A DNA stretch of 64,000 nucleotides from a virus. Its lineage: Duplodnaviria; Heunggongvirae; Uroviricota; Caudoviricetes; Schitoviridae. Positions within the stretch are counted from its first letter, which is position 1; the number at the start of each line of letters is the position of its first letter. Made by a program: the position numbers and the translations under genes. The notes beneath the pieces were generated by a model that saw nothing but the letters and a program-made list of their open reading frames with translations, was not told the DNA's origin and made no database searches. Positions 1-64,000 of this stretch are shown one piece after another. The DNA lies in the IMG/VR virus record IMGVR_UViG_3300047463_000135, positions 1 to 64,000 of that record; one strand, given 5' to 3'.

Positions 1-117
1 ACTCCGTACAGTCTTATATAAATATAAATAATAGTATGTATGTATAGGTGTAGGCTTTGCTTGCGACCTTGTACGCAGTATATCTTGATATTCAATTCTG
101 TCTAATGAAAAAAAGTT

Positions 118-134
118 ATCAATCATCTATTGAT
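118..134. promoter_or_regulatory. Inverted repeat (ATCAAT-CATCT-ATTGAT) in the leftmost noncoding region; possible promoter or terminal-region hairpin
   Basis: 6-bp perfect stem with a 5-nt loop, read directly; lies in an AT-rich ORF-free stretch (1-282) upstream of the first gene. Confidence 0.2.
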
Positions 135-282
135 TCATAACCTACTATGAATAGCTACGCTATATAGAGGATAGTAGAGATAAATGTCTAACTACAGTGT
201 TTGTCTACTGTATTGAGTACTTAACTCTTTGTACCTAATGCTTTCCTATTACCTGTCTTTAACCTAAGGAGTACTAAAGACT

Positions 283-537
283 ATGTCTATATTCAAAACA
301 CAACTACCATCTAACACATCACATGAACTCAACAATCATGTAGCTGCATTCAATCCTATCGAAGGTGTATGTGGTAACTGTGGTTTACCTGCACTTAATC
401 CTTATGAATTCATCTGCAATGAATGCTGTATTGATGTAGGTTTATCTACATTCCCATACTACGTATATACATCTGAATTGCTGGATAACTCTGTAGATGC
501 TAAAGCTAAGCGCTCATTCTTTATAAAAGGCTACTGA
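283..537 (+). CDS. Small Cys-rich protein (CxxC...CxxCC), zinc-finger-like
   Basis: ORF of 84 aa carrying GVCGNCG and ICNECC cysteine pairs; a GGAG motif precedes the ATG. Confidence 0.4.
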   Translation: MSIFKTQLPSNTSHELNNHVAAFNPIEGVCGNCGLPALNPYEFICNECCIDVGLSTFPYYVYTSELLDNSVDAKAKRSFFIKGY

Positions 538-705
538 TATGAACATTGAAATTGATACATCACTATCACATGACTACTCACGTGTATATCTAGAAGCTAC
601 TGATTCTAATCAGTACTTCATTGTATCCATTGGTCCAGATAACGTAGTACATCGTAAACCTATATCACCTGAACTCTATTCACTAATACTACAAGAGTTA
701 GTTGT

Positions 706-891
706 ATGATCTATTTACATATCATATGTACAACACTCCTCATACTTACAGCTGTGTCATGCTTGTATAACTATCACAAAGCATCACTTAATACAGGGCA
801 TGTAGTAGTTCTATTTCATGCTCTAGTATTTGCATCAATCATACTCATGTATGGTGATCTATACTCAACACTATTGAGACTAAGCTCATGA
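706..891 (+). CDS. Small hydrophobic (membrane) protein
   Basis: 61 aa, mostly hydrophobic; its stop overlaps the next start (ATGA). Confidence 0.3.
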   Translation: MIYLHIICTTLLILTAVSCLYNYHKASLNTGHVVVLFHALVFASIILMYGDLYSTLLRLSS

Positions 892-1076
892 ACTTCTACG
901 AATTACATGCACTATTTGTATTAGCCTTAATCTATCTAGGCTGTTCTATCTATGTAATAACCCGATCAAATGATTGGGTATTACAACTATTTTCATACCT
1001 ATTACTCACATGCTCTGTTGCATGTGTAGTAGCAGGTTTAATCACTATTTATGAACTAAGAGGACTTATCCAATGA
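888..1076 (+). CDS. Small hydrophobic (membrane) protein
   Basis: 62 aa with two predicted TM stretches; ATGA overlap with the downstream gene. Confidence 0.3.
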   Translation: MNFYELHALFVLALIYLGCSIYVITRSNDWVLQLFSYLLLTCSVACVVAGLITIYELRGLIQ

Positions 1077-1573
1077 AAGGCCAATCAATCTATATCGACT
1101 CATCTGACACTCTACAACAATTAGTAGAGCTAGAACGTAGAGCTGATAACAATGAAGAATTCATGTTATTCCTTGATATCTATAAGAATCACGGATATGA
1201 AACAGCTAAACAAGCTAGTAGTAATTGTCCATTTACTACAGAGCAGTTAATGAACCTTGTAGGTAAGCAAGTACGTCTACTCAATGAATGGGTAGATGTA
1301 TTACTGTGTGTTCCTTTAGCAGGTTCAAACAAGTTCGTAATCATGTTAAGCAATGAACCTGATGTAGCACATCACATTGATAATACTGGTTATAACTCTA
1401 AGCTACGTATCTATTACTCACGTGATAAAGCTAAGAAAGGTAAAAAGGATAAACATCCTTTAGCAGTACCTGAAAGAGCTGTAGCTGTAATGAAATCAAC
1501 TTCTAAACCTTGGGATACTCAATCAAATTTAATGACTGAGTCTGACTTCCCATTACCGGAGAAACGCAAGTGA
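1073..1573 (+). CDS. Hypothetical early protein
   Basis: 166-aa ORF, translationally coupled to its upstream neighbour. Confidence 0.5.
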   Translation: MKGQSIYIDSSDTLQQLVELERRADNNEEFMLFLDIYKNHGYETAKQASSNCPFTTEQLMNLVGKQVRLLNEWVDVLLCVPLAGSNKFVIMLSNEPDVAHHIDNTGYNSKLRIYYSRDKAKKGKKDKHPLAVPERAVAVMKSTSKPWDTQSNLMTESDFPLPEKRK

Positions 1574-1727
1574 TCATATACGACGCTAAACTATCATTCA
1601 TCCTTGAACAAGATATCGTTGTTGAAGACAAGAACATTTACCTTGTATATCAAACCAATAAGCACTTAATAGGTCGTGTTGGTGACAAGGTATCTGATCT
1701 CCGTACGAACATGGAGAACTTCATCAA

Positions 1728-1910
1728 ATGATAGCTATCCCATTACTTGTAGCTGTAGTGCTCATATGCTTCATCTGGACTACTTATCTAGTAGTTGATG
1801 GTGATGACATAGAGCAATACTTAGCTGTTATACCGTTCATCTTTATGGTTGTATTTGCTGTGTTTACTCACATGGCAATCATTAGAACACTCATGGGTAT
1901 GCAGATATGA
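1728..1910 (+). CDS. Small membrane protein
   Basis: 60 aa, hydrophobic. Confidence 0.3.
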   Translation: MIAIPLLVAVVLICFIWTTYLVVDGDDIEQYLAVIPFIFMVVFAVFTHMAIIRTLMGMQI

Positions 1911-2152
1911 ATCCATATCAATTCAAAGCTTTAGCTGTATTAACCATCATGTTTCTGTACTTCTTTTATAAGATGTGTAGAGCATATACAGGTACAACTC
2001 AAGAACTAGCTTACGGTATGTTAGCTATCTTTACTGTCTTCATTGCAATGGGAGTAATCCAACTATGTTAACGTTATCTATCAATGGCATTATTGCCTTA
2101 ATCTGTATCGTCCTTGGCTTAGTAATTACTGCATATTTATGGGGTAAACATC

Positions 2153-2422
2153 ATGGATGATAAGTCACCTTTAGAGATAGCAATGGAATACATTGCTGAA
2201 AATCCTGCACTCACTGATGTACTTGATGATGAAGCATTTGCTGCATTCTTTCAGTACCCAGAAGAGTGTATCAACAAGCATAAAGCTGTTATCTATTACA
2301 TGAAAACAAGCTTTGGATTTACTGATGAAATGATCGAAGAACACTGTAAAGAGTTCCTATCTGACTCATGTAAATATGTCTCAGACCTAAAAGTTAAAGA
2401 AGCTCAAAATAGCCCTATTTAG
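2153..2422 (+). CDS. Hypothetical acidic protein
   Basis: 89-aa ORF followed by a terminator hairpin. Confidence 0.45.
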   Translation: MDDKSPLEIAMEYIAENPALTDVLDDEAFAAFFQYPEECINKHKAVIYYMKTSFGFTDEMIEEHCKEFLSDSCKYVSDLKVKEAQNSPI

Positions 2423-2444
2423 CTAATCACCACTAAAGACTAAT

Positions 2445-2466
2445 GCCCTATTTATAGGGCTTTTCT
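2445..2466 (+). terminator. Rho-independent terminator (GCCCTATTTATAGGGC + T-run)
   Basis: Hairpin plus TTTT read directly. Confidence 0.6.
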
Positions 2467-2487
2467 AATTCTATTTTTGAGGTAAAT

Positions 2488-2979
2488 ATGGCTGCTTTAC
2501 AAGCATATTGGGACACTCATATCAGAAGTCATAAGGTGTTTCCTGCTCCAAGATCAGCAGGAAAACAATATCAACTTACACGTGAATTAATGAGAATGAG
2601 ACTACCTAAAATATCAGGCTATCATAGTATGTTTGACATCATTGATGATTATAAAAGACATCAACTACATAATGCTGATATTCACCCTCTTAAAATGTTT
2701 GAGATTGAAAAGATAATACGTCATTTACCAGAACAATATAGAATCTGGTTAATGGATAATATCAACATGTTTGATTATATATACTCAAAACTCAAACGTA
2801 TTAATACTCCTACAGAGTCCATAGGTACTATGATATTACGTCAATGCATTGCTATATCTATGTTTAAGAGTGCTACAGGCTTTGAATATACATTACCTCG
2901 TAGCCTTCCTGATAAATACTACGTTACTGGTCAGTATATTAAGGAAAATTACGTTGATTATTATAATGGGACACGATAG
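2488..2979 (+). CDS. Hypothetical protein
   Basis: 163-aa ORF preceded by GAGG. Confidence 0.5.
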   Translation: MAALQAYWDTHIRSHKVFPAPRSAGKQYQLTRELMRMRLPKISGYHSMFDIIDDYKRHQLHNADIHPLKMFEIEKIIRHLPEQYRIWLMDNINMFDYIYSKLKRINTPTESIGTMILRQCIAISMFKSATGFEYTLPRSLPDKYYVTGQYIKENYVDYYNGTR

Positions 2980-3088
2980 TTAATACCGTGTTTCGTTCCT
3001 TTACGCGGTAGGTTCACCATCTCGATAGCTTTATAACGCTACGCTTTTAAGTGGCAATTTCGCCAATCTTCTTCAAAGGATATATCTC

Positions 3089-3460
3089 ATGGGCTTCGAC
3101 TTTCCAGAAAGCAAAACAAACCAAGCTACTACTCAACCTGTTGCTGGTGCTCAATCTCGTCGTACTTCTAACCAAGAACCAAAGACACGTATTGCATATG
3201 TGAATATGTATTTACCTACAGCTGATGGTACTCGTGTCAAATTAGTATCTGATTTAACTTTAGGTTTATACCTAGAGAAAGCAGCTGAAAAGCAATTGGT
3301 TGATCTGATCAAGCAAGGTGTTATTACCGAAGAACAAGCAGGTCAATTGATACAAGTTGAAATCAATCTTACTCGTGATGAATCTAAACCACTGGTATTA
3401 GACTTATCTAAGATTGGTGTTGCTAATCCATTAGCAGGTACTCCTGTTGATGCTGAATAA
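3089..3460 (+). CDS. Hypothetical protein
   Basis: 123-aa ORF followed by a terminator. Confidence 0.5.
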   Translation: MGFDFPESKTNQATTQPVAGAQSRRTSNQEPKTRIAYVNMYLPTADGTRVKLVSDLTLGLYLEKAAEKQLVDLIKQGVITEEQAGQLIQVEINLTRDESKPLVLDLSKIGVANPLAGTPVDAE

Positions 3461-3467
3461 GCACATT

Positions 3468-3496
3468 GCCTAGCCTTCGGGTTAGGCATTTTCATT
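3468..3496 (+). terminator. Rho-independent terminator (GCCTAGCC-TTCG-GGTTAGGC + ATTTTCATT)
   Basis: UUCG-tetraloop hairpin followed by a T-rich tail. Confidence 0.55.
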
Positions 3497-3508
3497 GGAG
3501 AGTATTTC

Positions 3509-3694
3509 ATGACTGTCTTCTTTGGCTTATTAACAATATTGATCACTGGTGGTGCTGTATGTGCTGCTTTATACCTAATACAGCTACAAGCTAAAACCAA
3601 TGTAAGAGCAGACTTCGTATTCCTCTTACTACTCACACTGGTATTAATATCAGGTGGTTCAACATTCGCATTCATATATCTAGTAACACACTAA
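3509..3694 (+). CDS. Small membrane protein (2 TM)
   Basis: 61 aa, hydrophobic; GGAGAG lies upstream. Confidence 0.35.
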   Translation: MTVFFGLLTILITGGAVCAALYLIQLQAKTNVRADFVFLLLLTLVLISGGSTFAFIYLVTH

Positions 3695-3705
3695 GGGTAA
3701 CAACA

Positions 3706-4668
3706 ATGAATTTAATTGAAGGCCAAATGGCTATAGAGAAGATGTTTTCACGTCGTGGTATTAAGAATGCTGTACTTGAATATATGGCTACAATCCCTGA
3801 GGTTGAAGTACGTATAAACCAAGGTATAGAGCTTATTAAGCAATGGTGTGAATCTCCTAGTGCATATGCATCTAAACAGACACGTAAAGACCATGTATCT
3901 CAGATGGACCTACGTGAGCTTACTACAGATGTATTTGTACGTATTGCTTCTCTAAATACAGAAACCACACTTAACAATCTAGCTAGTCAATTAGCTCCTA
4001 TGATTGGCTTTGATGATACTCGTGTTGGTATTCAGACTTGTGCTGAAATCATTGCTGTATTGTGCCATACCAACTTCTATGACTTAGTTAAGTACCATGT
4101 AAATAGTTCTATTTATGTGAAGTCTAACTTCCGCCTTAATGATGATCTACAGGCATATGTTGAACGTGCTTGTTATTTACCTCCAATGCTCGTTAAACCA
4201 AAGACACTACATGATAACCGTAGTAGTGGCTATCTCACTGTTAAAGGTGAATCACTGATCTTAGGTGGCTCTATGAACCATCATAATGATCCTATCGCAT
4301 TGGATGTATTAAACATCATGAATCGTTATCAATTAACACTCAATGAGTGGGTATTAGACAACGTAGAGGAAGAACCAACTCATGATCTCAATGAGATTGA
4401 GAATGGTCATCTTATGACTGAGATTGAAAAGCTTCATGCTATCTCTCAACAGAAGAAAAACTGGCAGAAGCATATTGAGCAATCACAATACTTCTATCAG
4501 CTTATTCGTATGAACGGTAATAAGATGTGGATTACTAACAAGTATGACAAACGTGGTCGTATATATGCATGTGGTCATCACATCACACCACAAGGAGCAT
4601 CGTACAAGAAAGCGATAGTAGACTTATACAATAAGGAGACTATCAATGTCCCAGAAGGATTCTTCTGA
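3706..4668 (+). CDS. Heterodimeric T7-like RNA polymerase, N-terminal subunit (N4 RNAP II small-subunit-like)
   Basis: 320-aa ORF immediately upstream of an ORF bearing T7 RNAP palm motifs; this arrangement matches the split RNAP II of N4-like phages. The assignment rests on position and context. Confidence 0.5.
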   Translation: MNLIEGQMAIEKMFSRRGIKNAVLEYMATIPEVEVRINQGIELIKQWCESPSAYASKQTRKDHVSQMDLRELTTDVFVRIASLNTETTLNNLASQLAPMIGFDDTRVGIQTCAEIIAVLCHTNFYDLVKYHVNSSIYVKSNFRLNDDLQAYVERACYLPPMLVKPKTLHDNRSSGYLTVKGESLILGGSMNHHNDPIALDVLNIMNRYQLTLNEWVLDNVEEEPTHDLNEIENGHLMTEIEKLHAISQQKKNWQKHIEQSQYFYQLIRMNGNKMWITNKYDKRGRIYACGHHITPQGASYKKAIVDLYNKETINVPEGFF

Positions 4669-4924
4669 TTACGTATTGGCATTTGATCTACGTGACACTG
4701 ATATAGGATGGAAGGTTGACTATCAAGTTGCCTTCTTTGCTGACTGGCGTTACGTAGCTTACAACCAACACGTTACTAAACACATCATGAATGATTTTAT
4801 TGTCACGCCTGCAATAACAGACACTGACTACATCATTCAACTTAATCACACTCATTACCCACAATATCTCATGTTAAGACACTTAGCATGGGACGACATC
4901 ATTAACTACTTTCAAAACATTTAA
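4646..4924 (+). CDS. Hypothetical protein between the two RNAP subunits
   Basis: 92-aa ORF overlapping the end of the upstream gene. Confidence 0.4.
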   Translation: MSQKDSSDYVLAFDLRDTDIGWKVDYQVAFFADWRYVAYNQHVTKHIMNDFIVTPAITDTDYIIQLNHTHYPQYLMLRHLAWDDIINYFQNI

Positions 4925-4943
4925 TCAATAAGGACGAAACCAA

Positions 4944-6179
4944 ATGATTTCATATACAGCTTTAGAATACCTTTGCATAGATATCGCTAACTGCTTTGGT
5001 AAAGATAAGTGGCTATTCGAGCAACGTATTCAATGGGTAAAGGATAACTATACCCAATTAGAAGCTTTAGCTGATGATGCAGAAGATAAACCTCTATATC
5101 TGAAAGCAGTACACGAACTACGTGAAGTAGTAGCAGGTAATCCTACAGGTCATCTTGTAGCTTTAGATGCTACGTGTTCTGGTATTCAGATTATGTCTGC
5201 AATCACAGGATGTATTAAAGGTGCTGATGCTACTGGTTTAGTGTCACACAAACGTGCTGATGCATATACAGATGTAACGAAGGAAATGAACTCAATTCTT
5301 AAGCTGAAAGGCTTTACTACAATTGAAGTTCCAAGACCTGATGTTAAACGAGCTGTAATGACTTCTGGTTATGGTTCTACTAAAGTACCTAAAGAAGTAT
5401 TTGGTGAAGGTGAATTACTAGAAACCTTCTATCAAGCAGCTATGACTATTGCACCAGCAGCATTCCAATTAATGTCTGACTTGTTAGATACATGGCAACC
5501 ATACGCATTAAGCCATAACTGGGTAATGCCGGATAACTTCCATGTAAACATTAAAGTGCTACAGCAGAAAGAGACTCGTATTGAAGTAGATGAATTAAAC
5601 CATGCTACTTTCACTACATACGTAAACATCAATGAAGGTTCAGAGAAAGGATTAGCTAATGTAGCTAATACCATTCACTCTATTGATGGTTACTTATTAC
5701 GTAGTCTTATCCGACGTGCTTCTTTCAATGTTAAGAAGGTTACAGAAGCATATAACTTACTTGATAATGCAATTGAGATTACTCGTGATACTCCTATCAA
5801 AGAGTGTGACGATGCACTTCAAACCATGTTAGATATCTACAAATATTCTAATATGCTTGACGTATCTATTATTGATTACATTACTCAGGATAACTTATGT
5901 CATGTTCCTGTGGCTTTGATCTTCAAGCTTAAGAAGGTGCTTGGTGACATGCTGTCACGTGGTTCTGCTCCTGTGTTGACTGTTCACGATGCTTTCCGTG
6001 CTCATCCAAACCATTGTGATACTGTTCGCTATTGGTATAAGGAGCTAATGGCTGAGCTTGCTGAATCTAATATCTTAGAGTTCATTGTAAGTCAGATCAC
6101 TAAGCAACGTGTTAAGTACACCAAGCTATCTACAACATTACCTGACATGATTCGGAAGAGTAACTATGCCATTTGTTGA
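4944..6179 (+). CDS. T7-like RNA polymerase catalytic (C-terminal) subunit (N4 RNAP II large-subunit-like)
   Basis: LDATCSGIQIMSAITG resembles T7 RNAP DGSCSGIQHFSAM (motif A), and LTVHDAFRAHPNH resembles T7 motif C (IHDSFGT). Confidence 0.75.
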   Translation: MISYTALEYLCIDIANCFGKDKWLFEQRIQWVKDNYTQLEALADDAEDKPLYLKAVHELREVVAGNPTGHLVALDATCSGIQIMSAITGCIKGADATGLVSHKRADAYTDVTKEMNSILKLKGFTTIEVPRPDVKRAVMTSGYGSTKVPKEVFGEGELLETFYQAAMTIAPAAFQLMSDLLDTWQPYALSHNWVMPDNFHVNIKVLQQKETRIEVDELNHATFTTYVNINEGSEKGLANVANTIHSIDGYLLRSLIRRASFNVKKVTEAYNLLDNAIEITRDTPIKECDDALQTMLDIYKYSNMLDVSIIDYITQDNLCHVPVALIFKLKKVLGDMLSRGSAPVLTVHDAFRAHPNHCDTVRYWYKELMAELAESNILEFIVSQITKQRVKYTKLSTTLPDMIRKSNYAIC

Positions 6180-6519
6180 TATACGTACTAACTTATATCT
6201 ACCTGCTGACATTACTAATGAAGCTTTAAATAGTGGTCTTTGTACCACTATTTATCACTATTATCCTACTGGATATAGCGTAGTGTTTCATGGCAAGCCT
6301 TTAATGAATATAGGTGATGTAGATAAGGACTATCACAGCTATAGCGTACGCTATAGTGTGTGGTGGGTAGATCAAGATGCTATTAAAGTTTTCTATAATA
6401 GTGACTTTACTGCACCTACCCAGTTCGATAATCAATTGGCTAGAGAACTAATGGTTATACCTACTACAGAAGCTCGCTTAATATACCTGAGAGATTACTA
6501 TGAGCGAAATCCAGACTGA
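6166..6519 (+). CDS. Small early protein, MPT-x-EAR C-terminal motif family (ELMVIPTTEARLIYLRDYY)
   Basis: C-terminal motif shared with at least 9 downstream ORFs. Confidence 0.5.
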   Translation: MPFVDIRTNLYLPADITNEALNSGLCTTIYHYYPTGYSVVFHGKPLMNIGDVDKDYHSYSVRYSVWWVDQDAIKVFYNSDFTAPTQFDNQLARELMVIPTTEARLIYLRDYYERNPD

Positions 6520-6793
6520 TTACACTAAGTTTGTGCTTGATTGGGTTTACGTCACACATACTTTAGCTAAACAACTTGTTGAACGTGGTATAGCTACAGC
6601 TGACCCATACAATAAGCGTTTACTATATGAAGTTAATATCATTGAGGGCTTATCATCTGTTAGATGGGACTTAGTAAATGGGTGTATACAAGTACTCCTT
6701 AATACTGTCACTACAGCTGAGGATGATCTTGCTACTCAATTGATGATGATGCCTGATGATGGTGTCAGACTTATCTACTTAAACAATCTATAA
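6500..6793 (+). CDS. Small early protein, same family (QLMMMPDDGVRLIYLNNL)
   Basis: Degenerate copy of the C-terminal motif. Confidence 0.45.
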   Translation: MSEIQTDYTKFVLDWVYVTHTLAKQLVERGIATADPYNKRLLYEVNIIEGLSSVRWDLVNGCIQVLLNTVTTAEDDLATQLMMMPDDGVRLIYLNNL

Positions 6794-6798
6794 CATCT

Positions 6799-6818
6799 AA
6801 GCCTCCTTCGGGAGGCTT
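6799..6818 (+). promoter_or_regulatory. Hairpin AAGCCTCC-TTCG-GGAGGCTT whose 3' arm is the GGAGG ribosome-binding site of the gene starting at 6820
   Basis: Read directly; it may act as the terminator of the upstream gene and/or as a translational control that sequesters the RBS. Confidence 0.4.
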
Positions 6819-6819
6819 T

Positions 6820-7155
6820 ATGATTTCTTATAGGATTAAACCAATGAAAGTAGTTACCCTCCACAATACACCTGAGTTAGTAAAGCTATTACAGTATGAT
6901 CCTGACTATTGGACAGAACACTGTATATTCGATAGACCTTATATAGTTGTAGGTATCAAACCATTTAGAACTTATAGCTACGCAAAAGGTAAATATATTG
7001 ACGTATTTACGTGTAAACCATCACACACAATACAAGGATTTGTAGTGTCTAAAGAAGACTTCATAGCTACACAGCTAATGAATGATGAAGTCAAAGAACT
7101 ATATTTAAAACAACTAAGATTTGAATATAGAAGACTATATGGTAAGAAGTCTTAG
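6820..7155 (+). CDS. Small early protein, family-related (QLMNDEVKELYLKQL)
   Basis: Weak match to the C-terminal motif. Confidence 0.4.
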   Translation: MISYRIKPMKVVTLHNTPELVKLLQYDPDYWTEHCIFDRPYIVVGIKPFRTYSYAKGKYIDVFTCKPSHTIQGFVVSKEDFIATQLMNDEVKELYLKQLRFEYRRLYGKKS

Positions 7156-7188
7156 CGTTCTCCGAACGCTTAATTGAATTTATTTTTT
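7154..7188 (+). terminator. Terminator-like hairpin (AGCGTTC-TCC-GAACGCT) with a downstream T-run
   Basis: Read directly. Confidence 0.45.
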
Positions 7189-7211
7189 AACTAGCTGTTC
7201 AAGGAGACAGT

Positions 7212-7478
7212 ATGGTAGTTCAGATACCTTTGACCTTATCTAACTGGGAAGCACTTGAACAGTTAGGTTGGACAGTTAAAGGACTAACTTACTTTGATGA
7301 GTTTAAAGAGTTTACTCATATTAGTGTACTGACCAATTCTCGTAAGTTCACTATGACTCATCGTAAAGATGCATTTCCTTTAACTAACATTAACTTTGTG
7401 TATGCAATTAACTTATTAAGGGATTTGATTACTAACAGGCAAGAAGTAGAGCTTCTAAGACAGTTCAGAGAGGTATAA
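7212..7478 (+). CDS. Small early protein (hypothetical)
   Basis: 88-aa ORF. Confidence 0.4.
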   Translation: MVVQIPLTLSNWEALEQLGWTVKGLTYFDEFKEFTHISVLTNSRKFTMTHRKDAFPLTNINFVYAINLLRDLITNRQEVELLRQFREV

Positions 7479-7480
7479 CC

Positions 7481-7765
7481 ATGTACGCGTTACCAATAGA
7501 AATTGTTGCATCTGATGTCAATATTGAAGCTCTTAAAACCATGGGGTTTGAGGTTAGCTATAAGTTCCCTGATAAGTATATACGAGTGTATCAAGCTACT
7601 ATGTACGCTGTATCGCATGCTAAGAGCTTTAGACCAGTATATCCACAAGTTACTATAGAAATACTAAGCCAACTGCTAATGTGTCCTACAAGCGAATCTA
7701 GAGCTATTCTGTTAGATACACTCGTAAAAGAAGAGTTTGAAAAACATCTTAAGGTAGGTGGCTAA
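7481..7765 (+). CDS. Small early protein, family member (QLLMCPTSESRAILLDTL)
   Basis: C-terminal motif present. Confidence 0.45.
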   Translation: MYALPIEIVASDVNIEALKTMGFEVSYKFPDKYIRVYQATMYAVSHAKSFRPVYPQVTIEILSQLLMCPTSESRAILLDTLVKEEFEKHLKVGG

Positions 7766-8109
7766 TGGCTTTTTATGTTTATCTACGTAACACACAGGAA
7801 AACATGCAACATATGCGAGATCATTCAATGCAATTCTCATTTAATAGGGTGTATGAAAAACCTTTATTCATAGTAGTTAACACAAGTAACCTTCATTGTT
7901 TCTACAAAGATAGGCTTAGTAGTGGTGTACCTCTTGTACCTTTTGATGTACTCAATACATTACTCGTTATTCCAACCCCAGAGGCTCAAATGCTCTATCT
8001 CGAAGCTGAGGGGTATTACAAACCCTTTACTTCGGAGGAATATCCAAATGACACGTTCTATGAGGCCACTAATCCACATAGCCTGCAGAGCAACTCAACA
8101 GAACCATGA
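7765..8109 (+). CDS. Small early protein, family member (PLVPFDVLNTLLVIPTPEAQMLYLEAEGYY)
   Basis: C-terminal motif present; its stop overlaps the previous stop (TAATG). Confidence 0.5.
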   Translation: MAFYVYLRNTQENMQHMRDHSMQFSFNRVYEKPLFIVVNTSNLHCFYKDRLSSGVPLVPFDVLNTLLVIPTPEAQMLYLEAEGYYKPFTSEEYPNDTFYEATNPHSLQSNSTEP

Positions 8110-8341
8110 CCTGCTAAAACAAGCAGGTTATTCAGTTCCTAACACCATCCATCCATATCAGTTCTACAAGCTGAATGTATTCACATTAGAGTGCTGTCTT
8201 GATTACAAGATTGATTCTAAGCTGTTTCTCTTGGTTTATCCGAATGTTCTTTCTCAAATCTTAATCATGCCTACTGTAGACAGTAGACAAGAATTTTGTG
8301 AAATGCTCATGAGGGAACACAATGCGAAACTGGAACATTAA
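8048..8341 (+). CDS. Small early protein, family member (QILIMPTVDSRQEF); start uncertain (7922, 8048 or 8062)
   Basis: C-terminal motif present; the ORF overlaps the upstream gene in the +1 frame. Confidence 0.4.
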   Translation: MTRSMRPLIHIACRATQQNHDLLKQAGYSVPNTIHPYQFYKLNVFTLECCLDYKIDSKLFLLVYPNVLSQILIMPTVDSRQEFCEMLMREHNAKLEH

Positions 8342-8660
8342 CTCAGTTAACTTATGCCAAGAGGTTACTATGGCTGATGATAAATATCACGGTTACTACA
8401 TTGCTGTACCTCTTAGTTCTGTGGAGGGATGGGAGCATATGCTCCCTGAGCATGAGTGGTACAACCAAAGAGACTTCAACAGTCAGTTTGTATTCTATGG
8501 TTTGAAGTATAAACGCTACAGCTATGCTACAGCATCTACTGTAGTACATACACACCTTAAGGTACATGTAGTAGATAACCTAGAAGACTTTATATCATTC
8601 GTGCTTGCACGTGATCTGAATGTTGATTTAAGAGAGCTGTTCAATGGCAAGAATAGTTAA
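8322..8660 (+). CDS. Small early protein (hypothetical)
   Basis: 112-aa ORF. Confidence 0.4.
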   Translation: MRNWNINSVNLCQEVTMADDKYHGYYIAVPLSSVEGWEHMLPEHEWYNQRDFNSQFVFYGLKYKRYSYATASTVVHTHLKVHVVDNLEDFISFVLARDLNVDLRELFNGKNS

Positions 8661-8952
8661 CCGTTACTATCTACTGTTCCATGTAGATAACGAAATGAAA
8701 TTAATTAACGAGTTCAAGATAGCATTCCAAAATTGGAATCGAGATATCAGTCCTTATGGTATGTATCACGGTTCCTATTTATATGCATACATCTATTTAA
8801 TAGATGGTGAAGATGCTCAGCTTGTCATGGGAAACCATGGACCAAGTATTACTTATACATCTGATGCTATAGAACTTAAATCAATTGAAGATATCAACAT
8901 GCTTCCATTAATGGATGTTGGTGTTACTGCCGGGAAGAAAGCCAATGGCTAA
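8644..8952 (+). CDS. Small early protein (hypothetical)
   Basis: 102-aa ORF. Confidence 0.4.
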   Translation: MARIVNRYYLLFHVDNEMKLINEFKIAFQNWNRDISPYGMYHGSYLYAYIYLIDGEDAQLVMGNHGPSITYTSDAIELKSIEDINMLPLMDVGVTAGKKANG

Positions 8953-9226
8953 ATCTAGAATTTACTTTGTAGGTCCTTACTGGGACGAGTTTATAGACAT
9001 CTTAAAAAATGCAGGATTTCAATCAGACACACGTGCTGTACGTCTTAATCCTGCGTTGATGCACAGTCATCATATCCAAATCACAGAGCTTAAATTAATG
9101 ACTCGTATTGATCCTGAGGATATGAGACATCGTGCTTGTTATAAAGTTACTCCAAACTTTGTAGCTACTGCTAAGTTGCTATCTAATAACCCGGAGGCAT
9201 TGCATCAATGGCTACTAGGAAATTAG
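8945..9226 (+). CDS. Small early protein (hypothetical; C-terminus PEALHQWLLGN)
   Basis: Start chosen at the ATG that overlaps the upstream stop. Confidence 0.35.
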   Translation: MAKSRIYFVGPYWDEFIDILKNAGFQSDTRAVRLNPALMHSHHIQITELKLMTRIDPEDMRHRACYKVTPNFVATAKLLSNNPEALHQWLLGN

Positions 9227-9513
9227 TACACTTACGTTTTAACACATCAGTAGCAAGAAACAGATTTGCAGCATTACTACAGAAGCATGACTTTAGAAGA
9301 TTAGAGCTAGGAGATCATTTAGATGATCTTCTTGGTTTCACTTTGTGGCATGAATCTAATGTATATGTTTCTGCTTCTAATACTTTTGCTCCTGTTGTAA
9401 CCATGCGAGTTATGAATGACTTATCTATCATTCCTACTCGTGAAGCTTTTTTCATTTACCTTGAAAGTGTCCTACCGGACACTGCTGTGGATTTGTTCCA
9501 TACCTCTGATTAG
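9208..9513 (+). CDS. Small early protein, family member (LSIIPTREAFFIYLESVLPD)
   Basis: C-terminal motif present. Confidence 0.5.
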   Translation: MATRKLVHLRFNTSVARNRFAALLQKHDFRRLELGDHLDDLLGFTLWHESNVYVSASNTFAPVVTMRVMNDLSIIPTREAFFIYLESVLPDTAVDLFHTSD

Positions 9514-9525
9514 GAAATATAAAAC

Positions 9526-10185
9526 ATGTTTAATTTACCAGATGCACAACAACCAGAACTTAAGACAGTTACTTACTTAGGTGGTGAACTTAAAGTTCCT
9601 GTAAACCATAACTGGGTTGCTGTTATTAAAATGGGTGCTGCTGCTTACCATGCATGCTTACTTGCAAGCTTTGCAAATAAACCTGTACTTGGTGAAACAG
9701 GTGTTCAATATGTTCCTGTTGATAAGGATTTCACTATCCTTGGTCAAGTAGAACATGTTAACCCAGAAGAGCTTGTAAACTCTCTACGTCAAGTAGATGG
9801 TTACCAAGACAACTTGGAAATCTTATTAGCTAACTCAGAAGAGCTTGCATACAAAATTGGTGCAATTGTCTCTAATCCTGAATTAACTAAAGAAGGTAAA
9901 CTACACGCATTATTCTGCAAAGATCACGGCGTATTCTCTGAATTTGTAGCTTACTCAGGTGATACTATCGAAGCCCTTCTAGATGCTCAAGATGAAGCAG
10001 AAGAAGAGGAAGAAGGTGAAATCCCTGCAGAAGTACAAGCAGCTCTTAAACAAGCTGTAGACAAGTTCTTAACAGAAGCTGCAGAAGCAACTGCTGAACA
10101 ACCTGCTAAACCACGTATTCGTGTTATCCATGCAGGTTCAATCGAAGAAGCATTAGCTCAATTGGGTTTAAACCAACAACGCTAA
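9526..10185 (+). CDS. Acidic-tail protein (DEAEEEEEGEIPAE), hypothetical
   Basis: 219 aa with a strongly acidic C-terminal segment; strong GC3 codon bias suggests high expression. Confidence 0.5.
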   Translation: MFNLPDAQQPELKTVTYLGGELKVPVNHNWVAVIKMGAAAYHACLLASFANKPVLGETGVQYVPVDKDFTILGQVEHVNPEELVNSLRQVDGYQDNLEILLANSEELAYKIGAIVSNPELTKEGKLHALFCKDHGVFSEFVAYSGDTIEALLDAQDEAEEEEEGEIPAEVQAALKQAVDKFLTEAAEATAEQPAKPRIRVIHAGSIEEALAQLGLNQQR

Positions 10186-10206
10186 TAGCTTCTTACTAAA
10201 CACAAA

Positions 10207-10234
10207 ATAGCCCTTAATTGGGCTATTTTTTATT
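10207..10234 (+). terminator. Rho-independent terminator (AGCCCTTAATTGGGCT + T7)
   Basis: Read directly. Confidence 0.65.
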
Positions 10235-10529
10235 GGAGGTTTTTATGCGTATCGCTGTACAACTGCCAGAAGGTTATCCACATGTGCTCATGATATTAGT
10301 AGATGTTTTCTTTAGACAAGGTTATAGAACTCATCCGAGACATAACCCAGCATCTACATATCAGACTTGGTATATGTATGACACAGAAACCAAGAAACAC
10401 TTTGCAGACTTTCATCCTGCTAAGGATTACTCAATGCGTGTATGGGATGATGCCTTAGAAACTCAACTTAAATTAGTACCTGAGGAAGCTTGGGACATAT
10501 ACATAGCAGGTGAACCTAATGGGAAGTAA
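10218..10529 (+). CDS. Small early protein, family member (QLKLVPEEAWDIYIAGEPNG)
   Basis: C-terminal motif variant. Confidence 0.4.
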   Translation: MGYFLLEVFMRIAVQLPEGYPHVLMILVDVFFRQGYRTHPRHNPASTYQTWYMYDTETKKHFADFHPAKDYSMRVWDDALETQLKLVPEEAWDIYIAGEPNGK

Positions 10530-10827
10530 ATATCAATTATTCTACGTAGACTTAAAGCTACGTAATCAATTTAATACATTGGTTTCAGATGCTGAGCATG
10601 TCTATAGACGTAATACTGCTAGTGCATATTTCACTATGCATGTAGTAAAGCGTTATGACAGTAATAATGAAGTTGAACACGCAGATATCATTATTGATGC
10701 TAGTCGCAGAAACTTCGGTCAGAAATATCATCGTATCACTGAACAACTAGTTACTGAACTAACTCTCATACCAAGAGAAGCTCGTTGGGCTTATCTACAG
10801 GAGATAATCAATGAGCCAACAACGTAA
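10510..10827 (+). CDS. Small early protein, family member (ELTLIPREARWAYLQEIINE)
   Basis: C-terminal motif present. Confidence 0.5.
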   Translation: MNLMGSKYQLFYVDLKLRNQFNTLVSDAEHVYRRNTASAYFTMHVVKRYDSNNEVEHADIIIDASRRNFGQKYHRITEQLVTELTLIPREARWAYLQEIINEPTT

Positions 10828-11110
10828 TTATATTCAGTTGATGTTTAACTCAAATACATCACGCTATAAGACAGACATCTTAATTTTGTTGCATGATCAC
10901 CAGTATGATCTTAAGTGGAATAACCCAGGTAAATTAAATGCTGACTCATTTAACTTTTTAGTTATATGTCCTAAGCAGAAGGTTGCTACCTGGAAGACTA
11001 TTCAAACAGAAGACACCATTACAGTTGTTGATGGTGGTTTCATAGCTCAATATGAGCTAATACATACCATTAGTCCTTTAGCTGCTTATGAGTGGCTTAT
11101 AGGAGGTTAG
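10811..11110 (+). CDS. Small early protein (C-terminus ISPLAAYEWLIGG)
   Basis: 99-aa ORF. Confidence 0.4.
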   Translation: MSQQRNYIQLMFNSNTSRYKTDILILLHDHQYDLKWNNPGKLNADSFNFLVICPKQKVATWKTIQTEDTITVVDGGFIAQYELIHTISPLAAYEWLIGG

Positions 11111-11156
11111 CTTGGCTTGTGAGCTTCGCTCACTTGGGTGATTAATCGTAAGGTCT

Positions 11157-11372
11157 TTGGAGACTACAATGTTAACACCTAAGAACTTTAGTGATCGTCA
11201 CCAGAAGTCACTTAGTACTTTCGCAAAAGCTCATGATGAGTTACAGCAACTTCACATTGACTTAGTTAATGAAGAAGAAACTGCTGCTAAACATCTTGCT
11301 GCTTTGAAAGCACGTCGTGAAGCTGTTGAACAATCACTGAATACTTTGCGTCCTCTAGTAGGACAAAAGTAA
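11157..11372 (+). CDS. Small coiled-coil protein
   Basis: 71-aa ORF. Confidence 0.35.
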   Translation: METTMLTPKNFSDRHQKSLSTFAKAHDELQQLHIDLVNEEETAAKHLAALKARREAVEQSLNTLRPLVGQK

Positions 11373-11809
11373 TGCACTAGAAGAGCGTCCCCGACAAGGC
11401 TCGAAGGAAGTGCAACAACAGTTTGGCAGAAGCTGTATAAAAACTGCCACCCAGATTTACACCAAAGCCAAAACCTAGGTAGGTTCGATACCTACGGATT
11501 CACATAAGATTCTTCTAAGGTAGACAAAGGACATTAGGTGTTGCGAAAGAGATCAATGAAATGGCAACTCTTAGCCCTCACATTCCAGAGGCAATTGCGT
11601 CAAGTAAATGACAAAGGGAATGATTCATCGGGGAGGTAAACCAATAGATCACTTTTGCAATTGCTCTATTCCTCCCCACCATAATGGGCCTAGTAGTTAG
11701 GTACGCTAACTGAGTTGGTTAGAAGAGAGTTCAATGCTCTCTAGGTCCACCTATTAATTCATTAGGGAAGAAGTAATTCGCCCTACTCCTTCACCTAAAG
11801 GATTAAACC
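11373..11809. other. ORF-free, GC-elevated structured region; includes the long imperfect hairpin GGGGAGG...CCTCCCC (11630-11677) and a T-arm-like hairpin at 11479-11495
   Basis: Neither strand has an ORF of 60 aa or more; the base composition differs visibly from the flanks; hairpins read directly. Confidence 0.3.
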
Positions 11810-12130
11810 ATGAATGTTTATATTCCATTCTGTATGGCTATGCTTGAGCATTTAAACAAAGAGCTTAGTGTAGATGCTTATAGATTACGTGCACTAAATA
11901 TTAGTGATAATTGTAGAGCATGGGTTCACTTTAATATTGAAACTCAAGTATGGACTTATTTTGAAGTTGAAGTAGACCACAAGAGCTATTACATATGGCA
12001 CTTAGGTACGTACGAAGACTTCACTGCTTTATTACTTATTAGTGATAGTCATGCTCGTTATGCGTATGCACAAGCTAATTGTAAGACTGGTAAAGTTATC
12101 CATGGAGAAGCTCATTATGGAAGCAAATAA
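11810..12130 (+). CDS. Hypothetical protein
   Basis: 106-aa ORF. Confidence 0.45.
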   Translation: MNVYIPFCMAMLEHLNKELSVDAYRLRALNISDNCRAWVHFNIETQVWTYFEVEVDHKSYYIWHLGTYEDFTALLLISDSHARYAYAQANCKTGKVIHGEAHYGSK

Positions 12131-12419
12131 ACCATTACAACGCTATGCGTTTATTCACTTTAATGAACACATAGCAAAAGAAGTTGCTGAACTTTATGAG
12201 AAGGATTATCCATACTTCGATGATGTTAAGCATCCTAATACAATTCGTATTGATGTAGTTAAGATGAATTACGTACTAGCTAGAACAACTAACAGTGGTT
12301 TTCAGAGACCATTTCTTGATTCTAGTGTTATTCATTTCTTCCCTATGATACCTACACCAGAAGCTCGTCAGTTGCTTCTAGAGGACTTGTATGCAGACCT
12401 TGGACGTAGTGAGACTTAA
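12117..12419 (+). CDS. Small early protein, family member (PMIPTPEARQLLLEDLYADL)
   Basis: C-terminal motif present; start placed at the ATG overlapping the upstream stop. Confidence 0.45.
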   Translation: MEANKPLQRYAFIHFNEHIAKEVAELYEKDYPYFDDVKHPNTIRIDVVKMNYVLARTTNSGFQRPFLDSSVIHFFPMIPTPEARQLLLEDLYADLGRSET

Positions 12420-12687
12420 ATACACATCCCAAGCTCATGACTTCGTTAAAGAGCGTATGACGCAATATGGGTCTACGCCAGACAAACCAAACATAATTGT
12501 AGTGTTTCTTATCCCCGGTAGGTACATGTTAATTGACACAACTATCGTGTATTTAACACATACAGTTCGTTCACCCAAACACCAACCACTTGTACCTTTT
12601 AATGTATTTAAAGTATTGCTGATTATGCCTACAGGCGAAGCAAGACTTGAATATGCTAAACATAAGATACGACGTAAGTGGGACTAA
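12391..12687 (+). CDS. Small early protein, family member (PLVPFNVFKVLLIMPTGEARLEY)
   Basis: C-terminal motif present, plus the PLVPF-V motif shared with the gene at 7765. Confidence 0.5.
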   Translation: MQTLDVVRLKYTSQAHDFVKERMTQYGSTPDKPNIIVVFLIPGRYMLIDTTIVYLTHTVRSPKHQPLVPFNVFKVLLIMPTGEARLEYAKHKIRRKWD

Positions 12688-12887
12688 ATGATCTTAGGAT
12701 TGTTTAGGGGAATTATCTTGCTACTCCACCTCTGCCCTGATACCGCAGATGCGTGCATGTAATGACCTGCTGTAACAGGCTCTGGTGATGGACCTCTACA
12801 TTTACAGATGTTATGTAACTCACTTTGATAATTCCACCTAAGCAATTCTGCTTAATTTCGATGACAACTTAATATAGGAATATTCCC

Positions 12888-13487
12888 ATGTCACAAATTA
12901 TTGATGCTTCAACTCGTGCTCTTGCTCAACAAGCTGCAACTACTAATAAAACTATTGCTCAGTTAGTTGCAACTATTGATGGTCAAGTTGTTGAAATCCA
13001 AACCAATGCAAACACTATTGCTGATCAAGAAAACATGATCGCAGCAAATGAAAAGCGTATCGAATCAGAAGTGCGTAATGCAGCTGCTGAAATTCGCTTA
13101 CAAGTAAAAGAAGACCGTAAAGCAGTACTGTCTACTTTATTAGGTGAAGAAGGTTTAGTAGCTACTACTCAAGCTGAAATTGACGAAACAAACCAACAGA
13201 TTCAAGACTTAGAAGCTAAAGCTGCTCGTACTGAATTTGATGCTGTTCGTGTTGCTGAAAGCAAATTACACGCTCAATACAAAGGTCAGATTTCTAACCT
13301 TGAAGCAGATCATAAAGTTGCTATTGCTACTTATACTGCTAATGCTCAACGTGATGCAGAAATCATTGATAGCTTGCGTAAGCAAGTTGCTGGTCTTGAA
13401 AAGACTATTGAAGCTAACCGTGAAGCTGAAACTGCACGTACAACTGCAATGGCTCAACCTGCGGTTACTATTAACCAAGGTAAATAA
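12888..13487 (+). CDS. Ala/Gln/Glu-rich coiled-coil protein
   Basis: 199 aa, low complexity and helical. Confidence 0.5.
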   Translation: MSQIIDASTRALAQQAATTNKTIAQLVATIDGQVVEIQTNANTIADQENMIAANEKRIESEVRNAAAEIRLQVKEDRKAVLSTLLGEEGLVATTQAEIDETNQQIQDLEAKAARTEFDAVRVAESKLHAQYKGQISNLEADHKVAIATYTANAQRDAEIIDSLRKQVAGLEKTIEANREAETARTTAMAQPAVTINQGK

Positions 13488-13602
13488 GTTTTGACGAGCT
13501 GACCTAATCAATCAGCTAAAGTACATGGTGGTGTGAAACCAGACCCATCACAGCTTGTAAGAGCAGCCACCATGGACGAGTCAAATTAAATAGGAATTAC
13601 TT

Positions 13603-13866
13603 ATGAATGCATACTGGCTTACAGCTATTATCTTCATGGTTCTTGTTGGTACTACCTGTGCTCTGTTAATTAAACACTGGCCTCCTCTACGAGACTCAAA
13701 TGACATTGAGTTTGCGTGGGGTTGTGCCTTTGTATTAACAGTTGTATGTGGCCTTGCATGGCCTGCATTTATTGTAATAGCCATTATCGTATTTGCGATC
13801 TGGCTTCTATACACAGCAATCAACAAGCTAATTAACAAACGTAAAGGAAACAAAGATGCTTCGTAA
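13603..13866 (+). CDS. Small membrane protein (2-3 TM)
   Basis: 87 aa, hydrophobic. Confidence 0.4.
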   Translation: MNAYWLTAIIFMVLVGTTCALLIKHWPPLRDSNDIEFAWGCAFVLTVVCGLAWPAFIVIAIIVFAIWLLYTAINKLINKRKGNKDAS

Positions 13867-14671
13867 AATCGCATTAGGGTTCATCATGGCTGCTTCTGTA
13901 GCTATGACTGCATGTAGCCCGGTTACTAAAGTTACTGACGCAGAAGTTGGTATCCGTACTACATTCTCTGGTGAGATTGAAGACAAGGTCTTAGACCAAG
14001 GCTTCCACCAAGTTGTAGTAGGTGATGTAACCAAGGTATCTAAGCGTAACCTTATCTTAGAAGTTAAAACCAATCCTATTACAGTAGAGAAAGTACCAAT
14101 GGCTGCTTTCGTTACTAAAATCAACTACGGTATTGTTCCTGCAAATGCTGCTATCGCATATAAGACTGAGAAATCTCAGAACTTAGATAACGATGGCGAA
14201 GTCATGTTGTTAGGTAAATATATCAGTGACATTACAGATGCTTCTGTACAGACTGCTGTAAGCAAGTACAAGGCATTAGAAGTCAATGATAACCGTACAG
14301 CAATTGAAGCTGCTATTAAGGATGAACTTAATAAGCGTCTCAAGCTTGCAGGTAAAGATCGCTTCGTTACTGTTAATGAAATTAACGTATTAGAAGTTAA
14401 ACCACACGCATCAATTGTTGCTTCCTCTTTAGCAATCGTTAATAGTCAGAATGCTTTGAAAACAAAGCAGAATGAGTTAGAAACAGCTAAGGTAGAAACG
14501 GAAGTTAAGCGTGTATTAGCAGAAAATGCATCTGAAAAGTACATTGACTTGCAACGTGCAGAAGCTGAATTAACTAAAGCTCAAGCACTTAAAATTGCTG
14601 CTGAAAAGGGTACATTAAACTCAATGGTCATCGTGCCTGAAAAGTTTAGTTCTCTTGGTGCAATTAAATAG
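13856..14671 (+). CDS. Lipoprotein (signal peptide with lipobox MTAC) with a long helical C-terminal region; possibly SPFH/band-7-like
   Basis: N-terminus MLRKIALGFIMAASVAMTAC; coiled-coil C-terminus. The family assignment is tentative. Confidence 0.45.
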   Translation: MLRKIALGFIMAASVAMTACSPVTKVTDAEVGIRTTFSGEIEDKVLDQGFHQVVVGDVTKVSKRNLILEVKTNPITVEKVPMAAFVTKINYGIVPANAAIAYKTEKSQNLDNDGEVMLLGKYISDITDASVQTAVSKYKALEVNDNRTAIEAAIKDELNKRLKLAGKDRFVTVNEINVLEVKPHASIVASSLAIVNSQNALKTKQNELETAKVETEVKRVLAENASEKYIDLQRAEAELTKAQALKIAAEKGTLNSMVIVPEKFSSLGAIK

Positions 14672-14724
14672 AGTCCTTCGGACTCTTGACTGATTTGTGA
14701 TTCTCTTATAGGATCTCAAATCTT

Positions 14725-14808
14725 GGAAGATAGCGTACTGGGTACAAAGCGGTTTTGAACGCCGTGCTGTCCTAACGGGCAATAGTTCGATTCTATTATC
14801 TTCCGCCA
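14725..14808 (+). tRNA. tRNA-Ser(TGA), class II with long variable arm
   Basis: Acceptor GGAAGAT/ATCTTCC, T-arm AATAG-TTCGATT-CTATT, anticodon loop TTTGAAC, long variable arm, G73, encoded CCA. Confidence 0.6.
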
Positions 14809-14809
14809 T

Positions 14810-14885
14810 ACTACACTAACTCAGTTGGTAGAGTAGCAGACCGATAATCTGTTAGTCCTTGGTTCGAGTCCAAGGTGTAGTACCA
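14810..14885 (+). tRNA. tRNA-Ile(GAT) (anticodon loop CCGATAA, C at position 33)
   Basis: Acceptor ACTACAC/GTGTAGT, D-arm ACTC-AGTTGGTA-GAGT, T-arm CTTGG-TTCGAGT-CCAAG, encoded CCA. Confidence 0.7.
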
Positions 14886-14887
14886 AT

Positions 14888-14962
14888 TGCCGTATAGCTC
14901 AATGGTAGAGCAGCACACTGTTAATGTGTTGGTTACTGGTTCGAGTCCAGTTTCGGCAGCCA
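14888..14962 (+). tRNA. tRNA-Asn(GTT)
   Basis: D-arm GCTC/GAGC, anticodon arm GCACA-CTGTTAA-TGTGT, T-arm ACTGG-TTCGAGT-CCAGT, G73, encoded CCA; one acceptor-stem mismatch. Confidence 0.65.
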
Positions 14963-14968
14963 TCTTCT

Positions 14969-15042
14969 AGCGATGAAGTGTAATGGTTACACGCTTGGCT
15001 CATAACCAAGAGTATTAGGTTCAATTCCTAACTTCGCTTCCA
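14969..15042 (+). tRNA. tRNA-Met(CAT) (elongator-type, or Ile2 if modified to lysidine)
   Basis: D-stem GTGT/ACAC, anticodon arm CTTGG-CTCATAA-CCAAG, T-arm TTAGG-TTCAATT-CCTAA, encoded CCA. Confidence 0.65.
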
Positions 15043-15049
15043 TATATTT

Positions 15050-15119
15050 AGATTACCCTCTGAGAGGAACAAGGTCTCCAAAACCATGTAGCTAGGTTTG
15101 ATTCCTAGGTAATCTGCCA
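15050..15119 (+). tRNA. tRNA-Trp(CCA), short (70 nt) with a reduced D-arm
   Basis: Acceptor AGATTAC/GTAATCT perfect, T-arm CTAGG-TTTGATT-CCTAG, anticodon loop CTCCAAA, encoded CCA; D-arm is noncanonical. Confidence 0.5.
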
Positions 15120-15121
15120 AA

Positions 15122-15607
15122 CAGTACGTGACTGGAGTCTGGTTATCAGTCTTCGTTTGGAACGAAAGTATGAACATTAGAACTTGTAGCAAGTGTGATG
15201 TTGAATACGAGCACTATGGTCAGAAGCACTCAGTATGTAGACCTTGTAAAAGAATCTATGACAGAGAGCAATATGCAAAAAAGACCAAGGAACAAAAGGA
15301 ACATAAACAAGAATTACAGAAACAGCGTTATATCCAAAATCGCCAATATATGTATGATTATTTAAGTACCCATCCTTGCGAAGTATGCGGAGAGTCTGAC
15401 CCAGTAGTACTTGAATTTGATCATTTAGATCAATCAACAAAACATACTGCAGTTGGCCTAATGGCTGACTACTCCTTAACTAAGATTAAGGAAGAAATTG
15501 CAAAGTGCCGTGTTCTATGTGCTAATTGTCATAAGAGACATACAGCAATCCAGATGGACTGGTACAAGCACTTGGTTCGGTAGGTTCAAATCCTACCGTA
15601 CTGACCA
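15122..15607 (+). tRNA. tRNA-Pro(TGG) interrupted at the variable-loop position by about 400 nt encoding an HNH endonuclease (5' part 15122-15168, 3' part about 15575-15607)
   Basis: 5' part: CAGTACG acceptor, ACTG/CAGT D-stem, and anticodon hairpin CTTCG-TTTGGAA-CGAA(A)G. 3' part: T-arm GTAGG-TTCAAAT-CCTAC, acceptor CGTACTG perfectly complementary to the 5' part, A73 and CCA. Confidence 0.55.
15170..15583 (+). CDS. HNH homing endonuclease
   Basis: CxxC...CxxC zinc motifs and the HNH core EFDHLDQ...N...CANCH. The start is taken at MNIRT (15170) because the longer ORF from 15128 would overlap the tRNA 5' half; the stop codon lies inside the tRNA T-stem. Confidence 0.7.
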   Translation: MNIRTCSKCDVEYEHYGQKHSVCRPCKRIYDREQYAKKTKEQKEHKQELQKQRYIQNRQYMYDYLSTHPCEVCGESDPVVLEFDHLDQSTKHTAVGLMADYSLTKIKEEIAKCRVLCANCHKRHTAIQMDWYKHLVR

Positions 15608-15609
15608 AA

Positions 15610-15687
15610 GGATCATTGAAGGGAATTGGTATACCTTCTAGTCTTAGATACTAGAGCTTCTGAGTTCGAGTCTCAGATGATCCACCA
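15610..15687 (+). tRNA. tRNA with anticodon TAG (Leu-like decoding of CUA), but class I structure with a short variable loop
   Basis: Acceptor GGATCAT/ATGATCC perfect, D-stem AAGG/CCTT, anticodon arm CTAGT-CTTAGAT-ACTAG, T-arm CTGAG-TTCGAGT-CTCAG, A73, encoded CCA. Confidence 0.6.
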
Positions 15688-15702
15688 AATTCTATATACT
15701 AG

Positions 15703-15727
15703 CCCGTCTTTATGATGGGCTTTTTGT
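15703..15727 (+). terminator. Rho-independent terminator (AGCCCGTC...GATGGGCT + TTTTT) closing the tRNA cluster
   Basis: Read directly. Confidence 0.65.
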
Positions 15728-15757
15728 TGTAAATCATTTCGTGCTTCGCACGATGTT

Positions 15758-16072
15758 GTGGAGTCCGTTATGGGTATCAAACCTACAGGTGTCTGGGTAA
15801 CAGCAGACAAACTACAAGATTTACATAGACTAGGCTATGAAGAGCTTGGCGGTAGTCTAGGGGATGGATTACATATGATATATGTATTCTTATCCGATTT
15901 AAAAATACTTCAACTAGGTGAAATAAGTTTTCAAACTGAACGTGCACCTTTAGTTGTGCGTAATTTAGATTTACTACCTCAATTATCATTGCTGTTTCAA
16001 ACAGGATTATATGAAGCTATCATTGAGATAGTTCATTCAGAATTAAACCAAGGCCAAGAGGATGATCAGTAA
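15758..16072 (+). CDS. Hypothetical protein
   Basis: 104-aa ORF. Confidence 0.4.
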   Translation: MESVMGIKPTGVWVTADKLQDLHRLGYEELGGSLGDGLHMIYVFLSDLKILQLGEISFQTERAPLVVRNLDLLPQLSLLFQTGLYEAIIEIVHSELNQGQEDDQ

Positions 16073-16803
16073 CAGGTGATCTGCAGTCCCTGTACGCTGT
16101 TTGCGGATATGGTAACTTATCCTAGGCATACTAGTTCCCCTTGGTTTAATAAAGTAGAGAGACGCGGTAATCGAATCCGCCTTGTAGTTTAACGAAAACA
16201 CTCTACGCCTAGACAGTATGACTCGCTCTACTGTCATTCCACCTATGGATTAAATAGGTCAATAAGAACCACTCAACGATCACTACTACAGCCTTGTGCT
16301 AACGTATATCTGCGGTGTGTGTTCTTATTGGGATGTGAATATGCGAACCTGAATATGAGAATAGTAGCCGTTAGCCTAGTAGGTGGAACGTGAGGGTACT
16401 CATTACAGAATGAGGGCTTTACTACAGTTAATCCCATAGAGTACGAGTGTTATAGACTTCGGCTTGAAACTTACAGAGACTCGCAATCTCTGGTATTCAC
16501 ATCACCAATGAGAACACAGCTTGACCCCGGCTTTAGGGGTGCTCACTGGCCCTAGCATGTGGCTTATCACTTGCCCTCGCTCCTTAGGGTATACCTCGGT
16601 GACGATCTTCCTCATTAAGTTTTTATTCGTATGGGATTAATGATAGAGCGTGTAACGTGCAGACAGGGTAAACAACGCCCCATTAGCAGAATAGTCCACT
16701 GTGTCGATACGGACTCTCGAATTCCCAATCAACCCCTCAAGTAGAGCTGTAGTTCTACTTTTTATAGCCCATAAGTCTAACCTCTAGCTTATGGGCTTTT
16801 TTT
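16073..16803 (+). ncRNA. Candidate large structured noncoding RNA (about 730 nt, GC-elevated, ORF-free, terminator at its 3' end)
   Basis: The plus strand has no ORF of 60 aa or more; many local hairpins; the region ends in the strong intrinsic terminator at 16776-16803 and sits beside the tRNA cluster. Confidence 0.3.
16776..16803 (+). terminator. Rho-independent terminator (AGCCCATAAG...CTTATGGGCT + T8)
   Basis: Read directly. Confidence 0.7.
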
Positions 16804-17148
16804 ATGTCAGGAGACTCTATGAGTGCCATATTTTTAAATATCGTTGCACAAACCAAGACAATTAACTTCTTTGGTTTAAGTATCACAGTACTACCTAAGT
16901 GGTATGAAGATAACTATTACGTAGCTATAGACCGTAGCGGTGGCGTGTATGTATATAACGCTAAACCTATCAGAAGCGGTAACCATCATATGTGCCAAGA
17001 AGGTAAAGAATTTGTAGGTCATTGTGTAGCTTATTTAGACGCATATACAGAAGGAGTCTACAACTTACGTGAGTGGGTTGATGACACCTGGGAGACTGTT
17101 TACAGACTTCAAGACTTCCCTTTAGTGAGTATGTCAAATGAGTGCTAA
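16804..17148 (+). CDS. Hypothetical protein, paralog A (FFGLSITVLPKWYEDNYYVAID)
   Basis: Clear similarity to the next ORF downstream. Confidence 0.5.
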   Translation: MSGDSMSAIFLNIVAQTKTINFFGLSITVLPKWYEDNYYVAIDRSGGVYVYNAKPIRSGNHHMCQEGKEFVGHCVAYLDAYTEGVYNLREWVDDTWETVYRLQDFPLVSMSNEC

Positions 17149-17476
17149 TTTATTCCTACAGCTTAAAGCCAATATGCTATGCATAGACTTCTTTGGTATT
17201 CCTGTTCCAGTACCTAAGCAATGGTATACAGATAATCATTGGTTAGCTATTGATATGGCAGGTGAGTTATTTATTTACTCAAATAAGCCTGTATTACGTG
17301 ATAACCACTGGGCATGTAATGAAAGATCATGGGGCAACCCACAATCAATAGGTGAACACATCTTAAACCTAGAATTCATAGACCCTCTATTTGAAAACTT
17401 GGATACATGGATTTCAGATAACTGGAATAAAGAATGTTGGCCTGTAACTACGTTCCCGGTACTTCGTACCGCTTAG
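17138..17476 (+). CDS. Hypothetical protein, paralog B (FFGIPVPVPKQWYTDNHWLAID)
   Basis: Tandem paralog of the gene at 16804..17148. Confidence 0.5.
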   Translation: MSANLFLQLKANMLCIDFFGIPVPVPKQWYTDNHWLAIDMAGELFIYSNKPVLRDNHWACNERSWGNPQSIGEHILNLEFIDPLFENLDTWISDNWNKECWPVTTFPVLRTA

Positions 17477-17557
17477 TGGTGGGTTCGCTCACCAATTAAA
17501 AAGTTGCTTTAGGTAAGGCAACTTACCTAAGTCAATTTCACTTCATAGGAACAAACC

Positions 17558-17845
17558 ATGAAAACTCGTAATTCTCTTACTCCTGCTGAAATTCAGATAC
17601 TTGTAGCTGAGTGGAAACTTCCTAAGAAGGAACGTCAAACTCAGCAAGAACTTGCTCTACGTTTCAATGTAGCAGAAGTAACTATCCGTCGTGCGTTAGC
17701 AGATGCAGGTCTTATTGAACTCAAACATCATAAGACTCCGTCTGAACGTGCAATCCTCAACTTTCTTCAATCTCAAGGTCTTAACGAGTTGAAGAAGTTA
17801 CAAAACTTTGTTGTTAAGGCAAGACAGGGTAACCGTGTCCCATAA
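17558..17845 (+). CDS. Putative helix-turn-helix DNA-binding regulator
   Basis: QQELALRFNVAEVTIRRALADAGL resembles an HTH motif. Confidence 0.45.
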   Translation: MKTRNSLTPAEIQILVAEWKLPKKERQTQQELALRFNVAEVTIRRALADAGLIELKHHKTPSERAILNFLQSQGLNELKKLQNFVVKARQGNRVP

Positions 17846-18032
17846 AATCAAACCTGAGTTTGTGGCTATCTATCCTGTCGCAGACTCATTAGATGATGCT
17901 TGGGAGTTAATTAACTCTCAACTACCCATCACTGAAACCAATGACTTAAAAAGTCTCCTAATGATCTACCACAATACACTCCTTACGGAATTGGAAAACC
18001 AAAATGAACGTATCAATCAGCAAAGCAGCTAA
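17808..18032 (+). CDS. Hypothetical small protein
   Basis: 74-aa ORF. Confidence 0.35.
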   Translation: MLLRQDRVTVSHKIKPEFVAIYPVADSLDDAWELINSQLPITETNDLKSLLMIYHNTLLTELENQNERINQQSS

Positions 18033-19128
18033 CTTCATCAAAACTTACATCGCAGCTAACGTACCATGTAACCTTATTGGTTCACCTGGTTTAGGTAAGT
18101 CTGATGTAATCAAACAAGTTGCAAAAGACCTGAACTTGAAAGTTATCGACTTTCGTCTCTCGACTGCAGACCCAACAGATTTATCTGGAATGCCATTTGT
18201 TGAGAATGGACGTAGTGTATACCTACCTAACGTTGCATTCCCCATTATTGGTGATGAACTTCCTCATCACTTGGATGCAGAAGGTAAGCCTGTAAAAGTT
18301 CCAGTATTGGATGAACAAGGTAAACAACAAGTTGATAGTCAAGGTCAACCAGTATTCCATTATCCTAAGTATGATGGATGGTTATTATTCCTTGACGAAA
18401 TTACCAATGCTCCAATGTCTGTACAAGCAGCTGCATATAAGATCATTCTTGATCGTGAAGTAGGCTTACATGAGTTACACCCAGCAGTTAAAATCTGCTG
18501 TGCAGGTAACAAGATTACTGACAATGCAGCAGTAAGTGGTGATATGTCTACAGCGTTGAAATCACGCTTAGCTCACATGAACTTAGAGCTTAATATTAAA
18601 GACTGGTTAAACTGGGCTTTAACAACTGGTATTCACCACTCAATCACTTCATTCATTGAGTTCAAACCAACATGTCTTCATAACTTTGATCCAAAGGTTA
18701 AGACAGACACATTCGCATGTCCTCGTACATGGGCAATGGCTAACCGTATCGTTGAACAAGTTGGTTTAAATGAACCTAACCTACAATCTATGTTGTCAGG
18801 TGTATTGGGTGATGGTGCAGCAGTTGAGTACATGAACTTCACTAAGAACTTCGTTGGCTTAACTACGTTTGAGCAAGTATGTGCTGACCCACATAATGCT
18901 AAGATTCCTGAGGGTAACATCTCAGCTATGTTTGCATTAGCAGGTTCTATTGCTGCTCAAGTAGATACTGATACAATGGATAAAGTAGTTCCATTCATGG
19001 AACGTATGCCAAAAGAATATCAGTTAAGTACATTCACATCATTCACAAAGCGTAAACCAACATTAGTAGTGCATCCTGCATTACGTAACTGGTTGCAAGT
19101 TAACTCACCTGAGATGACTCGCGCTTAA
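18004..19128 (+). CDS. MoxR-type AAA+ ATPase
   Basis: Walker A GSPGLGKSDV and Walker B LLFLDEITNA; paired with a downstream vWA-domain protein. Confidence 0.65.
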   Translation: MNVSISKAANFIKTYIAANVPCNLIGSPGLGKSDVIKQVAKDLNLKVIDFRLSTADPTDLSGMPFVENGRSVYLPNVAFPIIGDELPHHLDAEGKPVKVPVLDEQGKQQVDSQGQPVFHYPKYDGWLLFLDEITNAPMSVQAAAYKIILDREVGLHELHPAVKICCAGNKITDNAAVSGDMSTALKSRLAHMNLELNIKDWLNWALTTGIHHSITSFIEFKPTCLHNFDPKVKTDTFACPRTWAMANRIVEQVGLNEPNLQSMLSGVLGDGAAVEYMNFTKNFVGLTTFEQVCADPHNAKIPEGNISAMFALAGSIAAQVDTDTMDKVVPFMERMPKEYQLSTFTSFTKRKPTLVVHPALRNWLQVNSPEMTRA

Positions 19129-19134
19129 CATTAA

Positions 19135-19160
19135 GGGACTCATTAGAGTCCCTATTTGTT
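19135..19160 (+). terminator. Terminator-like hairpin GGGACTC-ATTA-GAGTCCC with a TATTTGTT tail
   Basis: Read directly. Confidence 0.45.
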
Positions 19161-19171
19161 GTAGGATTGCT

Positions 19172-19585
19172 ATGAAACAAATCCCCTATCAGCACATTAC
19201 TAACATTAGTAATGGCTACCTAATTACTCCCCTTAGTGTTGAACGTGTTAATGAACACTACACAGGTATTGATGATACACACAATGATCATGCTTGGGGG
19301 TGGCCTGAATATTCAGTATGGGATTCTGATATCTATCCAGATTTCCTGAATGATATGGCTAACGATGGTATTGCATTCGGATGGGAATATGTACTGACAG
19401 AGGACTTCTCGTACTTTGCCTACAACTTCCCAACAGCAGAGAAGAAGAACAATTTAGTTTGTTATAAATCTACTGCTAGAAAATCACTACCACGTTTAAC
19501 GAAGAAACTACGTCTTGAACTTGAGACAGAATCTTCAATCAATGAACTCACGTTACTATGCTTAGGAATAAAACCAAATGGCTAG
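19172..19585 (+). CDS. Hypothetical protein
   Basis: 137-aa ORF. Confidence 0.45.
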   Translation: MKQIPYQHITNISNGYLITPLSVERVNEHYTGIDDTHNDHAWGWPEYSVWDSDIYPDFLNDMANDGIAFGWEYVLTEDFSYFAYNFPTAEKKNNLVCYKSTARKSLPRLTKKLRLELETESSINELTLLCLGIKPNG

Positions 19586-20783
19586 ACTTAACTTAGGTCC
19601 ACTGGACCCTGCTCCAGAGGCTTTGTCACGAGCGAAGATTAAACTCATGCTTAAAAAGGATGTAGCTTTCTTCGCTACGTTAATCTTACAGACACCTGTG
19701 TATTGGGTAACTGCAGATGAAATTCCAACTGCAGCAACCAACGGAATTAACTTGTACATTAATCCAGAATTCTTCTTGTCATTAGACACAGAAGAGAAGC
19801 TGTTTCTCATCTTGCATGAGATTATGCACAACGTATATAACCACGTTACTCGTCGTGGTTTCCGTGAACCAAACACATGGAATGAAGCAGCTGATTATGT
19901 CATCAATGATGATCTAATTCAGCGTGGTTTCAAGATGCCTAAAGATGGTCTACATAACTTAGATTATCGTGGTATGTCTGCAGACGAAGTCTATGAGTTA
20001 CTCATGGACCGTAAAAACAAAGGTGGTCAGAATGCTCCTTCACCATGGCCTGATTTACAAGAACCTCAAGGTTCTGGTGCAGGTGGTGGACAGCAGAATT
20101 CTAATCATCAAACACCTTCAATGAGTCAGCCTACAGCTGAGGAGATTGAAGAACACAACAAGAACTTACTCACACAAGCAACTCAAGCCAGTCAAATGGC
20201 AGGAGATAAAGCAGGGACTATTCCCGGCTCATTACAACGTGAGTTAGAAAACCTGTTGTATCCTGTATTACCTTGGGATGAAATCTTAGGTCAATTCCTG
20301 TTTAGTCTTTCTAAAGATGATTACTCATGGAAGAAACCAAACAGACGCTTCATCTCACAAGGCTTAATCTTACCGTCTCTACACAGTGATGGTATTGGTA
20401 AAATTGCATTTGCAATTGATACATCGGGTTCAGTATCTGAGAGTGACTTCAACAGATTCATCTCAGAGATTGGTTATGTATTCCAACGATACAAACCAAA
20501 AGAAATTGATATCATGCAATTCGATAGTGTACTGCAATCGAATGACCGTATTTTAAACACTAATGACTTTATGGAATTAGAGTTTAAAGGTGGTGGTGGT
20601 ACTCAAATTGAACCTGTCATTGATGCATACAAAGATGGTGATGCTAAAGCTCTAATTATCTTAACTGATGGTTACTTATACCATGGTGAAGAATTAGACC
20701 CAGGTAAGCCAGTCGTATGGTGTATCTACGACAATCCTTCATTCGTACCAACATTCGGTACTGCAATTCATTTCGACAACTAA
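19578..20783 (+). CDS. vWA-domain protein with an N-terminal HExxH (SprT/zincin-like) motif
   Basis: HEIMHNVYNH, and the MIDAS-type motif AFAIDTSGSVSESDF. Confidence 0.6.
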   Translation: MARLNLGPLDPAPEALSRAKIKLMLKKDVAFFATLILQTPVYWVTADEIPTAATNGINLYINPEFFLSLDTEEKLFLILHEIMHNVYNHVTRRGFREPNTWNEAADYVINDDLIQRGFKMPKDGLHNLDYRGMSADEVYELLMDRKNKGGQNAPSPWPDLQEPQGSGAGGGQQNSNHQTPSMSQPTAEEIEEHNKNLLTQATQASQMAGDKAGTIPGSLQRELENLLYPVLPWDEILGQFLFSLSKDDYSWKKPNRRFISQGLILPSLHSDGIGKIAFAIDTSGSVSESDFNRFISEIGYVFQRYKPKEIDIMQFDSVLQSNDRILNTNDFMELEFKGGGGTQIEPVIDAYKDGDAKALIILTDGYLYHGEELDPGKPVVWCIYDNPSFVPTFGTAIHFDN

Positions 20784-20841
20784 CAAGTAGAGTCTCATTA
20801 CGGGACTCTATCTACTTAACTCATATTTCGGATAAACAATC

Positions 20842-22062
20842 ATGACTCAATTTTTACAACAACCTGGTGCTATCACTATTGCTCCTGACTTCTCAGGTAT
20901 TGCGTTAGATCGCGTTCCAGCAGGTTATTACCGTATTGCTGCATCTCAAGACATTGGTTTTTATTTAGCAGAGGTAGAACCACTACAAGTTGCTGATAAA
21001 ATCTATGGTGACTTGCTTAAACACCTTCCACGTATTGAAGCTGCATTCGCTGAAATTACTGATAAACCAATCTCAGTAATGTTAGAAGGTCTTAAAGGCT
21101 CAGGTAAATCATTACTCATGAAAACCTTAGCTAAGCGCTTTGTAGAGCAAGAAGACGGTATCGTATTACTGTGTAATGCTCCATTTGTAGGTGATGGCTA
21201 TTTTGAATTCCTTCAAAAGATCAGTCAGAAGAAGATTGTTCTTATGGATGAGTTTGACAAAGTCTATAACGACAAAGATGCTCGTAACCAAATTCTAACT
21301 TTGTTAGATGGTAACTTTGCATCTCACACCATGTTTGTATTAACAATGAATGCAAACTTAGGTGGTGGAGGTTTTGAATTCTTCCATAACCGCCCAGGTC
21401 GTGTGATGTTCAACATCAAATTCAAAGGTGTACCAGAAGACGCTATTCGTGGTTATGCAGAAGATCATCTACATGATAAGTCTCGCGTAGCTGACGTAGT
21501 TAACTTCGTACGTCGCTTCACTGACTTCAATATGGACATGCTTAGTAAACTTGTTGCTGAGGTGAACTATTGCCCTACGTTGACTATGGAAGAAATTTCA
21601 GAGTACTTAAACGTTAAACCAGATTTATCAATTGATGATGTATGGCTCAACGCTACAGTTAAACGTAATGGTTTAGATATCACTAAGCACATTCATGGTA
21701 GTACAACTGATTTGTACTATAAACGCTTCCTTAAAGCCATGGCAGGTAATCCAAATGAAACAGCAGAACTTAACATGATGTTAACCTGCACAACTGTTTG
21801 GAACACTGAATTGAATTGTGAATACAATTCAAAAGAACATGGTCCAGATGCAGATACTTCTCGTGGTGCAGTCATCCGTAAGAGTAAATCTGAAAAAGTA
21901 TTTATTCCTGCTTTCGATGAGTATTTAACTACAAGTGACTTCACTCGTACACAAGACGCTACCACTGGTGCAATCACACTTAAAGGTAAGTCTGACGAAG
22001 ATAACGATTGGGAAATTGTACTTGTACCAGAAGTAATCAAGCGTTATAACTACGCATTCTAA
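20842..22062 (+). CDS. P-loop NTPase (GSGKS), function unknown
   Basis: Walker A LKGSGKSLL; acidic segment VLMDEFD (Walker B-like). Confidence 0.5.
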   Translation: MTQFLQQPGAITIAPDFSGIALDRVPAGYYRIAASQDIGFYLAEVEPLQVADKIYGDLLKHLPRIEAAFAEITDKPISVMLEGLKGSGKSLLMKTLAKRFVEQEDGIVLLCNAPFVGDGYFEFLQKISQKKIVLMDEFDKVYNDKDARNQILTLLDGNFASHTMFVLTMNANLGGGGFEFFHNRPGRVMFNIKFKGVPEDAIRGYAEDHLHDKSRVADVVNFVRRFTDFNMDMLSKLVAEVNYCPTLTMEEISEYLNVKPDLSIDDVWLNATVKRNGLDITKHIHGSTTDLYYKRFLKAMAGNPNETAELNMMLTCTTVWNTELNCEYNSKEHGPDADTSRGAVIRKSKSEKVFIPAFDEYLTTSDFTRTQDATTGAITLKGKSDEDNDWEIVLVPEVIKRYNYAF

Positions 22063-22069
22063 TCCAACA

Positions 22070-22098
22070 TAGCTACCTTTCGAGGTAGCTATTTTTTG
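22070..22098 (+). terminator. Rho-independent terminator (TAGCTACC-TTTCGA-GGTAGCTA + T6)
   Basis: Read directly. Confidence 0.65.
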
Positions 22099-23334
22099 TT
22101 GAGAATCCTCATGGCATTACAATTAACTCAAGACCAACAAGATGCATATGCAGCTATCATTACCCTCATTACCACACAACAACACATTCTAGTTATTGAA
22201 GGTGGTGCAGGTGTAGGTAAGACAACTCTCATGAATACATTCATGGATGAGTGGCCTCAGATAGTGGCATTGTCTGGTGGTAGATTTAACGAAGTAGAAG
22301 TAGCTCTAACAGCTACAACAAATAAAGCAGCAGATGCATTAGCAAATGCTACAGGTAAAGAAACAACAACCATTCATGCATTCCTTGGTTTACGTGTACA
22401 GAACATTGGTTACGGTAAAACCAAGTTAGGTGATACTGGTAAGTGGATTGAAGATGGTCAAGTAGTTGTCATTGATGAGTCATCATTCATTGATAAAGAA
22501 CTGCTAGACTTTATTTTACGTAAATTAAACAAATGTAAGATCATCTTCTTAGGTGATCCAAACCAACTTAAACCAGTAAACTCAGATACTACTCCTGTGT
22601 TTAGTGCAGGCTTTCCTACAGTACGTCTCAATCAGATTGTACGTCAGGCAGATAATAGCCCTATTCAAGCACTATCTCGTGGACTTCGTTCACTTGTTGA
22701 AGGTGGTGCAATGCCACAGGACATCCTAGATGGCTCTAGCATCTTGCATATGCCACAGAAAGACTTTGAGGTAGCTTTTGTACAGGAAGCTTTAAATGCT
22801 CCTGTAAACAGCGTACGTGCATTAGCATGGACCAATAAGAAAGCTATCTACTATAACGAACTAGTTAGTGTAGCTCGTTCAGGCAATTCAGATATTCAGC
22901 TTGGTGACGTAGTAAACGTTAATAAGCAATATAAGGTATCTCGTAATTTCCGATTCCCTACAGACAGCACTTTCCAAGTAGCAGGCTTAGGACAATGGGA
23001 ATTAGATTCCTTTGGTATTATGTCTCGTTTAGTAGAGACATCATTTGGAGTATCTGTAATTCAAGCTAAAGACATGACCCATGTTCATGGTTTAGCTCGA
23101 CAGTTCTATAACAATGAAAACCATGCACAAGGTGATTATGTTATGGAACGCTACGCTGATTTACGTTTGTTATATGCTTCAACAGTTAACAAATCCCAAG
23201 GCAGTACATATGACACAGTTTATATTGATCTATCTGACATTGGTGCATGCCGAGACAGAGATCAAGTAAACCGTATGCTCTATGTAGCTGCATCACGTGC
23301 TAGATCAAAAGTAGTATTCACAGGAGATGTATAA
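22096..23334 (+). CDS. SF1 DNA helicase, Dda/RecD/Pif1-like
   Basis: Walker A GGAGVGKTT; helicase motifs VVIDESS and LGDPNQLKPV. Confidence 0.65.
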   Translation: MLRILMALQLTQDQQDAYAAIITLITTQQHILVIEGGAGVGKTTLMNTFMDEWPQIVALSGGRFNEVEVALTATTNKAADALANATGKETTTIHAFLGLRVQNIGYGKTKLGDTGKWIEDGQVVVIDESSFIDKELLDFILRKLNKCKIIFLGDPNQLKPVNSDTTPVFSAGFPTVRLNQIVRQADNSPIQALSRGLRSLVEGGAMPQDILDGSSILHMPQKDFEVAFVQEALNAPVNSVRALAWTNKKAIYYNELVSVARSGNSDIQLGDVVNVNKQYKVSRNFRFPTDSTFQVAGLGQWELDSFGIMSRLVETSFGVSVIQAKDMTHVHGLARQFYNNENHAQGDYVMERYADLRLLYASTVNKSQGSTYDTVYIDLSDIGACRDRDQVNRMLYVAASRARSKVVFTGDV

Positions 23335-23855
23335 TGTCATTTAACAGATCACATGTGATGGCATCAAACCAACGCCTAATCAGACAGATTGAGCGTGATC
23401 TATTTGGTGGAGCAAATGCATCATGGAAGAAAGTATATTCTGAATTCTGTAAACGACATGGTGAGCTTATGCCTAACCGTGTCATGCAATTCAAATATAA
23501 AGGTTCAACCTATTGGTTAGATAATGACGTAGTCTTACGTAGCGGAGTGCAACAACTACATCCATCATTAGTAGCTGAGTTCTCAGAAGCTTATAATATG
23601 TTTGTAGTTGAAGTTCAGAAAGAGTTAGCTATTCTAAAAAATATGCTTGCTCATGCTATCCGTATTGCAAAATACGCAGAAGACCTCATAGAGATTCTTC
23701 CATCTTGTATGCATCCAGCAATTCATGAAGCTGGATTCTTTCAGCTTGACACTAAACCAAACATGTCAATTGATGATGTTAAAGAGTTCAATGAGTTGTA
23801 CTCAGAACACTTCTCATTATTTGATATGAGGATTTTCTTAGGAGCAACTATGTGA
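23334..23855 (+). CDS. Hypothetical protein
   Basis: 173-aa ORF, translationally coupled to its upstream neighbour. Confidence 0.45.
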   Translation: MSFNRSHVMASNQRLIRQIERDLFGGANASWKKVYSEFCKRHGELMPNRVMQFKYKGSTYWLDNDVVLRSGVQQLHPSLVAEFSEAYNMFVVEVQKELAILKNMLAHAIRIAKYAEDLIEILPSCMHPAIHEAGFFQLDTKPNMSIDDVKEFNELYSEHFSLFDMRIFLGATM

Positions 23856-26476
23856 AGACACTCAAGTTCGTTGATGGGGATGCTACCCCAAAGATCGGTA
23901 TTCTCATCAAAGAATCTGCTTTTAAAGAACAACAATTAATTCAGTATTATGTTCAACCTATGGTTGATGCAGGTATACCTCGTGAAGAAATCGTAGCTAT
24001 GAGCTTAGATTACACTCACTCAGGTAAAGCACCTGTAACACTCATTAAGGAATATATTGCTGATTGGTTAGATGACTATAAGCGAGCAGGTATCAAATAC
24101 TTATTTGTAGCTGATTCTGCTTACTACAAGGTACTAGCCAAAGAACGTAAAGCTGACGTTAACCTAGGTTACGTTAGCGAATGTGGTATTCCAGGGTTTG
24201 AAGATATGTATGTAATCTACTCGTTAGGTTACGGTGCATTGTTTCATAACCCAAACCAGAAAGAGAAGATTGACTTGAGTATTCAAGCAGTCTCAACTCA
24301 TTATCATGGTTCGTACGTAGCAATTGGTTCTGACATTATTCATGAAGAACGTTATCCAAACAGTATCTCTGCATTGAAAAAGGAATTGGCATTCTTGTCA
24401 AACCAACCTCAATTAGCGGTAGATATTGAAGCATTCTCTCTTAACTTGAGAGATGCAGGTTTAGGTACTATTGCATTTGCAGAGTCTAAACATTCAGGAT
24501 GTGCATTCTTCGTAGAGTATCAACCTATCATTCCTGAGGATGGTTTCTACGGTATTAGAGCTGATGCTCCTAAGACTAAAGAATTACTACGTAAATTCTT
24601 TGAAGGCTACAGAGGTAAGCTGATAGCTCACAATGCATCATATGACTTCAAGTGTTTGATTCATTCTTTATGGATGAAGCATCCATTAGACTTTGAGGGA
24701 ATGCTCAAAGGATTAGAAGTACTAACACGATGCTTTGATGATACTAAAATCATTGCTTATCTCAGCTTAAACCAGACAGCTCAAACACTGTATGGTCTTA
24801 AGACATTAGCTCAACCATTTGCAGGTAACTGGGCAGAAGATGAGATTAAGGATATTAGACGTATCCCTGCTGAACAAATACTTCGTTATAACTTAGTAGA
24901 TGTTCTCAGTACTAACTATGTCTATGAAACTTATTATCCAATCATGGTTGCAGAAGAGCAGTTAGATATCTATGACAATCTAATGATTCCATCTCTTAAG
25001 ATGATCATTCAGATTGAGTGTCATGGTTTACCATTGATACCTGAACGAGTACAGGAAGTTAAGGCTCAACTACAAGCTGAATCTGATTCCTACGTTCAGA
25101 TCATGGAGAATAATGCTTATGTTAAAGAAGCAACTGATAAGCTTCAAGAGATTGCATGGAAAACCAAGCAAGCTAGTCTCAAGAAGAAGGTAGTTGAACG
25201 TCATGAGTTCAATGAACCAATCAACTTCAACAGTGGACAACAATTAGCATTTCTACTTTACGACGTAATGGAAATGCCAGTTATTGAATGGACTGAAACT
25301 GGTGAACGAGCAACAGGAGGTAAAGTCATTAAGGCTTTACGTAAGCATACAGAAGACCCTGAGAAATTAGAGGTCATGGAAGCTCTCCATAAGTACACCA
25401 AGTTAGTTAAGATTCTTACTGGCTTTATACCTACGTTTGAAGATGCATGGCTTAAAGCAGATGGTAGAGCTTACCTACACGGTTCATTCAATATTGGTGG
25501 AACCAAGTCAGGTAGACTTTCATCAAGTGATCCAAACCTACAGAACTTACCTGCAGGTGGTGATTTAGGTAAGTTAATTAAGTCATGCTTTGCAGGACCA
25601 TATGGGAAGATATTCTGTGGTGCAGACTTTGCATCATTAGAAGATCGTATCTCAGCATTAACTACTAAAGACCCAGAGAAACTAAAAGTATATACAGATG
25701 GGTACGACGGACATTGTCTTCGTGCCTATGCGTACTTTGGTGATCGTATGCCAGATATTGACCCTAACTCAGTTGAGTCAATTAACAGTATTGAAGAGAA
25801 GTATCCTAAGGAAAGACAGGACTCTAAAGCTCCTACCTTTGCTTTAACGTATATGGGTACTTGGGCTACGTTAGTTAAGAACTGTGGTTTCAGTGAAGAA
25901 GTAGCTAAACAAGTTGAAAGACTATATCACCAACTCTATAAGCATTCAGATGACTTCATTATGAATCGTATTCATGAGGAAGCATGTAAGCTAGGTTATG
26001 TTACTTTAGCCTTTGGTTTGAAGTTACGTACACCACTACTTAAGAAAACCATCTTAGGTAATAAGTTTACTTCTAATGAAGCTAAAGCAGAGATGCGTAC
26101 AGCAGGTAATGCAATGGGACAATCATATGGCCTATTGAATAACCGAGCAGCTGTGGAGTTCATGAAGATAGTTTGGAACTCACCTTACCGTTATAGAATT
26201 ATGCCAGTAGCATTAATCCATGATGCTATTTATCTAGTCATTGATAATGATTTAGATGTTGTAGAGTTTGCTAATAAACACTTAACCAAGTGTATGGAAT
26301 GGCAAGACCTACCAGAGATATGGCATGATGAAGTTAAGTTAGGTGGTGACCTAGATTTGTTCTATCCAAACTGGGCACATGGTATTACATTACCTAGAAC
26401 AGCTAACAAGGTTGAACTATGTAATGTAGTTGATGAAGCCATGAAGAAATACTATGAAAAGAAAAAAGCAGCCTAA
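23852..26476 (+). CDS. Family A DNA polymerase (PolA-like with an N-terminal exonuclease region)
   Basis: GADFASLEDRISAL matches motif A (DYSQIELR-like), RQDSKAPTFALTYMG matches motif B (R..K...F...YG), and LIHDAIYL matches motif C (HDE-like). Confidence 0.8.
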   Translation: MKTLKFVDGDATPKIGILIKESAFKEQQLIQYYVQPMVDAGIPREEIVAMSLDYTHSGKAPVTLIKEYIADWLDDYKRAGIKYLFVADSAYYKVLAKERKADVNLGYVSECGIPGFEDMYVIYSLGYGALFHNPNQKEKIDLSIQAVSTHYHGSYVAIGSDIIHEERYPNSISALKKELAFLSNQPQLAVDIEAFSLNLRDAGLGTIAFAESKHSGCAFFVEYQPIIPEDGFYGIRADAPKTKELLRKFFEGYRGKLIAHNASYDFKCLIHSLWMKHPLDFEGMLKGLEVLTRCFDDTKIIAYLSLNQTAQTLYGLKTLAQPFAGNWAEDEIKDIRRIPAEQILRYNLVDVLSTNYVYETYYPIMVAEEQLDIYDNLMIPSLKMIIQIECHGLPLIPERVQEVKAQLQAESDSYVQIMENNAYVKEATDKLQEIAWKTKQASLKKKVVERHEFNEPINFNSGQQLAFLLYDVMEMPVIEWTETGERATGGKVIKALRKHTEDPEKLEVMEALHKYTKLVKILTGFIPTFEDAWLKADGRAYLHGSFNIGGTKSGRLSSSDPNLQNLPAGGDLGKLIKSCFAGPYGKIFCGADFASLEDRISALTTKDPEKLKVYTDGYDGHCLRAYAYFGDRMPDIDPNSVESINSIEEKYPKERQDSKAPTFALTYMGTWATLVKNCGFSEEVAKQVERLYHQLYKHSDDFIMNRIHEEACKLGYVTLAFGLKLRTPLLKKTILGNKFTSNEAKAEMRTAGNAMGQSYGLLNNRAAVEFMKIVWNSPYRYRIMPVALIHDAIYLVIDNDLDVVEFANKHLTKCMEWQDLPEIWHDEVKLGGDLDLFYPNWAHGITLPRTANKVELCNVVDEAMKKYYEKKKAA

Positions 26477-26491
26477 GGGCTGCTTTCTTTT
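26466..26491. terminator. Bidirectional terminator hairpin AAGCAGCC-TAAG-GGCTGCTT flanked by A-run and T-run
   Basis: Read directly; it sits between the polymerase stop and a convergent minus-strand ORF. Confidence 0.55.
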
Positions 26492-26502
26492 AGTTAGTAG
26501 TG

Positions 26503-26802
26503 TTATACACTACCTCCACCACCAGGAGCTGCAGGAGAATTCTGACTAGTCAGAACTACACCTTTACCATCACCTTTATCTTCGTTAACTCGTGCCATAC
26601 CACCTTTAAAGAGTGGAATCACATCAAGCTTTTCATCACGCATAACGTCATGAATAGTCTTAACGTTGACAGACTGGTTAGTAGTGATATTACCTTCGGC
26701 ATCACGTGGCATAATCTTATTCCTATGTGTACGTTTAAGAAGGTTTGATGATATCACACTATTTTTAAACGTAATACCATATAGGTTGGATTTGCAAACC
26801 AA
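26503..26802 (-). CDS. Hypothetical small protein on the opposite strand, convergent with the DNA polymerase gene
   Basis: 99-aa ORF in an otherwise ORF-poor gap of 370 nt; it ends next to the bidirectional terminator. A competing plus-strand ORF at 26500..26748 looks like low-complexity artefact. Confidence 0.35.
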   Translation of the reverse strand: MVCKSNLYGITFKNSVISSNLLKRTHRNKIMPRDAEGNITTNQSVNVKTIHDVMRDEKLDVIPLFKGGMARVNEDKGDGKGVVLTSQNSPAAPGGGGSV

Positions 26803-26843
26803 ACAGACATAGAATACAACCTAGTCTAGTTAGGGAGTGATCT

Positions 26844-27152
26844 ATGAGCCATGTAGACCCAGATGTTTTGTCTTTCATGGTAGCCGTATTAATGTCTTGT
26901 GTTACAGCCTACGTATCTATAGTTCGCAAAGTAATGAGGAAGAAAGGAACCATTAGCAAACTCTGGGTAAGCCATGAGATCATGATGTGTTTACTAGCCT
27001 TCTTATTTGCACTTGAGTTATATCCGCAGTTAGCTTCATTGTTACCTGCATTCATAACTAAAGCTGTATTTGCTGCAACCTGTGTTCACATGAGTAGTAG
27101 GCTTGTCATGTACTTGGAGGAGCGTGTGAGCACTGCTCTCAAAGGTAATTAA
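26844..27152 (+). CDS. Membrane protein (3 TM); possible holin-like protein
   Basis: 102 aa, hydrophobic, with a GGAG motif upstream. Confidence 0.35.
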   Translation: MSHVDPDVLSFMVAVLMSCVTAYVSIVRKVMRKKGTISKLWVSHEIMMCLLAFLFALELYPQLASLLPAFITKAVFAATCVHMSSRLVMYLEERVSTALKGN

Positions 27153-27155
27153 ACC

Positions 27156-27178
27156 AAGGACCTTAGGGTCCTTTTTAT
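27156..27178 (+). terminator. Terminator (AGGACC-TTA-GGGTCCT + TTTTTAT)
   Basis: Read directly. Confidence 0.6.
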
Positions 27179-27493
27179 GTGGAGACTGTTATGGTCCATA
27201 AAACCGTAGGATTACTACGTAATGTAATCAAGAAGCGTAAGCAGTTTATTGCACTCGCTAAGAACATTGTCAAAGCTGATAACGCATTAGTTATTACACT
27301 TACAGATAATACTTTAGCTGTAGGTGGCTTTACTGACAGTAATGCAGTGCAATTGTTTATGCTTGGTCGTGCAACAGGACAGTGTGTAGAAGCAAGTTAT
27401 AATCGCAATCCTGAGATTGATGTATTTGATAACTTAGCTCAACCAAACATTGTTGCTACAACATACCTTACTAAAAAGGGAATCATTGAATGA
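27179..27493 (+). CDS. Hypothetical protein
   Basis: 104-aa ORF. Confidence 0.45.
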   Translation: METVMVHKTVGLLRNVIKKRKQFIALAKNIVKADNALVITLTDNTLAVGGFTDSNAVQLFMLGRATGQCVEASYNRNPEIDVFDNLAQPNIVATTYLTKKGIIE

Positions 27494-28089
27494 TAGTCTA
27501 CGGTCTTTGTGGTGCTCATCGCACTGGGAAGACCACATTGTGTAAAGAATTAGAACGAGTAGGGTTTACACCTATCGAAATGAATCTTAGTCATGCACAA
27601 GCTCAGTTAGGTTATAACTCGGCTAATCAGACTTACCCTTGGGAAACCAGACAGAAGATTCAAGAAGGTTTGCTTAAATATATGGCAGAAACCATTGACC
27701 GTATATTAACTAAGATGTCCCCATTCAGACGTAAAACTTCATACATCTTTGATAGAACGCCACTCGATTTAATTGGTTATGCAATGTTGGCTTTTCCACC
27801 TAATGCAACAGAAGCAGATCATGCATGGATGCAATGGTACATAACTCATTGTGTTCGTATTACTAACAAACACTTTGATAAAGTGTATTTATTACAACCC
27901 GGTATCCCATTAGTTCATTCACCTACGTCAGGTCCATTGGACACAAGTATGATTGAACAACTAAACCAAACTTACTTAGCTCAGTTTCTTAGTCCCGATG
28001 TGACTATACCTAAATTCGTCTTCCCACGTGAAGCAACTGATTTAATGGTTAGAGCTAAGTTAATCAAACAGGATGAACTTAATGAATAG
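27490..28089 (+). CDS. P-loop kinase-like NTPase (possibly a nucleotide kinase)
   Basis: Walker A GLCGAHRTGKTTL; Walker B-like YIFDRTPLD. Confidence 0.5.
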   Translation: MIVYGLCGAHRTGKTTLCKELERVGFTPIEMNLSHAQAQLGYNSANQTYPWETRQKIQEGLLKYMAETIDRILTKMSPFRRKTSYIFDRTPLDLIGYAMLAFPPNATEADHAWMQWYITHCVRITNKHFDKVYLLQPGIPLVHSPTSGPLDTSMIEQLNQTYLAQFLSPDVTIPKFVFPREATDLMVRAKLIKQDELNE

Positions 28090-28429
28090 CTTCACTATGT
28101 ACTACTGGTTTATGCCTATTGGTTTTTACTTCACCCTTGGAGTAGCAATGGCAATCTGTGTAGGTATTGTCTTTTGTAAGTTGTGCTCTTGGTTACTGGG
28201 TTTAATTCCTAAACGAGTACCTAAGATCGTAGCACCACCTTATATTAAATACTTAAATGTTAAAGCTTCTAATAAGATTGTGACTGTCTCATGTGTATTC
28301 AAAGATCAGTCTTATGTGCATAGTGTTCTCGTTGCTTCGCACGGTTCTGTGAGTGAGGCTGCTATGGCAGCACAAACAGAATTAATCGCTAAGATTGCGG
28401 AGGAACACGATGGAAGCGAACATTATTAA
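28073..28429 (+). CDS. Membrane protein
   Basis: 118 aa with two N-terminal TM helices. Confidence 0.4.
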   Translation: MNLMNSFTMYYWFMPIGFYFTLGVAMAICVGIVFCKLCSWLLGLIPKRVPKIVAPPYIKYLNVKASNKIVTVSCVFKDQSYVHSVLVASHGSVSEAAMAAQTELIAKIAEEHDGSEHY

Positions 28430-28766
28430 AGTATCAAACTTACTGAACGTCATGGGCTTATTAGCTCATGCAATCCACTCAGGTATTAAACCAACAGTGG
28501 ATCATCAGTCTAAACGTGTTATGGAGCAGGTCAATGAAATTGTGACTGATATCCCTAACCGTAGCTCGTGGCGTAAGTATGCTGATCCTCAAGAAGTATT
28601 TATTGAGCCAGAAGCAGTACATGCATTTATCAAGCTACAGTCAGCTGTAGCTACATTCAATACAGCTCAGTACTTAAATAACACTGCTTTAACTACAGCA
28701 GCAGTTATGACTATTGAGCACTATCTAAATATCATTCGTGAACAACACGGATTAAAACATCTATAA
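28395..28766 (+). CDS. Hypothetical protein
   Basis: 123-aa ORF. Confidence 0.45.
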   Translation: MRRNTMEANIIKVSNLLNVMGLLAHAIHSGIKPTVDHQSKRVMEQVNEIVTDIPNRSSWRKYADPQEVFIEPEAVHAFIKLQSAVATFNTAQYLNNTALTTAAVMTIEHYLNIIREQHGLKHL

Positions 28767-28825
28767 CGCACTCACACCGCAGCTATCGTAAGCTTACGCT
28801 TACTGGCTGCTGTTCGTGCTAAGGA

Positions 28826-29209
28826 ATGACAATGGAAAATATTCTATTTGGTGTTGCTATTGGTATGCTCTTTGGTGTTTTCCTCTTCTGGTTATCTCAG
28901 AAGACTGCTAAGCCTAAAGAAGTAGTTGTTAATAAACTAGAAACAGATATTAATGACTATGAATTACCTGAGCCACTACCAGTACTTGTACCATTTAATG
29001 TACTACGTAGCTTGGAACAAACAGGTGATGTACTAACAGTTACCTGGAAGTATAAAGACTGTAAAAGCTTTCGTGCTTTTGTGGTAGACCCTGACAAATC
29101 ATTGGCAGATAACAAACTAGCATTTGAAAAGTTTGTACAGCTTCAAGAGATGCGCTTCTATATTCGTAACGCATCAAGCTTCCCACTTCGTAAAGGTAAA
29201 AAGAAATGA
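28826..29209 (+). CDS. Membrane-anchored hypothetical protein
   Basis: N-terminal TM segment; contains LPVLVPFNVLRSL, which resembles the PLVPF-V motif of the small-protein family. Confidence 0.45.
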   Translation: MTMENILFGVAIGMLFGVFLFWLSQKTAKPKEVVVNKLETDINDYELPEPLPVLVPFNVLRSLEQTGDVLTVTWKYKDCKSFRAFVVDPDKSLADNKLAFEKFVQLQEMRFYIRNASSFPLRKGKKK

Positions 29210-29874
29210 GTGAATTAGTACTCGCTATCAGTCGTAATCAATTGGCACTACAAGGCGTTTCTGGTACAGGTGTATTTCCATTCCGTTTGGATGAAGTAAA
29301 CCAACACCATTATGCTTGGCTACCTCGTGAACTTGCAGACAGCAAGATAGAACGAGATCAAACCATGGTATTGGGAAATTTGTTCCCTCAAATCCTTGGT
29401 TACTTTCAGTTAGTATATGAAGGTAAATACCTTGTGTATAAACGTAAAGGTAAAGAAGGTGCATTACACGGTAAATGGTCTATCGGTATCGGTGGGCATG
29501 TAAGCCATGAAGATTTAGATGAATTAGCATCTAATGCTTATGAAATCTATCCAACTATTGCTAGTCTAGTTTACACAGGTTCTCTACGTGAGCTTGAAGA
29601 AGAAACTAAATTGGTAATCACTTGGTTTGAAGAATTCAATTCATCTGATGACTTCTGTGAAGCATTTAATACTATTCTGGTATCAGAAGGTAATGATGCA
29701 TCACTTGTACACGTAGGTATCCCAGGTACTCTTGTACTTAACAAAGAACAGTTTGAAGGTTTAGACTTAGAAGAGTCTGAATTTTTAGACCCACAATGGC
29801 TGACAGTTGAAGAACTAAAAGCTAATCTCGATAACTTTGAAGACTGGTCACAAGTCTTAATTAAAGAGATGTAA
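29206..29874 (+). CDS. Nudix hydrolase
   Basis: Nudix box GHVSHED...GSLRELEEETKL (Gx5Ex7REUxEExGU pattern). Confidence 0.6.
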   Translation: MSELVLAISRNQLALQGVSGTGVFPFRLDEVNQHHYAWLPRELADSKIERDQTMVLGNLFPQILGYFQLVYEGKYLVYKRKGKEGALHGKWSIGIGGHVSHEDLDELASNAYEIYPTIASLVYTGSLRELEEETKLVITWFEEFNSSDDFCEAFNTILVSEGNDASLVHVGIPGTLVLNKEQFEGLDLEESEFLDPQWLTVEELKANLDNFEDWSQVLIKEM

Positions 29875-29906
29875 AAAATAAGCCCTCGAAAGAGGGCTAT
29901 TTTTAT
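29872..29906. terminator. Bidirectional terminator (AGCCCTC-GAAA-GAGGGCT flanked by A6 and T5) between convergent gene blocks
   Basis: Read directly. Confidence 0.65.
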
Positions 29907-30484
29907 TATTCAATTTCTAGGTCTACTACATAGCCTGCCGGGATATCCATAGGATCACCTGGGACCATTAAACCATCTTGAACAGATACTGATTTAAATA
30001 CTACTCTCATACCTCCTGTTACTTCATAGTTCTCTACGAAACACATAGGCTGACCTAAGTAGTTAATTGGAACTACACAGCCCCACAACTTATAAGTTAT
30101 ACGAGATGCTGTTAAGAAGTATGTGCCTACATCTTCTCTAGCCCATGCAGTACCTGCAGGTAGGTTACGAAAGCGATCAATGAAAGCATCATTAGATACT
30201 GACATCACCTTCTCACCTCTACGTAGTGTATGGTTTGCATCTTCAAAGTAACCAATGTTACGAATGAAACTAGTAGTTGATGTAGCTCCTGTACCACCAC
30301 GTTCAATAGGTAAAGCATTAGGAAGTTTTACTTCTGATTTACCACCACTAAGCCATGAGAAGATTAGTGTATTAGCTTGCTCTGCTTTAATAGCATGGAT
30401 ACGAATAGGATCACCTTTCTTATCATTTGCTACTTCACCATAATTAAATCTTTCACGCTCCCATTGAGCTAGTTTAGTTGCCAT
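29906..30484 (-). CDS. Hypothetical late protein (possibly structural, tail-associated)
   Basis: 192-aa ORF at the end of the late minus-strand block. Confidence 0.4.
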   Translation of the reverse strand: MATKLAQWERERFNYGEVANDKKGDPIRIHAIKAEQANTLIFSWLSGGKSEVKLPNALPIERGGTGATSTTSFIRNIGYFEDANHTLRRGEKVMSVSNDAFIDRFRNLPAGTAWAREDVGTYFLTASRITYKLWGCVVPINYLGQPMCFVENYEVTGGMRVVFKSVSVQDGLMVPGDPMDIPAGYVVDLEIE

Positions 30485-30755
30485 AACCTAAGCTCCTATT
30501 ATACTCATCAACAATACGAACAATGCTTTGATGCCTGTCGCTACAGTCAACGTACTTAAAAAGAACATCATTAGACCATCTAAAAAGTGTGCTATTTGCT
30601 CCATCATTTAGCTCCTGTATCAGTGGGCAACTCTGACTCAGGTTGGCCGGAAGAATTAAGGGATGTGATTTGACTATTGAGTTGGTACAACCAAGCATCA
30701 TCAAAACATACACTGTGGTTATCAGAGTCACTGATAACTTTTTCAATTTGAACAT
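30474..30755 (-). CDS. Outer-membrane spanin (Rz1-like lipoprotein) overlapping the Rz gene in a different frame
   Basis: Signal peptide with lipobox LMMLGC-T; embedded/overlapping architecture with the upstream Rz-like gene. Confidence 0.55.
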   Translation of the reverse strand: MFKLKKLSVTLITTVYVLMMLGCTNSIVKSHPLILPANLSQSCPLIQELNDGANSTLFRWSNDVLFKYVDCSDRHQSIVRIVDEYNRSLGYGN

Positions 30756-30999
30756 TAGAGATATTCCTATCTATTTCACGTTGAGCTTTACGCTCTTCGT
30801 ATTGCTTACTGATTTCATTGCTTGCTTGCTGCTGCTCAATAATCACTTTAACTTCTTGAGTTTTATTCTTGATTAACTGTGATTGCAGACCGAGGATCAT
30901 CTCTCCTCGGTACGTTGCAATTCCACCAAATACAAGAGTAGTGAGTATGAAGAAGGGCATCAATAAAGGTGAAATCTTATTGTATACCTTCCATAACAT
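30604..30999 (-). CDS. Inner-membrane spanin (Rz-like)
   Basis: N-terminal TM segment followed by a coiled-coil periplasmic domain; lies immediately downstream of the endolysin. Confidence 0.55.
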   Translation of the reverse strand: MLWKVYNKISPLLMPFFILTTLVFGGIATYRGEMILGLQSQLIKNKTQEVKVIIEQQQASNEISKQYEERKAQREIDRNISNVQIEKVISDSDNHSVCFDDAWLYQLNSQITSLNSSGQPESELPTDTGAK

Positions 31000-31000
31000 A

Positions 31001-31588
31001 TTATGCTCCTGAATACTTCTTATAAGCTGCTGCTAACTTAGTGTCATACTTATTGTCCTTATACTTAGGACCATTGTATGCCTTAGCAAATGCTTCCCAG
31101 TTCTTAGACTGGATATGCTTAATTAAACCATTGTGTTTGATGAAGCGACACATAGCATCAAGTTGTGATACCTCATCTTTATACATAGCATTTATGAAGC
31201 TCTGTAAGCTCGTATAGCCAAGGTCTTTCCAGTTACTACCTAACACTTGTCCTAAACCCCAAGAAGCTGATTCAAGTGCTACGTCACGATTAAGCTTACA
31301 TGCTCTAGCTAGACGAGTATGTTGTTCTGACTCTTTACCATAACCACCCCATGTAGGGTTACAAATGTCAGGATATGCTTTGTACCATTCTTTAGCTTTG
31401 GTTACCCAATTAATAGCAATCAAACCATTGTAGAACTTATGACGTTCAAACAAGATGACTGGTGTACCATCATCATTGAAACCATGGCCTTTACATTCAA
31501 CATCCATTACAGCTAATAATGCTGCTTCATCAATGTTGTATTCCTTTGCTTTAGCTGCAACTTCGGCAGCAGTAATAAACTTACCCAT
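31001..31588 (-). CDS. Endolysin, N4 gp61-type N-acetylmuramidase family
   Basis: N-terminal AALLAVMDVECKGHGFNDDGTPVILFERHKFY matches the conserved start of the N4 gp61-like muramidase family; adjacent to the spanin genes. Confidence 0.6.
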   Translation of the reverse strand: MGKFITAAEVAAKAKEYNIDEAALLAVMDVECKGHGFNDDGTPVILFERHKFYNGLIAINWVTKAKEWYKAYPDICNPTWGGYGKESEQHTRLARACKLNRDVALESASWGLGQVLGSNWKDLGYTSLQSFINAMYKDEVSQLDAMCRFIKHNGLIKHIQSKNWEAFAKAYNGPKYKDNKYDTKLAAAYKKYSGA

Positions 31589-31660
31589 AGTAGTTTCCTA
31601 CACGATTAAAGATGATGTATTATTACAGACTCTTTATTAGGAATCAAAAAGGCTATTACT

Positions 31661-31873
31661 ATGGCAGATACAGCACCAGAAACAGCAAAAGGTCTAAGCT
31701 TAGATCAAATGAAATTACTAAGTGATTTCAGTAACGTAGTTCAATCTCGTCAATTCAATAAGCAAGTTAAGATCAGTAAGTTGGTTTTATCGTACGATGA
31801 AGTTGATGGATTCACTATTGATTTGGTCGAAACCAAAGTACCTACACAGGTATCTCCTACAGCTACTGCATAA
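31661..31873 (+). CDS. Hypothetical small protein
   Basis: 70-aa ORF in the gap between minus-strand genes, followed by a terminator. Confidence 0.3.
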   Translation: MADTAPETAKGLSLDQMKLLSDFSNVVQSRQFNKQVKISKLVLSYDEVDGFTIDLVETKVPTQVSPTATA

Positions 31874-31885
31874 ACAGCAGATACT

Positions 31886-31917
31886 AAAAAGCCCCTTAAT
31901 AGGGGCTTTTCTTTTTA
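31886..31917. terminator. Bidirectional terminator (AAAAGCCCC-TTAATA-GGGGCTTTT)
   Basis: Read directly. Confidence 0.65.
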
Positions 31918-32622
31918 GTAGCCTGTGACATCTACAATTAAAAGATCATAATCATTTTGCATATGATTCTCCCAATATCCACCACCACCTCCCCAATAAG
32001 GTTCACCTCTAAAGGAATACGAGTACCGTACTTCAATAGTACTACCATTATTACTATTAATAGCGATAGAGGTCCATAAAGAAGTAGTAGAGCGATCTGA
32101 TTCAATAGGAGTCATGATTGCACCTAGAGGAGGTTGTCCAAAGACTACCGCTACTTTTTTACCTGGGTAGGTTTTCTTAAATAAAGATATCTCATTGAAC
32201 TGTTGCTCTTTGCTAATAGTACCTGTAATACGATCAAGTACACGTAAAGGTTTAGCATTACTGTTATATAGTAGCTGTCCTGTTGGACCATATACAGACA
32301 AACCATAATTAGAATCAGGCATGTTCTTCTCAAAATTATACGCTGTAACGCTATATAAATTATTTTGAGATTCCTTAGGTGGGAACACTACACCAACCAT
32401 TAAAGCAAGAGTCGGGTTATTAAAGTTTTGTGAGTGATCTCCTGCAATAGCAACCGCAAAAGGTTTATCATCTACAGAAGAATATGCTCTTAATGAAGGG
32501 CGTGTATCATAAGGATACATACCAATTTTATAATCCGTCTTACCATACATGGTTAAGTTATTATAATCATCATCAATTTGAACAGAGTTACCTGTATTCT
32601 TAACTTCAAACATTGTAGCCAT
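31915..32622 (-). CDS. Hypothetical virion or tail protein
   Basis: 235-aa ORF, Gly/Asn-rich. Confidence 0.45.
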   Translation of the reverse strand: MATMFEVKNTGNSVQIDDDYNNLTMYGKTDYKIGMYPYDTRPSLRAYSSVDDKPFAVAIAGDHSQNFNNPTLALMVGVVFPPKESQNNLYSVTAYNFEKNMPDSNYGLSVYGPTGQLLYNSNAKPLRVLDRITGTISKEQQFNEISLFKKTYPGKKVAVVFGQPPLGAIMTPIESDRSTTSLWTSIAINSNNGSTIEVRYSYSFRGEPYWGGGGGYWENHMQNDYDLLIVDVTGY

Positions 32623-33014
32623 TACATTACTCCATACTTAACAACACAGCCTTTAAATACATTATAAGACTTAGACGTATAATATTTAGATTGTTGTACA
32701 GTTAAGGTATTACCTGAAAAGGAAGCAGCTACCTTATTAGTATTCACAGCAATACCTGCTGCCCACGAAAAATAGTTAGTATTACGGGTGTCATAGGTAT
32801 CATAAAAAATTTCCCACCGGATAGGTATAGTTGAAAAATTCTTATTCTCAATAGAATAGAAAGGTGTACCTGTCGTGAAACCATTAGATGAAACTGTATG
32901 TGCATTGTAGTCATCATTTGCTAACGTCATATCTCCAATGTAACGTGTGAGCTTACTGTCCACACCAATAACTAAGTTACCATTTGGATCATACACTTCT
33001 AAACCTTGTGGCAT
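32622..33014 (-). CDS. Hypothetical virion or tail protein
   Basis: 130-aa ORF coupled to the downstream gene; RBS GGAGG. Confidence 0.45.
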   Translation of the reverse strand: MPQGLEVYDPNGNLVIGVDSKLTRYIGDMTLANDDYNAHTVSSNGFTTGTPFYSIENKNFSTIPIRWEIFYDTYDTRNTNYFSWAAGIAVNTNKVAASFSGNTLTVQQSKYYTSKSYNVFKGCVVKYGVM

Positions 33015-33022
33015 ATAAACCT

Positions 33023-33054
33023 CCTACAAAAATAAAGGGCTACCGAAGTAGCCC
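33023..33054 (-). terminator. Terminator on the minus strand (GGGCTAC-TTCG-GTAGCCC + TTTATTTTT) after the tail fibre gene
   Basis: Read directly on the reverse complement. Confidence 0.55.
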
Positions 33055-33059
33055 AGATA

Positions 33060-36000
33060 TTACCATAAACCTAACTTTACCCGTACTACGTTGTTATCGT
33101 CATACACAGTAATCAAACTACCTTGCATAACCATACGAGCTTTATTTGGCTGACTTGGGTCTTTATAAGTAGTCAGTGTACCTAACGTACCAGAAATAGC
33201 TGATAACTCATTTACGTGAAGTTTAGTAGCTTCAATAGAACCATCAACAATCAATTCACCACCTGAACGTCTACGTACAGTTACATCACCAATGTTCCAG
33301 TATGTAGGGTTTGCTTCATTATCCCATTGCTCAATCTGGAAGTATAGAGCACCTGATTTAGCTAAGCGACCTGAACCATTATTAGCTACAGTCATCGTAC
33401 GTCGGTAACGATACCATCCACCTTGAACTTGATAGAGCTGTTCAGCAGGGCCATATTGCCATGGTGTAGTGCCTGTTTGACCCCAATCATCGTATACCCA
33501 TAACCCTACACCTAAAGGTCTATTAGGGCCACCACCAAGTGCTGCAGTATACTCAATTACAATTTGATCTCCAGGTCTTACAGGCATTTTTAAACTATAC
33601 GCTACGTGGTCACGACCGTAGATCTGCATACCGTAACCACCAATTTCAGTAATATCAGCAATCATTTTAGCCCTGCTATTAACCAACAATGGGCCGTTAG
33701 GGTCAAAGTATCGATTAGGCCATAAGTTATCAGTAAGACCAATAGTCATCTTATCTGCAGAGATACTACCTGCTTTAATACGTGCAGCATCAATGTATCC
33801 AGAAGTAATCTTAGCTGCATCTAAGTTAGCAATCTTAGCATTGGTAATAGAAGCATCAGCGATATGTGCAGTACCAATGGTTGCATTAGCAATCATGGCT
33901 ACATCAATCCAAGTACCTGCAGGATATGTAGTTCCATCAATTGTTTGAGGGGATGTTAAAACCATAAATGGTTTCTTTCGGTTTGATGTAGAAGTACCTA
34001 CATAAAAGTAATCAGCATTGACACCGAAAGCAGACTGTACAACTCCATTAACAAGCTGAGAAATCAAACCATACCCAGAAATAAATCCATTATTATCAAC
34101 CGATACTGTACTAATAGCTTTAATACCATCTACTGTTTGATTAGTAACTTGTAAGGTTGTTGTATTGGTATCTATTTTATTAGTAATGTCTTTAGGTAAG
34201 TATTGTGATGTATATAGTAATGGAGTAAACATACTACCGTCTGCAGGGTCTACTTGATTATCATCACTGTTAGGCAACCAGATAGAAGCATTGCGTGGAA
34301 TGCTTGCATAATACTTACCACCACCACGTAACCAAATAACTTCCCTGCTTGAAGCGCCTAACTGATCTAATCTGATGCATGGAGGTAAATCAGTCCACTG
34401 CCACACAAAAGCATGTACTAATCTATTAACACTGACAGCTCCCCATGCAGAACCTGAAACTTCCCACTTAATATCAACAGTAAATCCACCTGGATGCCCT
34501 TGCCATGTTGGATGTGATCTATTATCTAAGATAGCCCATACACGTAAATTATTACGGGCAAGATTTAAACCACCAATACCAATTGGATACCACTTATTCT
34601 GATCAAAACGTGGGTCAGTTAGATCAATGTCAACTTGCTTATTATTTAAATAGCCACTCTCAGCCATAGAAGTTAATGCGGTTACTTGACTAGCTTGGGA
34701 AGAAACCACACCATTAAGATCACTAACAGTAGTTGTTAATGCACTCACTGCATTAGCAGTAGCTGCGGCTTGTTCTTCTACAGATTCAGGTGCATACATA
34801 TTAACAACTAAAGATGATAACAATACACTACTAGTAAATCCTGCTAAACCATAACCGTTATAACAAATAACATCTACAGTATTTAAACCTTGTTTTAAGC
34901 TGATTACTAGATTGGCTGTAGGACCGTAAGCTTCTTTAGTAAAATTCAACACACCATTGACATAAATAGAGTGAGCATCATCACCTGTAAAGCTACCTAA
35001 ATTTACTAATGCATCCGTGTTTACCTGAACAATAGTCCTAAAATAGAGAACAGTATTGTCATACTCTGAACCTGAGAACATTGTATTACCATCTGCACAG
35101 TAAATACGTTTATTTTTAATGCCCGTTTTTAACGTACTAAAATCAGGATTGACACCTTGACTAACCCATCCAGCATCTTTAGGAATTACATGCGTTAATA
35201 GCCATTGGTTTGCTTTAGTGGTATCACGCTTAGAAGGTAATACATTCATATCCAAAGTAGCTTTAACGTTGCTGATAGATTGACTATTGACAGTAATGTT
35301 ATTCTCAGTTTGTTCAACACGACCTGTCAGTAAATGGGTAACATCAAACAATCCAGTAATATTACCTTCTGCAGTATTAACACGCCCTGTAAGGTTTGTA
35401 AGATCAGAAGCAGTAGAAGTAATTTTACTATCTACACGTTCAACACCTGCACGGTTCTCAGCAATAGAAGCAGCAGTAGCATCTAATCGTGTTTGCGTTT
35501 CTTCTGCAGATTCAGACCAGTCAGAGCCAATTAATCCACGCTCTAATTTAACCTCAGAGATTAATACCTGTGTGCCGTTAGGCATTGTAGGACCAAGGTA
35601 CATAACCAAGTTAATAGAATCAGTTACTGCATATCCTTTAACTGTGTAGCGTTTCCACTTATTAGTTAGTTGTAGATAGCTGCTATTAGGTTCTATTAAC
35701 TGAATACCTTCAGTCATTAGAGATAAGACTTCTGTACCATTATCCCCATAGGCCCAAATAGAACATGTTAATGGCTCACCTGCTTTGAACTTACCAGTGA
35801 CAGGTTGATACATACCTGCACCACCCCATCCATTGATTTGCCATACAGCTTTACGACCATTAGGAGGGAACTCTACATTAGGCCAATCACTCTTTTTAAT
35901 TAATTCAGTGTGTCCACCATTACCAATCCAAGAACCATAGTTGTAATCATCTAATGCTGACTCTTTCAGTAAGTTCATATTGCCTGAATACAGCGAAGCA

Positions 36001-39000
36001 GTAAGTTTGGTATTAGATAAAGCAATAGCATTGTCTACTTCTGCTTTAGTCTGTAATCCTTCAAGAGCTGATACATCAGCCTTTTTAACTAACTCACCTT
36101 CAATATTACTTACTTGACCGTTAAGTGTAGTAATAGCGTTATTAAGAGATGTCACCTTTCCATCTACTACACCTACTTCATTATGAAGTGATTGGTTAGC
36201 ATCTGCTTGAGCAGTCCAATCACGTACGTAATCGTAAGGAGATGGAAACCAATTCTTAGAAGAACCAAACTCTCCACGTACTAATACAGCCCAGTAAATA
36301 GTAGCTACAGTATCTTGTGAATAGTTACCATGGTTTAATAAGTAGAAATGTACAGCATTAGAAGTAGCATGTTCACCTGCAACAAACGTACCTTTTACAA
36401 CTTGCTTATCGCCATTGATAGGGAAGTTAGCAGATACAATACCTTCCCATCCACCACCTGCATAAGGTGCAAGAACAGTGATACCGTCTGCAGGTCCACG
36501 CTTGTGCTCAGCACAATAAATAAGTGTGTACTTCTCTCCTACAATCCATGGCTCACCTAGACTATAAACAGCATGTGGGTACTTACCTTCTTCATAGAGT
36601 TGAACCTTATTAGAGTTAACTAGGATATTCTGAGAAGAGTCACCAATAACTTTTAAATCATTTGAGAGCTTAGTATAAGCAGTAGATTGAGATTGAATAT
36701 CTGATTCATTCTGAGTAACACGTTGATCTAATGCACGTACAGATTCTGCAGTAGCAGAGTTCTTAACATCACCTTCAACTACATTAATCTGGTTCTGTAA
36801 GATGTCAGTCTTATTAGTAAGTGTCTCAATACCTTGCTCAGTAGTTCCTACACGTGAAGTAAGAGATTCAATTACCTTGGCTTGACCATTAACAAGCTTA
36901 ATATCATCAGCAATTTCTAATGACATGTAGTCCAACATAACAGTGGTAGTTGCACCTTCTTCAATAAAGATTGGTGCAATATGTGCAGCGTTATTCATTA
37001 ATTGACTTGGACTATCTAAAGTACCGTTGCCTGCAGCAACACCAGATAGAGAGCGCCCTGATAAATAGAATTCACGTTCAACCCACTGACCTACAGGAGG
37101 TTGGTACGCATACAACATATAGAATGAAGATGCAGGACCATCCGTAGGGACACCATCACTATTTACAAATGAAGACTTATCAGCAGTCTTAGATGCAATA
37201 CCAAAATAGAAGGTAGTCGTACCTGATTTAGTTTCGTATACACAGAAACGTACTCTTAAACGGTACATACGCTTAGGATCAAACATTAAAAATCTTGATG
37301 AATGAATCCAAAGATTATCTGTACCTGAGCTGTTACCGATAACAATATAGTTAGTGTTACTTGCGGTAGGATTACTGGTCTTACCTAAATAACCGGGTGT
37401 GTTATAAGCACGGGTTAAATCATTGGTTAAATCAGAACCACCATTAATAAGAATGGCATTAGTAGCTTGGTTAATAGATGCATCCAATGAAACAAGTTTA
37501 TCTTGTTGTGCTTTGATAGCATCCTTGTTGATCTGTGTTTGGTTATTAACAGAATCAACATACTCAGTACTAGCTTTACCTGCTAGATCACCTTGAATGG
37601 TATTAACATTATTCTTAATAGTAGTTATGTCATTGGTGTTAGAAGTTACAACACCATTTAGATCAGTAACCTTATTATCAATGGTTTCAACGTATGAAGC
37701 ATTAGCTTTAGTCTTATCTAAGGTATCTATATCATTTTCAATAGTAGTAACCTTCTGACCTAACGAAGTTAAACCATCAGTGTTCTGACCAACTTTAATA
37801 GTAATATCTTGAATGGCTTGACCATTAGCAGCGACACCATCCTGAGCATTCTTAAGATCAGCCTTAACAGTTGATACATCACTTACTACAGTAGCTAACT
37901 CATCTTTAGTTTGTTTAGTAGTTACTTCTAATGAAGTAATAGCTTGACCTTGAGATGCAATAGTATCGTTAGCAGTTTTTAAACCACCTTGCACATCAGT
38001 AATAGCTTGAGTATTAGACTTAACTACACCATCAATATCAGAAACAGTAGCAGTGATATCAGTTAAGCCTTTAGCATTAGCTGCTACATCATTCTTAACA
38101 TTAACCATGTCTGCTTCTACCGCAGATACTTTACCTGCAGTAACAGATGATTCATTGATAGCTATGTTGGCTTTATCTAAAGCTAGTGCAGAGTTATTCA
38201 ATGCTGTATTAGCATTCTGATCTACAGTAGTTAAGCGACCATCTAAAGCATCTACCTTATTTACAGCTACAGCTGAGTTACTTACAGCAATATCAACACT
38301 GGTTTGCATATTACCTAAAGCTGTATCAGTAGACTCTTTGTAGTTTTCTAAAGCTTGTAAATTCTTAGTGTCACCATCAGTACGTTCTTGAATCTCTTTA
38401 GTTAAGCCATCATTTAATTGATCAATTTGTTTAAGGCGTTCTTGAGTTTCCTCATCAATGCCAGCCCAAACACCTTCAAGCTTTTCCTCAATCTCAGCAG
38501 TACGATCTTGTGATTCTTGTACTAGCTGTTCTTGACGAATCTGTGCTTCACGTTGTACAGCATCAATACGATCTTGAGTTTCAGTAGTGAGTTTATCTAA
38601 TAGCTCCTTCTGATTCTCTTTCATTGTATTTGCTGTATTGTTCGCTAGGTTGATCATAGCTGTTCTGCGTTGCTCTGCTTCCGCGAGCAATTGCTTCTGA
38701 ACATTACTGATGTCTTCAATACTAGAGTTAAGCTTTTCATCTAACTCTTTAACAATAGGAGACTGTGCTAGAGCTTCTAAAGCTTTATCAATGATGTCCT
38801 GTTCAACAGGAAGCTTATCTTGAATATCTTTTAAAGCATCATCAATATCTTTATTGGTTTGAGTCTGATAGTCCTTGAACTTACCTAGAATCTCTAAATC
38901 CCATTCACGTGCTTGAGACAGAATTGTCCATGCACCCATATTGATCTCACCATTATCCATAGTGATCTGAATAGAATCCGTAGTGATATCTTGAAGCATG

Positions 39001-39473
39001 TCTTCATACTTCTTAATACGCTCATCAAAGCTAGTGAAAGTATTGTTGGTTTCATCTTTGAAAGTCTGAATAGACTGATAAACCAATAAGAACTTATGAT
39101 CAAACGTAGATGTATACAAATCTATTTTATGATTCAAATCTACGCCAAGCTGTTCTCTAGCAATACGTTCATTATTAAGTTCAAGATCATTCTTGATTCG
39201 ATAATCAGAAAGGGCTTTTGCTAATTCAGATAATGAACTAACATTACGCAAATCACCTTCTGCTCGTTGTACTACTTCTGTAGACAAACGAGATTCCTGA
39301 GCAGCAAGCTCAGTATTAGTTAAATCAATTAAATCTTTATTTGCTTTGTCACCTGCAATACGGGAAATCTTTTCGTCTTCTAGACCTTCCCATAGGCGAC
39401 CATCCTCAATTTGTAACTCATTACGAGTTTCAGTTAATAAGATGTTTACATCATCCGGAGTTAAGTTTGACAT
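33060..39473 (-). CDS. Large tail fibre / receptor-binding structural protein (2137 aa)
   Basis: Very long ORF with an N-terminal anchor region, extensive coiled-coil and repetitive Thr/Asn/Val-rich segments, and a Gly/Trp-rich C-terminal region of the kind seen in carbohydrate-binding domains. Confidence 0.6.
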   Translation of the reverse strand: MSNLTPDDVNILLTETRNELQIEDGRLWEGLEDEKISRIAGDKANKDLIDLTNTELAAQESRLSTEVVQRAEGDLRNVSSLSELAKALSDYRIKNDLELNNERIAREQLGVDLNHKIDLYTSTFDHKFLLVYQSIQTFKDETNNTFTSFDERIKKYEDMLQDITTDSIQITMDNGEINMGAWTILSQAREWDLEILGKFKDYQTQTNKDIDDALKDIQDKLPVEQDIIDKALEALAQSPIVKELDEKLNSSIEDISNVQKQLLAEAEQRRTAMINLANNTANTMKENQKELLDKLTTETQDRIDAVQREAQIRQEQLVQESQDRTAEIEEKLEGVWAGIDEETQERLKQIDQLNDGLTKEIQERTDGDTKNLQALENYKESTDTALGNMQTSVDIAVSNSAVAVNKVDALDGRLTTVDQNANTALNNSALALDKANIAINESSVTAGKVSAVEADMVNVKNDVAANAKGLTDITATVSDIDGVVKSNTQAITDVQGGLKTANDTIASQGQAITSLEVTTKQTKDELATVVSDVSTVKADLKNAQDGVAANGQAIQDITIKVGQNTDGLTSLGQKVTTIENDIDTLDKTKANASYVETIDNKVTDLNGVVTSNTNDITTIKNNVNTIQGDLAGKASTEYVDSVNNQTQINKDAIKAQQDKLVSLDASINQATNAILINGGSDLTNDLTRAYNTPGYLGKTSNPTASNTNYIVIGNSSGTDNLWIHSSRFLMFDPKRMYRLRVRFCVYETKSGTTTFYFGIASKTADKSSFVNSDGVPTDGPASSFYMLYAYQPPVGQWVEREFYLSGRSLSGVAAGNGTLDSPSQLMNNAAHIAPIFIEEGATTTVMLDYMSLEIADDIKLVNGQAKVIESLTSRVGTTEQGIETLTNKTDILQNQINVVEGDVKNSATAESVRALDQRVTQNESDIQSQSTAYTKLSNDLKVIGDSSQNILVNSNKVQLYEEGKYPHAVYSLGEPWIVGEKYTLIYCAEHKRGPADGITVLAPYAGGGWEGIVSANFPINGDKQVVKGTFVAGEHATSNAVHFYLLNHGNYSQDTVATIYWAVLVRGEFGSSKNWFPSPYDYVRDWTAQADANQSLHNEVGVVDGKVTSLNNAITTLNGQVSNIEGELVKKADVSALEGLQTKAEVDNAIALSNTKLTASLYSGNMNLLKESALDDYNYGSWIGNGGHTELIKKSDWPNVEFPPNGRKAVWQINGWGGAGMYQPVTGKFKAGEPLTCSIWAYGDNGTEVLSLMTEGIQLIEPNSSYLQLTNKWKRYTVKGYAVTDSINLVMYLGPTMPNGTQVLISEVKLERGLIGSDWSESAEETQTRLDATAASIAENRAGVERVDSKITSTASDLTNLTGRVNTAEGNITGLFDVTHLLTGRVEQTENNITVNSQSISNVKATLDMNVLPSKRDTTKANQWLLTHVIPKDAGWVSQGVNPDFSTLKTGIKNKRIYCADGNTMFSGSEYDNTVLYFRTIVQVNTDALVNLGSFTGDDAHSIYVNGVLNFTKEAYGPTANLVISLKQGLNTVDVICYNGYGLAGFTSSVLLSSLVVNMYAPESVEEQAAATANAVSALTTTVSDLNGVVSSQASQVTALTSMAESGYLNNKQVDIDLTDPRFDQNKWYPIGIGGLNLARNNLRVWAILDNRSHPTWQGHPGGFTVDIKWEVSGSAWGAVSVNRLVHAFVWQWTDLPPCIRLDQLGASSREVIWLRGGGKYYASIPRNASIWLPNSDDNQVDPADGSMFTPLLYTSQYLPKDITNKIDTNTTTLQVTNQTVDGIKAISTVSVDNNGFISGYGLISQLVNGVVQSAFGVNADYFYVGTSTSNRKKPFMVLTSPQTIDGTTYPAGTWIDVAMIANATIGTAHIADASITNAKIANLDAAKITSGYIDAARIKAGSISADKMTIGLTDNLWPNRYFDPNGPLLVNSRAKMIADITEIGGYGMQIYGRDHVAYSLKMPVRPGDQIVIEYTAALGGGPNRPLGVGLWVYDDWGQTGTTPWQYGPAEQLYQVQGGWYRYRRTMTVANNGSGRLAKSGALYFQIEQWDNEANPTYWNIGDVTVRRRSGGELIVDGSIEATKLHVNELSAISGTLGTLTTYKDPSQPNKARMVMQGSLITVYDDNNVVRVKLGLW

Positions 39474-39566
39474 ATATGTACCTCATAGCTATGGGCTGAT
39501 TATAAACACTTATTACTTAAATGGCAGTCCCTGCCTTCTCTTGACCTCTAAAACAAAGGAATAAAT

Positions 39567-40205
39567 ATGTCCGCACACTTGATCAGTATCACGCCAGATG
39601 CTGAAAAAACTATGGGCTATATTGCCCGTGTATCTAATCCAGCAAACCAAGCCAATGAAAATGTAGCAGGTCTATTAGCCTACTGTATTCGTCATGGTCA
39701 TTGGTCTGTATTTGAGCATGCGTTCATGACACTTGAAATAGAAACCACACGAGACATTGGAGCACAAATCCTACGTCATCGTAGTTTCTACTTCCAAGAG
39801 TTTAGTCAGCGTTATGCAGCAGTAACTACTACTGCACCTATTCCTGAACTACGTTTACAGGATACTAAGAATCGTCAAAACTCTATTGAGGTCACTGATC
39901 CAGAAGATCAGATTGCAATGAGTAATCTTCAAATGAAGATTGCAGAACACTATGCACAAGGTCATGACTTATATGATGAGTTATTAGAACGTGGTGTAGC
40001 TAAAGAGTGTGCCCGTAAAGTATTACCTCTTAACACGGAAACCACTATTTACATGACTGGTAATGTACGTCAATGGATTCACTATATTGATTTACGTTCA
40101 GGTAATGGCACTCAGAAAGAACATATGGAAGTTGCACTAGCTGCAAAAGAAGTGTTTATTCAGCAATTACCAATTGTCGCTAAGGCACTTGGATGGACTA
40201 GTTAA
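39567..40205 (+). CDS. thyX: FAD-dependent thymidylate synthase ThyX
   Basis: ThyX signature RHRSFYFQEFSQRY (RHRx7S...RY). Confidence 0.7.
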   Translation: MSAHLISITPDAEKTMGYIARVSNPANQANENVAGLLAYCIRHGHWSVFEHAFMTLEIETTRDIGAQILRHRSFYFQEFSQRYAAVTTTAPIPELRLQDTKNRQNSIEVTDPEDQIAMSNLQMKIAEHYAQGHDLYDELLERGVAKECARKVLPLNTETTIYMTGNVRQWIHYIDLRSGNGTQKEHMEVALAAKEVFIQQLPIVAKALGWTS

Positions 40206-40258
40206 TTCTAGTTCTCACTGTTAATATCCACTTCCTCTAAATCTAGGGCAATATAAAT

Positions 40259-42253
40259 ATGATTCGACCATCTAATAATTCACCATTACCTCATCGCTTA
40301 CTGTCAGAACATATCGACTACTCAGCAGACAATCACATGATTCCTGCAGGTGCAGAAACAGTTAAAGATCGTTACTTAGTGCAGAATGAGAAATCACCTC
40401 AAGATGCCTATATGCGTTGTGCTACAGCATTCGCTAGTAACGAAGCTCATGCATTACGTATGTACAGTTATTTCAAAAAACATTGGGCAGGTCCTGCTAG
40501 TCCGGTACTGGCTAACGCACCTGTACGTATTAAGTTCTTTGAAAACATGGCTAAGAACTTTAGTCACTTGGCTTATGAATCTGTATACGGACCATTACCT
40601 ATTTCATGCTACACAGGTTATGTACCTGATAGCCGTGTAGGTATTGCAGATCACTTAACTGAATCCTTATGGATTGCATCTAATGGTGGTGGTTATGCAG
40701 CTTACTGGGGTGATCTACGTCCAGAAGGCTCTGTAACGAGCACAGGCGGTAAGTCTGGTGGATTAGTACCATTCTTCCATGTGGAAGATTCAATGGTCAC
40801 AGCAGCTCACCAAGGCTCAAATAGACGTGCTGTTTATGGTGGTAACATCCGTTGTGACCATCCAGAAGTAGTAGAGTTTATTGAGTCACGTAAAATGTCA
40901 GGTGACCCAAACAAACGTAGCCGTAATATCTTCCAAGCAATTCTTGTCTCAGACAAGTTTATGCATGCAGTACTAGATGATGCTGATTGGCATTTGGTAG
41001 ACCATAAAGGTGTAACCAAGGAAATCATCTCAGCTCGTTACTTATGGGAACTCATGCTTGAATTACCATTCGAGACAGGTTGTCCATTCTTAGTATTCGA
41101 AGATACATGTCGTCGCTTCTTACCAGAAGAACAGAAAGCACTTGGTTTAGATTTCCACAACGTGAATATCTGTACTGAAATCACATTAGCAAACAATGAA
41201 GAACGTACAGCAGTATGCTGTTTAAGTTCATACAACATGTCTACCTATAATGAATGGAAAGGTAATCGCCAATTCATTAAAGACATGGTTGAGTTCTTAG
41301 ATAACGTATTGGAATACTTTATTCAGAATGCTATCTGGTCTTGTACTAAAGACTTTGCTTGGGAAGAATTAGCTCAAACTCTACGTGAATCTCACTATGA
41401 AGCTACAGGCATTATGCTTGAAGATTCACAAGTACAAGCTATCTGTATCAACCTAGTTGAAAAGCGTTTCATGGGTTTACGTAAAGCTGTGTATTCAGCT
41501 AAACAAGAACGTGCTATTGGCTTAGGTTCTATGGGTTGGGATTCATATTTTAAAATATGTGATCTACCTTATGAATCACGTGAAGCTTTAGACATCACGT
41601 ACAACGTAACCAAATGGGTTAAGGAAGTAGCTCTTGAAGCAACTTATGAATTAGGTGCTAAACGTGGTCCTGCCCCAGATATGCAAGCATCTGGTCGCCG
41701 TAATAGTCATCTATTGGCTGATGCACCAACTGCTACAAATAGTTTAATTTGTGGTGGTGTAACACCAAGTCGTGAACCACGATTCCAGAACGTGTATGCA
41801 CAACAAACTACCTCAGGTACTTTCCAGATCATTGAGCCATACTTACTTAAGTGTCTTGAGAAGTACGGTAAGAACAATGCAGCTGTAATTAAATCTATCG
41901 TGGATAACGAAGGCTCAGTTCAACACTTAGACTTCTTAAATGCTCACGAGAAGAAAGTATTACGTACTGCATTTGAAGTTGATCAAATGTGGATTGTTGA
42001 ACATGTGGCATGTGCACAGAAAGATGTGTGTCAAGCAATCTCTACAAACTTGTTTATGAAACCAGGTGTTCCACGTTCATACGTGAATGCTGTTCATTTC
42101 CAAATGTGGAAGAAAGGATGTAAGACTCGTTATTACATTCGTACTATGGCATTAGCTTCATCTAATGCTTTTGCTAAAGCTGAGAAGTCAGCAGACACTA
42201 TCGACTATAACCGTGCAGATATCTTTACTGCATGTTTGAGCTGTGAGGGATAA
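40259..42253 (+). CDS. nrdA: Ribonucleotide reductase large subunit (class I, NrdA-like, no ATP cone)
   Basis: Active-site region NVNICTEI (matches NxCxE), conserved Cys residues, and the C-terminal CxxC-like tail ACLSCEG. Confidence 0.6.
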   Translation: MIRPSNNSPLPHRLLSEHIDYSADNHMIPAGAETVKDRYLVQNEKSPQDAYMRCATAFASNEAHALRMYSYFKKHWAGPASPVLANAPVRIKFFENMAKNFSHLAYESVYGPLPISCYTGYVPDSRVGIADHLTESLWIASNGGGYAAYWGDLRPEGSVTSTGGKSGGLVPFFHVEDSMVTAAHQGSNRRAVYGGNIRCDHPEVVEFIESRKMSGDPNKRSRNIFQAILVSDKFMHAVLDDADWHLVDHKGVTKEIISARYLWELMLELPFETGCPFLVFEDTCRRFLPEEQKALGLDFHNVNICTEITLANNEERTAVCCLSSYNMSTYNEWKGNRQFIKDMVEFLDNVLEYFIQNAIWSCTKDFAWEELAQTLRESHYEATGIMLEDSQVQAICINLVEKRFMGLRKAVYSAKQERAIGLGSMGWDSYFKICDLPYESREALDITYNVTKWVKEVALEATYELGAKRGPAPDMQASGRRNSHLLADAPTATNSLICGGVTPSREPRFQNVYAQQTTSGTFQIIEPYLLKCLEKYGKNNAAVIKSIVDNEGSVQHLDFLNAHEKKVLRTAFEVDQMWIVEHVACAQKDVCQAISTNLFMKPGVPRSYVNAVHFQMWKKGCKTRYYIRTMALASSNAFAKAEKSADTIDYNRADIFTACLSCEG

Positions 42254-42257
42254 ACCA

Positions 42258-43310
42258 ATGGCATTTAATCAACAAGAGCATGATGCATTAACACTTACTG
42301 ATAGACGTGATTACTGGAAACCATTTCGTTATCCAGAGCTATACAACTTAGCTGAAACACATCGTAAGATGAACTGGACAATTGAAGAAGTGAAGAAGCT
42401 AGGCCAAGACGTTAAGGATTGGAAAACTCTAGATAAGGATGAGAAAGCAATTTATCAATTCTTATTACTTTACTTTACTCAAGCTGATGTAGACGTAGCG
42501 GGTTCTTACTTTGAGAACTTAGCTCAATGGTATACACAACCAGAGCAACGCTTCTGGTTAGGTCAAGTAATTCATCGTGAAGCAACACATGTACAATGCT
42601 ATGACATGCTTCCAGATCAGTTCGGTATTCCTAAAGAACAATACTGTGAAATGTTGGACATTGACGAAGTCTATGATCAACGTGATTTCATGACTAAACA
42701 AACTATCAATGGTAATTTTGCATCACATCGCTGTTTAACTTTAGTTAAACATTTATGTGGTGAAGGTATTGGTATCTATGGAATCTTCTTAATGCTTATC
42801 AATGCTCAACGCTTTGGTAAGATGACCTGTCTAGGTCAAGAAGTAGTTGCGTGGTCAGCACGTGATGAAAACCAACACTGCGAAGGTTTAACTTGGTTAT
42901 TTAACCAAGAGTTAGCTGAACACCCATACCTACGTAATGATGAAGTATTTGTGAGTACTGTACTCACTATGTTCATCCATGCAGTTGAACGTGGTATTGC
43001 ATTAGCTAAGTGTGCTTACTCTAAAGGTAGCTTACGTGATCTATCTATTGATCAGATCGAAGTATTCCTTAAGCAATTAGCCAATGCTCGTATCAGCCAA
43101 TTAAACATTGGTATTGATAAAGCTTACCCAGATGTAACGGATGAAATCTTACCTCAGGTTGGATTACTGTTTGCTAAATCTAGTTTAGTAAACTTCTTTG
43201 AAGCAGCTAGTACAAACTACTCTATTGGTAGCTTGACTGGCGAATGGAAATATCCAGAACCAGACTTCCAGACAGATCACGAGATCGAACAGGAAATCCT
43301 AAACGGATAA
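42258..43310 (+). CDS. nrdB: Ribonucleotide reductase small subunit (NrdB-like, ferritin fold)
   Basis: Di-iron ligand-like motifs (EATHVQ and ENQHCEG) and position directly after nrdA. Confidence 0.55.
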   Translation: MAFNQQEHDALTLTDRRDYWKPFRYPELYNLAETHRKMNWTIEEVKKLGQDVKDWKTLDKDEKAIYQFLLLYFTQADVDVAGSYFENLAQWYTQPEQRFWLGQVIHREATHVQCYDMLPDQFGIPKEQYCEMLDIDEVYDQRDFMTKQTINGNFASHRCLTLVKHLCGEGIGIYGIFLMLINAQRFGKMTCLGQEVVAWSARDENQHCEGLTWLFNQELAEHPYLRNDEVFVSTVLTMFIHAVERGIALAKCAYSKGSLRDLSIDQIEVFLKQLANARISQLNIGIDKAYPDVTDEILPQVGLLFAKSSLVNFFEAASTNYSIGSLTGEWKYPEPDFQTDHEIEQEILNG

Positions 43311-43316
43311 ATCTAG

Positions 43317-43340
43317 AGGGACCTCACGGTCCCTTTCTTG
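43317..43340 (+). terminator. Terminator (GGGACC-TCAC-GGTCCC + TTTCTT)
   Basis: Read directly. Confidence 0.55.
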
Positions 43341-43363
43341 CCTTTACAGGAGTGCATTATTAA

Positions 43364-44344
43364 ATGTCACAGTATTCAAACCAAACTGGTTTACCGTTAC
43401 CTATAGCAGCATGGCTTGCACATGATACGTATGATGGAGCAGTAGCAGGATTATCTGCAACTACTCTAATGAAGTCTGTACGTCAAACTATCCTTACTCA
43501 GAGACTACCTCCTGGGGAAGGTGTGAAAGACGTATCCAGTATGATTAAGTCTCGTATCGGTACAGCTATCCACGATGCTATTGAAAGAGCATGGGTTGAT
43601 CCCAATCTAAGTGATACGCTTACCAGTCTAGGTATTGCTCAAAAGGCAATTAACCGTATACGTGTAAACCATGACCCTAGTACATTTACAGGTCCTACAA
43701 TTCCCGTCTATTTAGAGAAGCGTAGTTCTAAAGATGTATTAGGTGTAACTGTTACAGGTAAGTTTGACTTCATCGCAGAAGGCCGTGTTCACGACTTTAA
43801 AACTACGAGTACATATGCTTGGACAAGTGGTAACAAAGATGATGACTATATTATGCAAGGTAGTATTTATCGTTGGCTTAATCCTGATATTATTACCGAT
43901 GATCGTATGACCATCATTTTCATCTTTATGGATTGGAACAAGAACCGTTACCTATCTGATAGAGAAAACTACCCACACTCACAAATCATTTCTAGAGACT
44001 TCGAGCTTCTTCCAGAAGCTGAGGTGCAACGCTTTGTTGAAAACAAGGTTCAGACACTTATTGCTTGTAAGAACTTACCGGAAGAAGATTTACCGCTCTG
44101 CACTGATAAAGAGCTATGGCGTAAACCAGATACCTATAAGTACTACAGCAATCCTACAGCAGTAGGTAGAAGTCAGAAGAACTTCGACAGTATGTATGAA
44201 GCTCAGAAATACTTTATTGAGAAAGGTAGTAAAGGTCGTATTGACACTGTGAAAGGGCAAGTAACTGCTTGTCTTTATTGTTCTGCATTTACGCTATGTA
44301 GTCAGAAAGATGACTTAATAGCTGCAGGTGAATTAAAACTTTAG
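43364..44344 (+). CDS. PD-(D/E)xK nuclease with a C-terminal Cys cluster (Cas4/RecB-like exonuclease)
   Basis: Core nuclease-like segment GKFDFIAEGRVHDFKTT and cysteine cluster C...CLYCSAFTLC. Confidence 0.5.
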   Translation: MSQYSNQTGLPLPIAAWLAHDTYDGAVAGLSATTLMKSVRQTILTQRLPPGEGVKDVSSMIKSRIGTAIHDAIERAWVDPNLSDTLTSLGIAQKAINRIRVNHDPSTFTGPTIPVYLEKRSSKDVLGVTVTGKFDFIAEGRVHDFKTTSTYAWTSGNKDDDYIMQGSIYRWLNPDIITDDRMTIIFIFMDWNKNRYLSDRENYPHSQIISRDFELLPEAEVQRFVENKVQTLIACKNLPEEDLPLCTDKELWRKPDTYKYYSNPTAVGRSQKNFDSMYEAQKYFIEKGSKGRIDTVKGQVTACLYCSAFTLCSQKDDLIAAGELKL

Positions 44345-44352
44345 GAACTAAG

Positions 44353-46512
44353 ATGACAACAAAACTAAAGCCATTCGATCAGATGGCCTATGATCCAGTT
44401 ACTGAAATGCTCACAGATATTATGTGTGCAAAGACTCAGAACTCAGAACGTATGTTCTTCCGTATTGCATGTACTTATTACTGGGGAGTATTAGCTTCAC
44501 AGATGCATGCAAGCATTCAAGGTTGGGGTGGTAATTCACTACCTATCAACATCTATGCAATGAACCTGTCTCCATCAGGAACTGGTAAAGGCTACTCTAC
44601 TGGTCTGATTGAGCGTAGCGTCATTAATCGCTTCCGTGATTCATTCATGGAAAACACGTTCCCATTAGCTGCAGATCAGAATATGCAGTATCTAGCTAAC
44701 AACCGTGCTGCTCGTAAGGGCACAACACCAGATGATGAGTTCCAAGGTTTAATGAAGGAATTCAATTCAATTGGTTCACTATTGTTTAGCTTTGACTCTG
44801 CAACAGTTCCTGCAGTTAAACAATTGCGTCATAAATTAAACTTAGCTAGAGCTGGTGGAGTCAATCTACAGATTGATGAAATCGGAGCTAACTTAGTAGG
44901 GCAAGAAGAAGTAACCAACGCATTCCTTGAACTGTATGATACAGGCACAATCAAGGACAAGCTCGTTAAGTCATCAGCTGAGAATACTCGATTCGAACGT
45001 ATTGAAGGTGCTACACCAACCAACATGTTATTGTTTGGTACTCCATCAAAACTATTAGATTCTGGTGCTACTCAACGTCACTTAATTGACATGCTTGAAA
45101 TGGGTTACGCTAGACGTTGCTTCTTTGGTTATGTAGCCAAAGTTAAAAAGAACGTTACAGCAGATGCCACAGAGTTAGTAAACCAAATGTTTAATAGCTC
45201 TAATGACGCACAGCTTGATGCTCTATCGTGTTCGTTAGAACAGCTTGCTGATGTATCTAATCTGAATAAGATTGTCACTATCGAGCAACCAGAAGCAATC
45301 TATCTAATGGAATATAAAATCCATTGTGATAAGCGAGCTGAACAGTTGAAAGATCATGAAAACATTCTTCGTTCAGAATTAGAAAACCGCTTCTTCAAAG
45401 TATTGAAGTTAGCAGCTGCTTACGCATTCCGTGACTATTCACCTAAGATCACTATTCAACACTTAGAGGCTTCAATGCGATTAGCAGAAGACTCAGGTGA
45501 ACACTTTGCTCGCTTAATGCAGCCAGAGTTTGATTATGAGAAGGTGGCTAAGTATCTATCGGATTGTGGTAGCAACATTACATTACCAGACTTAGAACAA
45601 GCTTTACCTTGCTTCCGTGGTAGTAAACAACAGAAAGATCAAATGCTAGAGTACGCTGTAGCATGGGGTTATAAGAACAATATTGTCATCAAGAAATTGT
45701 ATGACGGTAATATCTTATTCTTACGTGGTGAGTCCTTGAAGGAAACCAATGTAGATGAACTCATTATTTCTACAAGTACTAAGCTTGCAGAAGGCTATGA
45801 TAATTTACGTATCAAGTTTGATGACCTAGCTCAGTTAGGTTCAGTCAACGGATACCATTGGGCAAACCATCACTTTGATGGTGGATACCGTCGTGAAGAT
45901 CATACCTTACAAGGCTTCAATACAATCGTGTTAGATGTTGATGGAACACTTCCATTAGAGACAGCTAAAGAATTATTGAAGGACTATAAGGCATTCTTCT
46001 ATACCACTAAGCGTCACCAGGATGAAGATCAATTAGATCGTTATCGTATTATCTTACCTACTAACTATGAACTCGAATTAGACCGTGAGGAATATAAGAT
46101 GTTCATGGACAACGTTATGATGGCTCTACCATTTGAAATGGATGAATCATGTAACCAACGTAGTAAGAAATGGCTTACATGTCAGAGTGTAGAAACCTTC
46201 TCTAATGATGGTGCTTTATTTGATGTATTGCCATATATCCCACGTACAGCTAAGAATGAAGAACGAGAAGCTCGCTTCAAAGATCAGAAAGACTTAGACA
46301 ACCTTGAGCGTTGGGTATTAAACAATACTGGTGATGGAAACCGTAATAAGCAATTGTATAACTATGCAATGGTGCTTGTTGAATCTGGTTTACAGTTCGC
46401 AGAAGTAGGCGCTAAGGTTCGTAGCCTTAACGATAAACTTGCTGATAAGTTAGCAGATGATGAGCTACAAGCTACGATTCTAAAATCTATTCAGAACAAG
46501 TTAACTAAGTAA
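44353..46512 (+). CDS. DNA primase-like protein with a P-loop and a C-terminal PriCT-1 domain
   Basis: Walker A-like PSGTGKGYS, and the PriCT-1-like helix GDGNRNKQLYNYAMVLVESGLQFAEV. Confidence 0.5.
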   Translation: MTTKLKPFDQMAYDPVTEMLTDIMCAKTQNSERMFFRIACTYYWGVLASQMHASIQGWGGNSLPINIYAMNLSPSGTGKGYSTGLIERSVINRFRDSFMENTFPLAADQNMQYLANNRAARKGTTPDDEFQGLMKEFNSIGSLLFSFDSATVPAVKQLRHKLNLARAGGVNLQIDEIGANLVGQEEVTNAFLELYDTGTIKDKLVKSSAENTRFERIEGATPTNMLLFGTPSKLLDSGATQRHLIDMLEMGYARRCFFGYVAKVKKNVTADATELVNQMFNSSNDAQLDALSCSLEQLADVSNLNKIVTIEQPEAIYLMEYKIHCDKRAEQLKDHENILRSELENRFFKVLKLAAAYAFRDYSPKITIQHLEASMRLAEDSGEHFARLMQPEFDYEKVAKYLSDCGSNITLPDLEQALPCFRGSKQQKDQMLEYAVAWGYKNNIVIKKLYDGNILFLRGESLKETNVDELIISTSTKLAEGYDNLRIKFDDLAQLGSVNGYHWANHHFDGGYRREDHTLQGFNTIVLDVDGTLPLETAKELLKDYKAFFYTTKRHQDEDQLDRYRIILPTNYELELDREEYKMFMDNVMMALPFEMDESCNQRSKKWLTCQSVETFSNDGALFDVLPYIPRTAKNEEREARFKDQKDLDNLERWVLNNTGDGNRNKQLYNYAMVLVESGLQFAEVGAKVRSLNDKLADKLADDELQATILKSIQNKLTK

Positions 46513-46542
46513 GCTGAGCTTCGCTCAGTCTGGTGCAATATA

Positions 46543-46570
46543 GGGAACCAATGAAGGTTCCCTTTCTCTT
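46543..46570 (+). terminator. Terminator (GGGAACC-AATGAA-GGTTCCC + TTTCTCTT), preceded by the hairpin CTGAGC-TTCG-GCTCAG
   Basis: Read directly. Confidence 0.6.
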
Positions 46571-46579
46571 GGAGTTAAA

Positions 46580-47326
46580 ATGACAACAGCCGCGTTAGAA
46601 CAAGTAAATGACAACTTAGTTTTGATTGGTGGTGAATCAGGTGCAGGTAAATCTGCATGTCTGGCAAACCTACGCAATCAAGAAGGTGTCTTATACCTTA
46701 ACTGTGAATCAGGTAAGAAATTACCATTCCGCAATAAGTTTAATAGTGTAACCATCACAGACCCGTTGCAGGTATATGAAGGTTTCACTTGGGCAGAATC
46801 TCAAGACCACATCCACACTATCGTAGTGGACTCAGTATCATTCTTAATGGAGATGTTTGAGTCAGTACATATTGTAGGTGCAGCAGATACTCGTGCTAAG
46901 TGGCAAGACTATGCTCAATACTTTAAAAACTTAATGCAGCAGTATGTAGCTAAATCAACTAAGAATGTGATCATGATTACTCATATCGCAGAAGACTTAG
47001 ATGAATCTACTGGCTTACGTAAAACTCAGGCTCGTGTTAAAGGTGCTTTAAAGAACGTAGGTATCGAAGCATTCTTCTCGTTAAATATTAACGTTAAGAA
47101 AATTCCACTACGTGAATTAGAACCGTATCAAAACCAATACTTGAATATCACTGATGATGACAAGTTGGTTGGCTACAAGCATGTATTCCAAACACGTATC
47201 ACCAAGAATACAACTGGTGAACGTATTCGTGGACCAATGGGTATGTTCTCACCTGCTGAAACATTTATTGATAACGATGCCCAAGTATTATTGGACGTTA
47301 TCCATGACTTCTACAAAGAAGAGTAA
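46580..47326 (+). CDS. RecA-like ATPase (Sak4-like recombination protein?)
   Basis: Walker A LIGGESGAGKSA; size and context fit a small RecA-fold recombinase. Tentative. Confidence 0.4.
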   Translation: MTTAALEQVNDNLVLIGGESGAGKSACLANLRNQEGVLYLNCESGKKLPFRNKFNSVTITDPLQVYEGFTWAESQDHIHTIVVDSVSFLMEMFESVHIVGAADTRAKWQDYAQYFKNLMQQYVAKSTKNVIMITHIAEDLDESTGLRKTQARVKGALKNVGIEAFFSLNINVKKIPLRELEPYQNQYLNITDDDKLVGYKHVFQTRITKNTTGERIRGPMGMFSPAETFIDNDAQVLLDVIHDFYKEE

Positions 47327-47837
47327 GGAAGACCTTACTCCAGAACTCGTTAAGCAGGTACTAACGTATGACCCTATTACTGGACATCTTATTTGGAATT
47401 CTGGCCTTCACAGTAAGCGTATGCAAACTGGGAGTCGTGCTGGGAATCTAAAGAAGTCAGGGTATCGACAGGTATCCCTATTTGGAAATACTTACGCAGA
47501 ACATCGTCTGATCTGGTTTATGGAGACAGGCTATTGGCCTGAGCAAGTAGACCATATCAACCAAGATAGGTCAGATAATAGATGGATAAATCTTCGTGAA
47601 GTAACCAAAGCAGAAAATGCTCGTAACCGTAGCCGTAACCCTCACTCCAAGGTGGGTGAGGTCGGAATCTGGTACAACAAACGTACCTTTAAGTATGTGG
47701 CCGAGATTACCATGAATGGTAAGAAGGTCTTTCAAAAGTCTTACGATGATGTTGAACAAGCAATCGCAGAACGTAAGGCTAAAGCTCTAGAACTAGGCTT
47801 CCATGACAATCATGGCAGCAAACCAACAGGAATTTAA
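47304..47837 (+). CDS. HNH homing endonuclease (with an AP2-like C-terminal segment)
   Basis: HNH core QVDHINQDRSDNRWINLREVTKAEN. The start is placed at MTSTKK (47304), which overlaps the end of the upstream gene. Confidence 0.65.
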   Translation: MTSTKKSKEDLTPELVKQVLTYDPITGHLIWNSGLHSKRMQTGSRAGNLKKSGYRQVSLFGNTYAEHRLIWFMETGYWPEQVDHINQDRSDNRWINLREVTKAENARNRSRNPHSKVGEVGIWYNKRTFKYVAEITMNGKKVFQKSYDDVEQAIAERKAKALELGFHDNHGSKPTGI

Positions 47838-47839
47838 AT

Positions 47840-48553
47840 ATGTCAATTTTCGGTACTGGCACAGCAAACACTAACGTTGAAAAAGAAGAAGACTTTGCAA
47901 AACGCACATTAGACACTGGTGCTTACAGCGGTAAGCTAGGTATGGTCTTTGTAGGCCAAGCTAAATCAGGTGCAGTCAACGTTACGTTACATGTGGAATT
48001 AGACAACGGTAAAAAGATTACTGAAACTGTCTATATCACAAATAAAGATGGCGCTAACACATATCAGAAAGATGGTAAGAACTACCTACTTCCTGGGTTC
48101 CAGTTAATTAATAACTTGGCAATCATGACTACAGGTAAACCACTACATGATCTTCAAGATGAAGTGGAAATCCGTTCAGTTAAATTATATGACTACGATG
48201 CTAAGCAAGAAGTCTTAACTGATGTTAAAGCTGTAGTACCTATGATTGGTCAGCGTGTCTTACTTGCTGTGCAAGAAGAAGAAAAGGAAAAGCAGAAAAA
48301 GAATGATGCTACTGGCAAGTACGAAGGTACTGGTGAATTCTATTTAACTAACTCAATTGTTAAATGCTTTGATCCAGAAACTACTCAGTCTGCTGTAGAA
48401 CGTGCAGAGCAAAAAGAACCTGTAGCTTTAGAAGCTTGGCTTAAGTCTAACAAAGGCAAAGTGAAAGAAGCTAAAAAATCTGATGCTCCTGCAAATCAAT
48501 CAACTGTATCTGCTGCGAATAAACCATCTGGTTTATTTGGTGCTAAACAATAA
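47840..48553 (+). CDS. Possible ssDNA-binding protein (by position after the recombinase; N4 gp45-like)
   Basis: 237 aa with a Lys/Glu-rich tail; the assignment rests on synteny alone. Confidence 0.3.
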   Translation: MSIFGTGTANTNVEKEEDFAKRTLDTGAYSGKLGMVFVGQAKSGAVNVTLHVELDNGKKITETVYITNKDGANTYQKDGKNYLLPGFQLINNLAIMTTGKPLHDLQDEVEIRSVKLYDYDAKQEVLTDVKAVVPMIGQRVLLAVQEEEKEKQKKNDATGKYEGTGEFYLTNSIVKCFDPETTQSAVERAEQKEPVALEAWLKSNKGKVKEAKKSDAPANQSTVSAANKPSGLFGAKQ

Positions 48554-48592
48554 TCAGTCAATAGTGGGCTTCGGCCCACATTAGGAATACCC

Positions 48593-48781
48593 ATGGCTTA
48601 CAAGAATCTCAAACCAGTAGAGTTCGCTCCTTCACATTCAGTACATGATGATCTTGCTCGTGCACAAGCACGTAAGACACATTATGAATCTGAGCTGTTA
48701 CGTATCCAATGTGCAAAAGTATTGCAGGAAGCACGTGACGAAGGTAAACCAATCCAAGTACAAGGAAACCAAAATGACTGA
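48593..48781 (+). CDS. Hypothetical small protein
   Basis: 62-aa ORF. Confidence 0.35.
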   Translation: MAYKNLKPVEFAPSHSVHDDLARAQARKTHYESELLRIQCAKVLQEARDEGKPIQVQGNQND

Positions 48782-49109
48782 TGAAAACAAACCAGTAGAA
48801 CCAAGCCAGAAAGACTTAGATGCTCATGGTATTGGTCCTAATGCTGTGAAGCTTGATGATGTGCAACAAATGGGTCACTTAGTGACTGCATGGCATTTCA
48901 ACATGGTTCAGAAACTCCACCATCAATTACAAATGCCAGATAACGTAGGTATCGACATCCCAACAGGTGAAGTAGATGCAGACGGTAAAGACATTTGTAT
49001 TGACGGTAATGCTGATCACAAAGCAGGCTTCTTAGCAGGTATTAACTGGGTGCTTGAAGTTATGGACACATTCCCTATTAAGGGTGTGCCGGAAGATGGC
49101 GAAGGTTAA
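48775..49109 (+). CDS. Hypothetical protein
   Basis: ORF beginning MTDENKP, overlapping the upstream stop. Confidence 0.4.
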
Positions 49110-49677
49110 AATCGTAGGTTTCGACCCCAGTCAAAGAAACTGGGGTATCGCAATAGGCTATGCAGATTTAGATTCAGGTGAGTTCAAAGTAACTGACCTG
49201 CAAACCATTAAGACCGAAGGACAACCTAAAGGTGGTACTATCAGAGGCTCTACATGGGATATTGAATCTGCAGCCATGTTATATAAAGGTGTTTACCCTA
49301 CTTGTGTTGATGCAGATATTATCTGTGTTGAAGTACCAACAGGTGCTCAGAACAATAAGGGTGCAACTGCATATGGAATGTGTTTAGGTATCCTAGGAAC
49401 ACTCTACTCAAACAAAATGGTATTAGTCACTCCGCAATCCGTGAAGAAGATTATTGGTAAAAAAGATGCAACTAAAGCTGACTCAGTAGCACATGCTATG
49501 AGTAAGCATCCAGAAGCACCTTGGCCTATGTGGAGAGGTGAAGTATCAGTCACAGCAGCAGAGCATTCTGCAGATGCCTTAAACGCAATCTATGCAGCAG
49601 CAGAGACATCTCAATTTAAACAACTCATTTCGGAATACAAAGATGCAAGTACAGATCAAGAAACAACTCAAGATTGA
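49096..49677 (+). CDS. RuvC-like Holliday junction resolvase
   Basis: N-terminus MAKVKIVGFDPSQRNWGIAIG resembles the RuvC motif I-GIDPG---G. Confidence 0.55.
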   Translation: MAKVKIVGFDPSQRNWGIAIGYADLDSGEFKVTDLQTIKTEGQPKGGTIRGSTWDIESAAMLYKGVYPTCVDADIICVEVPTGAQNNKGATAYGMCLGILGTLYSNKMVLVTPQSVKKIIGKKDATKADSVAHAMSKHPEAPWPMWRGEVSVTAAEHSADALNAIYAAAETSQFKQLISEYKDASTDQETTQD

Positions 49678-50122
49678 GTTGGATGAACAAGACATCACAT
49701 TAGCAGTAGCTAATTACTTGGCAGCCAATGGTTACTCAATCAATCAAGAAGACCTAACTAAAATTAATTATGTGAAGTCTCCTAAAGATGGTTTACGTGC
49801 TGAGCTTAACATTACAGAAGAATCAGGTATTGAACCTGAACCTGCAAAGTTATCAGTAGTACAAGATAGCGAAGGTATAGTTACTGGTTATGGCTTAGAA
49901 AACCAAGTAGCAGAGCCTGTAACCATTAGCGCTATCAAAGCAGAAGTAACACCAGTCAATGCTGTAGTTACACATGAGCCTGTAACAGAAGAACCAGGTG
50001 AAGTAGAACCATCTACAGTTGAGGATGTTATGCCGGGCGTTACTGAGATCAAACAAATGGTCGAAGGTGGCGAAGACGCAGAGCCAACTGCAGAAGCACC
50101 ACGTACTAAATTATTTATGTAA
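49643..50122 (+). CDS. Hypothetical acidic protein
   Basis: ORF beginning MQVQIKK, overlapping the end of the resolvase gene. Confidence 0.4.
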   Translation: MQVQIKKQLKIELDEQDITLAVANYLAANGYSINQEDLTKINYVKSPKDGLRAELNITEESGIEPEPAKLSVVQDSEGIVTGYGLENQVAEPVTISAIKAEVTPVNAVVTHEPVTEEPGEVEPSTVEDVMPGVTEIKQMVEGGEDAEPTAEAPRTKLFM

Positions 50123-50280
50123 TGAAGTCTCTTTGCTACATCTTTACATTAGTAGTAGGTGGTTTATTTCTCTATGCAGTGATTGTCGCACTGTGGATGA
50201 TTATCCAAATTGTTGCAATTGCATTTGTAGTTGTAGCAATCATATGGCTAATCAGAAAGGTATTTACCTTACTCAACAAA

Positions 50281-50311
50281 AAGCCACCGTAACAGGTGGC
50301 TATTTTTATTT
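50281..50311 (+). terminator. Terminator (AGCCACC-GTAACA-GGTGGCT + T-run)
   Basis: Read directly. Confidence 0.6.
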
Positions 50312-50322
50312 AGGAGTCCTTA

Positions 50323-50708
50323 TGGACTATTTAGCTATTCGTAATAAGTTAGCAATGCTAACACGTGGTCAAACCACTGAGTTCAAAATACCTGAACTAA
50401 CTATCGAAGTTCACTTCACTAAAGATGGTGCATTCCGTGTATTCAAAAGAACTCATGCAGGTTCAAGTGATGTAACTACTTACCACTCACTTAAAGAAAC
50501 AGTTAATGCCTTATTACCTTGGTTTACTCCTGCAGCAGGTCAAGTGTATCAACACCTTAACGGTAACATTTACACAGTTACTGCTATTGCTAATGAACAC
50601 TCTACTCGTCCTGAGTATCCACCATCAGTAGTATACAAAGGTGAGAATGGATTGACTTGGTGTAAACCATTGGAAAACTTCCAACGTAAAATGTCACGGA
50701 TTAAATAA
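50323..50708 (+). CDS. Hypothetical protein
   Basis: Start MDYLAIR preceded by GGAG; the longer ORF from 50019 would span the terminator. Confidence 0.45.
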
Positions 50709-50710
50709 CT

Positions 50711-51094
50711 ATGGCGATTGATACCGATGCACTAAAAAAGTTAGCTCAAGAAGCAGCTTCTCAAAGAGCTACCACATCTATTAAACCTAATGACTGGTTT
50801 GTACCTAACAATGCCCAGATCTCAGGTTATCCCCTTACAGGGGATACACAACCAGTAGACTGGTCATGGGCAATGCAGAAGACAGCAGATGACTTACGTC
50901 TAGAGGCTGAGATCAGTTCTATGCGTAATCGTATGAAACAGCATGAAGCTGATACTAGACGAGTTGCTCAGTTTCGAGAACACTACTTACAAGTGCGTAC
51001 GAACAACATAGTGCTCGATCATCAATCAGCTATTGAACTAGTTCGTATGATTTATAAGGAAGCAGATACACTTACAGTAGAAGATACTATGTGA
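50711..51094 (+). CDS. Hypothetical protein
   Basis: 127-aa ORF. Confidence 0.45.
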   Translation: MAIDTDALKKLAQEAASQRATTSIKPNDWFVPNNAQISGYPLTGDTQPVDWSWAMQKTADDLRLEAEISSMRNRMKQHEADTRRVAQFREHYLQVRTNNIVLDHQSAIELVRMIYKEADTLTVEDTM

Positions 51095-51129
51095 TATGTT
51101 TAATCTACTTATTCATTAGGATTTAACAA

Positions 51130-51363
51130 ATGCAAGAACGTGGTCGTGAATATCGTATTCGTCAACAACAACGTAAGAAACGTGAAGCTGCTAAACAGTT
51201 TCGTGATAACGAATGGAAAGCAAATGAAAAAGCTATTGGTATCCACGCCAATACTCCTACTCGTTGCTCTTGTGATATGTGTGGTAATCCACGTAAGTAT
51301 CACGGCAATGGTAAGCACGGTCTTACGTTAGATGAACAAATCCCTATTCAGATTGATGAATAA
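51130..51363 (+). CDS. Small basic protein with a zinc-ribbon-like CxC...CxxC segment
   Basis: Arg/Lys-rich N-terminus and CSCDMCGNPRKYH. Confidence 0.4.
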   Translation: MQERGREYRIRQQQRKKREAAKQFRDNEWKANEKAIGIHANTPTRCSCDMCGNPRKYHGNGKHGLTLDEQIPIQIDE

Positions 51364-51396
51364 AATAAGCCCCTCTCTTGAGGGGCTATTTTTTGT
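51362..51396. terminator. Bidirectional terminator (AGCCCCTC-TCTT-GAGGGGCT + T6) between convergent blocks
   Basis: Read directly. Confidence 0.65.
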
Positions 51397-51402
51397 TAAT
51401 GT

Positions 51403-54400
51403 TTACAATCCCGTTAGTAACTTAATAGGTAGTGGTTCATCTAAAGCACTTGGTAAACCAAGAGCACCAGAGCGAATAGGGTTACCAATATTACCAAAGA
51501 TAATTGGGTCAATTGCAGTCTGAGCATTAGTTAATAAACCAATAGCTAAAGACTGAGCCATCACACTAGCAGGACGCTTCTTCATTAACTGGAACAATGC
51601 TTTCTGAATACGTACATTGTACTTAGTAAACATAACAATACCCATATCATTCAAGTACTGTAGTCCACGTGAAGTAGGGATGTCATAGTTAATGAAGTTA
51701 TCCTGAGCAATCTGTAAAGCATCATCATGGCTTAACTTCTCTTTAGCTTTAGTAGTGTAGTACTTGTACATAACATACTTAGAACTAAAGTCAGAGAACT
51801 GAGTAGCATTGTTTAAGAACTTATACAGTGGAGTATCTGGTGAAACCATAGCCCACTTAGCAGCAGTCTTAATAGACTCAGGTACATTCTCAGTTAAGCT
51901 ATCTACACGCTCTTGCATCTTAGACTTATAAGAGTAATGGTTATTACTTGGGTCTAAGTCTTCAACAATAGTAGGCATCATACCCTCCTCAATAAAATCT
52001 TTAAGAGGGTTGCGATTAATAGAATCTTCAATACGTAAAGCTTCTTGCTCTAGTTTATTGAAGTCACCTACACCTGCTCTTTGCTTCTGACGGATAGCTA
52101 ATAGATTAGCCATATCTTTACGATACTGCATACCTGCACGTACAGAAGTCATAGTGTCTTTAGCAATGTCAGACATACTCACACCATGAGCAGCAAGTAA
52201 TAATGCGTTAGATACTAAGTTAGAAACCAGTGTCTTAACATTACGAATTACTACGATGTCTTTCATAACACCTACAGCTTCTTGCCATACACGCTCAGCT
52301 TGTACACCACGTAACTTAGCTTTATTACCAAACAATGTATTCATCACATCTACATAGATAGACTCAAACATATTGCGAGCATCAGACATCTTATCGAATG
52401 CTTGGTTTAGAGAATACTTACGGTAGCCAAACATAGTAAGCAATACGTCGTTACGAACAATCATACCATCTGGACCAAAGGTCTTAATGATGTGCTTACG
52501 TGTAGCTTCTGGAAGCATTGCCCATGTTTCCTGTAAACCAGGCTCTTTAGAGTTAGGACCTACAGTAATGTATGCACGAGGATTATTAGCAAAGTTATCT
52601 TTGTAATCCTGATAAGCTGCATCAACTACAGAGTTGTTCTGTTGAGGTACTGTCACTTTGTTAAAGTTAGTAGCAGCATATGCACCAAGTAACTCAGAGA
52701 AATCATTGTTACGCTCTAATAAGCTGTCACGGTTATTACCTGACATTTCATAAGAGAAACCAACTACTTCACCTAGAGTATTGTAGTTAGGCATCATATA
52801 GACATCCTGATCTAACATAGGATTGTATGTAGGATCAGTAGGAATCTTAATGCTATTTATTACATGGCTGAACTCTTGAGTATTCATATTCACCTGAGTA
52901 CCTTTACGGTTGGTAGATACAATCTCAATAGAACCAGAAACAATACGTTGTAAGTTAGCTTCATCAGAGATGAATAAACGAGGTGTAGTAGAAGTCTTAT
53001 CAGACTTATCTTTAACCATAGTTTTAACTTCACGGAAGAACTGTTCTTTAAGCAACTTAGCTTCTGCTTCATTACGAGCAATACGAATCTCTTTGTTAGG
53101 ATTAGTGATCTCAGGCATATAACCTTTAGCTACAGATACAGCATTGTCAGTGAATAACTTTTCACGAGCATCTTTAGCTAGTTCACGATGGAACTTAATT
53201 GAAGTATCAACACCATTGGTTTTGTTCTTAAGCTCACGCTTAAATACTTCGCTTAGATTCTTACGAGTATTCTTATCTGTATATTCAATCGCATACATAG
53301 TAGCAATCTTATCTACAAGATCTACTCGTGGGTCTGTAATGTCTACGACTTCACCTGAGTTGAAACCAGACACAATCAATTGAGCATTCTTAGCCATACC
53401 TGCAGAGGCATTACCAGTAAGCATATACTTAGCTAATTGCTTAGCCCGGTTAATCATTACCTGATCACCACCTTTAGCTTTTAATTGCTTAATAAGGTTA
53501 GCAGTTTCATTCTGTAAGAACACACCATCTGTATATAACTTAGCAATCTCAGCAGTTGAGTAAGTATCAGCTAGCACCTGTACATCAGAGCGAAGCATCT
53601 TAGTGAAAGCTACTTTATGATCTTTAGTTAAGTATTTACCATTCTCTTCAAATGTAGACATAACATTATTAGTAGTAGCACTACGAATGTTTTCTTTCAT
53701 TTGGTTATTGAGCTTAGTCATACGCAACATCTTCTCTACATGATTCTTAGTAGAGTCATTGTTAGCAGCTTCATTGATAAGCTCACCCATCATACCTAAT
53801 GGTGAATTAGGATTATCAATTGTGTTCATCTCTTTAAGAGTATCCACAAGAGTCCATAAATCACCTTTAGCAGCTAAGCGAGTAGTGTTACCTGCAAGAC
53901 GTACATATTTATTACGGTTATTAGCGATAGCAGCATTATCAGTAATCTCAACAATCTTGCTACGTAACTTTTTACTAATACCATCTGTGAAATCACTGAT
54001 TTGTTCTAGTTGGCTTTCAACTTGACCAATAGCATGTTCACGATTCTTAGTATCAATACGAGCTAACTCTTTAGATAATAAAGCTACACGATTATTAATT
54101 AACTGAGATGAATGACTGTTAGTCATTAAACCAGTTACATGATCTAGTACTTTATTACTAGCTTCTACAAGCTTCTCAAATGTATCTGTAGGAGCTTTAT
54201 TGTTATCACGTACAGCAAAGTCCAATAGACCATTAACTTGTTCTGAGCCTAAAGCCATAGAGATAAAGCGAGCTAAATGTTCTTTATTGCTTGGACCTAG
54301 TTTAAAGAAGTAGTCATACATGTCTTGAGCATCTTGCTTATCCTGACGCGTAGCTGTATTCCAATCACCATCAAAGAAGCTCTCTGGTTTAAGCTTAGCT

Positions 54401-57400
54401 TTAGCAGAGTTATATGCTTTATTCATCTCAGCATATACTTGAGTCATAGACTTATCTTTTAAACCATGAACTAGAGCAGCATATAAAGACTCAACAGCAA
54501 ATGCTTCTTGCTCAGACAAACGGAAGCCTGCAGTAGTAGCAGTCTCAGTTGTATAAGCCTTACCAGCAATTGTGTATTCATCCCATGCTTTCTCTATAGA
54601 CCATGCACCATTATTATTATCAACTAAGTTCTGATCTAATCCTTTATAGATAGAGTCAGCCACTTGAGTCATCAATAAGTTTAAGTGTGCTTGGAATGCA
54701 GGGTTAGCATGCTTAGGTAAAGTATCGAATACTTCCTTAGCTGTATAACCATTCACTTTATTACGTGCCTGAGTTGGTGCACCAAAGATACTGGTTTGAG
54801 TACCAACAGTTTGTGTAGGAGCACGTCCTAAGAACTCTGTAGAGTCAAGGATTAAAGCTTCTAGTGCAGTTGTATCTTTAGCTGAATACTTACGTCCTGT
54901 GAAGCTCTCAAGCACTCCTAGAATGCTATCTACAAATGAACGTAAAGCAGTAACGATACGGTTCTTACCACGTGCAGATTTAGGAGCTAATTGAGTATCT
55001 AAGTAATTAACAAACTCAGGATATGAGAAACCAGTAGCAATAAACTCTTCTACGTTTTGAGTAGCATATTTCATTAGATCAGTAGCATTAGGGTCAGCTT
55101 CTACCTTAGCTTTGATGTCTTCATATAAAGCATCTAACTTAGATAGCGATTCTGCAGCCTTAGGATGCGCTGTAGGCTCTTTACGTACTTGGGCAATAGA
55201 ATCTACCGTAATAGCATGAACAAGCTCATGTACAAGAATCTGTGCACGAATAGGCTTATCACTACGTAGGATATTAATCTGTGGTTTACCATCAGTACCA
55301 GTAGTGAACCATGCAGGATTACCTTGCTTAATAGCTTCGTCTAAACCATTAACATTAGAAGGAGCATCTGCTTCTGAGAAATAATTAATAGATAAGTCTG
55401 CAGGTAATTGCTTAGTAATAAGATCAAGCATGTTGTCATAGAAATGAGCAAACATACCTACTTGATTATCTTTACCTTGGAACTGTTTAAGTTCAGCTTG
55501 AAGCATAGGAACTAAATCAGAACCTTTCATAGTTCCATTTAGACGAAGATGATCTTCAATAGTAGTAGGATTACCACCAGTAGAGATAGTGTCTTCAATA
55601 CGTTGAGCTAAAGCTAAGTCTTTCTTGAAGTCAGCTTTTAACTGATCTACTTGATCAACTATTTGTTTACGCTTAGCAGCATTCATCTCGAAGTGTCCGC
55701 CTTGAGTACCATACTGGTTAACGTTCTCCCAAGACTTCATACCATCAAGTTTAGCTAGGTCACGAGCATAAGCATCACGTACAGCTTGTACTAAACTCAT
55801 CTCACCAATAGCTTCATCTACAGCAGCTTTGTTTGCTTTGTAGAATGCTTGGTTATCTAAAACCATAGTAAGAGGATTCATTAAAGCTCGTACGAACTCA
55901 CGGTTTACATGAGTAGTCATAACACCATCTACAAATGCTTCATTTTGAATCTTAGCCATAGCTTTACCTTGACCAACGGCAGATGCGTTAGCGTCATGAT
56001 TGTTTTGGCTAGGAATCTTACCGATAGTTGTATGAGTAATCATTGCATCAATAGATTGAATGATTAAGACTAAACCAGATACACCAGGATCAGCTACAGT
56101 ATCACGTTTGATAGCAGAACGTACTGTAAACTTACCATTACCTTTAGCTTGCCAAGAACCTTTGAAATTAAACTGTTGTTCTGACATAGCAGAACCATCC
56201 CATACAGTGTCTTGTTTCATTAATGGAATAGAGGATTGTTTCTTATTAGTAGACTGATTACCCATACCTGAAACTACAGACGGAGTATATCGAGCAATAC
56301 CTTTAAGTACTTTCTTCATTTCATCAGAAGATAAACCTTCTTGACGATTGCCTTTACCATCAACAATAACACCATCAGTATTCTTCAATGCTTCATTGAT
56401 AGCTTCATTACGAATGAGTTCATATACTTTAAACCCGGCAACAGCTTGTTTAGTTAGAGTGTCACGTACACCGTTAAACTCAGACATAGCTTTCTCAAGA
56501 GTAGATTTAATAGCAGCACCGTGTTGAGAATCGGCAGCATAAAACAATGCAGACTCTTGTTCAGGAGTTAATAAGAACTCTAATGGATTACCACTAGCTT
56601 TAGCTAAAGGAGTACTTAGCTTCTGTTTAAAATTACTATATTGAATAGTAGCGTTTACAGCATTGATAAGCTCTTGAACTTTCTGCATGTCATTCTTGTT
56701 ACCTGCTTTCTCTAAGCCTTTATAGAATGCATTTAATACTTCACGAGCATTAGCACGTTTAATAGAAGCAATACCTGCACCATAGGTAGAGGTAGTTACG
56801 ATTGGTTTAGCACCTTTACGTTCACCAAAGGCATCGTAGATAACATCCAAACCAAGAGCTGAATCTAACTGTCCACCTTTAGCATTAGCTTTGTAGTCAG
56901 ACCATTCAGACTTCATTACACCACCAAGTTGCTCATAGATATCTTGAGAGCCTTGTTCCTTGTTAGTAGGTACGTTAGTTTTAGCTTTGTCAGTAAATAC
57001 ACCACCAGCTTCTAACATATCAGCACCAGCCGTGTTTAAAACTATGTTAGTAATTACCGGGCCATTGGTTACACCATCAGATTCAAAAGCAATATCTGAT
57101 TTGAATGTACGTTGTCCATCACGTTCAGCAATATGCATTTGAGCTAATGCTTGAATACCACGTACTGACATTGCACCCATACCAAATTCAGCAGTTAATG
57201 CTTTTACATTATCCATGTCTGATTTAGTACCTTGGCCTTCTAAGATAGCAGCCATAGATTCAATACCTTGCTGTACATGCTCTTGTGCAAGATACTCTTG
57301 GAACTTAGGTAAATAAGTTTCAGCAGATACTTTATCTACAGTAGATAAACCAATATCAATCTTTTCTGCAGTCATAGCAACAGCCATTAAGAACTCACCA

Positions 57401-60400
57401 AACTTAGTGGTTTCACCATTCTTAATAGGAGCTTCAATACCTACATCAGTTACGTGTGCAGACATACCTGCTACAGCACGATGCATCTTATTAGCCTGTA
57501 AGTTGAATGCAGCATCATAGCCAGAACGAGTGTTAGTCCATGAAGTATGAGCAAAGAAAAACTCTTTAGAGTCATCCCCTAAGTTAGCTCGTTGCTCTGC
57601 AATGATATCAATAGCACGTTCTACTGCTTGGTTAGCAGCTAATTGACCTTCCCAAAACTTCTTATGCATACCATCAAATGATGCGCCATCAGCATTAGGA
57701 TTTACATAACCAAACAACTCACGTAAGTCTTCACGCTTAACATTGTCAATGAATTGCATAGCAGGAATAGACATCTTATATCCATTCTTCTGTGCAGCTT
57801 CTAACATGTCTTTAGTGTATGAAGGTAACTGTGAACCCATACGGTTAAACGTATGCGGAGTAGTTGTTACTGGTTCAAGTGAAGGTAATTTAATATCTCG
57901 CTGTACACCAAACATATTTTGAATGATGCCTTTAGTCTCTTTAGCAGAGTTAATTACTTGATCTACTTTCTTACCTTTAGTTGGAACCAAGAAACCAAGT
58001 GTCTTACCATCACGAATACTTTGATTACCTAAGGTAGCTTTATCGTTACCATCTAATGCAGCTTTCTGCATAGCTTCAAACTGTGCAGCCGGGATAGTAG
58101 TACGAGTTAAGTAACCATTCTGTGTAAGGGCTACAGCAGCTAATGTACCTAATGCTTGTTCAAGTTTTTGCTTACGTGCAGGGTCTACATCAGATACTAC
58201 TTTGAGTCCTAATGCTTCTACTGCTTTTTGACCTAATGAACCTGTTACTACAGATTGATGTGCACCTACGCCTGTAAGCGCACTGAATACGTTTGTAGGG
58301 ATGTTATCAACATCATTGACTAACAGTAGTCCTGCAACATCTCGTTCAGTGTTAAGCGTTTTAGAACCATTCTCAGCTATCCAAGAATACATAGCTGCAG
58401 ATACTGCAGTCTTAACATTCTCAGGTAGTGAACCATCTTCTAATAAGAATTGGTTAAAGTCTTGGAATCTATATTCCAATTGTTTATCACCAATCAAACC
58501 ATCAAGCTTAGAATCAAAGTAACTAGCAAATTTAGCAAAGTCATTAACTGCTTGCTTTTGTTTAGGTGTAAGTGTTTCACCTACAATGCTTTCCACTGCA
58601 GCTACATTATTACTACGGCTTAAGAATCGAGATGCAAAGTTTTCATTACGATTAAGTACTGTATCTCGCTTATTGAAACCATCTACAACAAGGTTACGTT
58701 GTTTAGGTTCTTTCTTACGTTCAGCAGTACGTTCAGGATTCTTATCAGCTTTCTCAGCATCATGAATATCTTGAGGCTCAGCTTCTTGCTTTGTCTCAGG
58801 AGTTACAACTTCTTGAGTTGCTTCTTCATTTGTTGCTTTGGTTGCTTGCTCTGTGCTTGTCTGAACTTCCGTAGCTGCGTCTTCGCTTACGCTACGACTT
58901 GCTACACGTTCAGCCTTCGCTACCGGATTAGTTGTTCCAGATTTATTGGTTTGAACTTGGGCGGTAGTGTTACCAGACTCGGTTCCGACGGTAGATTGTG
59001 TTCCTGTAGGAATTGACGCTTCTGTTGGTCTAACTCCATTAGTGCTAGCAGATGTTGTATCTGTGCGTGGGTCTTCAATTCTGCGCTGAGGTTGGAAGTC
59101 ATAGTTAGCTCTATCCTGTGCATTAAGATCATCTAAAGCAGATTGGAAATCATTAGCTGTAGCAACAGTTGGTTGCGCTTGTACTTGTTGTACTTGACTA
59201 TTACCTTGTGTTGAAACATTGCTTGCTCTAGAGATTTGGCTGTTAGGGTTTGCAAGTCCATTAAGTTGCTCCATAGCAGTACGTGTAGCAGTAATAGCCT
59301 TAGCTTCTGCTTGCATGTAATCATTTAACTTTGCAGCTGCTTCTAAACCTTTAGGAGTAGGATGAATAGTAATAGCACCATTCTTTTTAGCTTGACTACG
59401 AGTTAAAGGCTGACCTTCATTAATAGACCATGAACCATCTTGATTACGAATTACTTGTACTCGTTGTCCTTGTTGAGCAAGCTGTAAACCTTGATTTACT
59501 AATTCAGCTTTCTGTACGTGTGACTGTTCAAACGCACCAATCTCACGCATAAGGTTCATTTGTTGTGGTTCATTACCAGTTTTAATAGCACGAGTAAATT
59601 GAGCTAAGTACTGAGGAGTAGAACGGTAGTTAGGGTCATACTGTTTACCTGTTACTTGTTGGTTTACAGCATCAATACTCTTAACAGCATTTTGTGCTAC
59701 TACAGCATCAGCTAATGCACGAAGTACTGGCTTAGAAGTCTCAGGTACTTGAGGATCATTAATAGCTTTCTGAATCTGTTCAGGTGTGAAGTTCTGAGGT
59801 GCACCAAAAATTTGAGTATCCATAGTTGCATCTTGAGAAGTAGCACGTTTCATTAAGCTGTCATATTGAGTATGTACTTCACGCGCTTGTTCTACTTTAG
59901 CTTGAACATTAGCAATATGATCAGTAAGAGCTTGCTCATTACCTACATACTTTTCAGCTTCACTTAGCTGAGCTTTTAAACCATCTACAACATTTTGAAT
60001 TTGTTGAGCACGCTCAGGTTTAGTCTCAGCAACACGTTGGATAGCTGCTTCACCATTAGCAATAGAAGCTTTTAGATTGTCTATGTTATCTACCAAGTTC
60101 TTGGTTTCAACTAGACTAGCAAGATACTGTTCTTGCTCTTGCATAATACTATCTACTTTATTACGAATATCTAATTGCTCTTCTGGAGTCTTAGCATCAT
60201 TTAACTTCTGGGCTTCTCTAACCATAGCAGCAGAAGGGTTATATGAAGCAGAATTTGGATTCGTAAATTCTTCAGTAGGTGTATTAGTTTGCTCAGGAGC
60301 TTCACGACTAATCTTCTCCTTAGCACGTTGTACTTGTTTATCTACAGCACCTTGAAGTGCTTGTAATGCAGACGAAGCGATAGATGCTTTAGCATTAGTT

Positions 60401-61449
60401 CCTGCACCCATACCTGCACCTGCAAGAGTACCTAATACTAAATCTTGGTTTAATCCTTGGATTGCATCTTTACCAGATGACACGTTAGCAATAACGTTCT
60501 CTAAAGATGATTGAGCAGCTTCTTCTGCAGCTTCTGTTGCAGTACCTACTGATAATGATTTAAAGCCCTTATTAGCACCTTGTGCAGTAATACCTGCAGC
60601 TAAGTTGTTAATGTCTTGTGCACCATGCTGACCTGCAACTTTACCACCTACTAAGCCTACAGCACCACCAAGCACACCAATACCTAAAGCACCTAATGCT
60701 TGAGCAGCAGTAGTATAACCTTCTGCATTACGGTCCATATTAGCTTGAGCAGCACCTGCCATAGTGACACCTTCACCGATAGCACCTGCAGCAGTCTTAG
60801 CACCTAATGCAGCAGCACCACGACCAATAGCACCACCTGCAGCAATCTGAGGTAATGATTCAATAATAGTGTTACCTACTAAAGCAGGGTTCTGTAGTGC
60901 ATATGAAGCTGTTTGACCTAAGCTAGATAAATTATCAGCAATAGACTTTTGTGTACTCATACCAGGTAAAGCACCTAGTTCACTAAGCTGTTGTAAGCCA
61001 GGAGCAGACATATGCTCAGTAGCAATTTGCTTAGTATCTGCAAAGTCTAAACCAACATCTTTTAATGCTTTAGTTACACGTCCACCTTGAATATCCCAGT
61101 TAGCTTCTGGTGATAATCCAATAGCTGCTAATGCTTGTTGAGATACTTTCTGACCTGCTTGTAAACCAGTGTCTGCTAAGTCAACTAAACCTACTAATGC
61201 TTCTGGTACAGAGACAATACCTTTACCTAAAGACAATGCAGCATCTTGAGCATACTGACCTAATGATCTATCAGTATCCTGAGGACGAGCTGTATTGATG
61301 ATCTTCTGAGCTTGTAAGGTAGGGTCTTGAACTGTGTAGTTATTAGCAAAGTTAGTATCATTAATACTGGTAGTAGTTACCTTAGGAGCTAATGAAGCAT
61401 TAATACGTTGCAATGCATCAGCTACCTGTAATGATTTATATCCTGCCAT
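51403..61449 (-). CDS. Giant virion-encapsidated RNA polymerase (N4 vRNAP-like, about 3350 aa)
   Basis: T7-like RNAP motif B (RKGAKPIVTTSTYG, matching R-x3-K-x7-YG) near residue 1550; the size, position and orientation match the N4 vRNAP gene. The start is set at MAGYKSL (61449) with RBS AGGA; the ORF-track extension to 61560 overlaps the upstream gene and its terminator. Confidence 0.7.
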   Translation of the reverse strand: MAGYKSLQVADALQRINASLAPKVTTTSINDTNFANNYTVQDPTLQAQKIINTARPQDTDRSLGQYAQDAALSLGKGIVSVPEALVGLVDLADTGLQAGQKVSQQALAAIGLSPEANWDIQGGRVTKALKDVGLDFADTKQIATEHMSAPGLQQLSELGALPGMSTQKSIADNLSSLGQTASYALQNPALVGNTIIESLPQIAAGGAIGRGAAALGAKTAAGAIGEGVTMAGAAQANMDRNAEGYTTAAQALGALGIGVLGGAVGLVGGKVAGQHGAQDINNLAAGITAQGANKGFKSLSVGTATEAAEEAAQSSLENVIANVSSGKDAIQGLNQDLVLGTLAGAGMGAGTNAKASIASSALQALQGAVDKQVQRAKEKISREAPEQTNTPTEEFTNPNSASYNPSAAMVREAQKLNDAKTPEEQLDIRNKVDSIMQEQEQYLASLVETKNLVDNIDNLKASIANGEAAIQRVAETKPERAQQIQNVVDGLKAQLSEAEKYVGNEQALTDHIANVQAKVEQAREVHTQYDSLMKRATSQDATMDTQIFGAPQNFTPEQIQKAINDPQVPETSKPVLRALADAVVAQNAVKSIDAVNQQVTGKQYDPNYRSTPQYLAQFTRAIKTGNEPQQMNLMREIGAFEQSHVQKAELVNQGLQLAQQGQRVQVIRNQDGSWSINEGQPLTRSQAKKNGAITIHPTPKGLEAAAKLNDYMQAEAKAITATRTAMEQLNGLANPNSQISRASNVSTQGNSQVQQVQAQPTVATANDFQSALDDLNAQDRANYDFQPQRRIEDPRTDTTSASTNGVRPTEASIPTGTQSTVGTESGNTTAQVQTNKSGTTNPVAKAERVASRSVSEDAATEVQTSTEQATKATNEEATQEVVTPETKQEAEPQDIHDAEKADKNPERTAERKKEPKQRNLVVDGFNKRDTVLNRNENFASRFLSRSNNVAAVESIVGETLTPKQKQAVNDFAKFASYFDSKLDGLIGDKQLEYRFQDFNQFLLEDGSLPENVKTAVSAAMYSWIAENGSKTLNTERDVAGLLLVNDVDNIPTNVFSALTGVGAHQSVVTGSLGQKAVEALGLKVVSDVDPARKQKLEQALGTLAAVALTQNGYLTRTTIPAAQFEAMQKAALDGNDKATLGNQSIRDGKTLGFLVPTKGKKVDQVINSAKETKGIIQNMFGVQRDIKLPSLEPVTTTPHTFNRMGSQLPSYTKDMLEAAQKNGYKMSIPAMQFIDNVKREDLRELFGYVNPNADGASFDGMHKKFWEGQLAANQAVERAIDIIAEQRANLGDDSKEFFFAHTSWTNTRSGYDAAFNLQANKMHRAVAGMSAHVTDVGIEAPIKNGETTKFGEFLMAVAMTAEKIDIGLSTVDKVSAETYLPKFQEYLAQEHVQQGIESMAAILEGQGTKSDMDNVKALTAEFGMGAMSVRGIQALAQMHIAERDGQRTFKSDIAFESDGVTNGPVITNIVLNTAGADMLEAGGVFTDKAKTNVPTNKEQGSQDIYEQLGGVMKSEWSDYKANAKGGQLDSALGLDVIYDAFGERKGAKPIVTTSTYGAGIASIKRANAREVLNAFYKGLEKAGNKNDMQKVQELINAVNATIQYSNFKQKLSTPLAKASGNPLEFLLTPEQESALFYAADSQHGAAIKSTLEKAMSEFNGVRDTLTKQAVAGFKVYELIRNEAINEALKNTDGVIVDGKGNRQEGLSSDEMKKVLKGIARYTPSVVSGMGNQSTNKKQSSIPLMKQDTVWDGSAMSEQQFNFKGSWQAKGNGKFTVRSAIKRDTVADPGVSGLVLIIQSIDAMITHTTIGKIPSQNNHDANASAVGQGKAMAKIQNEAFVDGVMTTHVNREFVRALMNPLTMVLDNQAFYKANKAAVDEAIGEMSLVQAVRDAYARDLAKLDGMKSWENVNQYGTQGGHFEMNAAKRKQIVDQVDQLKADFKKDLALAQRIEDTISTGGNPTTIEDHLRLNGTMKGSDLVPMLQAELKQFQGKDNQVGMFAHFYDNMLDLITKQLPADLSINYFSEADAPSNVNGLDEAIKQGNPAWFTTGTDGKPQINILRSDKPIRAQILVHELVHAITVDSIAQVRKEPTAHPKAAESLSKLDALYEDIKAKVEADPNATDLMKYATQNVEEFIATGFSYPEFVNYLDTQLAPKSARGKNRIVTALRSFVDSILGVLESFTGRKYSAKDTTALEALILDSTEFLGRAPTQTVGTQTSIFGAPTQARNKVNGYTAKEVFDTLPKHANPAFQAHLNLLMTQVADSIYKGLDQNLVDNNNGAWSIEKAWDEYTIAGKAYTTETATTAGFRLSEQEAFAVESLYAALVHGLKDKSMTQVYAEMNKAYNSAKAKLKPESFFDGDWNTATRQDKQDAQDMYDYFFKLGPSNKEHLARFISMALGSEQVNGLLDFAVRDNNKAPTDTFEKLVEASNKVLDHVTGLMTNSHSSQLINNRVALLSKELARIDTKNREHAIGQVESQLEQISDFTDGISKKLRSKIVEITDNAAIANNRNKYVRLAGNTTRLAAKGDLWTLVDTLKEMNTIDNPNSPLGMMGELINEAANNDSTKNHVEKMLRMTKLNNQMKENIRSATTNNVMSTFEENGKYLTKDHKVAFTKMLRSDVQVLADTYSTAEIAKLYTDGVFLQNETANLIKQLKAKGGDQVMINRAKQLAKYMLTGNASAGMAKNAQLIVSGFNSGEVVDITDPRVDLVDKIATMYAIEYTDKNTRKNLSEVFKRELKNKTNGVDTSIKFHRELAKDAREKLFTDNAVSVAKGYMPEITNPNKEIRIARNEAEAKLLKEQFFREVKTMVKDKSDKTSTTPRLFISDEANLQRIVSGSIEIVSTNRKGTQVNMNTQEFSHVINSIKIPTDPTYNPMLDQDVYMMPNYNTLGEVVGFSYEMSGNNRDSLLERNNDFSELLGAYAATNFNKVTVPQQNNSVVDAAYQDYKDNFANNPRAYITVGPNSKEPGLQETWAMLPEATRKHIIKTFGPDGMIVRNDVLLTMFGYRKYSLNQAFDKMSDARNMFESIYVDVMNTLFGNKAKLRGVQAERVWQEAVGVMKDIVVIRNVKTLVSNLVSNALLLAAHGVSMSDIAKDTMTSVRAGMQYRKDMANLLAIRQKQRAGVGDFNKLEQEALRIEDSINRNPLKDFIEEGMMPTIVEDLDPSNNHYSYKSKMQERVDSLTENVPESIKTAAKWAMVSPDTPLYKFLNNATQFSDFSSKYVMYKYYTTKAKEKLSHDDALQIAQDNFINYDIPTSRGLQYLNDMGIVMFTKYNVRIQKALFQLMKKRPASVMAQSLAIGLLTNAQTAIDPIIFGNIGNPIRSGALGLPSALDEPLPIKLLTGL

Positions 61450-61460
61450 GTTGAGTCCTA

Positions 61461-61490
61461 TATAAAAGAAAAGCACGTAATTATACGTGC
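61461..61490 (-). terminator. Terminator on the minus strand (GCACGTAATTATACGTGC palindrome + TTTTCTTTT)
   Basis: Read directly. Confidence 0.5.
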
Positions 61491-61519
61491 CTATCCTAAC
61501 AGAACCTAAATAGAAATAC

Positions 61520-63334
61520 TTATTTCTTACCGTAAGTTTTAGCGTACAGCTGAGGGTCAAGTAATTTCATAGCTTGTTTACGGTCAGGAGCCGGAGCACC
61601 TGCACCTTGATATGCTTGCTGTAGAGCAGTGAATGCTGTATCAAATGCAGCCTTCTTACCAGACTGAAATTGATTCACTTGGTTTGTCTTATACTCTTTA
61701 GCCATGTTATCAATAATAGTTTTTACACTGTTGTTGGTTTCATAACGTAGAGCACCTGCATTCTTAACACGACTATAAGCAGCATCAAGAATATTGGCTT
61801 GAATAGCAGGAGGTAATGTTTTGTATGCATCACTCTTCTCAGCCATCTTTAACATGTCAGCAGCACCAGTAAACATCGGGTTAGAACTACCACCAGTAAT
61901 GTTCCATTCCTTCTGAGCAGCTAACCATTTAGAAGGAGTATTACCACCTTCTGCAGCAGAGCCTTTAGTAGCAGAAGCATTAACTGATTTATTGTAATCC
62001 AATGCAGCTTTGTTTAATGCAGTGTTGTAATCACCACGAAGCTTAACTAATGCAGCAGGAGCAATACCAGGTTGCTGTCCTGTTACTGCAGCAGTAGCTG
62101 CTTGAGCTGTACCAGTTGGACCTGCACCTACTTGTTTAGCTGCCCAGTTAATTACATCCTGAGCAGTCTTACCACGTACGATATTACCGTTAGCAGCAGC
62201 TACTTTAGAACCAAGAATAGATTCAGCAGATGTTCCTGGTTTAGCTTGGAGTAACTTCTTAGCACCATCAGGGCCTGCAAAGTGAGCTAAGTAAATAGTT
62301 CCATCATTTACTGGTAATCCTGCAGCTTTAAGTGCTTGACCATTCTCCTCAGCATACTTACCTGTGATAGTACGTGAGATAGTTGGATTGTTACGCATTG
62401 CTAAGATTTCAGATTCAGACTTACCCTTGATTAAATCAGGAGCATACTTCTTCATCATGTTCATCCAAGTAGAGCTAATGAACTGCCCTGCACCAGTAGC
62501 ACTAGAATTAGGATTCTTAGCTGTAGGGTTAAAGTTAGATTCAGTACCAATGATCTTATCTACAATACCTCCATTCTGTAAGCTATAGCCTGCAGCAAGA
62601 GCATCTGCTCTAGATGGGTTAGCAGTTGTAATAACATTACCATCAGCATCTAATACTTGAGTTGTATTACCTGCATTAGGAGCAAGATACTGAGCAGCTT
62701 GCATAGCAGCATTCTGTTGCTGCAATCCAAATGATTGTTGCCATTGTGAATCACCTACTAAATCTCGTTGTGCTCTGTATGCTTGATCTTCTGCACGATT
62801 CTTAGCTGCTAATGCTAGAGCATTATCATAACGAGTATCCGCTTGAAGATTAGTACCTAGACGGGAGATAGCATCAGAAGCATTAATACCTAAACCAGAT
62901 AATGCTTGTACATCTTCTGGGTTCATACCACGACGGATTGCTTCTTGTGCTGCTGCTGCGTTGAGTGTTGGAATTGCTGCTTGTGCAGCTTGTGCTTGTT
63001 GCAAGTTAATGTTTTGTAGATCACGTTGTCCTAATACTGTACTTCGATTATCTACTGCATTACGTACAGCAGCTTGATCATAACCACGACCATACTGTTG
63101 TTGTAATGCTTGTACTGCTTGCATAGCTGCAGGTAACTGTTGAGAGTTCTGAGCTTGGTATAAAGCATTCAGAATATCATCAGTATTACGTTGTTTATAT
63201 GCATCAGCTAGTCCAGTCACAGCATTACCCATAGCAGCAAGACCAGCATTAATTTGCTGGTTACCTACTGCCATATTAGCAATCTGGTTTGACTGATCTA
63301 GAGGTTGCATAAACCGCCAATCAATTTGTGCCAT
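61520..63334 (-). CDS. Virion protein with a lytic transglycosylase (SLT-like) domain
   Basis: SLT catalytic-type motif TESNFNPTAKNPNSSATGAGQF (matching ES...P.A.S.ATGA.Q); Gln/Ala-rich N-terminal region; lies upstream of the vRNAP gene as in N4-like virion gene clusters. Confidence 0.55.
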   Translation of the reverse strand: MAQIDWRFMQPLDQSNQIANMAVGNQQINAGLAAMGNAVTGLADAYKQRNTDDILNALYQAQNSQQLPAAMQAVQALQQQYGRGYDQAAVRNAVDNRSTVLGQRDLQNINLQQAQAAQAAIPTLNAAAAQEAIRRGMNPEDVQALSGLGINASDAISRLGTNLQADTRYDNALALAAKNRAEDQAYRAQRDLVGDSQWQQSFGLQQQNAAMQAAQYLAPNAGNTTQVLDADGNVITTANPSRADALAAGYSLQNGGIVDKIIGTESNFNPTAKNPNSSATGAGQFISSTWMNMMKKYAPDLIKGKSESEILAMRNNPTISRTITGKYAEENGQALKAAGLPVNDGTIYLAHFAGPDGAKKLLQAKPGTSAESILGSKVAAANGNIVRGKTAQDVINWAAKQVGAGPTGTAQAATAAVTGQQPGIAPAALVKLRGDYNTALNKAALDYNKSVNASATKGSAAEGGNTPSKWLAAQKEWNITGGSSNPMFTGAADMLKMAEKSDAYKTLPPAIQANILDAAYSRVKNAGALRYETNNSVKTIIDNMAKEYKTNQVNQFQSGKKAAFDTAFTALQQAYQGAGAPAPDRKQAMKLLDPQLYAKTYGKK

Positions 63335-63864
63335 TACTTAGCTCCATATTTTTTCATGTAAGAATCTACTGATTCATACGCTGTAGGGTTAGATGCTACA
63401 CGTGCACGCTGTCTATCTTCTAACTTAGAGTTGTAGTTAGATTTAGATAAATCCATTTGCTCACGGAACTGTGAAGCTTGTTGGCTCATGCTGGACTTAA
63501 GCAGCTTGTTCTGTTGGAAACCATTCCATGCGCTCATACCTCCAGTTAGTAGTCCAACACCTGCTTTAACCAGTTCTGTGTTTCCTGATAACCAGTTAGA
63601 TAAACTACCTGTGTTTGGTTGACCAAAGTCTAAGGAATCACCAAAAGAATAATTACCATAGCCTCCAGTATCGTTTAGACCTAAAGATTGATAACCATAA
63701 GTATTACCAATAGCTGAACCCATATCTGCTTGCCATGGAGCAATAGATGCAGCAAATGGTTGTGTAGTAGGTAATGGCTGAACTGTATTGGTTTGGTTCA
63801 TCCAGTTGTTGTTTTCTCCTAGCTGTAAGCCGGGAGTGTTATAGCCGAAGAATGGGAAGTTCAT
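63334..63864 (-). CDS. Gly/Asn/Gln-rich hypothetical virion protein
   Basis: 176-aa ORF coupled to the downstream gene. Confidence 0.4.
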   Translation of the reverse strand: MNFPFFGYNTPGLQLGENNNWMNQTNTVQPLPTTQPFAASIAPWQADMGSAIGNTYGYQSLGLNDTGGYGNYSFGDSLDFGQPNTGSLSNWLSGNTELVKAGVGLLTGGMSAWNGFQQNKLLKSSMSQQASQFREQMDLSKSNYNSKLEDRQRARVASNPTAYESVDSYMKKYGAK

Positions 63865-64000
63865 CCTGAGTCTCCTGTAAGGAATTTAATATACCAACTG
63901 TAGAAGGAAGCTGTAAGCTCATATCTACATTCATTTCAGTTAGGGAGTATACAGTACTCGCTACGTTAGTTGTATGTACCGATCTCTCGAAGTAATCATC

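Follow-up and report, generated by a model that had tools for sequence, protein, structure and literature searches.

tRNA-like elements and pseudo-tRNAs are known occupants of phage tRNA regions, which are usually annotated for canonical tRNAs alone. Beyond the phages, several described systems show what such elements can do within a transcript or a genome. In plant mitochondria, tRNA-like 't-elements' define the ends of mRNAs (PMC1920247), and in E. coli RNase E cuts polycistronic pre-tRNAs 1-3 nt after the CCA (PMC2190699). The substrate that bacterial RNase P recognises is a helix as long as an acceptor plus T arm, bearing N(-1), preferably U, then G(+1), and a single-stranded 3' RCCA; the enzyme also cleaves pseudoknot substrates, given a 3' RCCA motif (PMC12710915). 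Hairpins of another kind are familiar from the N4 group of phages, where DNA hairpins serve as the early promoters of N4, some of their conserved bases lying in the loop (PMC4496689), and GC-rich hairpins as the middle promoters of LUZ7, with stems of 6 bp or more and loops of 3-4 nt (PMC9163698).

The locus considered here lies in a stretch of 64,000 nucleotides, all of which was analysed and which we call the window. The window is that of an N4-like (Schitoviridae) Acinetobacter phage, and the region of interest matches only Acinetobacter N4-like podoviruses of this family, namely VB_ApiP_XC38 (hereafter XC38) and nACB1, with At2 recovered by protein. Between positions 11373 and 11809 neither strand carries an ORF of at least 50 aa, and by this criterion the stretch is the longest in the window, followed by 16438-16803 and 1-282. 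An earlier note on this DNA had singled out an ORF-free island with elevated GC content; its extent agrees exactly with ours. The GC elevation is real, yet modest: 0.435 against a window mean of 0.385, a value reached by only 2.8% of 437-nt windows, which places the island in the top 3%.

All the genes neighbouring the island are on the plus strand. The island starts right after the stop codon (11370-11372) of an upstream ORF of about 70 aa (67-71 aa) and is followed by a 106-aa ORF with its ATG at 11810. An SPFH protein is encoded 2.5 kb downstream, and in relatives the T7-like RNAPII genes sit a few kb upstream. The neighbouring ORFs gave no informative Pfam or PHROG match. The island itself can be divided into six plus-strand modules, one of them optional:

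Module A, 11373-11414, plus strand: two-tier hairpin starting at the upstream stop codon.
Module B, 11418-11451, plus strand: H-type pseudoknot followed by ACC.
Module C, 11454-11629, plus strand: optional inserted structured block of about 175 nt.
Module H, 11630-11685, plus strand: long hairpin with a tRNA-like tail.
Module T, 11686-11751, plus strand: tRNA-like cloverleaf of 66 nt.
Module E, 11752-11809, plus strand: long, imperfectly paired hairpin within the 5' UTR that precedes the 106-aa ORF.

Relatives were found with the upstream ~70-aa protein and with homologs of the downstream SPFH protein, which yielded a comparison set of about 13 non-redundant relatives and 8-13 related sequences per module. 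In XC38, nACB1, At2 and ten metagenomic contigs, an ORF-free gap opens with the stop codon that ends the homologous ~70-aa ORF. The earlier note considered a functional RNA unlikely should the region prove unconserved in related phages; it is conserved and syntenic in them. In seven relatives (At2, L016, L024, L025/L027, L028 and L034) ARAGORN finds a canonical tRNA-Arg(CCU) in the gap, and since this tRNA occupies the same gap, the island is, as judged by synteny, the local version of a conserved tRNA slot. The upstream protein is encoded identically on four ~77-kb metagenomic contigs, and among phages sharing this identical protein the island measures 266, 438 or 523 nt. Such a range of content among close relatives (266-523 nt) could also mean that part of the island is under weak constraint.

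Other searches added little to this set. A DNA-pattern scan for module B matched XC38 alone in IMG/VR, one unrelated cyanobacterial gene among genome contigs and two unrelated contigs among metagenome contigs. Scans of IMG/VR for variants of module A found nothing, as did IMG/VR searches guided by two neighbouring proteins of 68 and 199 aa, and a search with an alignment of the SPFH protein recovered contigs without the island. Three contigs (P0020, P0002 and P0005) stop short of the island and add no island sequence, and a set of 5.8 billion proteins held no homolog of the upstream ~70-aa protein besides itself. The Infernal/Rfam scan suggested in the earlier note returned only chance-level matches for the whole window at gathering score and for positions 11000-12200 at E <= 10, and likewise for XC38, nACB1 and a second island at 16073-16803, so that no described RNA family matches any module. 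This second island had been proposed as a functional relative of the first; at the sequence level no similarity emerged, the best local match having E = 0.39. It is itself conserved non-coding DNA in XC38 and nACB1.

The outer stem of module A, TGCAC (11373-77) with GTGCA (11410-14), encloses an inner stem, GAGCGT (11383-88) with AGGCTC (11397-402), capped by the loop C+CCCGACA (11389-96). It is found in the same place in all 13 non-redundant relatives, with the loop CCCGACA invariant and occurring a single time in the window. Across the alignment pairing holds in 98% of cells, and double-sided changes occur in 12 of 13 pairs, the percentages for A, B and H being inflated by alignments fitted by hand to the proposed stems. 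None of 500 shuffles reached the observed pairing, slid registers reached at most 48%, and the module folds with z = -2.4.

Three nucleotides further on, module B forms an H-type pseudoknot in which S1 pairs ACAG (11418-21) with CTGT (11433-36) and S2 pairs GGCAG (11425-29) with CTGCC (11444-48), with an A-rich loop 3 (ATAAAAA, 11437-43) and a 3' tail ACC (11449-51). The same caution on inflated percentages applies to its 97.4% of paired cells, with double-sided changes in 7 of 11 pairs over eight distinct sequences; slid controls reached at most 41%. Both stems vary among relatives, and the S1 variants illustrate how pairing is kept as sequence changes: ACAG/CTGT, CTAG/CTAG, ATAG/CTAT and ATGG/CCAT. 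Taken together on the plus strand, the stems of A and B hold five G-U wobbles against one A-C. Because the B motif is unique in the window, a role as a repeated promoter was rejected. An RCC tail follows the module in 10 of 12 relatives; this tail may be kept for another reason. Neither the hairpin at the stop codon nor the pseudoknots of the island had been noticed in the earlier reading.

Module C is present in the window, in L013 and in XC38 and missing from L012 and nACB1. The version of L013 equals that of the window, while that of L014 and L015 is ~85 nt longer, and L012 to L015 encode the identical upstream protein despite these differences. The block has a variable 5' sub-slot (about 11466-11530) and a conserved core (11531-11627), the latter made of a stem TAGG.GTTGC / GCAAC.C.TTA, a hairpin GTCA/TGAC and a pseudoknot. 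The pseudoknot pairs CCTC (11576-79) with GAGG (11588-91) and CATTCC (11581-86) with GGAATG (11617-22), and between the window and L014 it differs only by compensatory changes, CCTC/GAGG becoming CCCT/AGGG in the first stem and CATTCC/GGAATG becoming CATCCC/GGGATG in the second. Block C as a whole is 73-88% identical to its counterpart in XC38, against only ~46% for the proteins of the flanking ORFs.

The T-arm-like hairpin GTAGG-TTCGATA-CCTAC, which the earlier note had pointed out, does lie at 11479-11495. It falls in the hypervariable sub-slot of C and is not conserved, L014 having unrelated hairpins there and XC38 a 13-nt hairpin. A group I intron was considered for block C and rejected: none of seven junction registers at a CACCCA repeat gives a U...G boundary, and Rfam returned no intron match for the block. 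The longer C of L014 ends in ..GATCA-CCCA, and on this ground the 'CACCCA direct repeat' at the junctions of C may be an RCCA-type tail and not a target duplication. Block C would be an accessory structured module, gained and lost by recombination at short ACCCA tails.

The long imperfect hairpin that the earlier note placed at 11630-11677 is exactly as described and forms the body of module H. Its stem GGGGAGG (11630-11636) / CCTCCCC (11671-11677) continues, past a 5' bulge TAAACC, into an inner stem AATAGA / TCTATT and a 16-nt loop containing TTGCAATTGC, and the outer stem is followed by ACCA (11678-81) and then TAAT. It folds with z = -3.9, none of 200 shuffles being equally stable. Homologs with different stem sequences occur in XC38, nACB1, L016, L018, L024 and L034; over six sequences the outer stems hold 40 Watson-Crick and two G-U pairs out of 42, a count that rests on pairs registered by hand. 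In L016, L024 and L034 the module lies directly 5' of the tRNA-Arg. An RCC tail follows H in all seven relatives compared, U(-1)/G(+1) precedes the stem in eight of nine, and the loop keeps the motif GCAAYYRC, always including U(U/A)GCAA, which is the sequence context seen around an Ala-type anticodon. The invariant CCCGACA loop of A and this conserved loop of H are features that a pure processing-signal role leaves unexplained.

Part of this conserved loop had been described as a palindrome. The two island copies of GCAATTGC do exist, at 11591 and 11657 and not one base further at 11592 and 11658; of the copies elsewhere, the one reported at 50213 lies at 50215 and a fourth, at 38687, had been overlooked. 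Four copies in the window compare with 1.2 expected, a number reached in two of 100 shuffles. As key features of the island the palindromes do not hold up, since they are not conserved as palindromes: the copy at 11591 becomes GAATTAGC in L014, and that at 11657 belongs to the motif GCAAYYRC, which is non-palindromic in most relatives (GCAACTGC, GCAACCGC, GCAATTAC). A kissing interaction between the two GCAATTGC copies was rejected, the first not being conserved in L014.

Module T, at 11686-11751, was overlooked in the earlier note. Its 7-bp acceptor stem, GGGCCTA (11686-92) / TAGGTCC (11742-48), is followed by A73 and CC, providing the acceptor, discriminator and (C)CA end of a tRNA, and its T arm GAGAG-TTCAATG-CTCTC (11725-41) has the 5-bp stem and 7-nt loop of UUCRANY type proper to tRNAs. 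The 'anticodon' arm CTAAC-TGAGTTG-GTTAG (11706-22) is of another character: its loop TGAGTTG (11711-17) has G33 and U37 where a tRNA requires U33 and a purine at 37. The D arm is reduced to a 3-bp stem. What T retains of a tRNA is its upper half alone (acceptor, T arm, discriminator and CC), with the decoding features lost. The element folds with z = -2.5. ARAGORN calls it at 90% thresholds only, as a 66-nt tRNA-Thr(agt), with no call at default settings, and T has no match to RF00005 at gathering score or at E <= 10. It sits in the slot of the canonical tRNA-Arg(CCU) of relatives and has no sequence similarity to that tRNA.

Homologs and replacements of T are informative on what is retained. 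In L021 the acceptor (GGGCGTA..TACGTCC-ACCA) is kept by a compensatory change at pair 5:68 while the body is different, and both the acceptor and the T-arm helices are perfect in the window lineage and in L021. The window sequence carries the two identity elements of AlaRS, G3:U70 (G11688 with T11746) and the discriminator A73 (A11749). G3:U70 is found with A73 in L021 and with G73 in XC38, and is absent from nACB1 and L029. That three variants of T carry it hints at a role going further than punctuation. At the position of T, XC38 and nACB1 appear to encode an RNA of ~160 nt with tRNA-like ends, whose predicted inner helices covary. A tmRNA was also considered and rejected: tmRNA models have no match in the window, XC38 or nACB1, default ARAGORN finds none, and one permuted ARAGORN call at an 80% threshold was judged spurious. 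T itself was rejected as a tmRNA, being self-contained in 66 nt with acceptor halves 50 nt apart and no room for a tag frame.

Module E closes the island and holds in its 3' arm the Shine-Dalgarno AAGGA (~11797-11801) of the next gene, which the predicted hairpin would sequester. It has z = -3.6, with none of 200 shuffles equally stable, and is 98% identical over 57 nt in nACB1, where the downstream gene differs. The stem frame is visible with variable apical inserts in L021, L024 and L029. A role of E as a repeated promoter was rejected, as the window holds a single copy.

The earlier note left open whether the island is a small RNA, a replication origin or a protein-binding regulatory region. 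Of these options a structured RNA is the one supported: the modules fold independently, and across relatives compensatory substitutions maintain pairing in the stems of A, B, H and C. Compensatory changes, pseudoknots, G-U wobbles on the plus strand, the orientation of the genes and the lack of conservation of short ORFs together point to an island acting as plus-strand RNA, and not as a DNA hairpin or a protein-coding sequence.

We give an even chance to the reading that we consider best supported: here the tRNA-Arg slot would house a cassette of non-coding RNA, in which tRNA mimics form an array that is co-transcribed and then processed by RNase P and RNase E. The island would be transcribed in the plus sense along with the small genes on either side. 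Three successive units would each present a helix and then RCC(A): A+B with ACC, H with ACCA and T with ACC. In this arrangement the bipartite hairpin, pseudoknot and ACC of A+B would have the topology of a viral tRNA-like structure, and H would be a minihelix with U-1/G+1 and ACCA. Because all three units combine a helix with an RCC(A) end, host RNase P may recognise them as pre-tRNA mimics, with RNase E acting at the A/U-rich trailers. The predicted substrate features for RNase P are, in H, U or C at -1, G+1, a 7-bp and a 6-bp helix and ACCA; in T, U-1, G+1 and ACC; and in B, the pseudoknot and then ACC. Such cleavage would divide the polycistronic transcript at set points and so segment the operon. 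The upstream mRNA would then end in a 3' structure, small stable RNAs would be released, and the 5' UTR of the downstream gene, with its ribosome-binding site gated by hairpin E, would be freed.

An unlikely alternative makes the tRNA-like units effector RNAs and not mere processing signals. T would be a non-decoding, alanine-accepting RNA (G3:U70, A73, CCA) and A+B and H putative acceptor-arm mimics, serving as decoys or inhibitors of host enzymes, defence nucleases or transferases whose targets are the acceptor ends or the anticodon loops of tRNAs; or else they would hijack AlaRS or the CCA-adding enzyme. Consistent with this are G3:U70 in the T variants of the window, L021 and XC38, two of them with A73, the conservation of the upper tRNA half while the body is replaced, the constant Ala-type context U(U/A)GCAA in the loop of H and the candidate ~160-nt RNA with tRNA-like ends and covarying internal helices in the slot of XC38 and nACB1. 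The invariant loop motifs likewise suggest specific recognition. These observations are weakened by the lack of G3:U70 in nACB1 and L029 and by the shared ancestry of the window and L021 T elements, which makes their G3:U70 pairs not independent. Nothing matched tmRNA or another family, and a literature search for phage tRNA-like acceptor decoys yielded none.

That the island is mostly evolutionary debris is unlikely. T and the T-loop hairpin would in that case be decaying tRNA genes and block C a recombination remnant, leaving only A and E functional. The variation in content (266, 438 and 523 nt) among phages with an identical upstream protein would fit, and gene gain and loss are familiar in phage tRNA arrays; T moreover fails tRNA models, and the hairpin at 11479-11495 is not conserved. 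The stems of B, C, H and T are nonetheless maintained by compensatory changes and do not drift, the acceptor and T-arm helices of T are perfect in two lineages (those of the window and L021), and block C remains 73-88% identical in XC38 where the neighbouring proteins have fallen to ~46%.

Quite improbable is the effector reading in its most developed form, an undescribed family of tandem tRNA mimics in Acinetobacter N4-like phages, with a TLS-like A+B and its invariant CCCGACA loop, a minihelix H that ends in ACCA and has a loop resembling an Ala anticodon, and an anticodon-less T of alanine identity (or its ~160-nt expanded form), acting as effectors aminoacylated or bound by host tRNA enzymes. 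Under this single, equally improbable proposal they might be decoys or inhibitors directed against tRNA-targeting host immunity, or they might reprogramme host tRNA metabolism.

Hairpins acting at the DNA level, whether as promoters of the N4-type virion RNA polymerase or RNAPII, as terminators, as an operator or as a replication origin, are very improbable. The hairpin promoters of the N4 family give this idea its appeal (PMC4496689, PMC9163698), palindromes are enriched in the window and a few kb separate the island from the RNAPII genes upstream. The loops of A, B and H, however, measure 8, 14 and 16 nt where such promoters have 3-4 nt, modules A, B and E have motifs that, unlike promoters, are single-copy in 64 kb, and the combination of a 5-7 bp stem, a 3-4-nt loop and recurrence that marks N4-type promoter hairpins is not seen in A, B or H. 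Covariation of pseudoknots and G-U wobbles on the plus strand are unfit for duplex or cruciform DNA, the palindromes are not kept as palindromes, and no sigma-70-like sites were found. As for the origin envisaged in the earlier note, the island has no iterons or direct-repeat family, its GC content is raised and not lowered, cumulative GC skew climbs smoothly through it without inflection, and phages that are nearly identical differ in the modules they carry.

That the island is a small protein gene, either degraded, as the earlier note also considered, or simply unannotated, is barely credible. It does contain ORFs of 30-34 aa (11538-11639, 11608-11700 and, on the minus strand, 11578-11682), and a 47-aa ORF (gp73) is annotated in that of XC38. 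In XC38, however, an indel of 1 nt interrupts the 33-aa frame, and in the window the frame of gp73 meets a stop after 14 codons; substitutions are pairwise-compensatory and not codon-periodic, and the whole of block C is missing from L012 and nACB1.

Four elements appear undescribed, on the basis that Rfam has no match: the A+B domain and the invariant loop it carries, the minihelix H, block C with its pseudoknot and its optional presence, and an anticodon-less T of Ala type. More generally, a slot known for a canonical tRNA can also be occupied by RNA structures that covary and are unclassified, and by tRNA mimics, which standard tools overlook. Should the units of the cassette be RNase P and RNase E signals, they would explain how the long arrays of small ORFans in N4-like phages are cut into separately regulated messages. 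Should they be effectors, for example alanine-accepting or decoy RNAs, they would be RNAs of a new type, used by phages as a counter-measure or in host takeover. Handles for direct tests are offered by the invariant loops CCCGACA and GCAAYYRC, together with the presence/absence polymorphism among near-identical phages.

Set against the known systems, the island shares with the promoters of the N4 family the occurrence, in an N4-like phage, of conserved hairpins with invariant loop bases. The N4 and LUZ7 promoters have stems of 5-7 bp (or at least 6 bp), loops of 3-4 nt and several sites (PMC4496689, PMC9163698), whereas the hairpins of the island have loops of 8-16 nt, a single occurrence, a pseudoknot and wobble pairs. 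With tmRNA (SsrA) the resemblance lies in the G3:U70 acceptor, T arm and CCA of T, with pseudoknots nearby, and in the putative ~160-nt RNA with tRNA-like ends in the slot of XC38 and nACB1.

The likeness of A+B to the tRNA-like structures of TYMV/TMV type (PMC5723415) is one of strand topology: a 5' hairpin, then an H-type pseudoknot whose 3' strand runs into ACC. The same strand topology is that of the pseudoknot substrates of RNase P with a 3' RCCA (PMC12710915). A+B has no sequence match or Rfam match to a TLS, and unlike the viral structures it is internal to the transcript of a DNA phage and does not form the 3' end of an RNA genome.

Phage tRNA genes and clusters provide a closer comparison, with the same slot, strand and flanks (A-B-H upstream and an E-type hairpin downstream), and T has the acceptor, the TTCAATG T arm, the discriminator and CC of a tRNA. 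It differs from the phage tRNA-Arg in its 66 nt, 3-bp D stem, G33, U37 and alanine-type G3:U70. With the t-elements and the processing of pre-tRNAs, the island shares tRNA-shaped or minihelix elements placed between protein genes on one transcript (PMC1920247, PMC2190699) and an upper half (acceptor and T arm, RCCA) conserved without decoding. Processing has been mapped experimentally in those systems, whereas in the island it is one that we infer, and unlike the t-elements the island stacks pseudoknot, hairpin and cloverleaf mimics in tandem.

In the islands of related Acinetobacter N4-like phages, additional structured elements are found at the following positions.

L028 4560-4635 and L029 3232-3310: structured insertion of ~75 nt.
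L001 (phage XC38) 3270-3366: extra tRNA-like element, called by ARAGORN and weakly matched by the tRNA-Sec model.

The insertion shared by the relatives L028 and L029 lies between module A (a two-tier hairpin) and module B (an H-type pseudoknot) and includes the T-loop-like sequence GAGTTCAAATCCC, a further case of small structured modules placed between conserved hairpins. In the XC38 element the acceptor stem has 8 bp, the T arm is canonical and the variable region is long; ARAGORN labels it 'tRNA-???' with a 4-base anticodon, and the tRNA-Sec model matches it weakly (22.6 bits, E = 0.07). Just upstream, still inside the island, the XC38 GenBank annotation places gp73, a 47-aa hypothetical ORF.

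Conserved non-coding DNA, tRNA genes and their neighbourhood make up a second set of features in the window.

16073-16803: second ORF-poor island, conserved non-coding DNA.
15122-15611: tRNA-Pro(UGG) gene, seemingly interrupted.
15050-15119: unconventional tRNA-Trp(CCA).
13856-14671: SPFH/Band-7 protein gene, adjoining the tRNA array.
12838-12855 (L016 ~5182-5200; L001 ~3775-3795): conserved hairpin CTAAGCA-ATTC-TGCTTAA.

The second island is matched in XC38 (80% identity over half its length) and in nACB1 (73% identity), being unannotated non-coding DNA in both, and its end is formed by a hairpin resembling a terminator, with a T run after it (~16765-16803). It has no Rfam match at E <= 1, and no similarity was found with the first island (11373-11809), to which the earlier note had suggested a functional relation.

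The variable loop of tRNA-Pro(UGG) appears to be interrupted by a ~410-nt insert, with CAGTACG..CTTCGTTTGGAACGAA as the 5' portion and GTAGGTTCAAATCCTACCGTACTGACCA as the 3' portion; uninterrupted homologs are present in L022, L034 and nACB1. An HNH endonuclease ORF (phrog_2255, E = 1e-33) fills nearly all of the insert, in which there is no evident space for a group I core. Neither ARAGORN nor Rfam calls this apparently split gene. The tRNA-Trp(CCA), with its long anticodon stem and reduced D arm, likewise escapes Rfam and default ARAGORN and is detected solely in ARAGORN's mitochondrial mode; it is kept at 78-83% identity in five relatives (L016, L021, L024, L028 and L029).

The SPFH/Band-7 protein has more than 100 homologs (40-93% identity), some located in Acinetobacter chromosomes and others in unrelated E217-like phages, a distribution showing that the gene is transferred among phage types and hosts.

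Finally, the CTAAGCA-ATTC-TGCTTAA hairpin, a 7-bp stem with a 4-nt loop followed by ..CGATGACAA, stands ~30 nt upstream of a 199-211-aa gene in all relatives and is similar in shape to the hairpin middle promoters of LUZ7 (PMC9163698).

Follow-up and report, generated by a model that had tools for sequence, protein, structure and literature searches.

The window analysed here, the whole stretch of 64,000 nucleotides, comes from an N4-like Acinetobacter phage and contains a tRNA operon in which a tRNA-Pro(UGG) gene is split into two parts by an open reading frame (ORF) for a predicted HNH homing endonuclease (Table 1). The only promoter-like site in the region from 14500 to 15900 precedes the operon, which makes co-transcription of the HNH ORF with the tRNAs probable. 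The atypical tRNA-like gene of the operon was identified as mtRNA-Trp(cca) by ARAGORN in the mitochondrial mode and folds as a cloverleaf with a D hairpin of 4 bp and 3 nt; it was missed by the standard ARAGORN and Rfam tRNA runs. The order of tRNA-Pro and tRNA-Leu(tag) is also present in the Acinetobacter phage Mithridates.

Table 1. Positions of the features of the tRNA operon and of the split tRNA-Pro(UGG) gene in the window.
Feature	Position	Strand	Description
Sigma-70-like promoter	14686..14714	+	TTGACT-17-TAGGAT; ahead of the tRNA operon
tRNA genes Ser(tga), Ile(gat), Asn(gtt), Met(cat)	14725..15042	+	ARAGORN, Rfam tRNA
Atypical tRNA-like gene	15050..15119	+	Anticodon CCA (Trp); reduced D arm
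tRNA-Pro(UGG) 5' part	15122..15169	+	Acceptor strand, D arm, anticodon arm, start of variable loop
5' acceptor strand	15122-15128	+	CAGTACG
D stem	15131-34 and 15147-50	+	ACTG/CAGT
Anticodon stem	15151-55 and 15163-67	+	(C)TTCG/CGAA(A)
Anticodon loop	15156-62	+	TTTGGAA; anticodon TGG at 15158-60
HNH homing-endonuclease ORF	15170..15583	+	137 aa; ATG 15170-72, TAG 15581-83
tRNA-Pro 3' part	15580..15607	+	T arm, 3' acceptor strand, A73, CCA
T arm	15580-96	+	GTAGG-TTCAAAT-CCTAC
3' acceptor strand	15597-603	+	CGTACTG
A73	15604	+	
CCA	15605-07	+	
tRNA-Leu(tag)	15610..15687	+	Directly 3' of the split tRNA-Pro; ARAGORN
Intrinsic terminator	15701..15731	+	End of the tRNA operon

Reconstruction of tRNA-Pro(UGG) from the two parts

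The 5' part, corresponding to tRNA positions 1 to ~47, was assigned to tRNA-Pro on the basis of its sequence, virtual splicing and homology to the intact alleles of L012, L016 and nACB1. The two acceptor strands are complementary at 7 of 7 positions, and the halves described in the first-pass annotation were confirmed by their sequence, by this pairing and by virtual splicing to a tRNA-Pro. The split had been placed at the variable loop; it is near it, but the site is the boundary between the variable loop and the T stem (tRNA position 48/49 or 49/50) and not inside the variable loop proper. The stop codon of the ORF lies within the T stem, as had been noted.

The locus as it stands encodes no contiguous cloverleaf, and no call was made on it by ARAGORN or by the Rfam tRNA model. 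After the in-silico deletion of 15173-15580 (408 nt), a tRNA-Pro(UGG) of 78 nt was called by ARAGORN, and a tRNA-Pro(tgg) from 15122 to 15607 was obtained for essentially any junction in 15164-15175 and 15566-15581. Virtual splicing at the ATG|TAG junction gave a clean 78-nt cloverleaf, in which the pairing of the halves is good except for a C27-A43 mismatch. The joined tRNA matches the intact viral tRNA-Pro of L012 in 69 of 79 aligned columns, an intact tRNA-Pro is present in the same tRNA cluster of the N4-like relative nACB1, and the split is repeated in two independent metagenome contigs (L013 and L014); the match between the halves is therefore not a matter of chance. Unrelated halves had been named in the first-pass annotation as an outcome that would overturn its reading; judged from these alignments, the halves are two parts of a single tRNA-Pro gene. 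A second tRNA-Pro gene was not found in the 64-kb window by ARAGORN.

A second 5' half hidden in the 3' end of the ORF was also considered, and none was found on reading 15532-15607. Immediately before the T stem, the heptamers TGGTTCG (window) and TAGTTCG (L013 and L014) agree with the acceptor strand CAGTACG in 4-5 of 7 positions, with p of about 0.01 before multiple testing; L017 lacks the match. This weak similarity might conceivably be what is left of a further tRNA copy that has lost nt 8-48.

Search for introns, ribozymes, tmRNA and RNA folds

The Rfam search for a group I core, proposed in the first-pass annotation, was performed on both strands of 14000-16500 at E<=10, and no match to Intron_gpI or to any other intron or ribozyme family was obtained; only ordinary tRNAs and chance matches (YrlA, SNORD72) were returned. 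A group I or group II intron was ruled out by this result together with the ORF, which fills the whole interval between the tRNA halves and, as had been pointed out, leaves no room for a ribozyme core. A group I tRNA intron is also unfit by its site, which is position 48/49 and not the anticodon loop. The folds predicted for the window, L013 and L014, the three split units, contain no bulge-helix-bulge at the junctions. No tmRNA was found in the window by ARAGORN, nor was there any Rfam tmRNA match in 14000-16500; a "tmRNA" called by ARAGORN in Ep020 was rejected as an artefact, its "tag" being the C-terminus of the HNH protein.

In the MFE fold of the 486-nt RNA, the acceptor stem and the T arm are both formed. 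Forcing the cloverleaf costs 18 kcal/mol relative to it, because in the MFE fold the D region is paired with the 3' end of the ORF. A long-range helix between nt 9-40 of the 5' half and the last ~30 nt of the ORF was predicted in all three split copies and was rejected as unsupported: it stems from a shared GACTGG hexamer, is not backed by covariation, and has a length (9 bp) for which about 0.4 helices would be expected by chance.

The HNH endonuclease ORF

In the closest intact tRNA-Pro alleles, the ATG and TAG of the ORF fall on A47-T48-G49 and T50-A51-G52, respectively. Its assignment as an HNH endonuclease, made in the first-pass annotation, is based on the match of its product to PHROG 2255 (HNH endonuclease; E=1.7e-32), on annotated phage homologues and on the conserved CxxC...DH...N...CxxCH residues, which are invariant in the family and all present; in Pfam, no HNH match was obtained at E<0.1. 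A search of the PDB sequences with the family profile gave no match at E<=1. Homologues of the HNH protein numbered 364, and distant members of the family adjoin tRNA-Thr in Felix O1 and tRNA-Asn in Myrna. The nucleotide identity between the ORF and that of L013 is 77.6%, and the differences are distributed as 18, 12 and 60 over codon positions 1, 2 and 3 (of 134 each), which points to strong purifying selection on the HNH enzyme.

Association of HNH homologues with tRNA-Pro genes

The genomic neighbourhoods of 21 full-length HNH homologues (>=45% identity) were compared, and nearly all of the 21 touch a tRNA-Pro(UGG) gene. In 12 homologues the ORF is directly upstream of an intact tRNA-Pro, which abuts or overlaps the 3' end of the ORF as a tRNA-Pro(tgg) in L015, L018, L019, L021, L099, L005, L101, L106, L102 and L026, and was missed by ARAGORN at the same place in L003 and L023. 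At least three of these 12 (L015, L018 and L019) also bear 5' tRNA-Pro remnants upstream of the ORF; that of L015, although incapable of function, is preserved as well as the 5' half in the window. An intact tRNA-Pro lies 9-35 nt upstream of the ORF in L017, L020 and L100, two of which (L017 and L100) carry 3' remnants, consisting of the T arm and the acceptor strand, after the ORF stop. Only debris of tRNA-Pro is present in L022 and L103, and the same split as in the window occurs in L013 and L014, with unrelated flanks. In some members of the family the flanking halves are lacking and the ORF lies simply between tRNAs. From this distribution, the lineage most likely targets tRNA-Pro genes in phage tRNA clusters.

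In a neighbour-joining tree, the split, remnant-bearing and restored forms make up one clade, which is nested among the forms upstream of an intact tRNA-Pro. Together with the junctions that these forms share, the tree suggests descent of the clade from a split ancestor. Further split copies were searched for in several ways. The search of viral contigs with the single HNH protein gave one distant locus, the D-arm pattern search gave only the intact L016 allele, and the pattern TGGTAY-N{6,21}-TAGGTTCRANTCC gave irrelevant loci only, among the matches listed. Among the matches listed in the search of metagenome contigs no HNH relative was closer than 57%, and the relatives obtained from genome contigs were all in MAGs, with identities of 49% or below.

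Intact alleles and mosaic halves

Comparison with related phages lacking the HNH gene, as had been proposed, led to nACB1, in which the T arm and the 3' acceptor strand of the intact tRNA-Pro are almost identical to those of the window, while the relatives XC38 and At2 have no tRNAs at the cluster site. The HNH insertion is sporadic, being present or absent at an otherwise homologous site in related genomes. Nearly identical intact alleles occur in L012 and L016. The closest intact alleles read AATATG|TAGGTTC at the putative target, and the L012-type allele contains CGAAGAATATGTAGGTTCGAGTCC.

The 3' part of the window is nearly identical to that of nACB1, L010, L011 and L012, and it is identical at 28 of 28 positions in L013 and L014, that is, in all of the known split copies (n=3, two of them nearly identical). 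Between the window and L013, the tRNA halves differ at 5 of 71 positions as compared with 60 of 134 third positions of the ORF (Fisher p=6e-9). Two causes are proposed for this conservation: intact functional alleles have been captured, or have converted the halves, again and again, and selection has favoured arms that match the target. The same pattern would also be expected if a working tRNA were under selection. The modules of L013 and L014 are 98.5% identical in the ORF, and their homology ends exactly at the tRNA borders, with unrelated flanks beyond, which fits a signature of mobility.

The anticodon stem of L013 is chimeric, with a 5' strand (CTCGG) like that of L016 and a 3' strand (CGAAT) of the HEG-proximal type, and only two of its five pairs are left, compared with four of five in the window and in L014. 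The junction-proximal variable loop has 5 nt in the intact alleles, as against 4 nt in the window and 6 nt in both L013 and L014. L015 and L018 bear remnants of different allele types although their HNH proteins are 73% identical, and the remnant allele types as a whole do not follow the HNH tree. The exon halves accordingly look like mosaics of existing alleles.

Discussion

The element in the window is likely to be an intron-less homing endonuclease gene (HEG) specialised on tRNA-Pro genes, with the tRNA halves as its portable homology arms and the tRNA itself disabled. This interpretation is built on the anatomy of the locus, the association with tRNA-Pro, the intact alleles, the repeated split in different flanks, the debris and the purifying selection. 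In a mixed infection, the enzyme would cut an intact tRNA-Pro at or near the boundary between the variable loop and the T stem, where the putative target in the closest alleles is ...AAT ATG|TAG GTTC..., and the break would be repaired from the copy that carries the HEG. The flanking tRNA halves would serve as short homology arms that are present in many phages, so that the element could enter otherwise unrelated genomes. The ORF would come to lie in frame between the positions of the tRNA's own ATG and TAG and be co-transcribed with the tRNA operon. The insertion would disable the tRNA-Pro gene, a loss that may be tolerated because tRNA genes are accessory in this phage group.

Two readings, a tRNA disrupted by homing-endonuclease invasion and a tRNA with a processed intervening sequence, had been left side by side in the first-pass annotation. 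The former is favoured by the lineage tied to tRNA-Pro that leaves fragments behind, by the intact un-invaded alleles and by the broken chimeric anticodon stem of L013, and for the latter no positive support was obtained. The split tRNA is most likely a casualty of the invasion and not a new kind of intron.

It is conceivable, though rather unlikely, that the halves serve the mRNA of the endonuclease, as a tRNA-like clamp of acceptor pairing, T arm and CCA by which RNase P and the 3' processing enzymes would be recruited; the HNH message would then be cut out of a tRNA precursor with its ends protected, and this could be added as a further layer to the HEG explanation. The ORF, situated within a tRNA operon, lacks its own promoter. 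The RNA is predicted to fold with its 5' and 3' ends closed, and the 3' part does not vary among the three split copies. Since the ORF directly adjoins or overlaps tRNA genes in many homologues, the ends of the mRNA must be set there by tRNA processing. External guide sequences, made of a 3' acceptor strand plus CCA, can direct RNase P. Engineered tRNA-mRNA fusions also mature in E. coli (PMC10794150). Against these points, no covariation stands behind any long-range pairing, family members without flanking halves apparently persist, and the T stem must melt during translation because the stop codon of the ORF lies inside it.

A tRNA that is still functional would be a far more important finding, but it is quite improbable. 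The 408-nt interval would have to be removed and the halves ligated by a non-ribozyme pathway, or a two-piece tRNA-Pro would have to arise after trimming by host RNases, its halves being held by the 7-bp acceptor stem and by contacts between the D and T loops. The complementarity of the acceptor strands is perfect, C1-G72 and A73 agree with the identity elements of bacterial tRNA-Pro, and the site of insertion is the single position at which a long extra arm is found in class II tRNAs. The conservation of the halves well above the synonymous sites of the ORF would agree with function, but the L015 remnant is equally well preserved. The acceptor stem and T arm are closed in the MFE fold, but the cloverleaf-constrained fold lies 18 kcal/mol above it. 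The window offers no other tRNA-Pro gene. In relatives, the intact tRNA-Pro beside the HEG and the leftover fragments argue that the insertion is disruptive. The variation in the junction-proximal variable loop and the loss of pairs in the L013 anticodon stem also speak against function, as does the lack of any ribozyme or intron signature and of a bulge-helix-bulge at the junctions; bacteria are not known to have a tRNA splicing endonuclease (EndA). On the other side, engineered split tRNAs mature and are aminoacylated in E. coli (PMC10794150). By an equally slim chance, the whole might be a natural tRNA-mRNA chimera, in which the HNH message is a giant "variable arm" of tRNA-Pro, folded via the acceptor stem and the T arm and matured by RNase P and the 3' processing enzymes into a working two-piece or re-joined tRNA-Pro, or prolylated as a whole; if true, it would be the first route to a discontinuous tRNA in the bacterial world that depends on neither a protein nor a ribozyme. 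Finally, two unrelated tRNA-like fragments, complementary by accident and placed around an ordinary gene, would account for the silence of the tRNA detectors on the locus as it stands, but this reading has practically no probability and is refuted by the virtual splicing and the comparison with intact alleles, given the 69 of 79 matching columns, the identical split in L013 and L014 and the nACB1 gene.

With the HEG explanation, the lineage follows one tRNA species across very different phages (their hosts and sources being Acinetobacter, Pseudomonas, Variovorax and metagenomes) and can sit inside the gene, with no intron to mend the damage. A short, universally conserved RNA gene could thereby act as the portable landing pad and homology arm of a selfish element in mosaic genomes, which would account for orphan tRNA halves and "missing" tRNAs in phage annotation. 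The module of ~490 bp would be a compact system for the trade-off between the spread of an element and the damage to a host gene, and natural "repaired" variants exist, in which a partial tRNA duplication restores the gene.

Comparison with known systems

The literature search turned up no report of a phage tRNA gene with an HNH gene inside it. "Genes in pieces" arise by insertion of free-standing HEGs, as with mobE in nrdA of the Aeromonas phage Aeh1 and with the split gp43, and like these the present gene is split by an inserted HEG without an intron. Those are protein genes whose two products reassemble, whereas the split gene here is a tRNA gene, for which reassembly is hypothetical. In the relative XC38, the RNAP2 gene is likewise in two pieces around an endonuclease gene.

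Group I introns occur in several bacterial tRNA genes, among them that of Synechocystis tRNA-fMet, whose intron encodes I-Ssp6803I. The I-Ssp6803I gene resembles the present case as a homing endonuclease gene inside a bacterial-type tRNA gene, but elements of its type are in the anticodon loop and restore the tRNA by a self-splicing ribozyme, whereas here there is none and the site is the boundary between the variable loop and the T stem. The split tRNAs and tRNAs with non-canonical introns of archaea (Nanoarchaeum and others) share the discontinuity at a non-anticodon position; they use a bulge-helix-bulge, a splicing endonuclease and a ligase, none of which is evident here. HNH endonucleases of the phage T5 tRNA region (F-TflI, F-TflII and F-TflIV) were reportedly described by Akulenko et al. 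in 2004. These and the Felix O1 and Myrna homologues are, like the present gene, HNH genes interspersed among phage tRNA genes, but they lie between tRNA genes and the one in the window lies inside one.

Engineered split tRNAs were assembled, matured and aminoacylated in E. coli even with the 3' half fused to an mRNA of 1.5 kb (PMC10794150). Such an stmRNA is like the window RNA in having an mRNA joined to a tRNA part, and was itself matured and acylated in E. coli, but it is synthetic, is split at the anticodon and was not used in translation. For the Vibrio N4-like phage pVa5, ARAGORN set to permit introns as long as 3000 bases gave an "interrupted tRNA-Stop", which the authors flagged as a possible artefact (PMC5746245).

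The HEG of T4 SegB is free-standing and located in a tRNA cluster; the enzyme cleaves within tRNA genes and has GGTTCRANTCC, a T-stem-loop DNA motif, as its recognition sequence (PMC2330249). Rearrangements are driven by microhomology of the segB 3' end with the 5' end of a tRNA (PMC13096335). The likeness consists in a selfish endonuclease gene in a phage tRNA cluster that related phages lack, and SegB further has a DNA target inside tRNA genes that includes the T-stem-loop motif, its gene being co-inherited with flanking tRNA sequence. SegB is, however, a GIY-YIG enzyme and not a predicted HNH nuclease, its gene sits between tRNA genes and leaves them intact whereas the HNH gene is inside one, and it recognises many tRNA genes whereas the close relatives of the HNH protein are tied to tRNA-Pro(UGG). 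HEGs in phage tRNA clusters being known, the HNH lineage inside tRNA-Pro is mainly a variant of homing of the T4 SegB type.

Structure of the split tRNA-Pro gene

The tRNA operon of this N4-type phage was searched with ARAGORN and Rfam, by which Ser(tga), Ile(gat), Asn(gtt), Met(cat) and, further down, Leu(tag) were called, with no call from either at 15043-15609. The first-pass annotation had described a 5' part, an ORF and a 3' part with complementary acceptor strands at 15122-15607, and the sequence bears this out: the acceptor strands of the two pieces are complementary at 7/7 positions (CGTACTG versus CAGTACG), and after in-silico deletion of the interval a tRNA-Pro(tgg) spanning 15122-15607 was called by ARAGORN with nearly any junction. 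With the ATG/TAG junction (15173-15580 removed, 408 nt) the joined sequence folded as a clean cloverleaf, 78 nt long, in which the variable loop has 4 nt.

Features of the tRNA operon and the split tRNA-Pro gene
Feature	Position	Strand	Description
SPFH/Band 7 domain protein gene	13856-14671	+	Directly upstream of the tRNA operon
Promoter-like site of the operon	14686-14714		
tRNA operon	14725-15687		
Rfam YrlA (Y RNA-like) match	14838-14938	+	Below threshold (30 bits; gathering score 69), across tRNA-Ile and tRNA-Asn
tRNA-like gene, anticodon CCA (Trp)	15050-15119	+	ARAGORN mitochondrial mode only (mtRNA-Trp); D arm cut down to CCTC-TGA-GAGG hairpin; T loop TTTGATT, without C56; 3' end GCCA
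5' piece of tRNA-Pro	15122-15169		Acceptor strand CAGTACG, D arm, anticodon arm with loop TTTGGAA (anticodon UGG)
137-aa ORF	15170-15583		ATG at 15170, TAG at 15581-15583
3' piece of tRNA-Pro	15580-15607		T arm GTAGG-TTCAAAT-CCTAC, acceptor strand CGTACTG, A73, CCA
Intrinsic terminator of the operon	15701-15721		

The YrlA match is most likely a by-product of the two neighbouring tRNAs, and the CCA(Trp) gene may be a tRNA whose D arm is minimal or a pseudogene that has degenerated. The nearest DNA relatives of the window, the minus strand of which carries a 3385-aa ORF, are the Schitoviridae Acinetobacter phages nACB1 and XC38 and the related Acinetobacter phage At2. The SPFH/Band 7 gene keeps its position in all three, with or without tRNAs after it. 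Since XC38 and At2 have no tRNAs at the operon locus and nACB1 has four, this phage group can do without the tRNA genes.

An intact tRNA-Pro of viral contig L012 (CAGTATG-TG-ACTG-GAAAGGTT-TCAGT-CTTCG-TTTGGAA-CGAAG-AATAT-GTAGG-TTCGAGT-CCTAC-CGTACTG-ACCA) is identical to the virtually spliced window gene at 69/79 aligned columns, and a second intact allele, in contig L016, agrees in D arm and T arm. Among sequenced phages the nearest to this one is nACB1, in which the corresponding cluster, behind the SPFH-domain gene, includes an uninterrupted tRNA-Pro(tgg); the T arm and 3' acceptor strand of that gene nearly match those of the window. These comparisons identify both pieces as parts of one tRNA gene and place the insertion at the boundary of variable loop and T stem (48/49 or 49/50), close to, though not exactly at, the variable-loop position first proposed. 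This boundary reads AAT ATG/TAG GTTC in L012 and nACB1, so the start and stop codons of the ORF coincide with triplets already in the target; the ATG may be that of the tRNA or may have come with the element, which would then be joined at a TATG microhomology. In homologue L099 the leader (GGAGTTAGTATG) is similar to a sequence of L013 (CGAATAAGTATG), a metagenome contig with the same split. The 7 nt just 5' of the T stem, TGGTTCG at 15573-15579 and TAGTTCG in L013 (653-659) and in L014, the other such metagenome contig, are similar to the 5' acceptor strand CAGTACG, and a minihelix between them and the 3' strand is conceivable; they may have been left by a second copy of the tRNA after loss of nt 8-48.

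The HNH ORF and its homologues

The ORF was matched by PHROG 2255 'HNH endonuclease' (E=1.7e-32) and had no significant match in Pfam; its annotated phage homologues are named HNH endonuclease or endonuclease VII, and the CxxC...DH...N...CxxCH residues are invariant among close relatives. Differences from the 80%-identical L013 copy number 18, 12 and 60 of 134 at codon positions 1, 2 and 3, respectively, which indicates purifying selection on the protein.

Homologues were collected from GenBank phages, IMG/VR, metagenomes and the protein database, and flanks were read for every listed match that was full-length and reached 45% identity. An intact tRNA-Pro(UGG) follows the ORF directly in 12 (Pseudomonas phage Ep020, Variovorax phage V45v66, L015, L018, L019, L021, L023, L026, L099, L101, L102 and L106), commonly with its first 10 nt inside the ORF, and lies 9-35 nt before it in three (L017, L020, L100); two keep tRNA-Pro debris only (L022, where the ORF is fused to a 5' half and a T arm is lacking; L103, a 35-nt 5' fragment), and the exact window-type split recurs in L013 and L014. 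Leftovers of tRNA-Pro around the homologues are frequent. In L015 the ORF is preceded by a full 5' half with acceptor, D arm and perfect anticodon arm, and the intact tRNA-Pro downstream has the same 5' acceptor strand; in L018 a window-type 5' half is cut off after its initial 24 nt, where the ATG is joined to it; in L017 and L100 the stop codon, which in L017 likewise lies within TAGGTTC, is followed by an orphan T arm, 3' acceptor and CCA. More distant homologues adjoin other tRNAs, namely Thr (Felix O1), Asn (Myrna) and Arg/Trp/Cys (metagenomes). In the neighbour-joining tree, split, remnant-bearing and restored forms make up one clade nested among forms upstream of an intact gene. Judged by these neighbourhoods, the HNH family appears to target tRNA-Pro genes.

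ARAGORN fails to call the tRNA-Pro(UGG) of Ep020 (L003, about 2190-2267), an intact but odd gene with T loop AGCGTAA, with which the HNH ORF overlaps at its 3' end; the 'tmRNA' that it calls there instead (1943-2345) is false, its 'tag peptide' being the HNH C-terminus. Anticodon-TTA (ochre-suppressor type) tRNA genes occur in the tRNA clusters of the HNH-bearing phage contigs L015 (3186-3282) and L022 (1641-1716).

Signs of mobility and probable fate of the tRNA

Similarity among L013, L014 and the window begins at tRNA position 1 and stops at CCA, and the flanks of L013 and L014 are unrelated. Their ORFs are 98.5% identical (6/402 positions differ), whereas their 5' halves differ at 3/43 positions (Fisher p=0.047). 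The L013 anticodon stem combines a 5' strand resembling the L016 allele (CTCGG; CTCGC in L016) with a 3' strand of the ORF-adjacent type (CGAAT), as would be expected of a co-conversion boundary within the stem; with 2/5 pairs left, this copy is read as a dead tRNA. Between L015 and L018 the HNH proteins are 73% identical, yet the allele type of the remnant is L012-like in the former and L016/window-like in the latter, which suggests that arms were swapped with resident alleles and did not merely co-diverge with the enzyme.

The element is probably an intron-less homing endonuclease gene specialised on tRNA-Pro(UGG) genes, and of the two readings offered by the first-pass annotation, disruption of the tRNA by endonuclease invasion is favoured by the family's tie to tRNA-Pro, the remnants and the broken L013 stem. 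The enzyme would cut intact alleles near the T-stem boundary, repair would copy the ORF with the tRNA halves as homology arms, as the mobility signatures suggest, and the insertion would disable the tRNA. A cost of disruption is suggested by the variants in which a partial duplication restores an intact tRNA-Pro beside the element.

The halves might in addition act in cis for the endonuclease mRNA, an unlikely extension that is compatible with invasion. When the 486-nt unit is folded to its MFE, acceptor stem and T arm close in each of the three split copies, with the D region paired to the last ~30 nt of the ORF. The corresponding predicted long-range helix, 15130-15161 with 15549-15578 (UAUCAGUC / GACUGGUA), occurs in all three; it depends on the common GACTGG and lies within chance expectation, no covariation was found for the predicted pairings in the three copies, and this pairing is probably due to chance. 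The Asp codon behind GACTGG is confined to the split clade (QMDWYK/QLDWYK), most other homologues having GWYK. Engineered split tRNA-mRNA fusions are matured and charged in E. coli (PMC10794150), so an RNA-level role of the halves keeps a small chance.

That a discontinuous tRNA-Pro still functions is very improbable, even though the same fusions speak for it. The strongest argument for retained function is the conservation of the halves, which differ between the window and L013 at 5/71 positions against 60/134 third codon positions (p=6e-9), the 28-nt 3' part being the same in all three split copies. The sequence by itself is compatible with retained function and with allele capture and arm selection alike. 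We think that repeated capture of functional alleles and selection on the element for target-matching arms would explain it better, because the plainly useless L015 remnant is equally preserved and the L013 stem is broken. Against function also stand the penalty of 18 kcal/mol for a cloverleaf forced on the 486-nt unit, the lack of a bulge-helix-bulge in the predicted folds of the three units, and the junction-side variable region of 4 nt in the virtually spliced window gene, 6 nt in L013/L014 and 5 nt in intact alleles, an inequality not expected of a constrained splice junction. A self-splicing intron is unsupported: as had been anticipated, there is essentially no room for a ribozyme core, the ORF occupying the whole interval, and no intron or ribozyme family matched at E<=10 (Rfam, 14000-16500).

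Comparison with known systems

No published description of an HNH gene within a phage tRNA gene was found in the literature. Group I introns that carry endonuclease genes in bacterial tRNA genes differ from the window element in their site and in possessing a ribozyme. The closest system is T4 SegB, which recognises a T-stem-loop DNA motif and cuts within tRNA genes (PMC2330249), and for which rearrangements linked to tRNA/segB microhomology are documented (PMC13096335); SegB, however, sits between tRNA genes and belongs to a different nuclease family. In logic, the nearest analogue is the protein gene split by a homing endonuclease gene. The RNAP2 gene of XC38 (L179, 2852-4926), annotated as gp87 and gp85 with an 'endonuclease' CDS (gp86) between these two parts, is another endonuclease-split gene in the phage group of the window.

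What the first reader, a model, noticed from the sequence alone, without database searches (positions are those of the whole stretch)
16073..16803. A 730-nt ORF-free, GC-elevated, highly structured region next to the tRNA cluster, ending in a strong terminator: candidate large ncRNA
Neither strand has a convincing ORF, GC content is visibly higher than the AT-rich flanks, and the region is full of local hairpins (for example AGTCC...GGACT around 16692-16730 and CCCCGGCTTTAGGGG around 16525). It ends in a perfect intrinsic terminator whose T-run abuts the next start codon. Large ornate RNAs such as the GOLLD and ROOL classes occur in phages and are often adjacent to tRNA genes, which fits this context. 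Alternatives are a degenerate intron remnant or a replication origin.
Basis: partly seen in the sequence, partly recalled or inferred. Interest (0 to 1): 0.7.

Follow-up and report, generated by a model that had tools for sequence, protein, structure and literature searches.

The report
Large structured phage RNA, self-pairing loops
About 765 bases of this Acinetobacter N4-like phage encode no protein but a conserved, intricately folded RNA of an undescribed family, and two self-complementary loops suggest it binds copies of itself, as the giant phage RNAs GOLLD and ROOL do.

Summary
Window 16073-16803 is the longest ORF-free stretch of the 64 kb and its most GC-rich stretch of that size. It ends in a hairpin plus U7 terminator.

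The element really spans 16039-16803 on the + strand. It recurs at the same genomic position in 16 other distinct N4-like phage sequences: Acinetobacter phages XC38, nACB1 and At2, plus metagenome contigs. It is never annotated and holds no conserved ORF.

Four sub-alignments together support about 115 base pairs. In them 92-97% of cells pair, against 32-49% when the partners are slid. 68 pairs show changes on both sides. One H-type pseudoknot is included. G-U outnumbers A-C 95 to 19, so the RNA is read from the + strand.

No Rfam family matches (GOLLD, ROOL, HEARO, introns, RNase P, tmRNA).

The 5' three-way junction carries two hairpin loops:
- One holds an invariant palindrome, CUGCAG.
- The other holds a hexamer with 8 different sequences among 17 phages, self-complementary every time.

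This is the signature used to infer intermolecular kissing loops in OLE and GOLLD.

The best reading is a new class of large phage RNA that self-associates. Its function is unknown, and neither expression nor oligomerisation has been tested.

The parts
16039..16803 (+). Whole element: conserved structured RNA, about 765 nt in this phage and 300-760 nt in relatives.
   Evidence: nhmmer and CM matches in 17 distinct loci at the syntenic place. The sharp onset of conservation at AGAAUU|AAACC is seen.
16045..16053 (+). P1, 5' strand (AAACCAAGG). Pairs with 16139-16147. Overlaps the last codons of ORF 15758-16072.
   Evidence: 98.6% of cells paired; 5 of 9 pairs change on both sides. Examples: G-C to U-A or C-G; XC38 GAGCAAG/CUUGCUC; nACB1 GGUUGUUGAUG/CAUCACAACC.
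16139..16147 (+). P1, 3' strand (CCUUGGUUU).
16054..16105 (+). P1b (16054-16058 with 16100-16105, one bulge), closing the H1 arm.
   Evidence: 89% of cells paired; 2 of 5 pairs change on both sides.
16072..16093 (+). H1 hairpin. The stem varies freely. The 7-nt loop UCUGCAG (16080-16086) holds the invariant palindrome CUGCAG (L1).
   Evidence: CUGCAG is invariant in 17/17. All 6 counted stem pairs change on both sides. Duplex energy of arms from the same sequence is -8.6 kcal/mol, against -4.0 for arms taken from different sequences.
16111..16138 (+). H2 hairpin (GG.AACU / AGUU.CC). Its loop carries a self-complementary hexamer, CCUAGG at 16121-16126 (L2).
   Evidence: The hexamer at the homologous loop position is CCUAGG, UCUAGA, UCGCGG, UACGUA, UAGCUA, UGGCCA, UGCGCA or UUGCAA. 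It is self-complementary in 17/17 (two with a terminal U-G). The 'pairs' include adjacent nucleotides: GC 6, CG 5, UA 4. It occurs once per RNA, at a fixed distance from L1.
16154..16235 (+). Two optional hairpins: GUAGAG...CUCUAC at 16154-16206 and GACAGUA...UACUGUC at 16212-16235.
   Evidence: Present in some relatives only. The second covaries in At2 (GGCAGUG/CACUGUC).
16241..16259 (+). H3 hairpin (ACCUAU / AUAGGU).
   Evidence: Conserved in all; variants ACUAC/GUUAGU and GCC.AU/AU.GGC are seen. Not counted formally.
16259..16269 (+). Segment A (UCAAUAAGAAC), complementary to B5'.
   Evidence: A:B5' pairs in 99.3% of cells across 16 sequences; 2 of 9 pairs change on both sides (AU 8 / GC 7 / GU 1).
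16270..16320 (+). H4 arm, with a conserved CAAUG(C) internal loop and a variable tip (GNRA tetraloops or extra arms in relatives).
   Evidence: Base helix pairs: UA 8 / GC 7 / CG 1 and others.
16321..16342 (+). Segment B. B5' (GUUCUUAUUGG, 16321-16331) can pair with A or with the C-tail. B3' (16330-16342) pairs with C.
   Evidence: 22-bp B:C helix, 97.5% of cells paired, 12 pairs change on both sides. Duplex energy of B3' and C from the same sequence is -16.4 kcal/mol, against -7.5 for arms from different sequences.
16343..16492 (+). Central domain (optional in relatives). It includes a GGG/CCC hairpin with a conserved 15-nt loop (16414-16435), a UUCG hairpin (16454-16465) and hairpin CAGAGA/UCUCUG (16474-16492).
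   Evidence: The domain is reduced to 20-45 nt in L014/L016/L018/L019/L027.
16493..16515 (+). Segment C (pairs with B3', one bulged A) plus the C-tail CCAAUGAGAAC (16505-16515), a near-copy of A.
16516..16765 (+). 3' domain (optional in relatives). Contents:
- hairpin 16524-16540;
- long-range helix 16556-16563 with 16652-16659;
- helix about 16603-16615 with about 16640-16650, with a conserved UCC bulge;
- GGG/CCC hairpin 16666-16680;
- H-type pseudoknot: GCAG 16686-16689 and GAC 16662-16664 pair with CUGUGUC 16699-16705 inside the loop of AGUCC/GGACU (16693-16697 / 16711-16715);
- hairpin 16741-16758.
   Evidence: 37 pairs counted; 96.2% of cells paired against 32-49% when slid; 22 pairs change on both sides; 0 of 500 shuffles reach the observed values. 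The domain is absent from L018, L019, L023 and L025.
16766..16803 (+). Intrinsic-terminator-type hairpin (10 bp, 12-nt loop) plus U7.
   Evidence: Present in 17/17 with compensatory changes.

Best explanation
The region is the gene for a large, highly structured non-coding RNA of a previously undescribed family. The family is confined, so far, to a clade of Acinetobacter-type N4-like phages (Schitoviridae).

How it is made (inferred): it is transcribed on the + strand together with the upstream tRNA/early-middle genes and ends at the conserved hairpin-U7.

Architecture (shown by covariation): a universal core consists of a 5' three-way junction (P1, P1b-H1, H2), then H3, then A-H4-B, then the B:C helix and the terminator. 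Two optional ornate modules are added to it: the central domain and a pseudoknotted 3' domain.

Mode of action (inferred): the RNA works as an RNA-only homo-oligomer. Loops L1 (invariant CUGCAG) and L2 (a variable but always self-complementary hexamer) each form a two-fold-symmetric kissing interaction with the same loop of another copy. Two different symmetric contacts per protomer allow dimers, chains or closed dihedral rings, as in ROOL, GOLLD and OLE.

Possible further feature: the A / B5' / C-tail alternative pairing may be a conformational switch or a strand-swap interface.

The cellular role is not known. It is probably tied to the neighbouring tRNA genes or to translation during infection.

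The confidence of 0.6 is for the whole statement. On its own, 'a structured non-coding RNA of a new family' is about 0.95, and 'self-associates through L1/L2' is about 0.6.
For: Real and conserved:
- 17 distinct homologues at 46-88% identity sit at one syntenic position and are never annotated.
- No ORF is conserved in frame, strand or length.

Structure. The table gives cells forming a standard pair with the real partners and with the partners slid by 1-3 columns, and the number of pairs that change on both sides. For nearly every measure, 0 of 500 shuffles reach the observed value; the one exception is the count of further pair types in A-H4-B (105 of 500).

| Sub-alignment | Paired | Slid | Pairs changed on both sides |
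|---|---|---|---|
| 5' domain | 92.5% | 37-49% | 17/29 |
| A-H4-B | 95.1% | 35-49% | 9/18 |
| Central domain | 97.4% | 39-46% | 20/32 |
| 3' domain with pseudoknot | 96.2% | 32-49% | 22/37 |

RNA, + strand:
- G-U 95 against A-C 19 in the helices.
- The element runs in the same direction as all flanking genes, and the terminator is conserved.

Self-association:
- The L2 hexamer has 8 variants in 17 sequences and is self-complementary in all. The covariation includes adjacent nucleotides, which cannot pair within one loop.
- The hexamer has no second copy at a conserved place in the RNA.
- L1 is also a palindrome and is invariant.
- The same argument was validated by cryo-EM for OLE L9.3 and GOLLD L21a (PMC12286853).

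Context as for GOLLD and ROOL: a tRNA array lies upstream in 13 of 17 loci.
Against: - There are no expression data, and no conserved promoter lies directly upstream.
- Oligomerisation is inferred from sequence only. Palindromic loops could instead be sites for a dimeric protein.
- The 17 sequences are related by descent, and one alignment (A8) was fitted to the model, which inflates the pairing counts somewhat.
- Folding energy of the single sequence is only z = -2.4.
- A strong terminator 6 nt before the RBS of the next gene (16 nt before its start codon) implies read-through or a polymerase that ignores it. This fits a cis-regulatory role as well.
- The function is unknown.
Confidence: 0.6

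Rival explanations
1. A cis-acting leader or attenuator. The RNA is the long 5' untranslated region of the downstream genes. The mutually exclusive A:B5' and B5':C-tail pairings are a switch that, together with the terminator, sets how much transcription or translation reaches the small ORFs and the ATPase.
For: - The terminator ends 16 nt before the next start codon, with no room for a promoter.
- Both alternative helices are conserved, each with compensatory changes.
- In the minimal forms the C-tail lies only about 25-30 nt before the terminator hairpin.
Against: - No pairing was found that competes with the terminator stem.
- In full-length forms the switch region is about 250 nt from the terminator.
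- 300-760 nt with pseudoknots and conserved self-complementary loops far exceeds known attenuators.
- The downstream genes differ between relatives, while the RNA is constant.
Confidence: 0.15
2. A ribonucleoprotein scaffold. The RNA is real and structured, but L1 and L2 are binding sites for a dimeric phage or host protein rather than RNA-RNA contacts.
For: Palindromes are classic sites for dimeric proteins. L1 is invariant, as a protein site would be.
Against: L2 changes sequence eight ways while always staying self-complementary. It differs even between RNAs that are 85% identical (L023 UGCGCA, L025 UCGCGG). That is what base pairing predicts. A protein would have to re-evolve its specificity each time.
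Confidence: 0.12
3. A DNA-level element (replication origin, packaging or recombination site). Its inverted repeats would act as cruciforms, and its repeated CAATGAGAA boxes (A, B inverted, C) as protein-binding iterons.
For: - Three copies of one roughly 10-bp box, two direct and one inverted.
- The element sits in the replication-gene region.
Against: - Helices tolerate G-U five times more often than A-C. That asymmetry is meaningless in duplex DNA.
- The element includes a pseudoknot and long-range pairs.
- It has a terminator on the coding strand.
- No AT-rich unwinding region is present; instead this is the most GC-rich stretch of the window.
Confidence: 0.03
4. A decayed protein gene or a remnant of a self-splicing intron.
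For: HNH endonuclease genes and broken tRNA-like pieces nearby show that mobile elements visit this region.
Against: - No ORF is conserved. Translated similarity appears in all frames on both strands.
- No Pfam or PHROG hit.
- No group I or II intron model matches, even at E up to 10.
- The flanks are unrelated between phages, so there are no exons.
- The structure is under purifying selection.
Confidence: 0.02

Closest known systems
GOLLD RNA (Rfam RF01998)
   Same: - A very large, ornate phage-encoded RNA, often beside tRNA islands.
- Modular, with a conserved part and variable parts.
- Symmetric kissing loops whose palindromes covary underlie a homo-oligomer (PMC12286853).
   Different: - The GOLLD covariance model does not match here or in 7 relatives, even at E up to 5-10.
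- Here the 5' domain is the universal part; in GOLLD the 3' region is.
- The hosts are Acinetobacter N4-like lytic phages.
- No structure or stoichiometry is known.
ROOL RNA (Rfam RF03087)
   Same: - Size class (about 500-600 nt), (pro)phage origin, tRNA neighbourhood and pseudoknots.
- RNA-only assembly held by quaternary kissing loops (PMC12286853).
   Different: No match to the ROOL model. The helices and conserved motifs are unrelated.
OLE RNA loop L9.3, and HIV-1 DIS-type symmetric kissing loops
   Same: A hairpin loop with a self-complementary core that switches between different palindromes in evolution. For OLE, GGCC, GAUC and AGCU are quoted. Here 8 hexamers are seen.
   Different: - Here there are two such loops on one three-way junction, one invariant and one hypervariable.
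- The HIV DIS comparison is from my own knowledge and was not tested.
Attenuator-type alternative pairings (1:2 / 2:3, as in the trp leader; from my own knowledge)
   Same: One strand (B5') has two conserved, mutually exclusive partners (A and the C-tail), each with compensatory support.
   Different: No link to the terminator stem was found. The partners lie 50 and 175 nt away, inside a large folded RNA.

Membership tests
GOLLD (RF01998) | Match to the family covariance model (sequence plus structure) at or near the gathering score. | tested here: not met
   No hit in window 15000-17000 at E up to 10, in the whole window at gathering score, or in 7 relatives at E up to 5.
GOLLD (RF01998) | Phage-encoded, next to tRNA genes. 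| tested here: met
   The window is an N4-like phage. A tRNA array lies upstream in 13 of 17 loci.
ROOL (RF03087) | Match to the family covariance model. | tested here: not met
HEARO / OLE / raiA / RNase P / tmRNA | Match to the respective Rfam models. For tmRNA, also a call by ARAGORN. | tested here: not met
Group I / group II introns | Match to the intron covariance models. | tested here: not met
Group I / group II introns | Insertion within a conserved host gene, so that the exons are continuous across relatives. | tested here: not met
   Upstream flanks are unrelated between the 17 loci (ORF ends, tRNAs, spacers).
Intrinsic (rho-independent) terminator | G+C-rich stem-loop directly followed by a U-run, on the transcribed strand. 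| tested here: met
   16766-16803 has a 10-bp stem and U7. It is conserved in 17/17 with compensatory changes. The loop is unusually long, at 12 nt.
RNAs that homo-oligomerise through symmetric kissing loops | A self-complementary sequence exposed in a hairpin loop. | tested here: met
   L1 CUGCAG sits in a 7-nt loop. The L2 hexamer sits in a loop of 7-12 nt.
RNAs that homo-oligomerise through symmetric kissing loops | Covariation that keeps the loop palindromic, including adjacent nucleotides. | tested here: met
   Columns 95/98: CG 6, AU 5, GC 3, UA 1. Columns 96/97: GC 6, CG 5, UA 4. 17/17 are self-complementary.
RNAs that homo-oligomerise through symmetric kissing loops | Physical dimer or oligomer of the purified RNA. 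| not testable with these tools
   Needs native gel, mass photometry or cryo-EM.
Protein-coding gene | An ORF conserved in frame among homologues, or a match to a protein family. | tested here: not met

The most novel reading that the evidence does not exclude
The RNA is the protomer of a closed, RNA-only dihedral assembly (a ring or cage), the first in phages of Proteobacteria. It would be built from two different two-fold kissing contacts.

The invariant L1 would be a universal contact. The fast-evolving L2 palindrome would be a phage-specific 'address' that keeps the RNAs of co-infecting relatives from mixing.

The duplicated A and C-tail strands would compete for B5' and provide a strand-swap or switch that controls assembly.
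Probability: 0.2. Interest if true: 0.88.

Novelty: new variant of a known kind. Interest (0 to 1): 0.72.

Why it matters
Only a handful of very large 'ornate' bacterial and phage RNAs are known. Their functions are still a mystery, and cryo-EM has only just shown that they form RNA-only multimers.

This element adds an independent class with several useful properties:
- It comes from cultivable lytic Acinetobacter phages (XC38, nACB1, At2), so it is genetically tractable.
- Natural minimal versions of about 300 nt define the core.
- It carries one of the clearest sequence signatures so far of symmetric intermolecular loop-loop pairing: eight palindromes at one loop.

This makes self-assembly, its specificity and its role in infection directly testable. 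It also corrects the annotation of at least three GenBank phage genomes, which show an empty gap here.

Tried and rejected
- **Rfam.** Searches at gathering score and at permissive E-values gave only tRNAs and terminator-like noise.
- **Pattern scans of public collections for central-domain motifs.** IMG/VR returned only XC38. The single metagenome hit (L010) is a chance match inside a G+C-rich PhoH-like gene. GTDB genomes gave none.
- **A 5'-domain pattern.** It gave nothing in IMG/VR or GTDB.
- **blastn with divergent members.** It found only the three GenBank phages.
- **Single-sequence folding.** Weak and not strand-specific enough to argue from.
- **MAFFT alignments.** They mis-register the 5' domain and the H1 stems, so I built a covariance model on a clean subset and realigned.
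- **A fourth segment 'D'.** I looked for one pairing with the C-tail, which would complete a 1-2-3-4 attenuator. By eye several relatives form a local hairpin (UGAGA/UCUCA, UAGGA/UCCUA), but an automated scan was inconsistent, so I do not claim it.
- **RNase P.** I considered a permuted form because of GGCUUAUC- and AUAGUCC-like motifs. I dropped it: the order is wrong and no model matches.
- **Shuffled-loop control.** The test for a loop palindrome in shuffled loops is uninformative, because shuffling keeps the complementary composition.

Full report
**What is there**

The window comes from an N4-like podophage (Schitoviridae) of the Acinetobacter type. Its nearest GenBank relatives are Acinetobacter phages nACB1, At2 and VB_ApiP_XC38.

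- 16073-16803 has no ORF longer than 64 aa.
- It is the longest stretch of the 64 kb without an ORF of at least 80 aa on either strand.
- At 0.445 G+C it is the most GC-rich window of its size; the mean is 0.385 and the sd 0.018.
- It ends in a 10-bp hairpin plus U7 at 16766-16803.

Three corrections are needed:
- Conservation and the first helix begin at 16039/16045, inside the last codons of ORF 15758-16072.
- The next gene most likely starts at ATG 16819, behind AGGAG at 16809-16813, not at the ATG that touches the T-run.
- The folding energy of the single sequence is only mildly unusual: z = -2.4 on the + strand and -1.7 on the - strand.

**Relatives**

blastn found the region in XC38 and nACB1, where nothing is annotated under the match. 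nhmmer then found a diverged copy in At2, in a 1-kb unannotated gap.

IMG/VR, JGI metagenome and GTDB pattern scans added nothing. I therefore searched with the neighbouring AAA ATPase and pulled the contigs of its closest relatives from Logan, ENA and JGI assemblies.

A profile of the element matched 13 further distinct contigs. The total is 17 distinct sequences at 46-88% pairwise identity, plus two near-identical copies of the window's own (98.6%).

In every case the element lies on the gene strand, between a Band_7/SPFH gene with a tRNA array and the small ORFs that precede the ATPase. More distant N4-like phages (L005, the Vibrio phages) have no gap and no match.

A same-strand tRNA array lies 14 to about 960 nt upstream in 13 of the 17 loci. 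The other four keep the RNA without tRNAs.

**Not coding, not a known RNA**

- The longest ORFs inside the element differ in strand, place and length between relatives (18-83 aa).
- Translated similarity appears in all frames on both strands.
- Nothing matches Pfam or PHROGs.
- No Rfam family matches in the window or in seven relatives at permissive thresholds. That covers GOLLD, ROOL, HEARO, OLE, raiA, group I/II introns, RNase P and tmRNA. Only the upstream tRNAs and terminator-like noise appear.
- The genome papers I searched do not mention the region.

**Structure**

Conserved blocks alternate with blocks that vary by indels and compensatory changes. I tested the structure in four pieces. 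"Slid" is the control in which every 3' partner is moved by 1-3 columns.

| Piece | Sequences | Paired | Slid | Pairs changed on both sides | Shuffles reaching the value |
|---|---|---|---|---|---|
| 5' domain (covariance-model alignment) | 17 | 92.5% | 37-49% | 17/29 | 0/500 |
| A-H4-B | 16 | 95.1% | 35-49% | 9/18 | 0/500 (one measure 105/500) |
| Central domain with the 22-bp B:C helix | 12 | 97.4% | 39-46% | 20/32 | 0/500 |
| 3' domain | 13 | 96.2% | 32-49% | 22/37 | 0/500 |

- In A-H4-B the shuffle control is clean for four of the five measures; for the count of further pair types, 105 of 500 shuffles reach the observed value.
- The 3' domain includes an H-type pseudoknot. The loop of AGUCC/GGACU pairs with upstream GCAG and GAC.
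- Helix arms taken from the same sequence pair far better than arms taken from different sequences. For B3':C the mean is -16.4 against -7.5 kcal/mol; for H1 it is -8.6 against -4.0.
- In the helices G-U occurs 95 times and A-C 19 times. The pairing is therefore read on the + strand as RNA, not as duplex DNA.
- One caveat: the sequences are related by descent and alignment A8 was fitted to the model, so the counts lean upward. The slid controls and the MAFFT-only alignments (A3, A4, A9) give the same picture.

**Architecture**

The universal core has these parts:
- P1 (16045-16053 with 16139-16147).
- The P1b-H1 arm.
- H2.
- H3.
- Segment A, the H4 arm and segment B.
- The B:C helix.
- The terminator.

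The central domain (16343-16492) and the 3' domain (16516-16765) are optional modules. The central domain is cut to 20-45 nt in L014/L016/L018/L019/L027. The 3' domain is missing in L018/L019/L023/L025. The family therefore ranges from about 300 nt (L019) to about 760 nt (this window).

Upstream flanks are unrelated between loci, and similarity starts abruptly at AGAAUU|AAACC. In L027 the element starts 14 nt after a tRNA. So there is no conserved promoter. The RNA is probably cut out of, or is the end of, a longer tRNA/early-middle transcript. This last point is inference.

**The two self-complementary loops**

H1 has a stem that differs in almost every phage, but its loop UCUGCAG is invariant and contains the palindrome CUGCAG.

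H2 has a conserved stem and a loop of the form GA-N-[hexamer]-UA. The hexamers are:

| Hexamer | Sequences |
|---|---|
| CCUAGG | window, L011 |
| UCUAGA | XC38, L017, L027, L028 |
| UCGCGG | nACB1, L025 |
| UACGUA | At2, L013, L019, L021 |
| UAGCUA | L026 |
| UGGCCA | L014, L016 |
| UGCGCA | L023 |
| UUGCAA | L018 |

That is eight sequences, all self-complementary; UCGCGG uses a terminal U-G.

On the model alignment the inner 'pairs' read CG 6, AU 5, GC 3, UA 1 and, for the two adjacent central nucleotides, GC 6, CG 5, UA 4. Adjacent nucleotides cannot pair within one loop.

The hexamer occurs only once per RNA, 39-42 nt after L1. L1 does not change with it. The only constant partner of the L2 hexamer is therefore the same loop of a second molecule.

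This is the argument used, and confirmed by cryo-EM, for OLE L9.3 (GGCC/GAUC/AGCU) and GOLLD L21a (PMC12286853). L023 and L025 are 85% identical, yet their L2 hexamers differ, so L2 evolves fast.

**An unresolved alternative pairing**

B5' (GUUCUUAUUGG) is complementary to two segments, and both pairings are conserved:
- **Segment A** (UCAAUAAGA), which together with H4 would make one long arm. A:B5' pairs in 99.3% of cells. One column is strictly Watson-Crick covarying (AU 8, GC 7, GU 1), and there is a second compensated change in nACB1.
- **The C-tail** (CCAAUGAGAAC), which continues the B3':C helix. Compensated changes occur at another column in At2 and L018.

Mean duplex energies are -9.4 kcal/mol for A:B5' and -14.1 kcal/mol for B5':C-tail. 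This could be a folding or regulatory switch, or a strand-swap contact between protomers. I could not decide which.

**Interpretation**

- Shown: a conserved, non-coding, + strand, highly structured RNA of a family absent from Rfam, with a terminator-type 3' end and a conserved tRNA neighbourhood.
- Strongly indicated: two loops under selection to be self-complementary.
- Inferred: RNA-only homo-oligomerisation through two different two-fold contacts. This geometry can give dimers, chains or closed dihedral rings like ROOL and GOLLD.
- Unknown: expression, 5' end, stoichiometry and function.

Rivals are a cis-acting leader or attenuator for the downstream genes, a protein-bound scaffold, a DNA element and a decayed gene or intron. 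Each is listed with its evidence; the last two are close to excluded.

**Novelty and score**

The element works like, and sits like, the large ornate phage RNAs, but it fails the membership tests for each named family. It is a new class within a known kind. Interest is 0.72.

Reasons for the score:
- It is well supported by covariation.
- It sits in cultivable phages.
- Natural minimal forms exist.
- It makes RNA self-assembly and its specificity directly testable.

The function remains open.

Noticed in passing
window 15574-15610, with ORF 15128-15583: A 3' half of a tRNA-Pro-like gene (T-arm plus acceptor end) matches the end of nACB1 tRNA-Pro. It sits at the end of a cysteine-rich 151-aa ORF with no Pfam or PHROG match. 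It may be a tRNA gene broken or invaded by a mobile ORF.
   Followed up: partly
window about 15050-15122: A tRNA-like sequence (T-arm UAGGUUUGAUUCCUA, ending GCCA, possible CCA anticodon) that neither ARAGORN nor Rfam calls. A similar piece precedes the RNA in L021.
   Followed up: no
window 15701-15753; L002 about 2660-2715: After the last tRNA there is a terminator (15701-15728). It is followed by a small hairpin with a 5-bp stem and a 3-nt loop (CGUGC-UUC-GCACG, 15741-15753). nACB1 has the same layout (GCAUCC-UUC-GGAUGC), about 10 nt before its copy of the RNA. From memory it resembles the hairpin promoters of the N4 virion RNA polymerase. Not tested.
   Followed up: no
window 16819-17148 and 17138-17476: The two small genes just downstream are tandem paralogues (FFG..P..W.DN...AID..G....Y...KP motifs) of unknown function, with no Pfam hit.
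   Followed up: no
window 11111-11809: The second-longest stretch without an ORF of at least 80 aa (699 nt). It is partly conserved in XC38 and nACB1, where small hypothetical genes are annotated.
   Followed up: partly
window 16776-16787 and the terminator loops of relatives: The terminator hairpin loop is unusually long (10-13 nt). In most relatives it holds a C-rich motif (CCCCAAG or UCCGUUGG), which hints at a role beyond termination.
   Followed up: no
window 15758-16072: The last roughly 9 codons of this 104-aa ORF (no family match) overlap P1/P1b of the RNA. The same nucleotides (AAAGAAUUAAACCAAKGCCAA) are conserved in relatives where no ORF ends there. The conservation is therefore at RNA level.
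   Followed up: partly
L023 against L025; L014 against L016: Closely related RNAs (85-88% identical) differ by whole modules and, for L023 and L025, by the L2 palindrome. This shows fast modular evolution of the family.
   Followed up: partly
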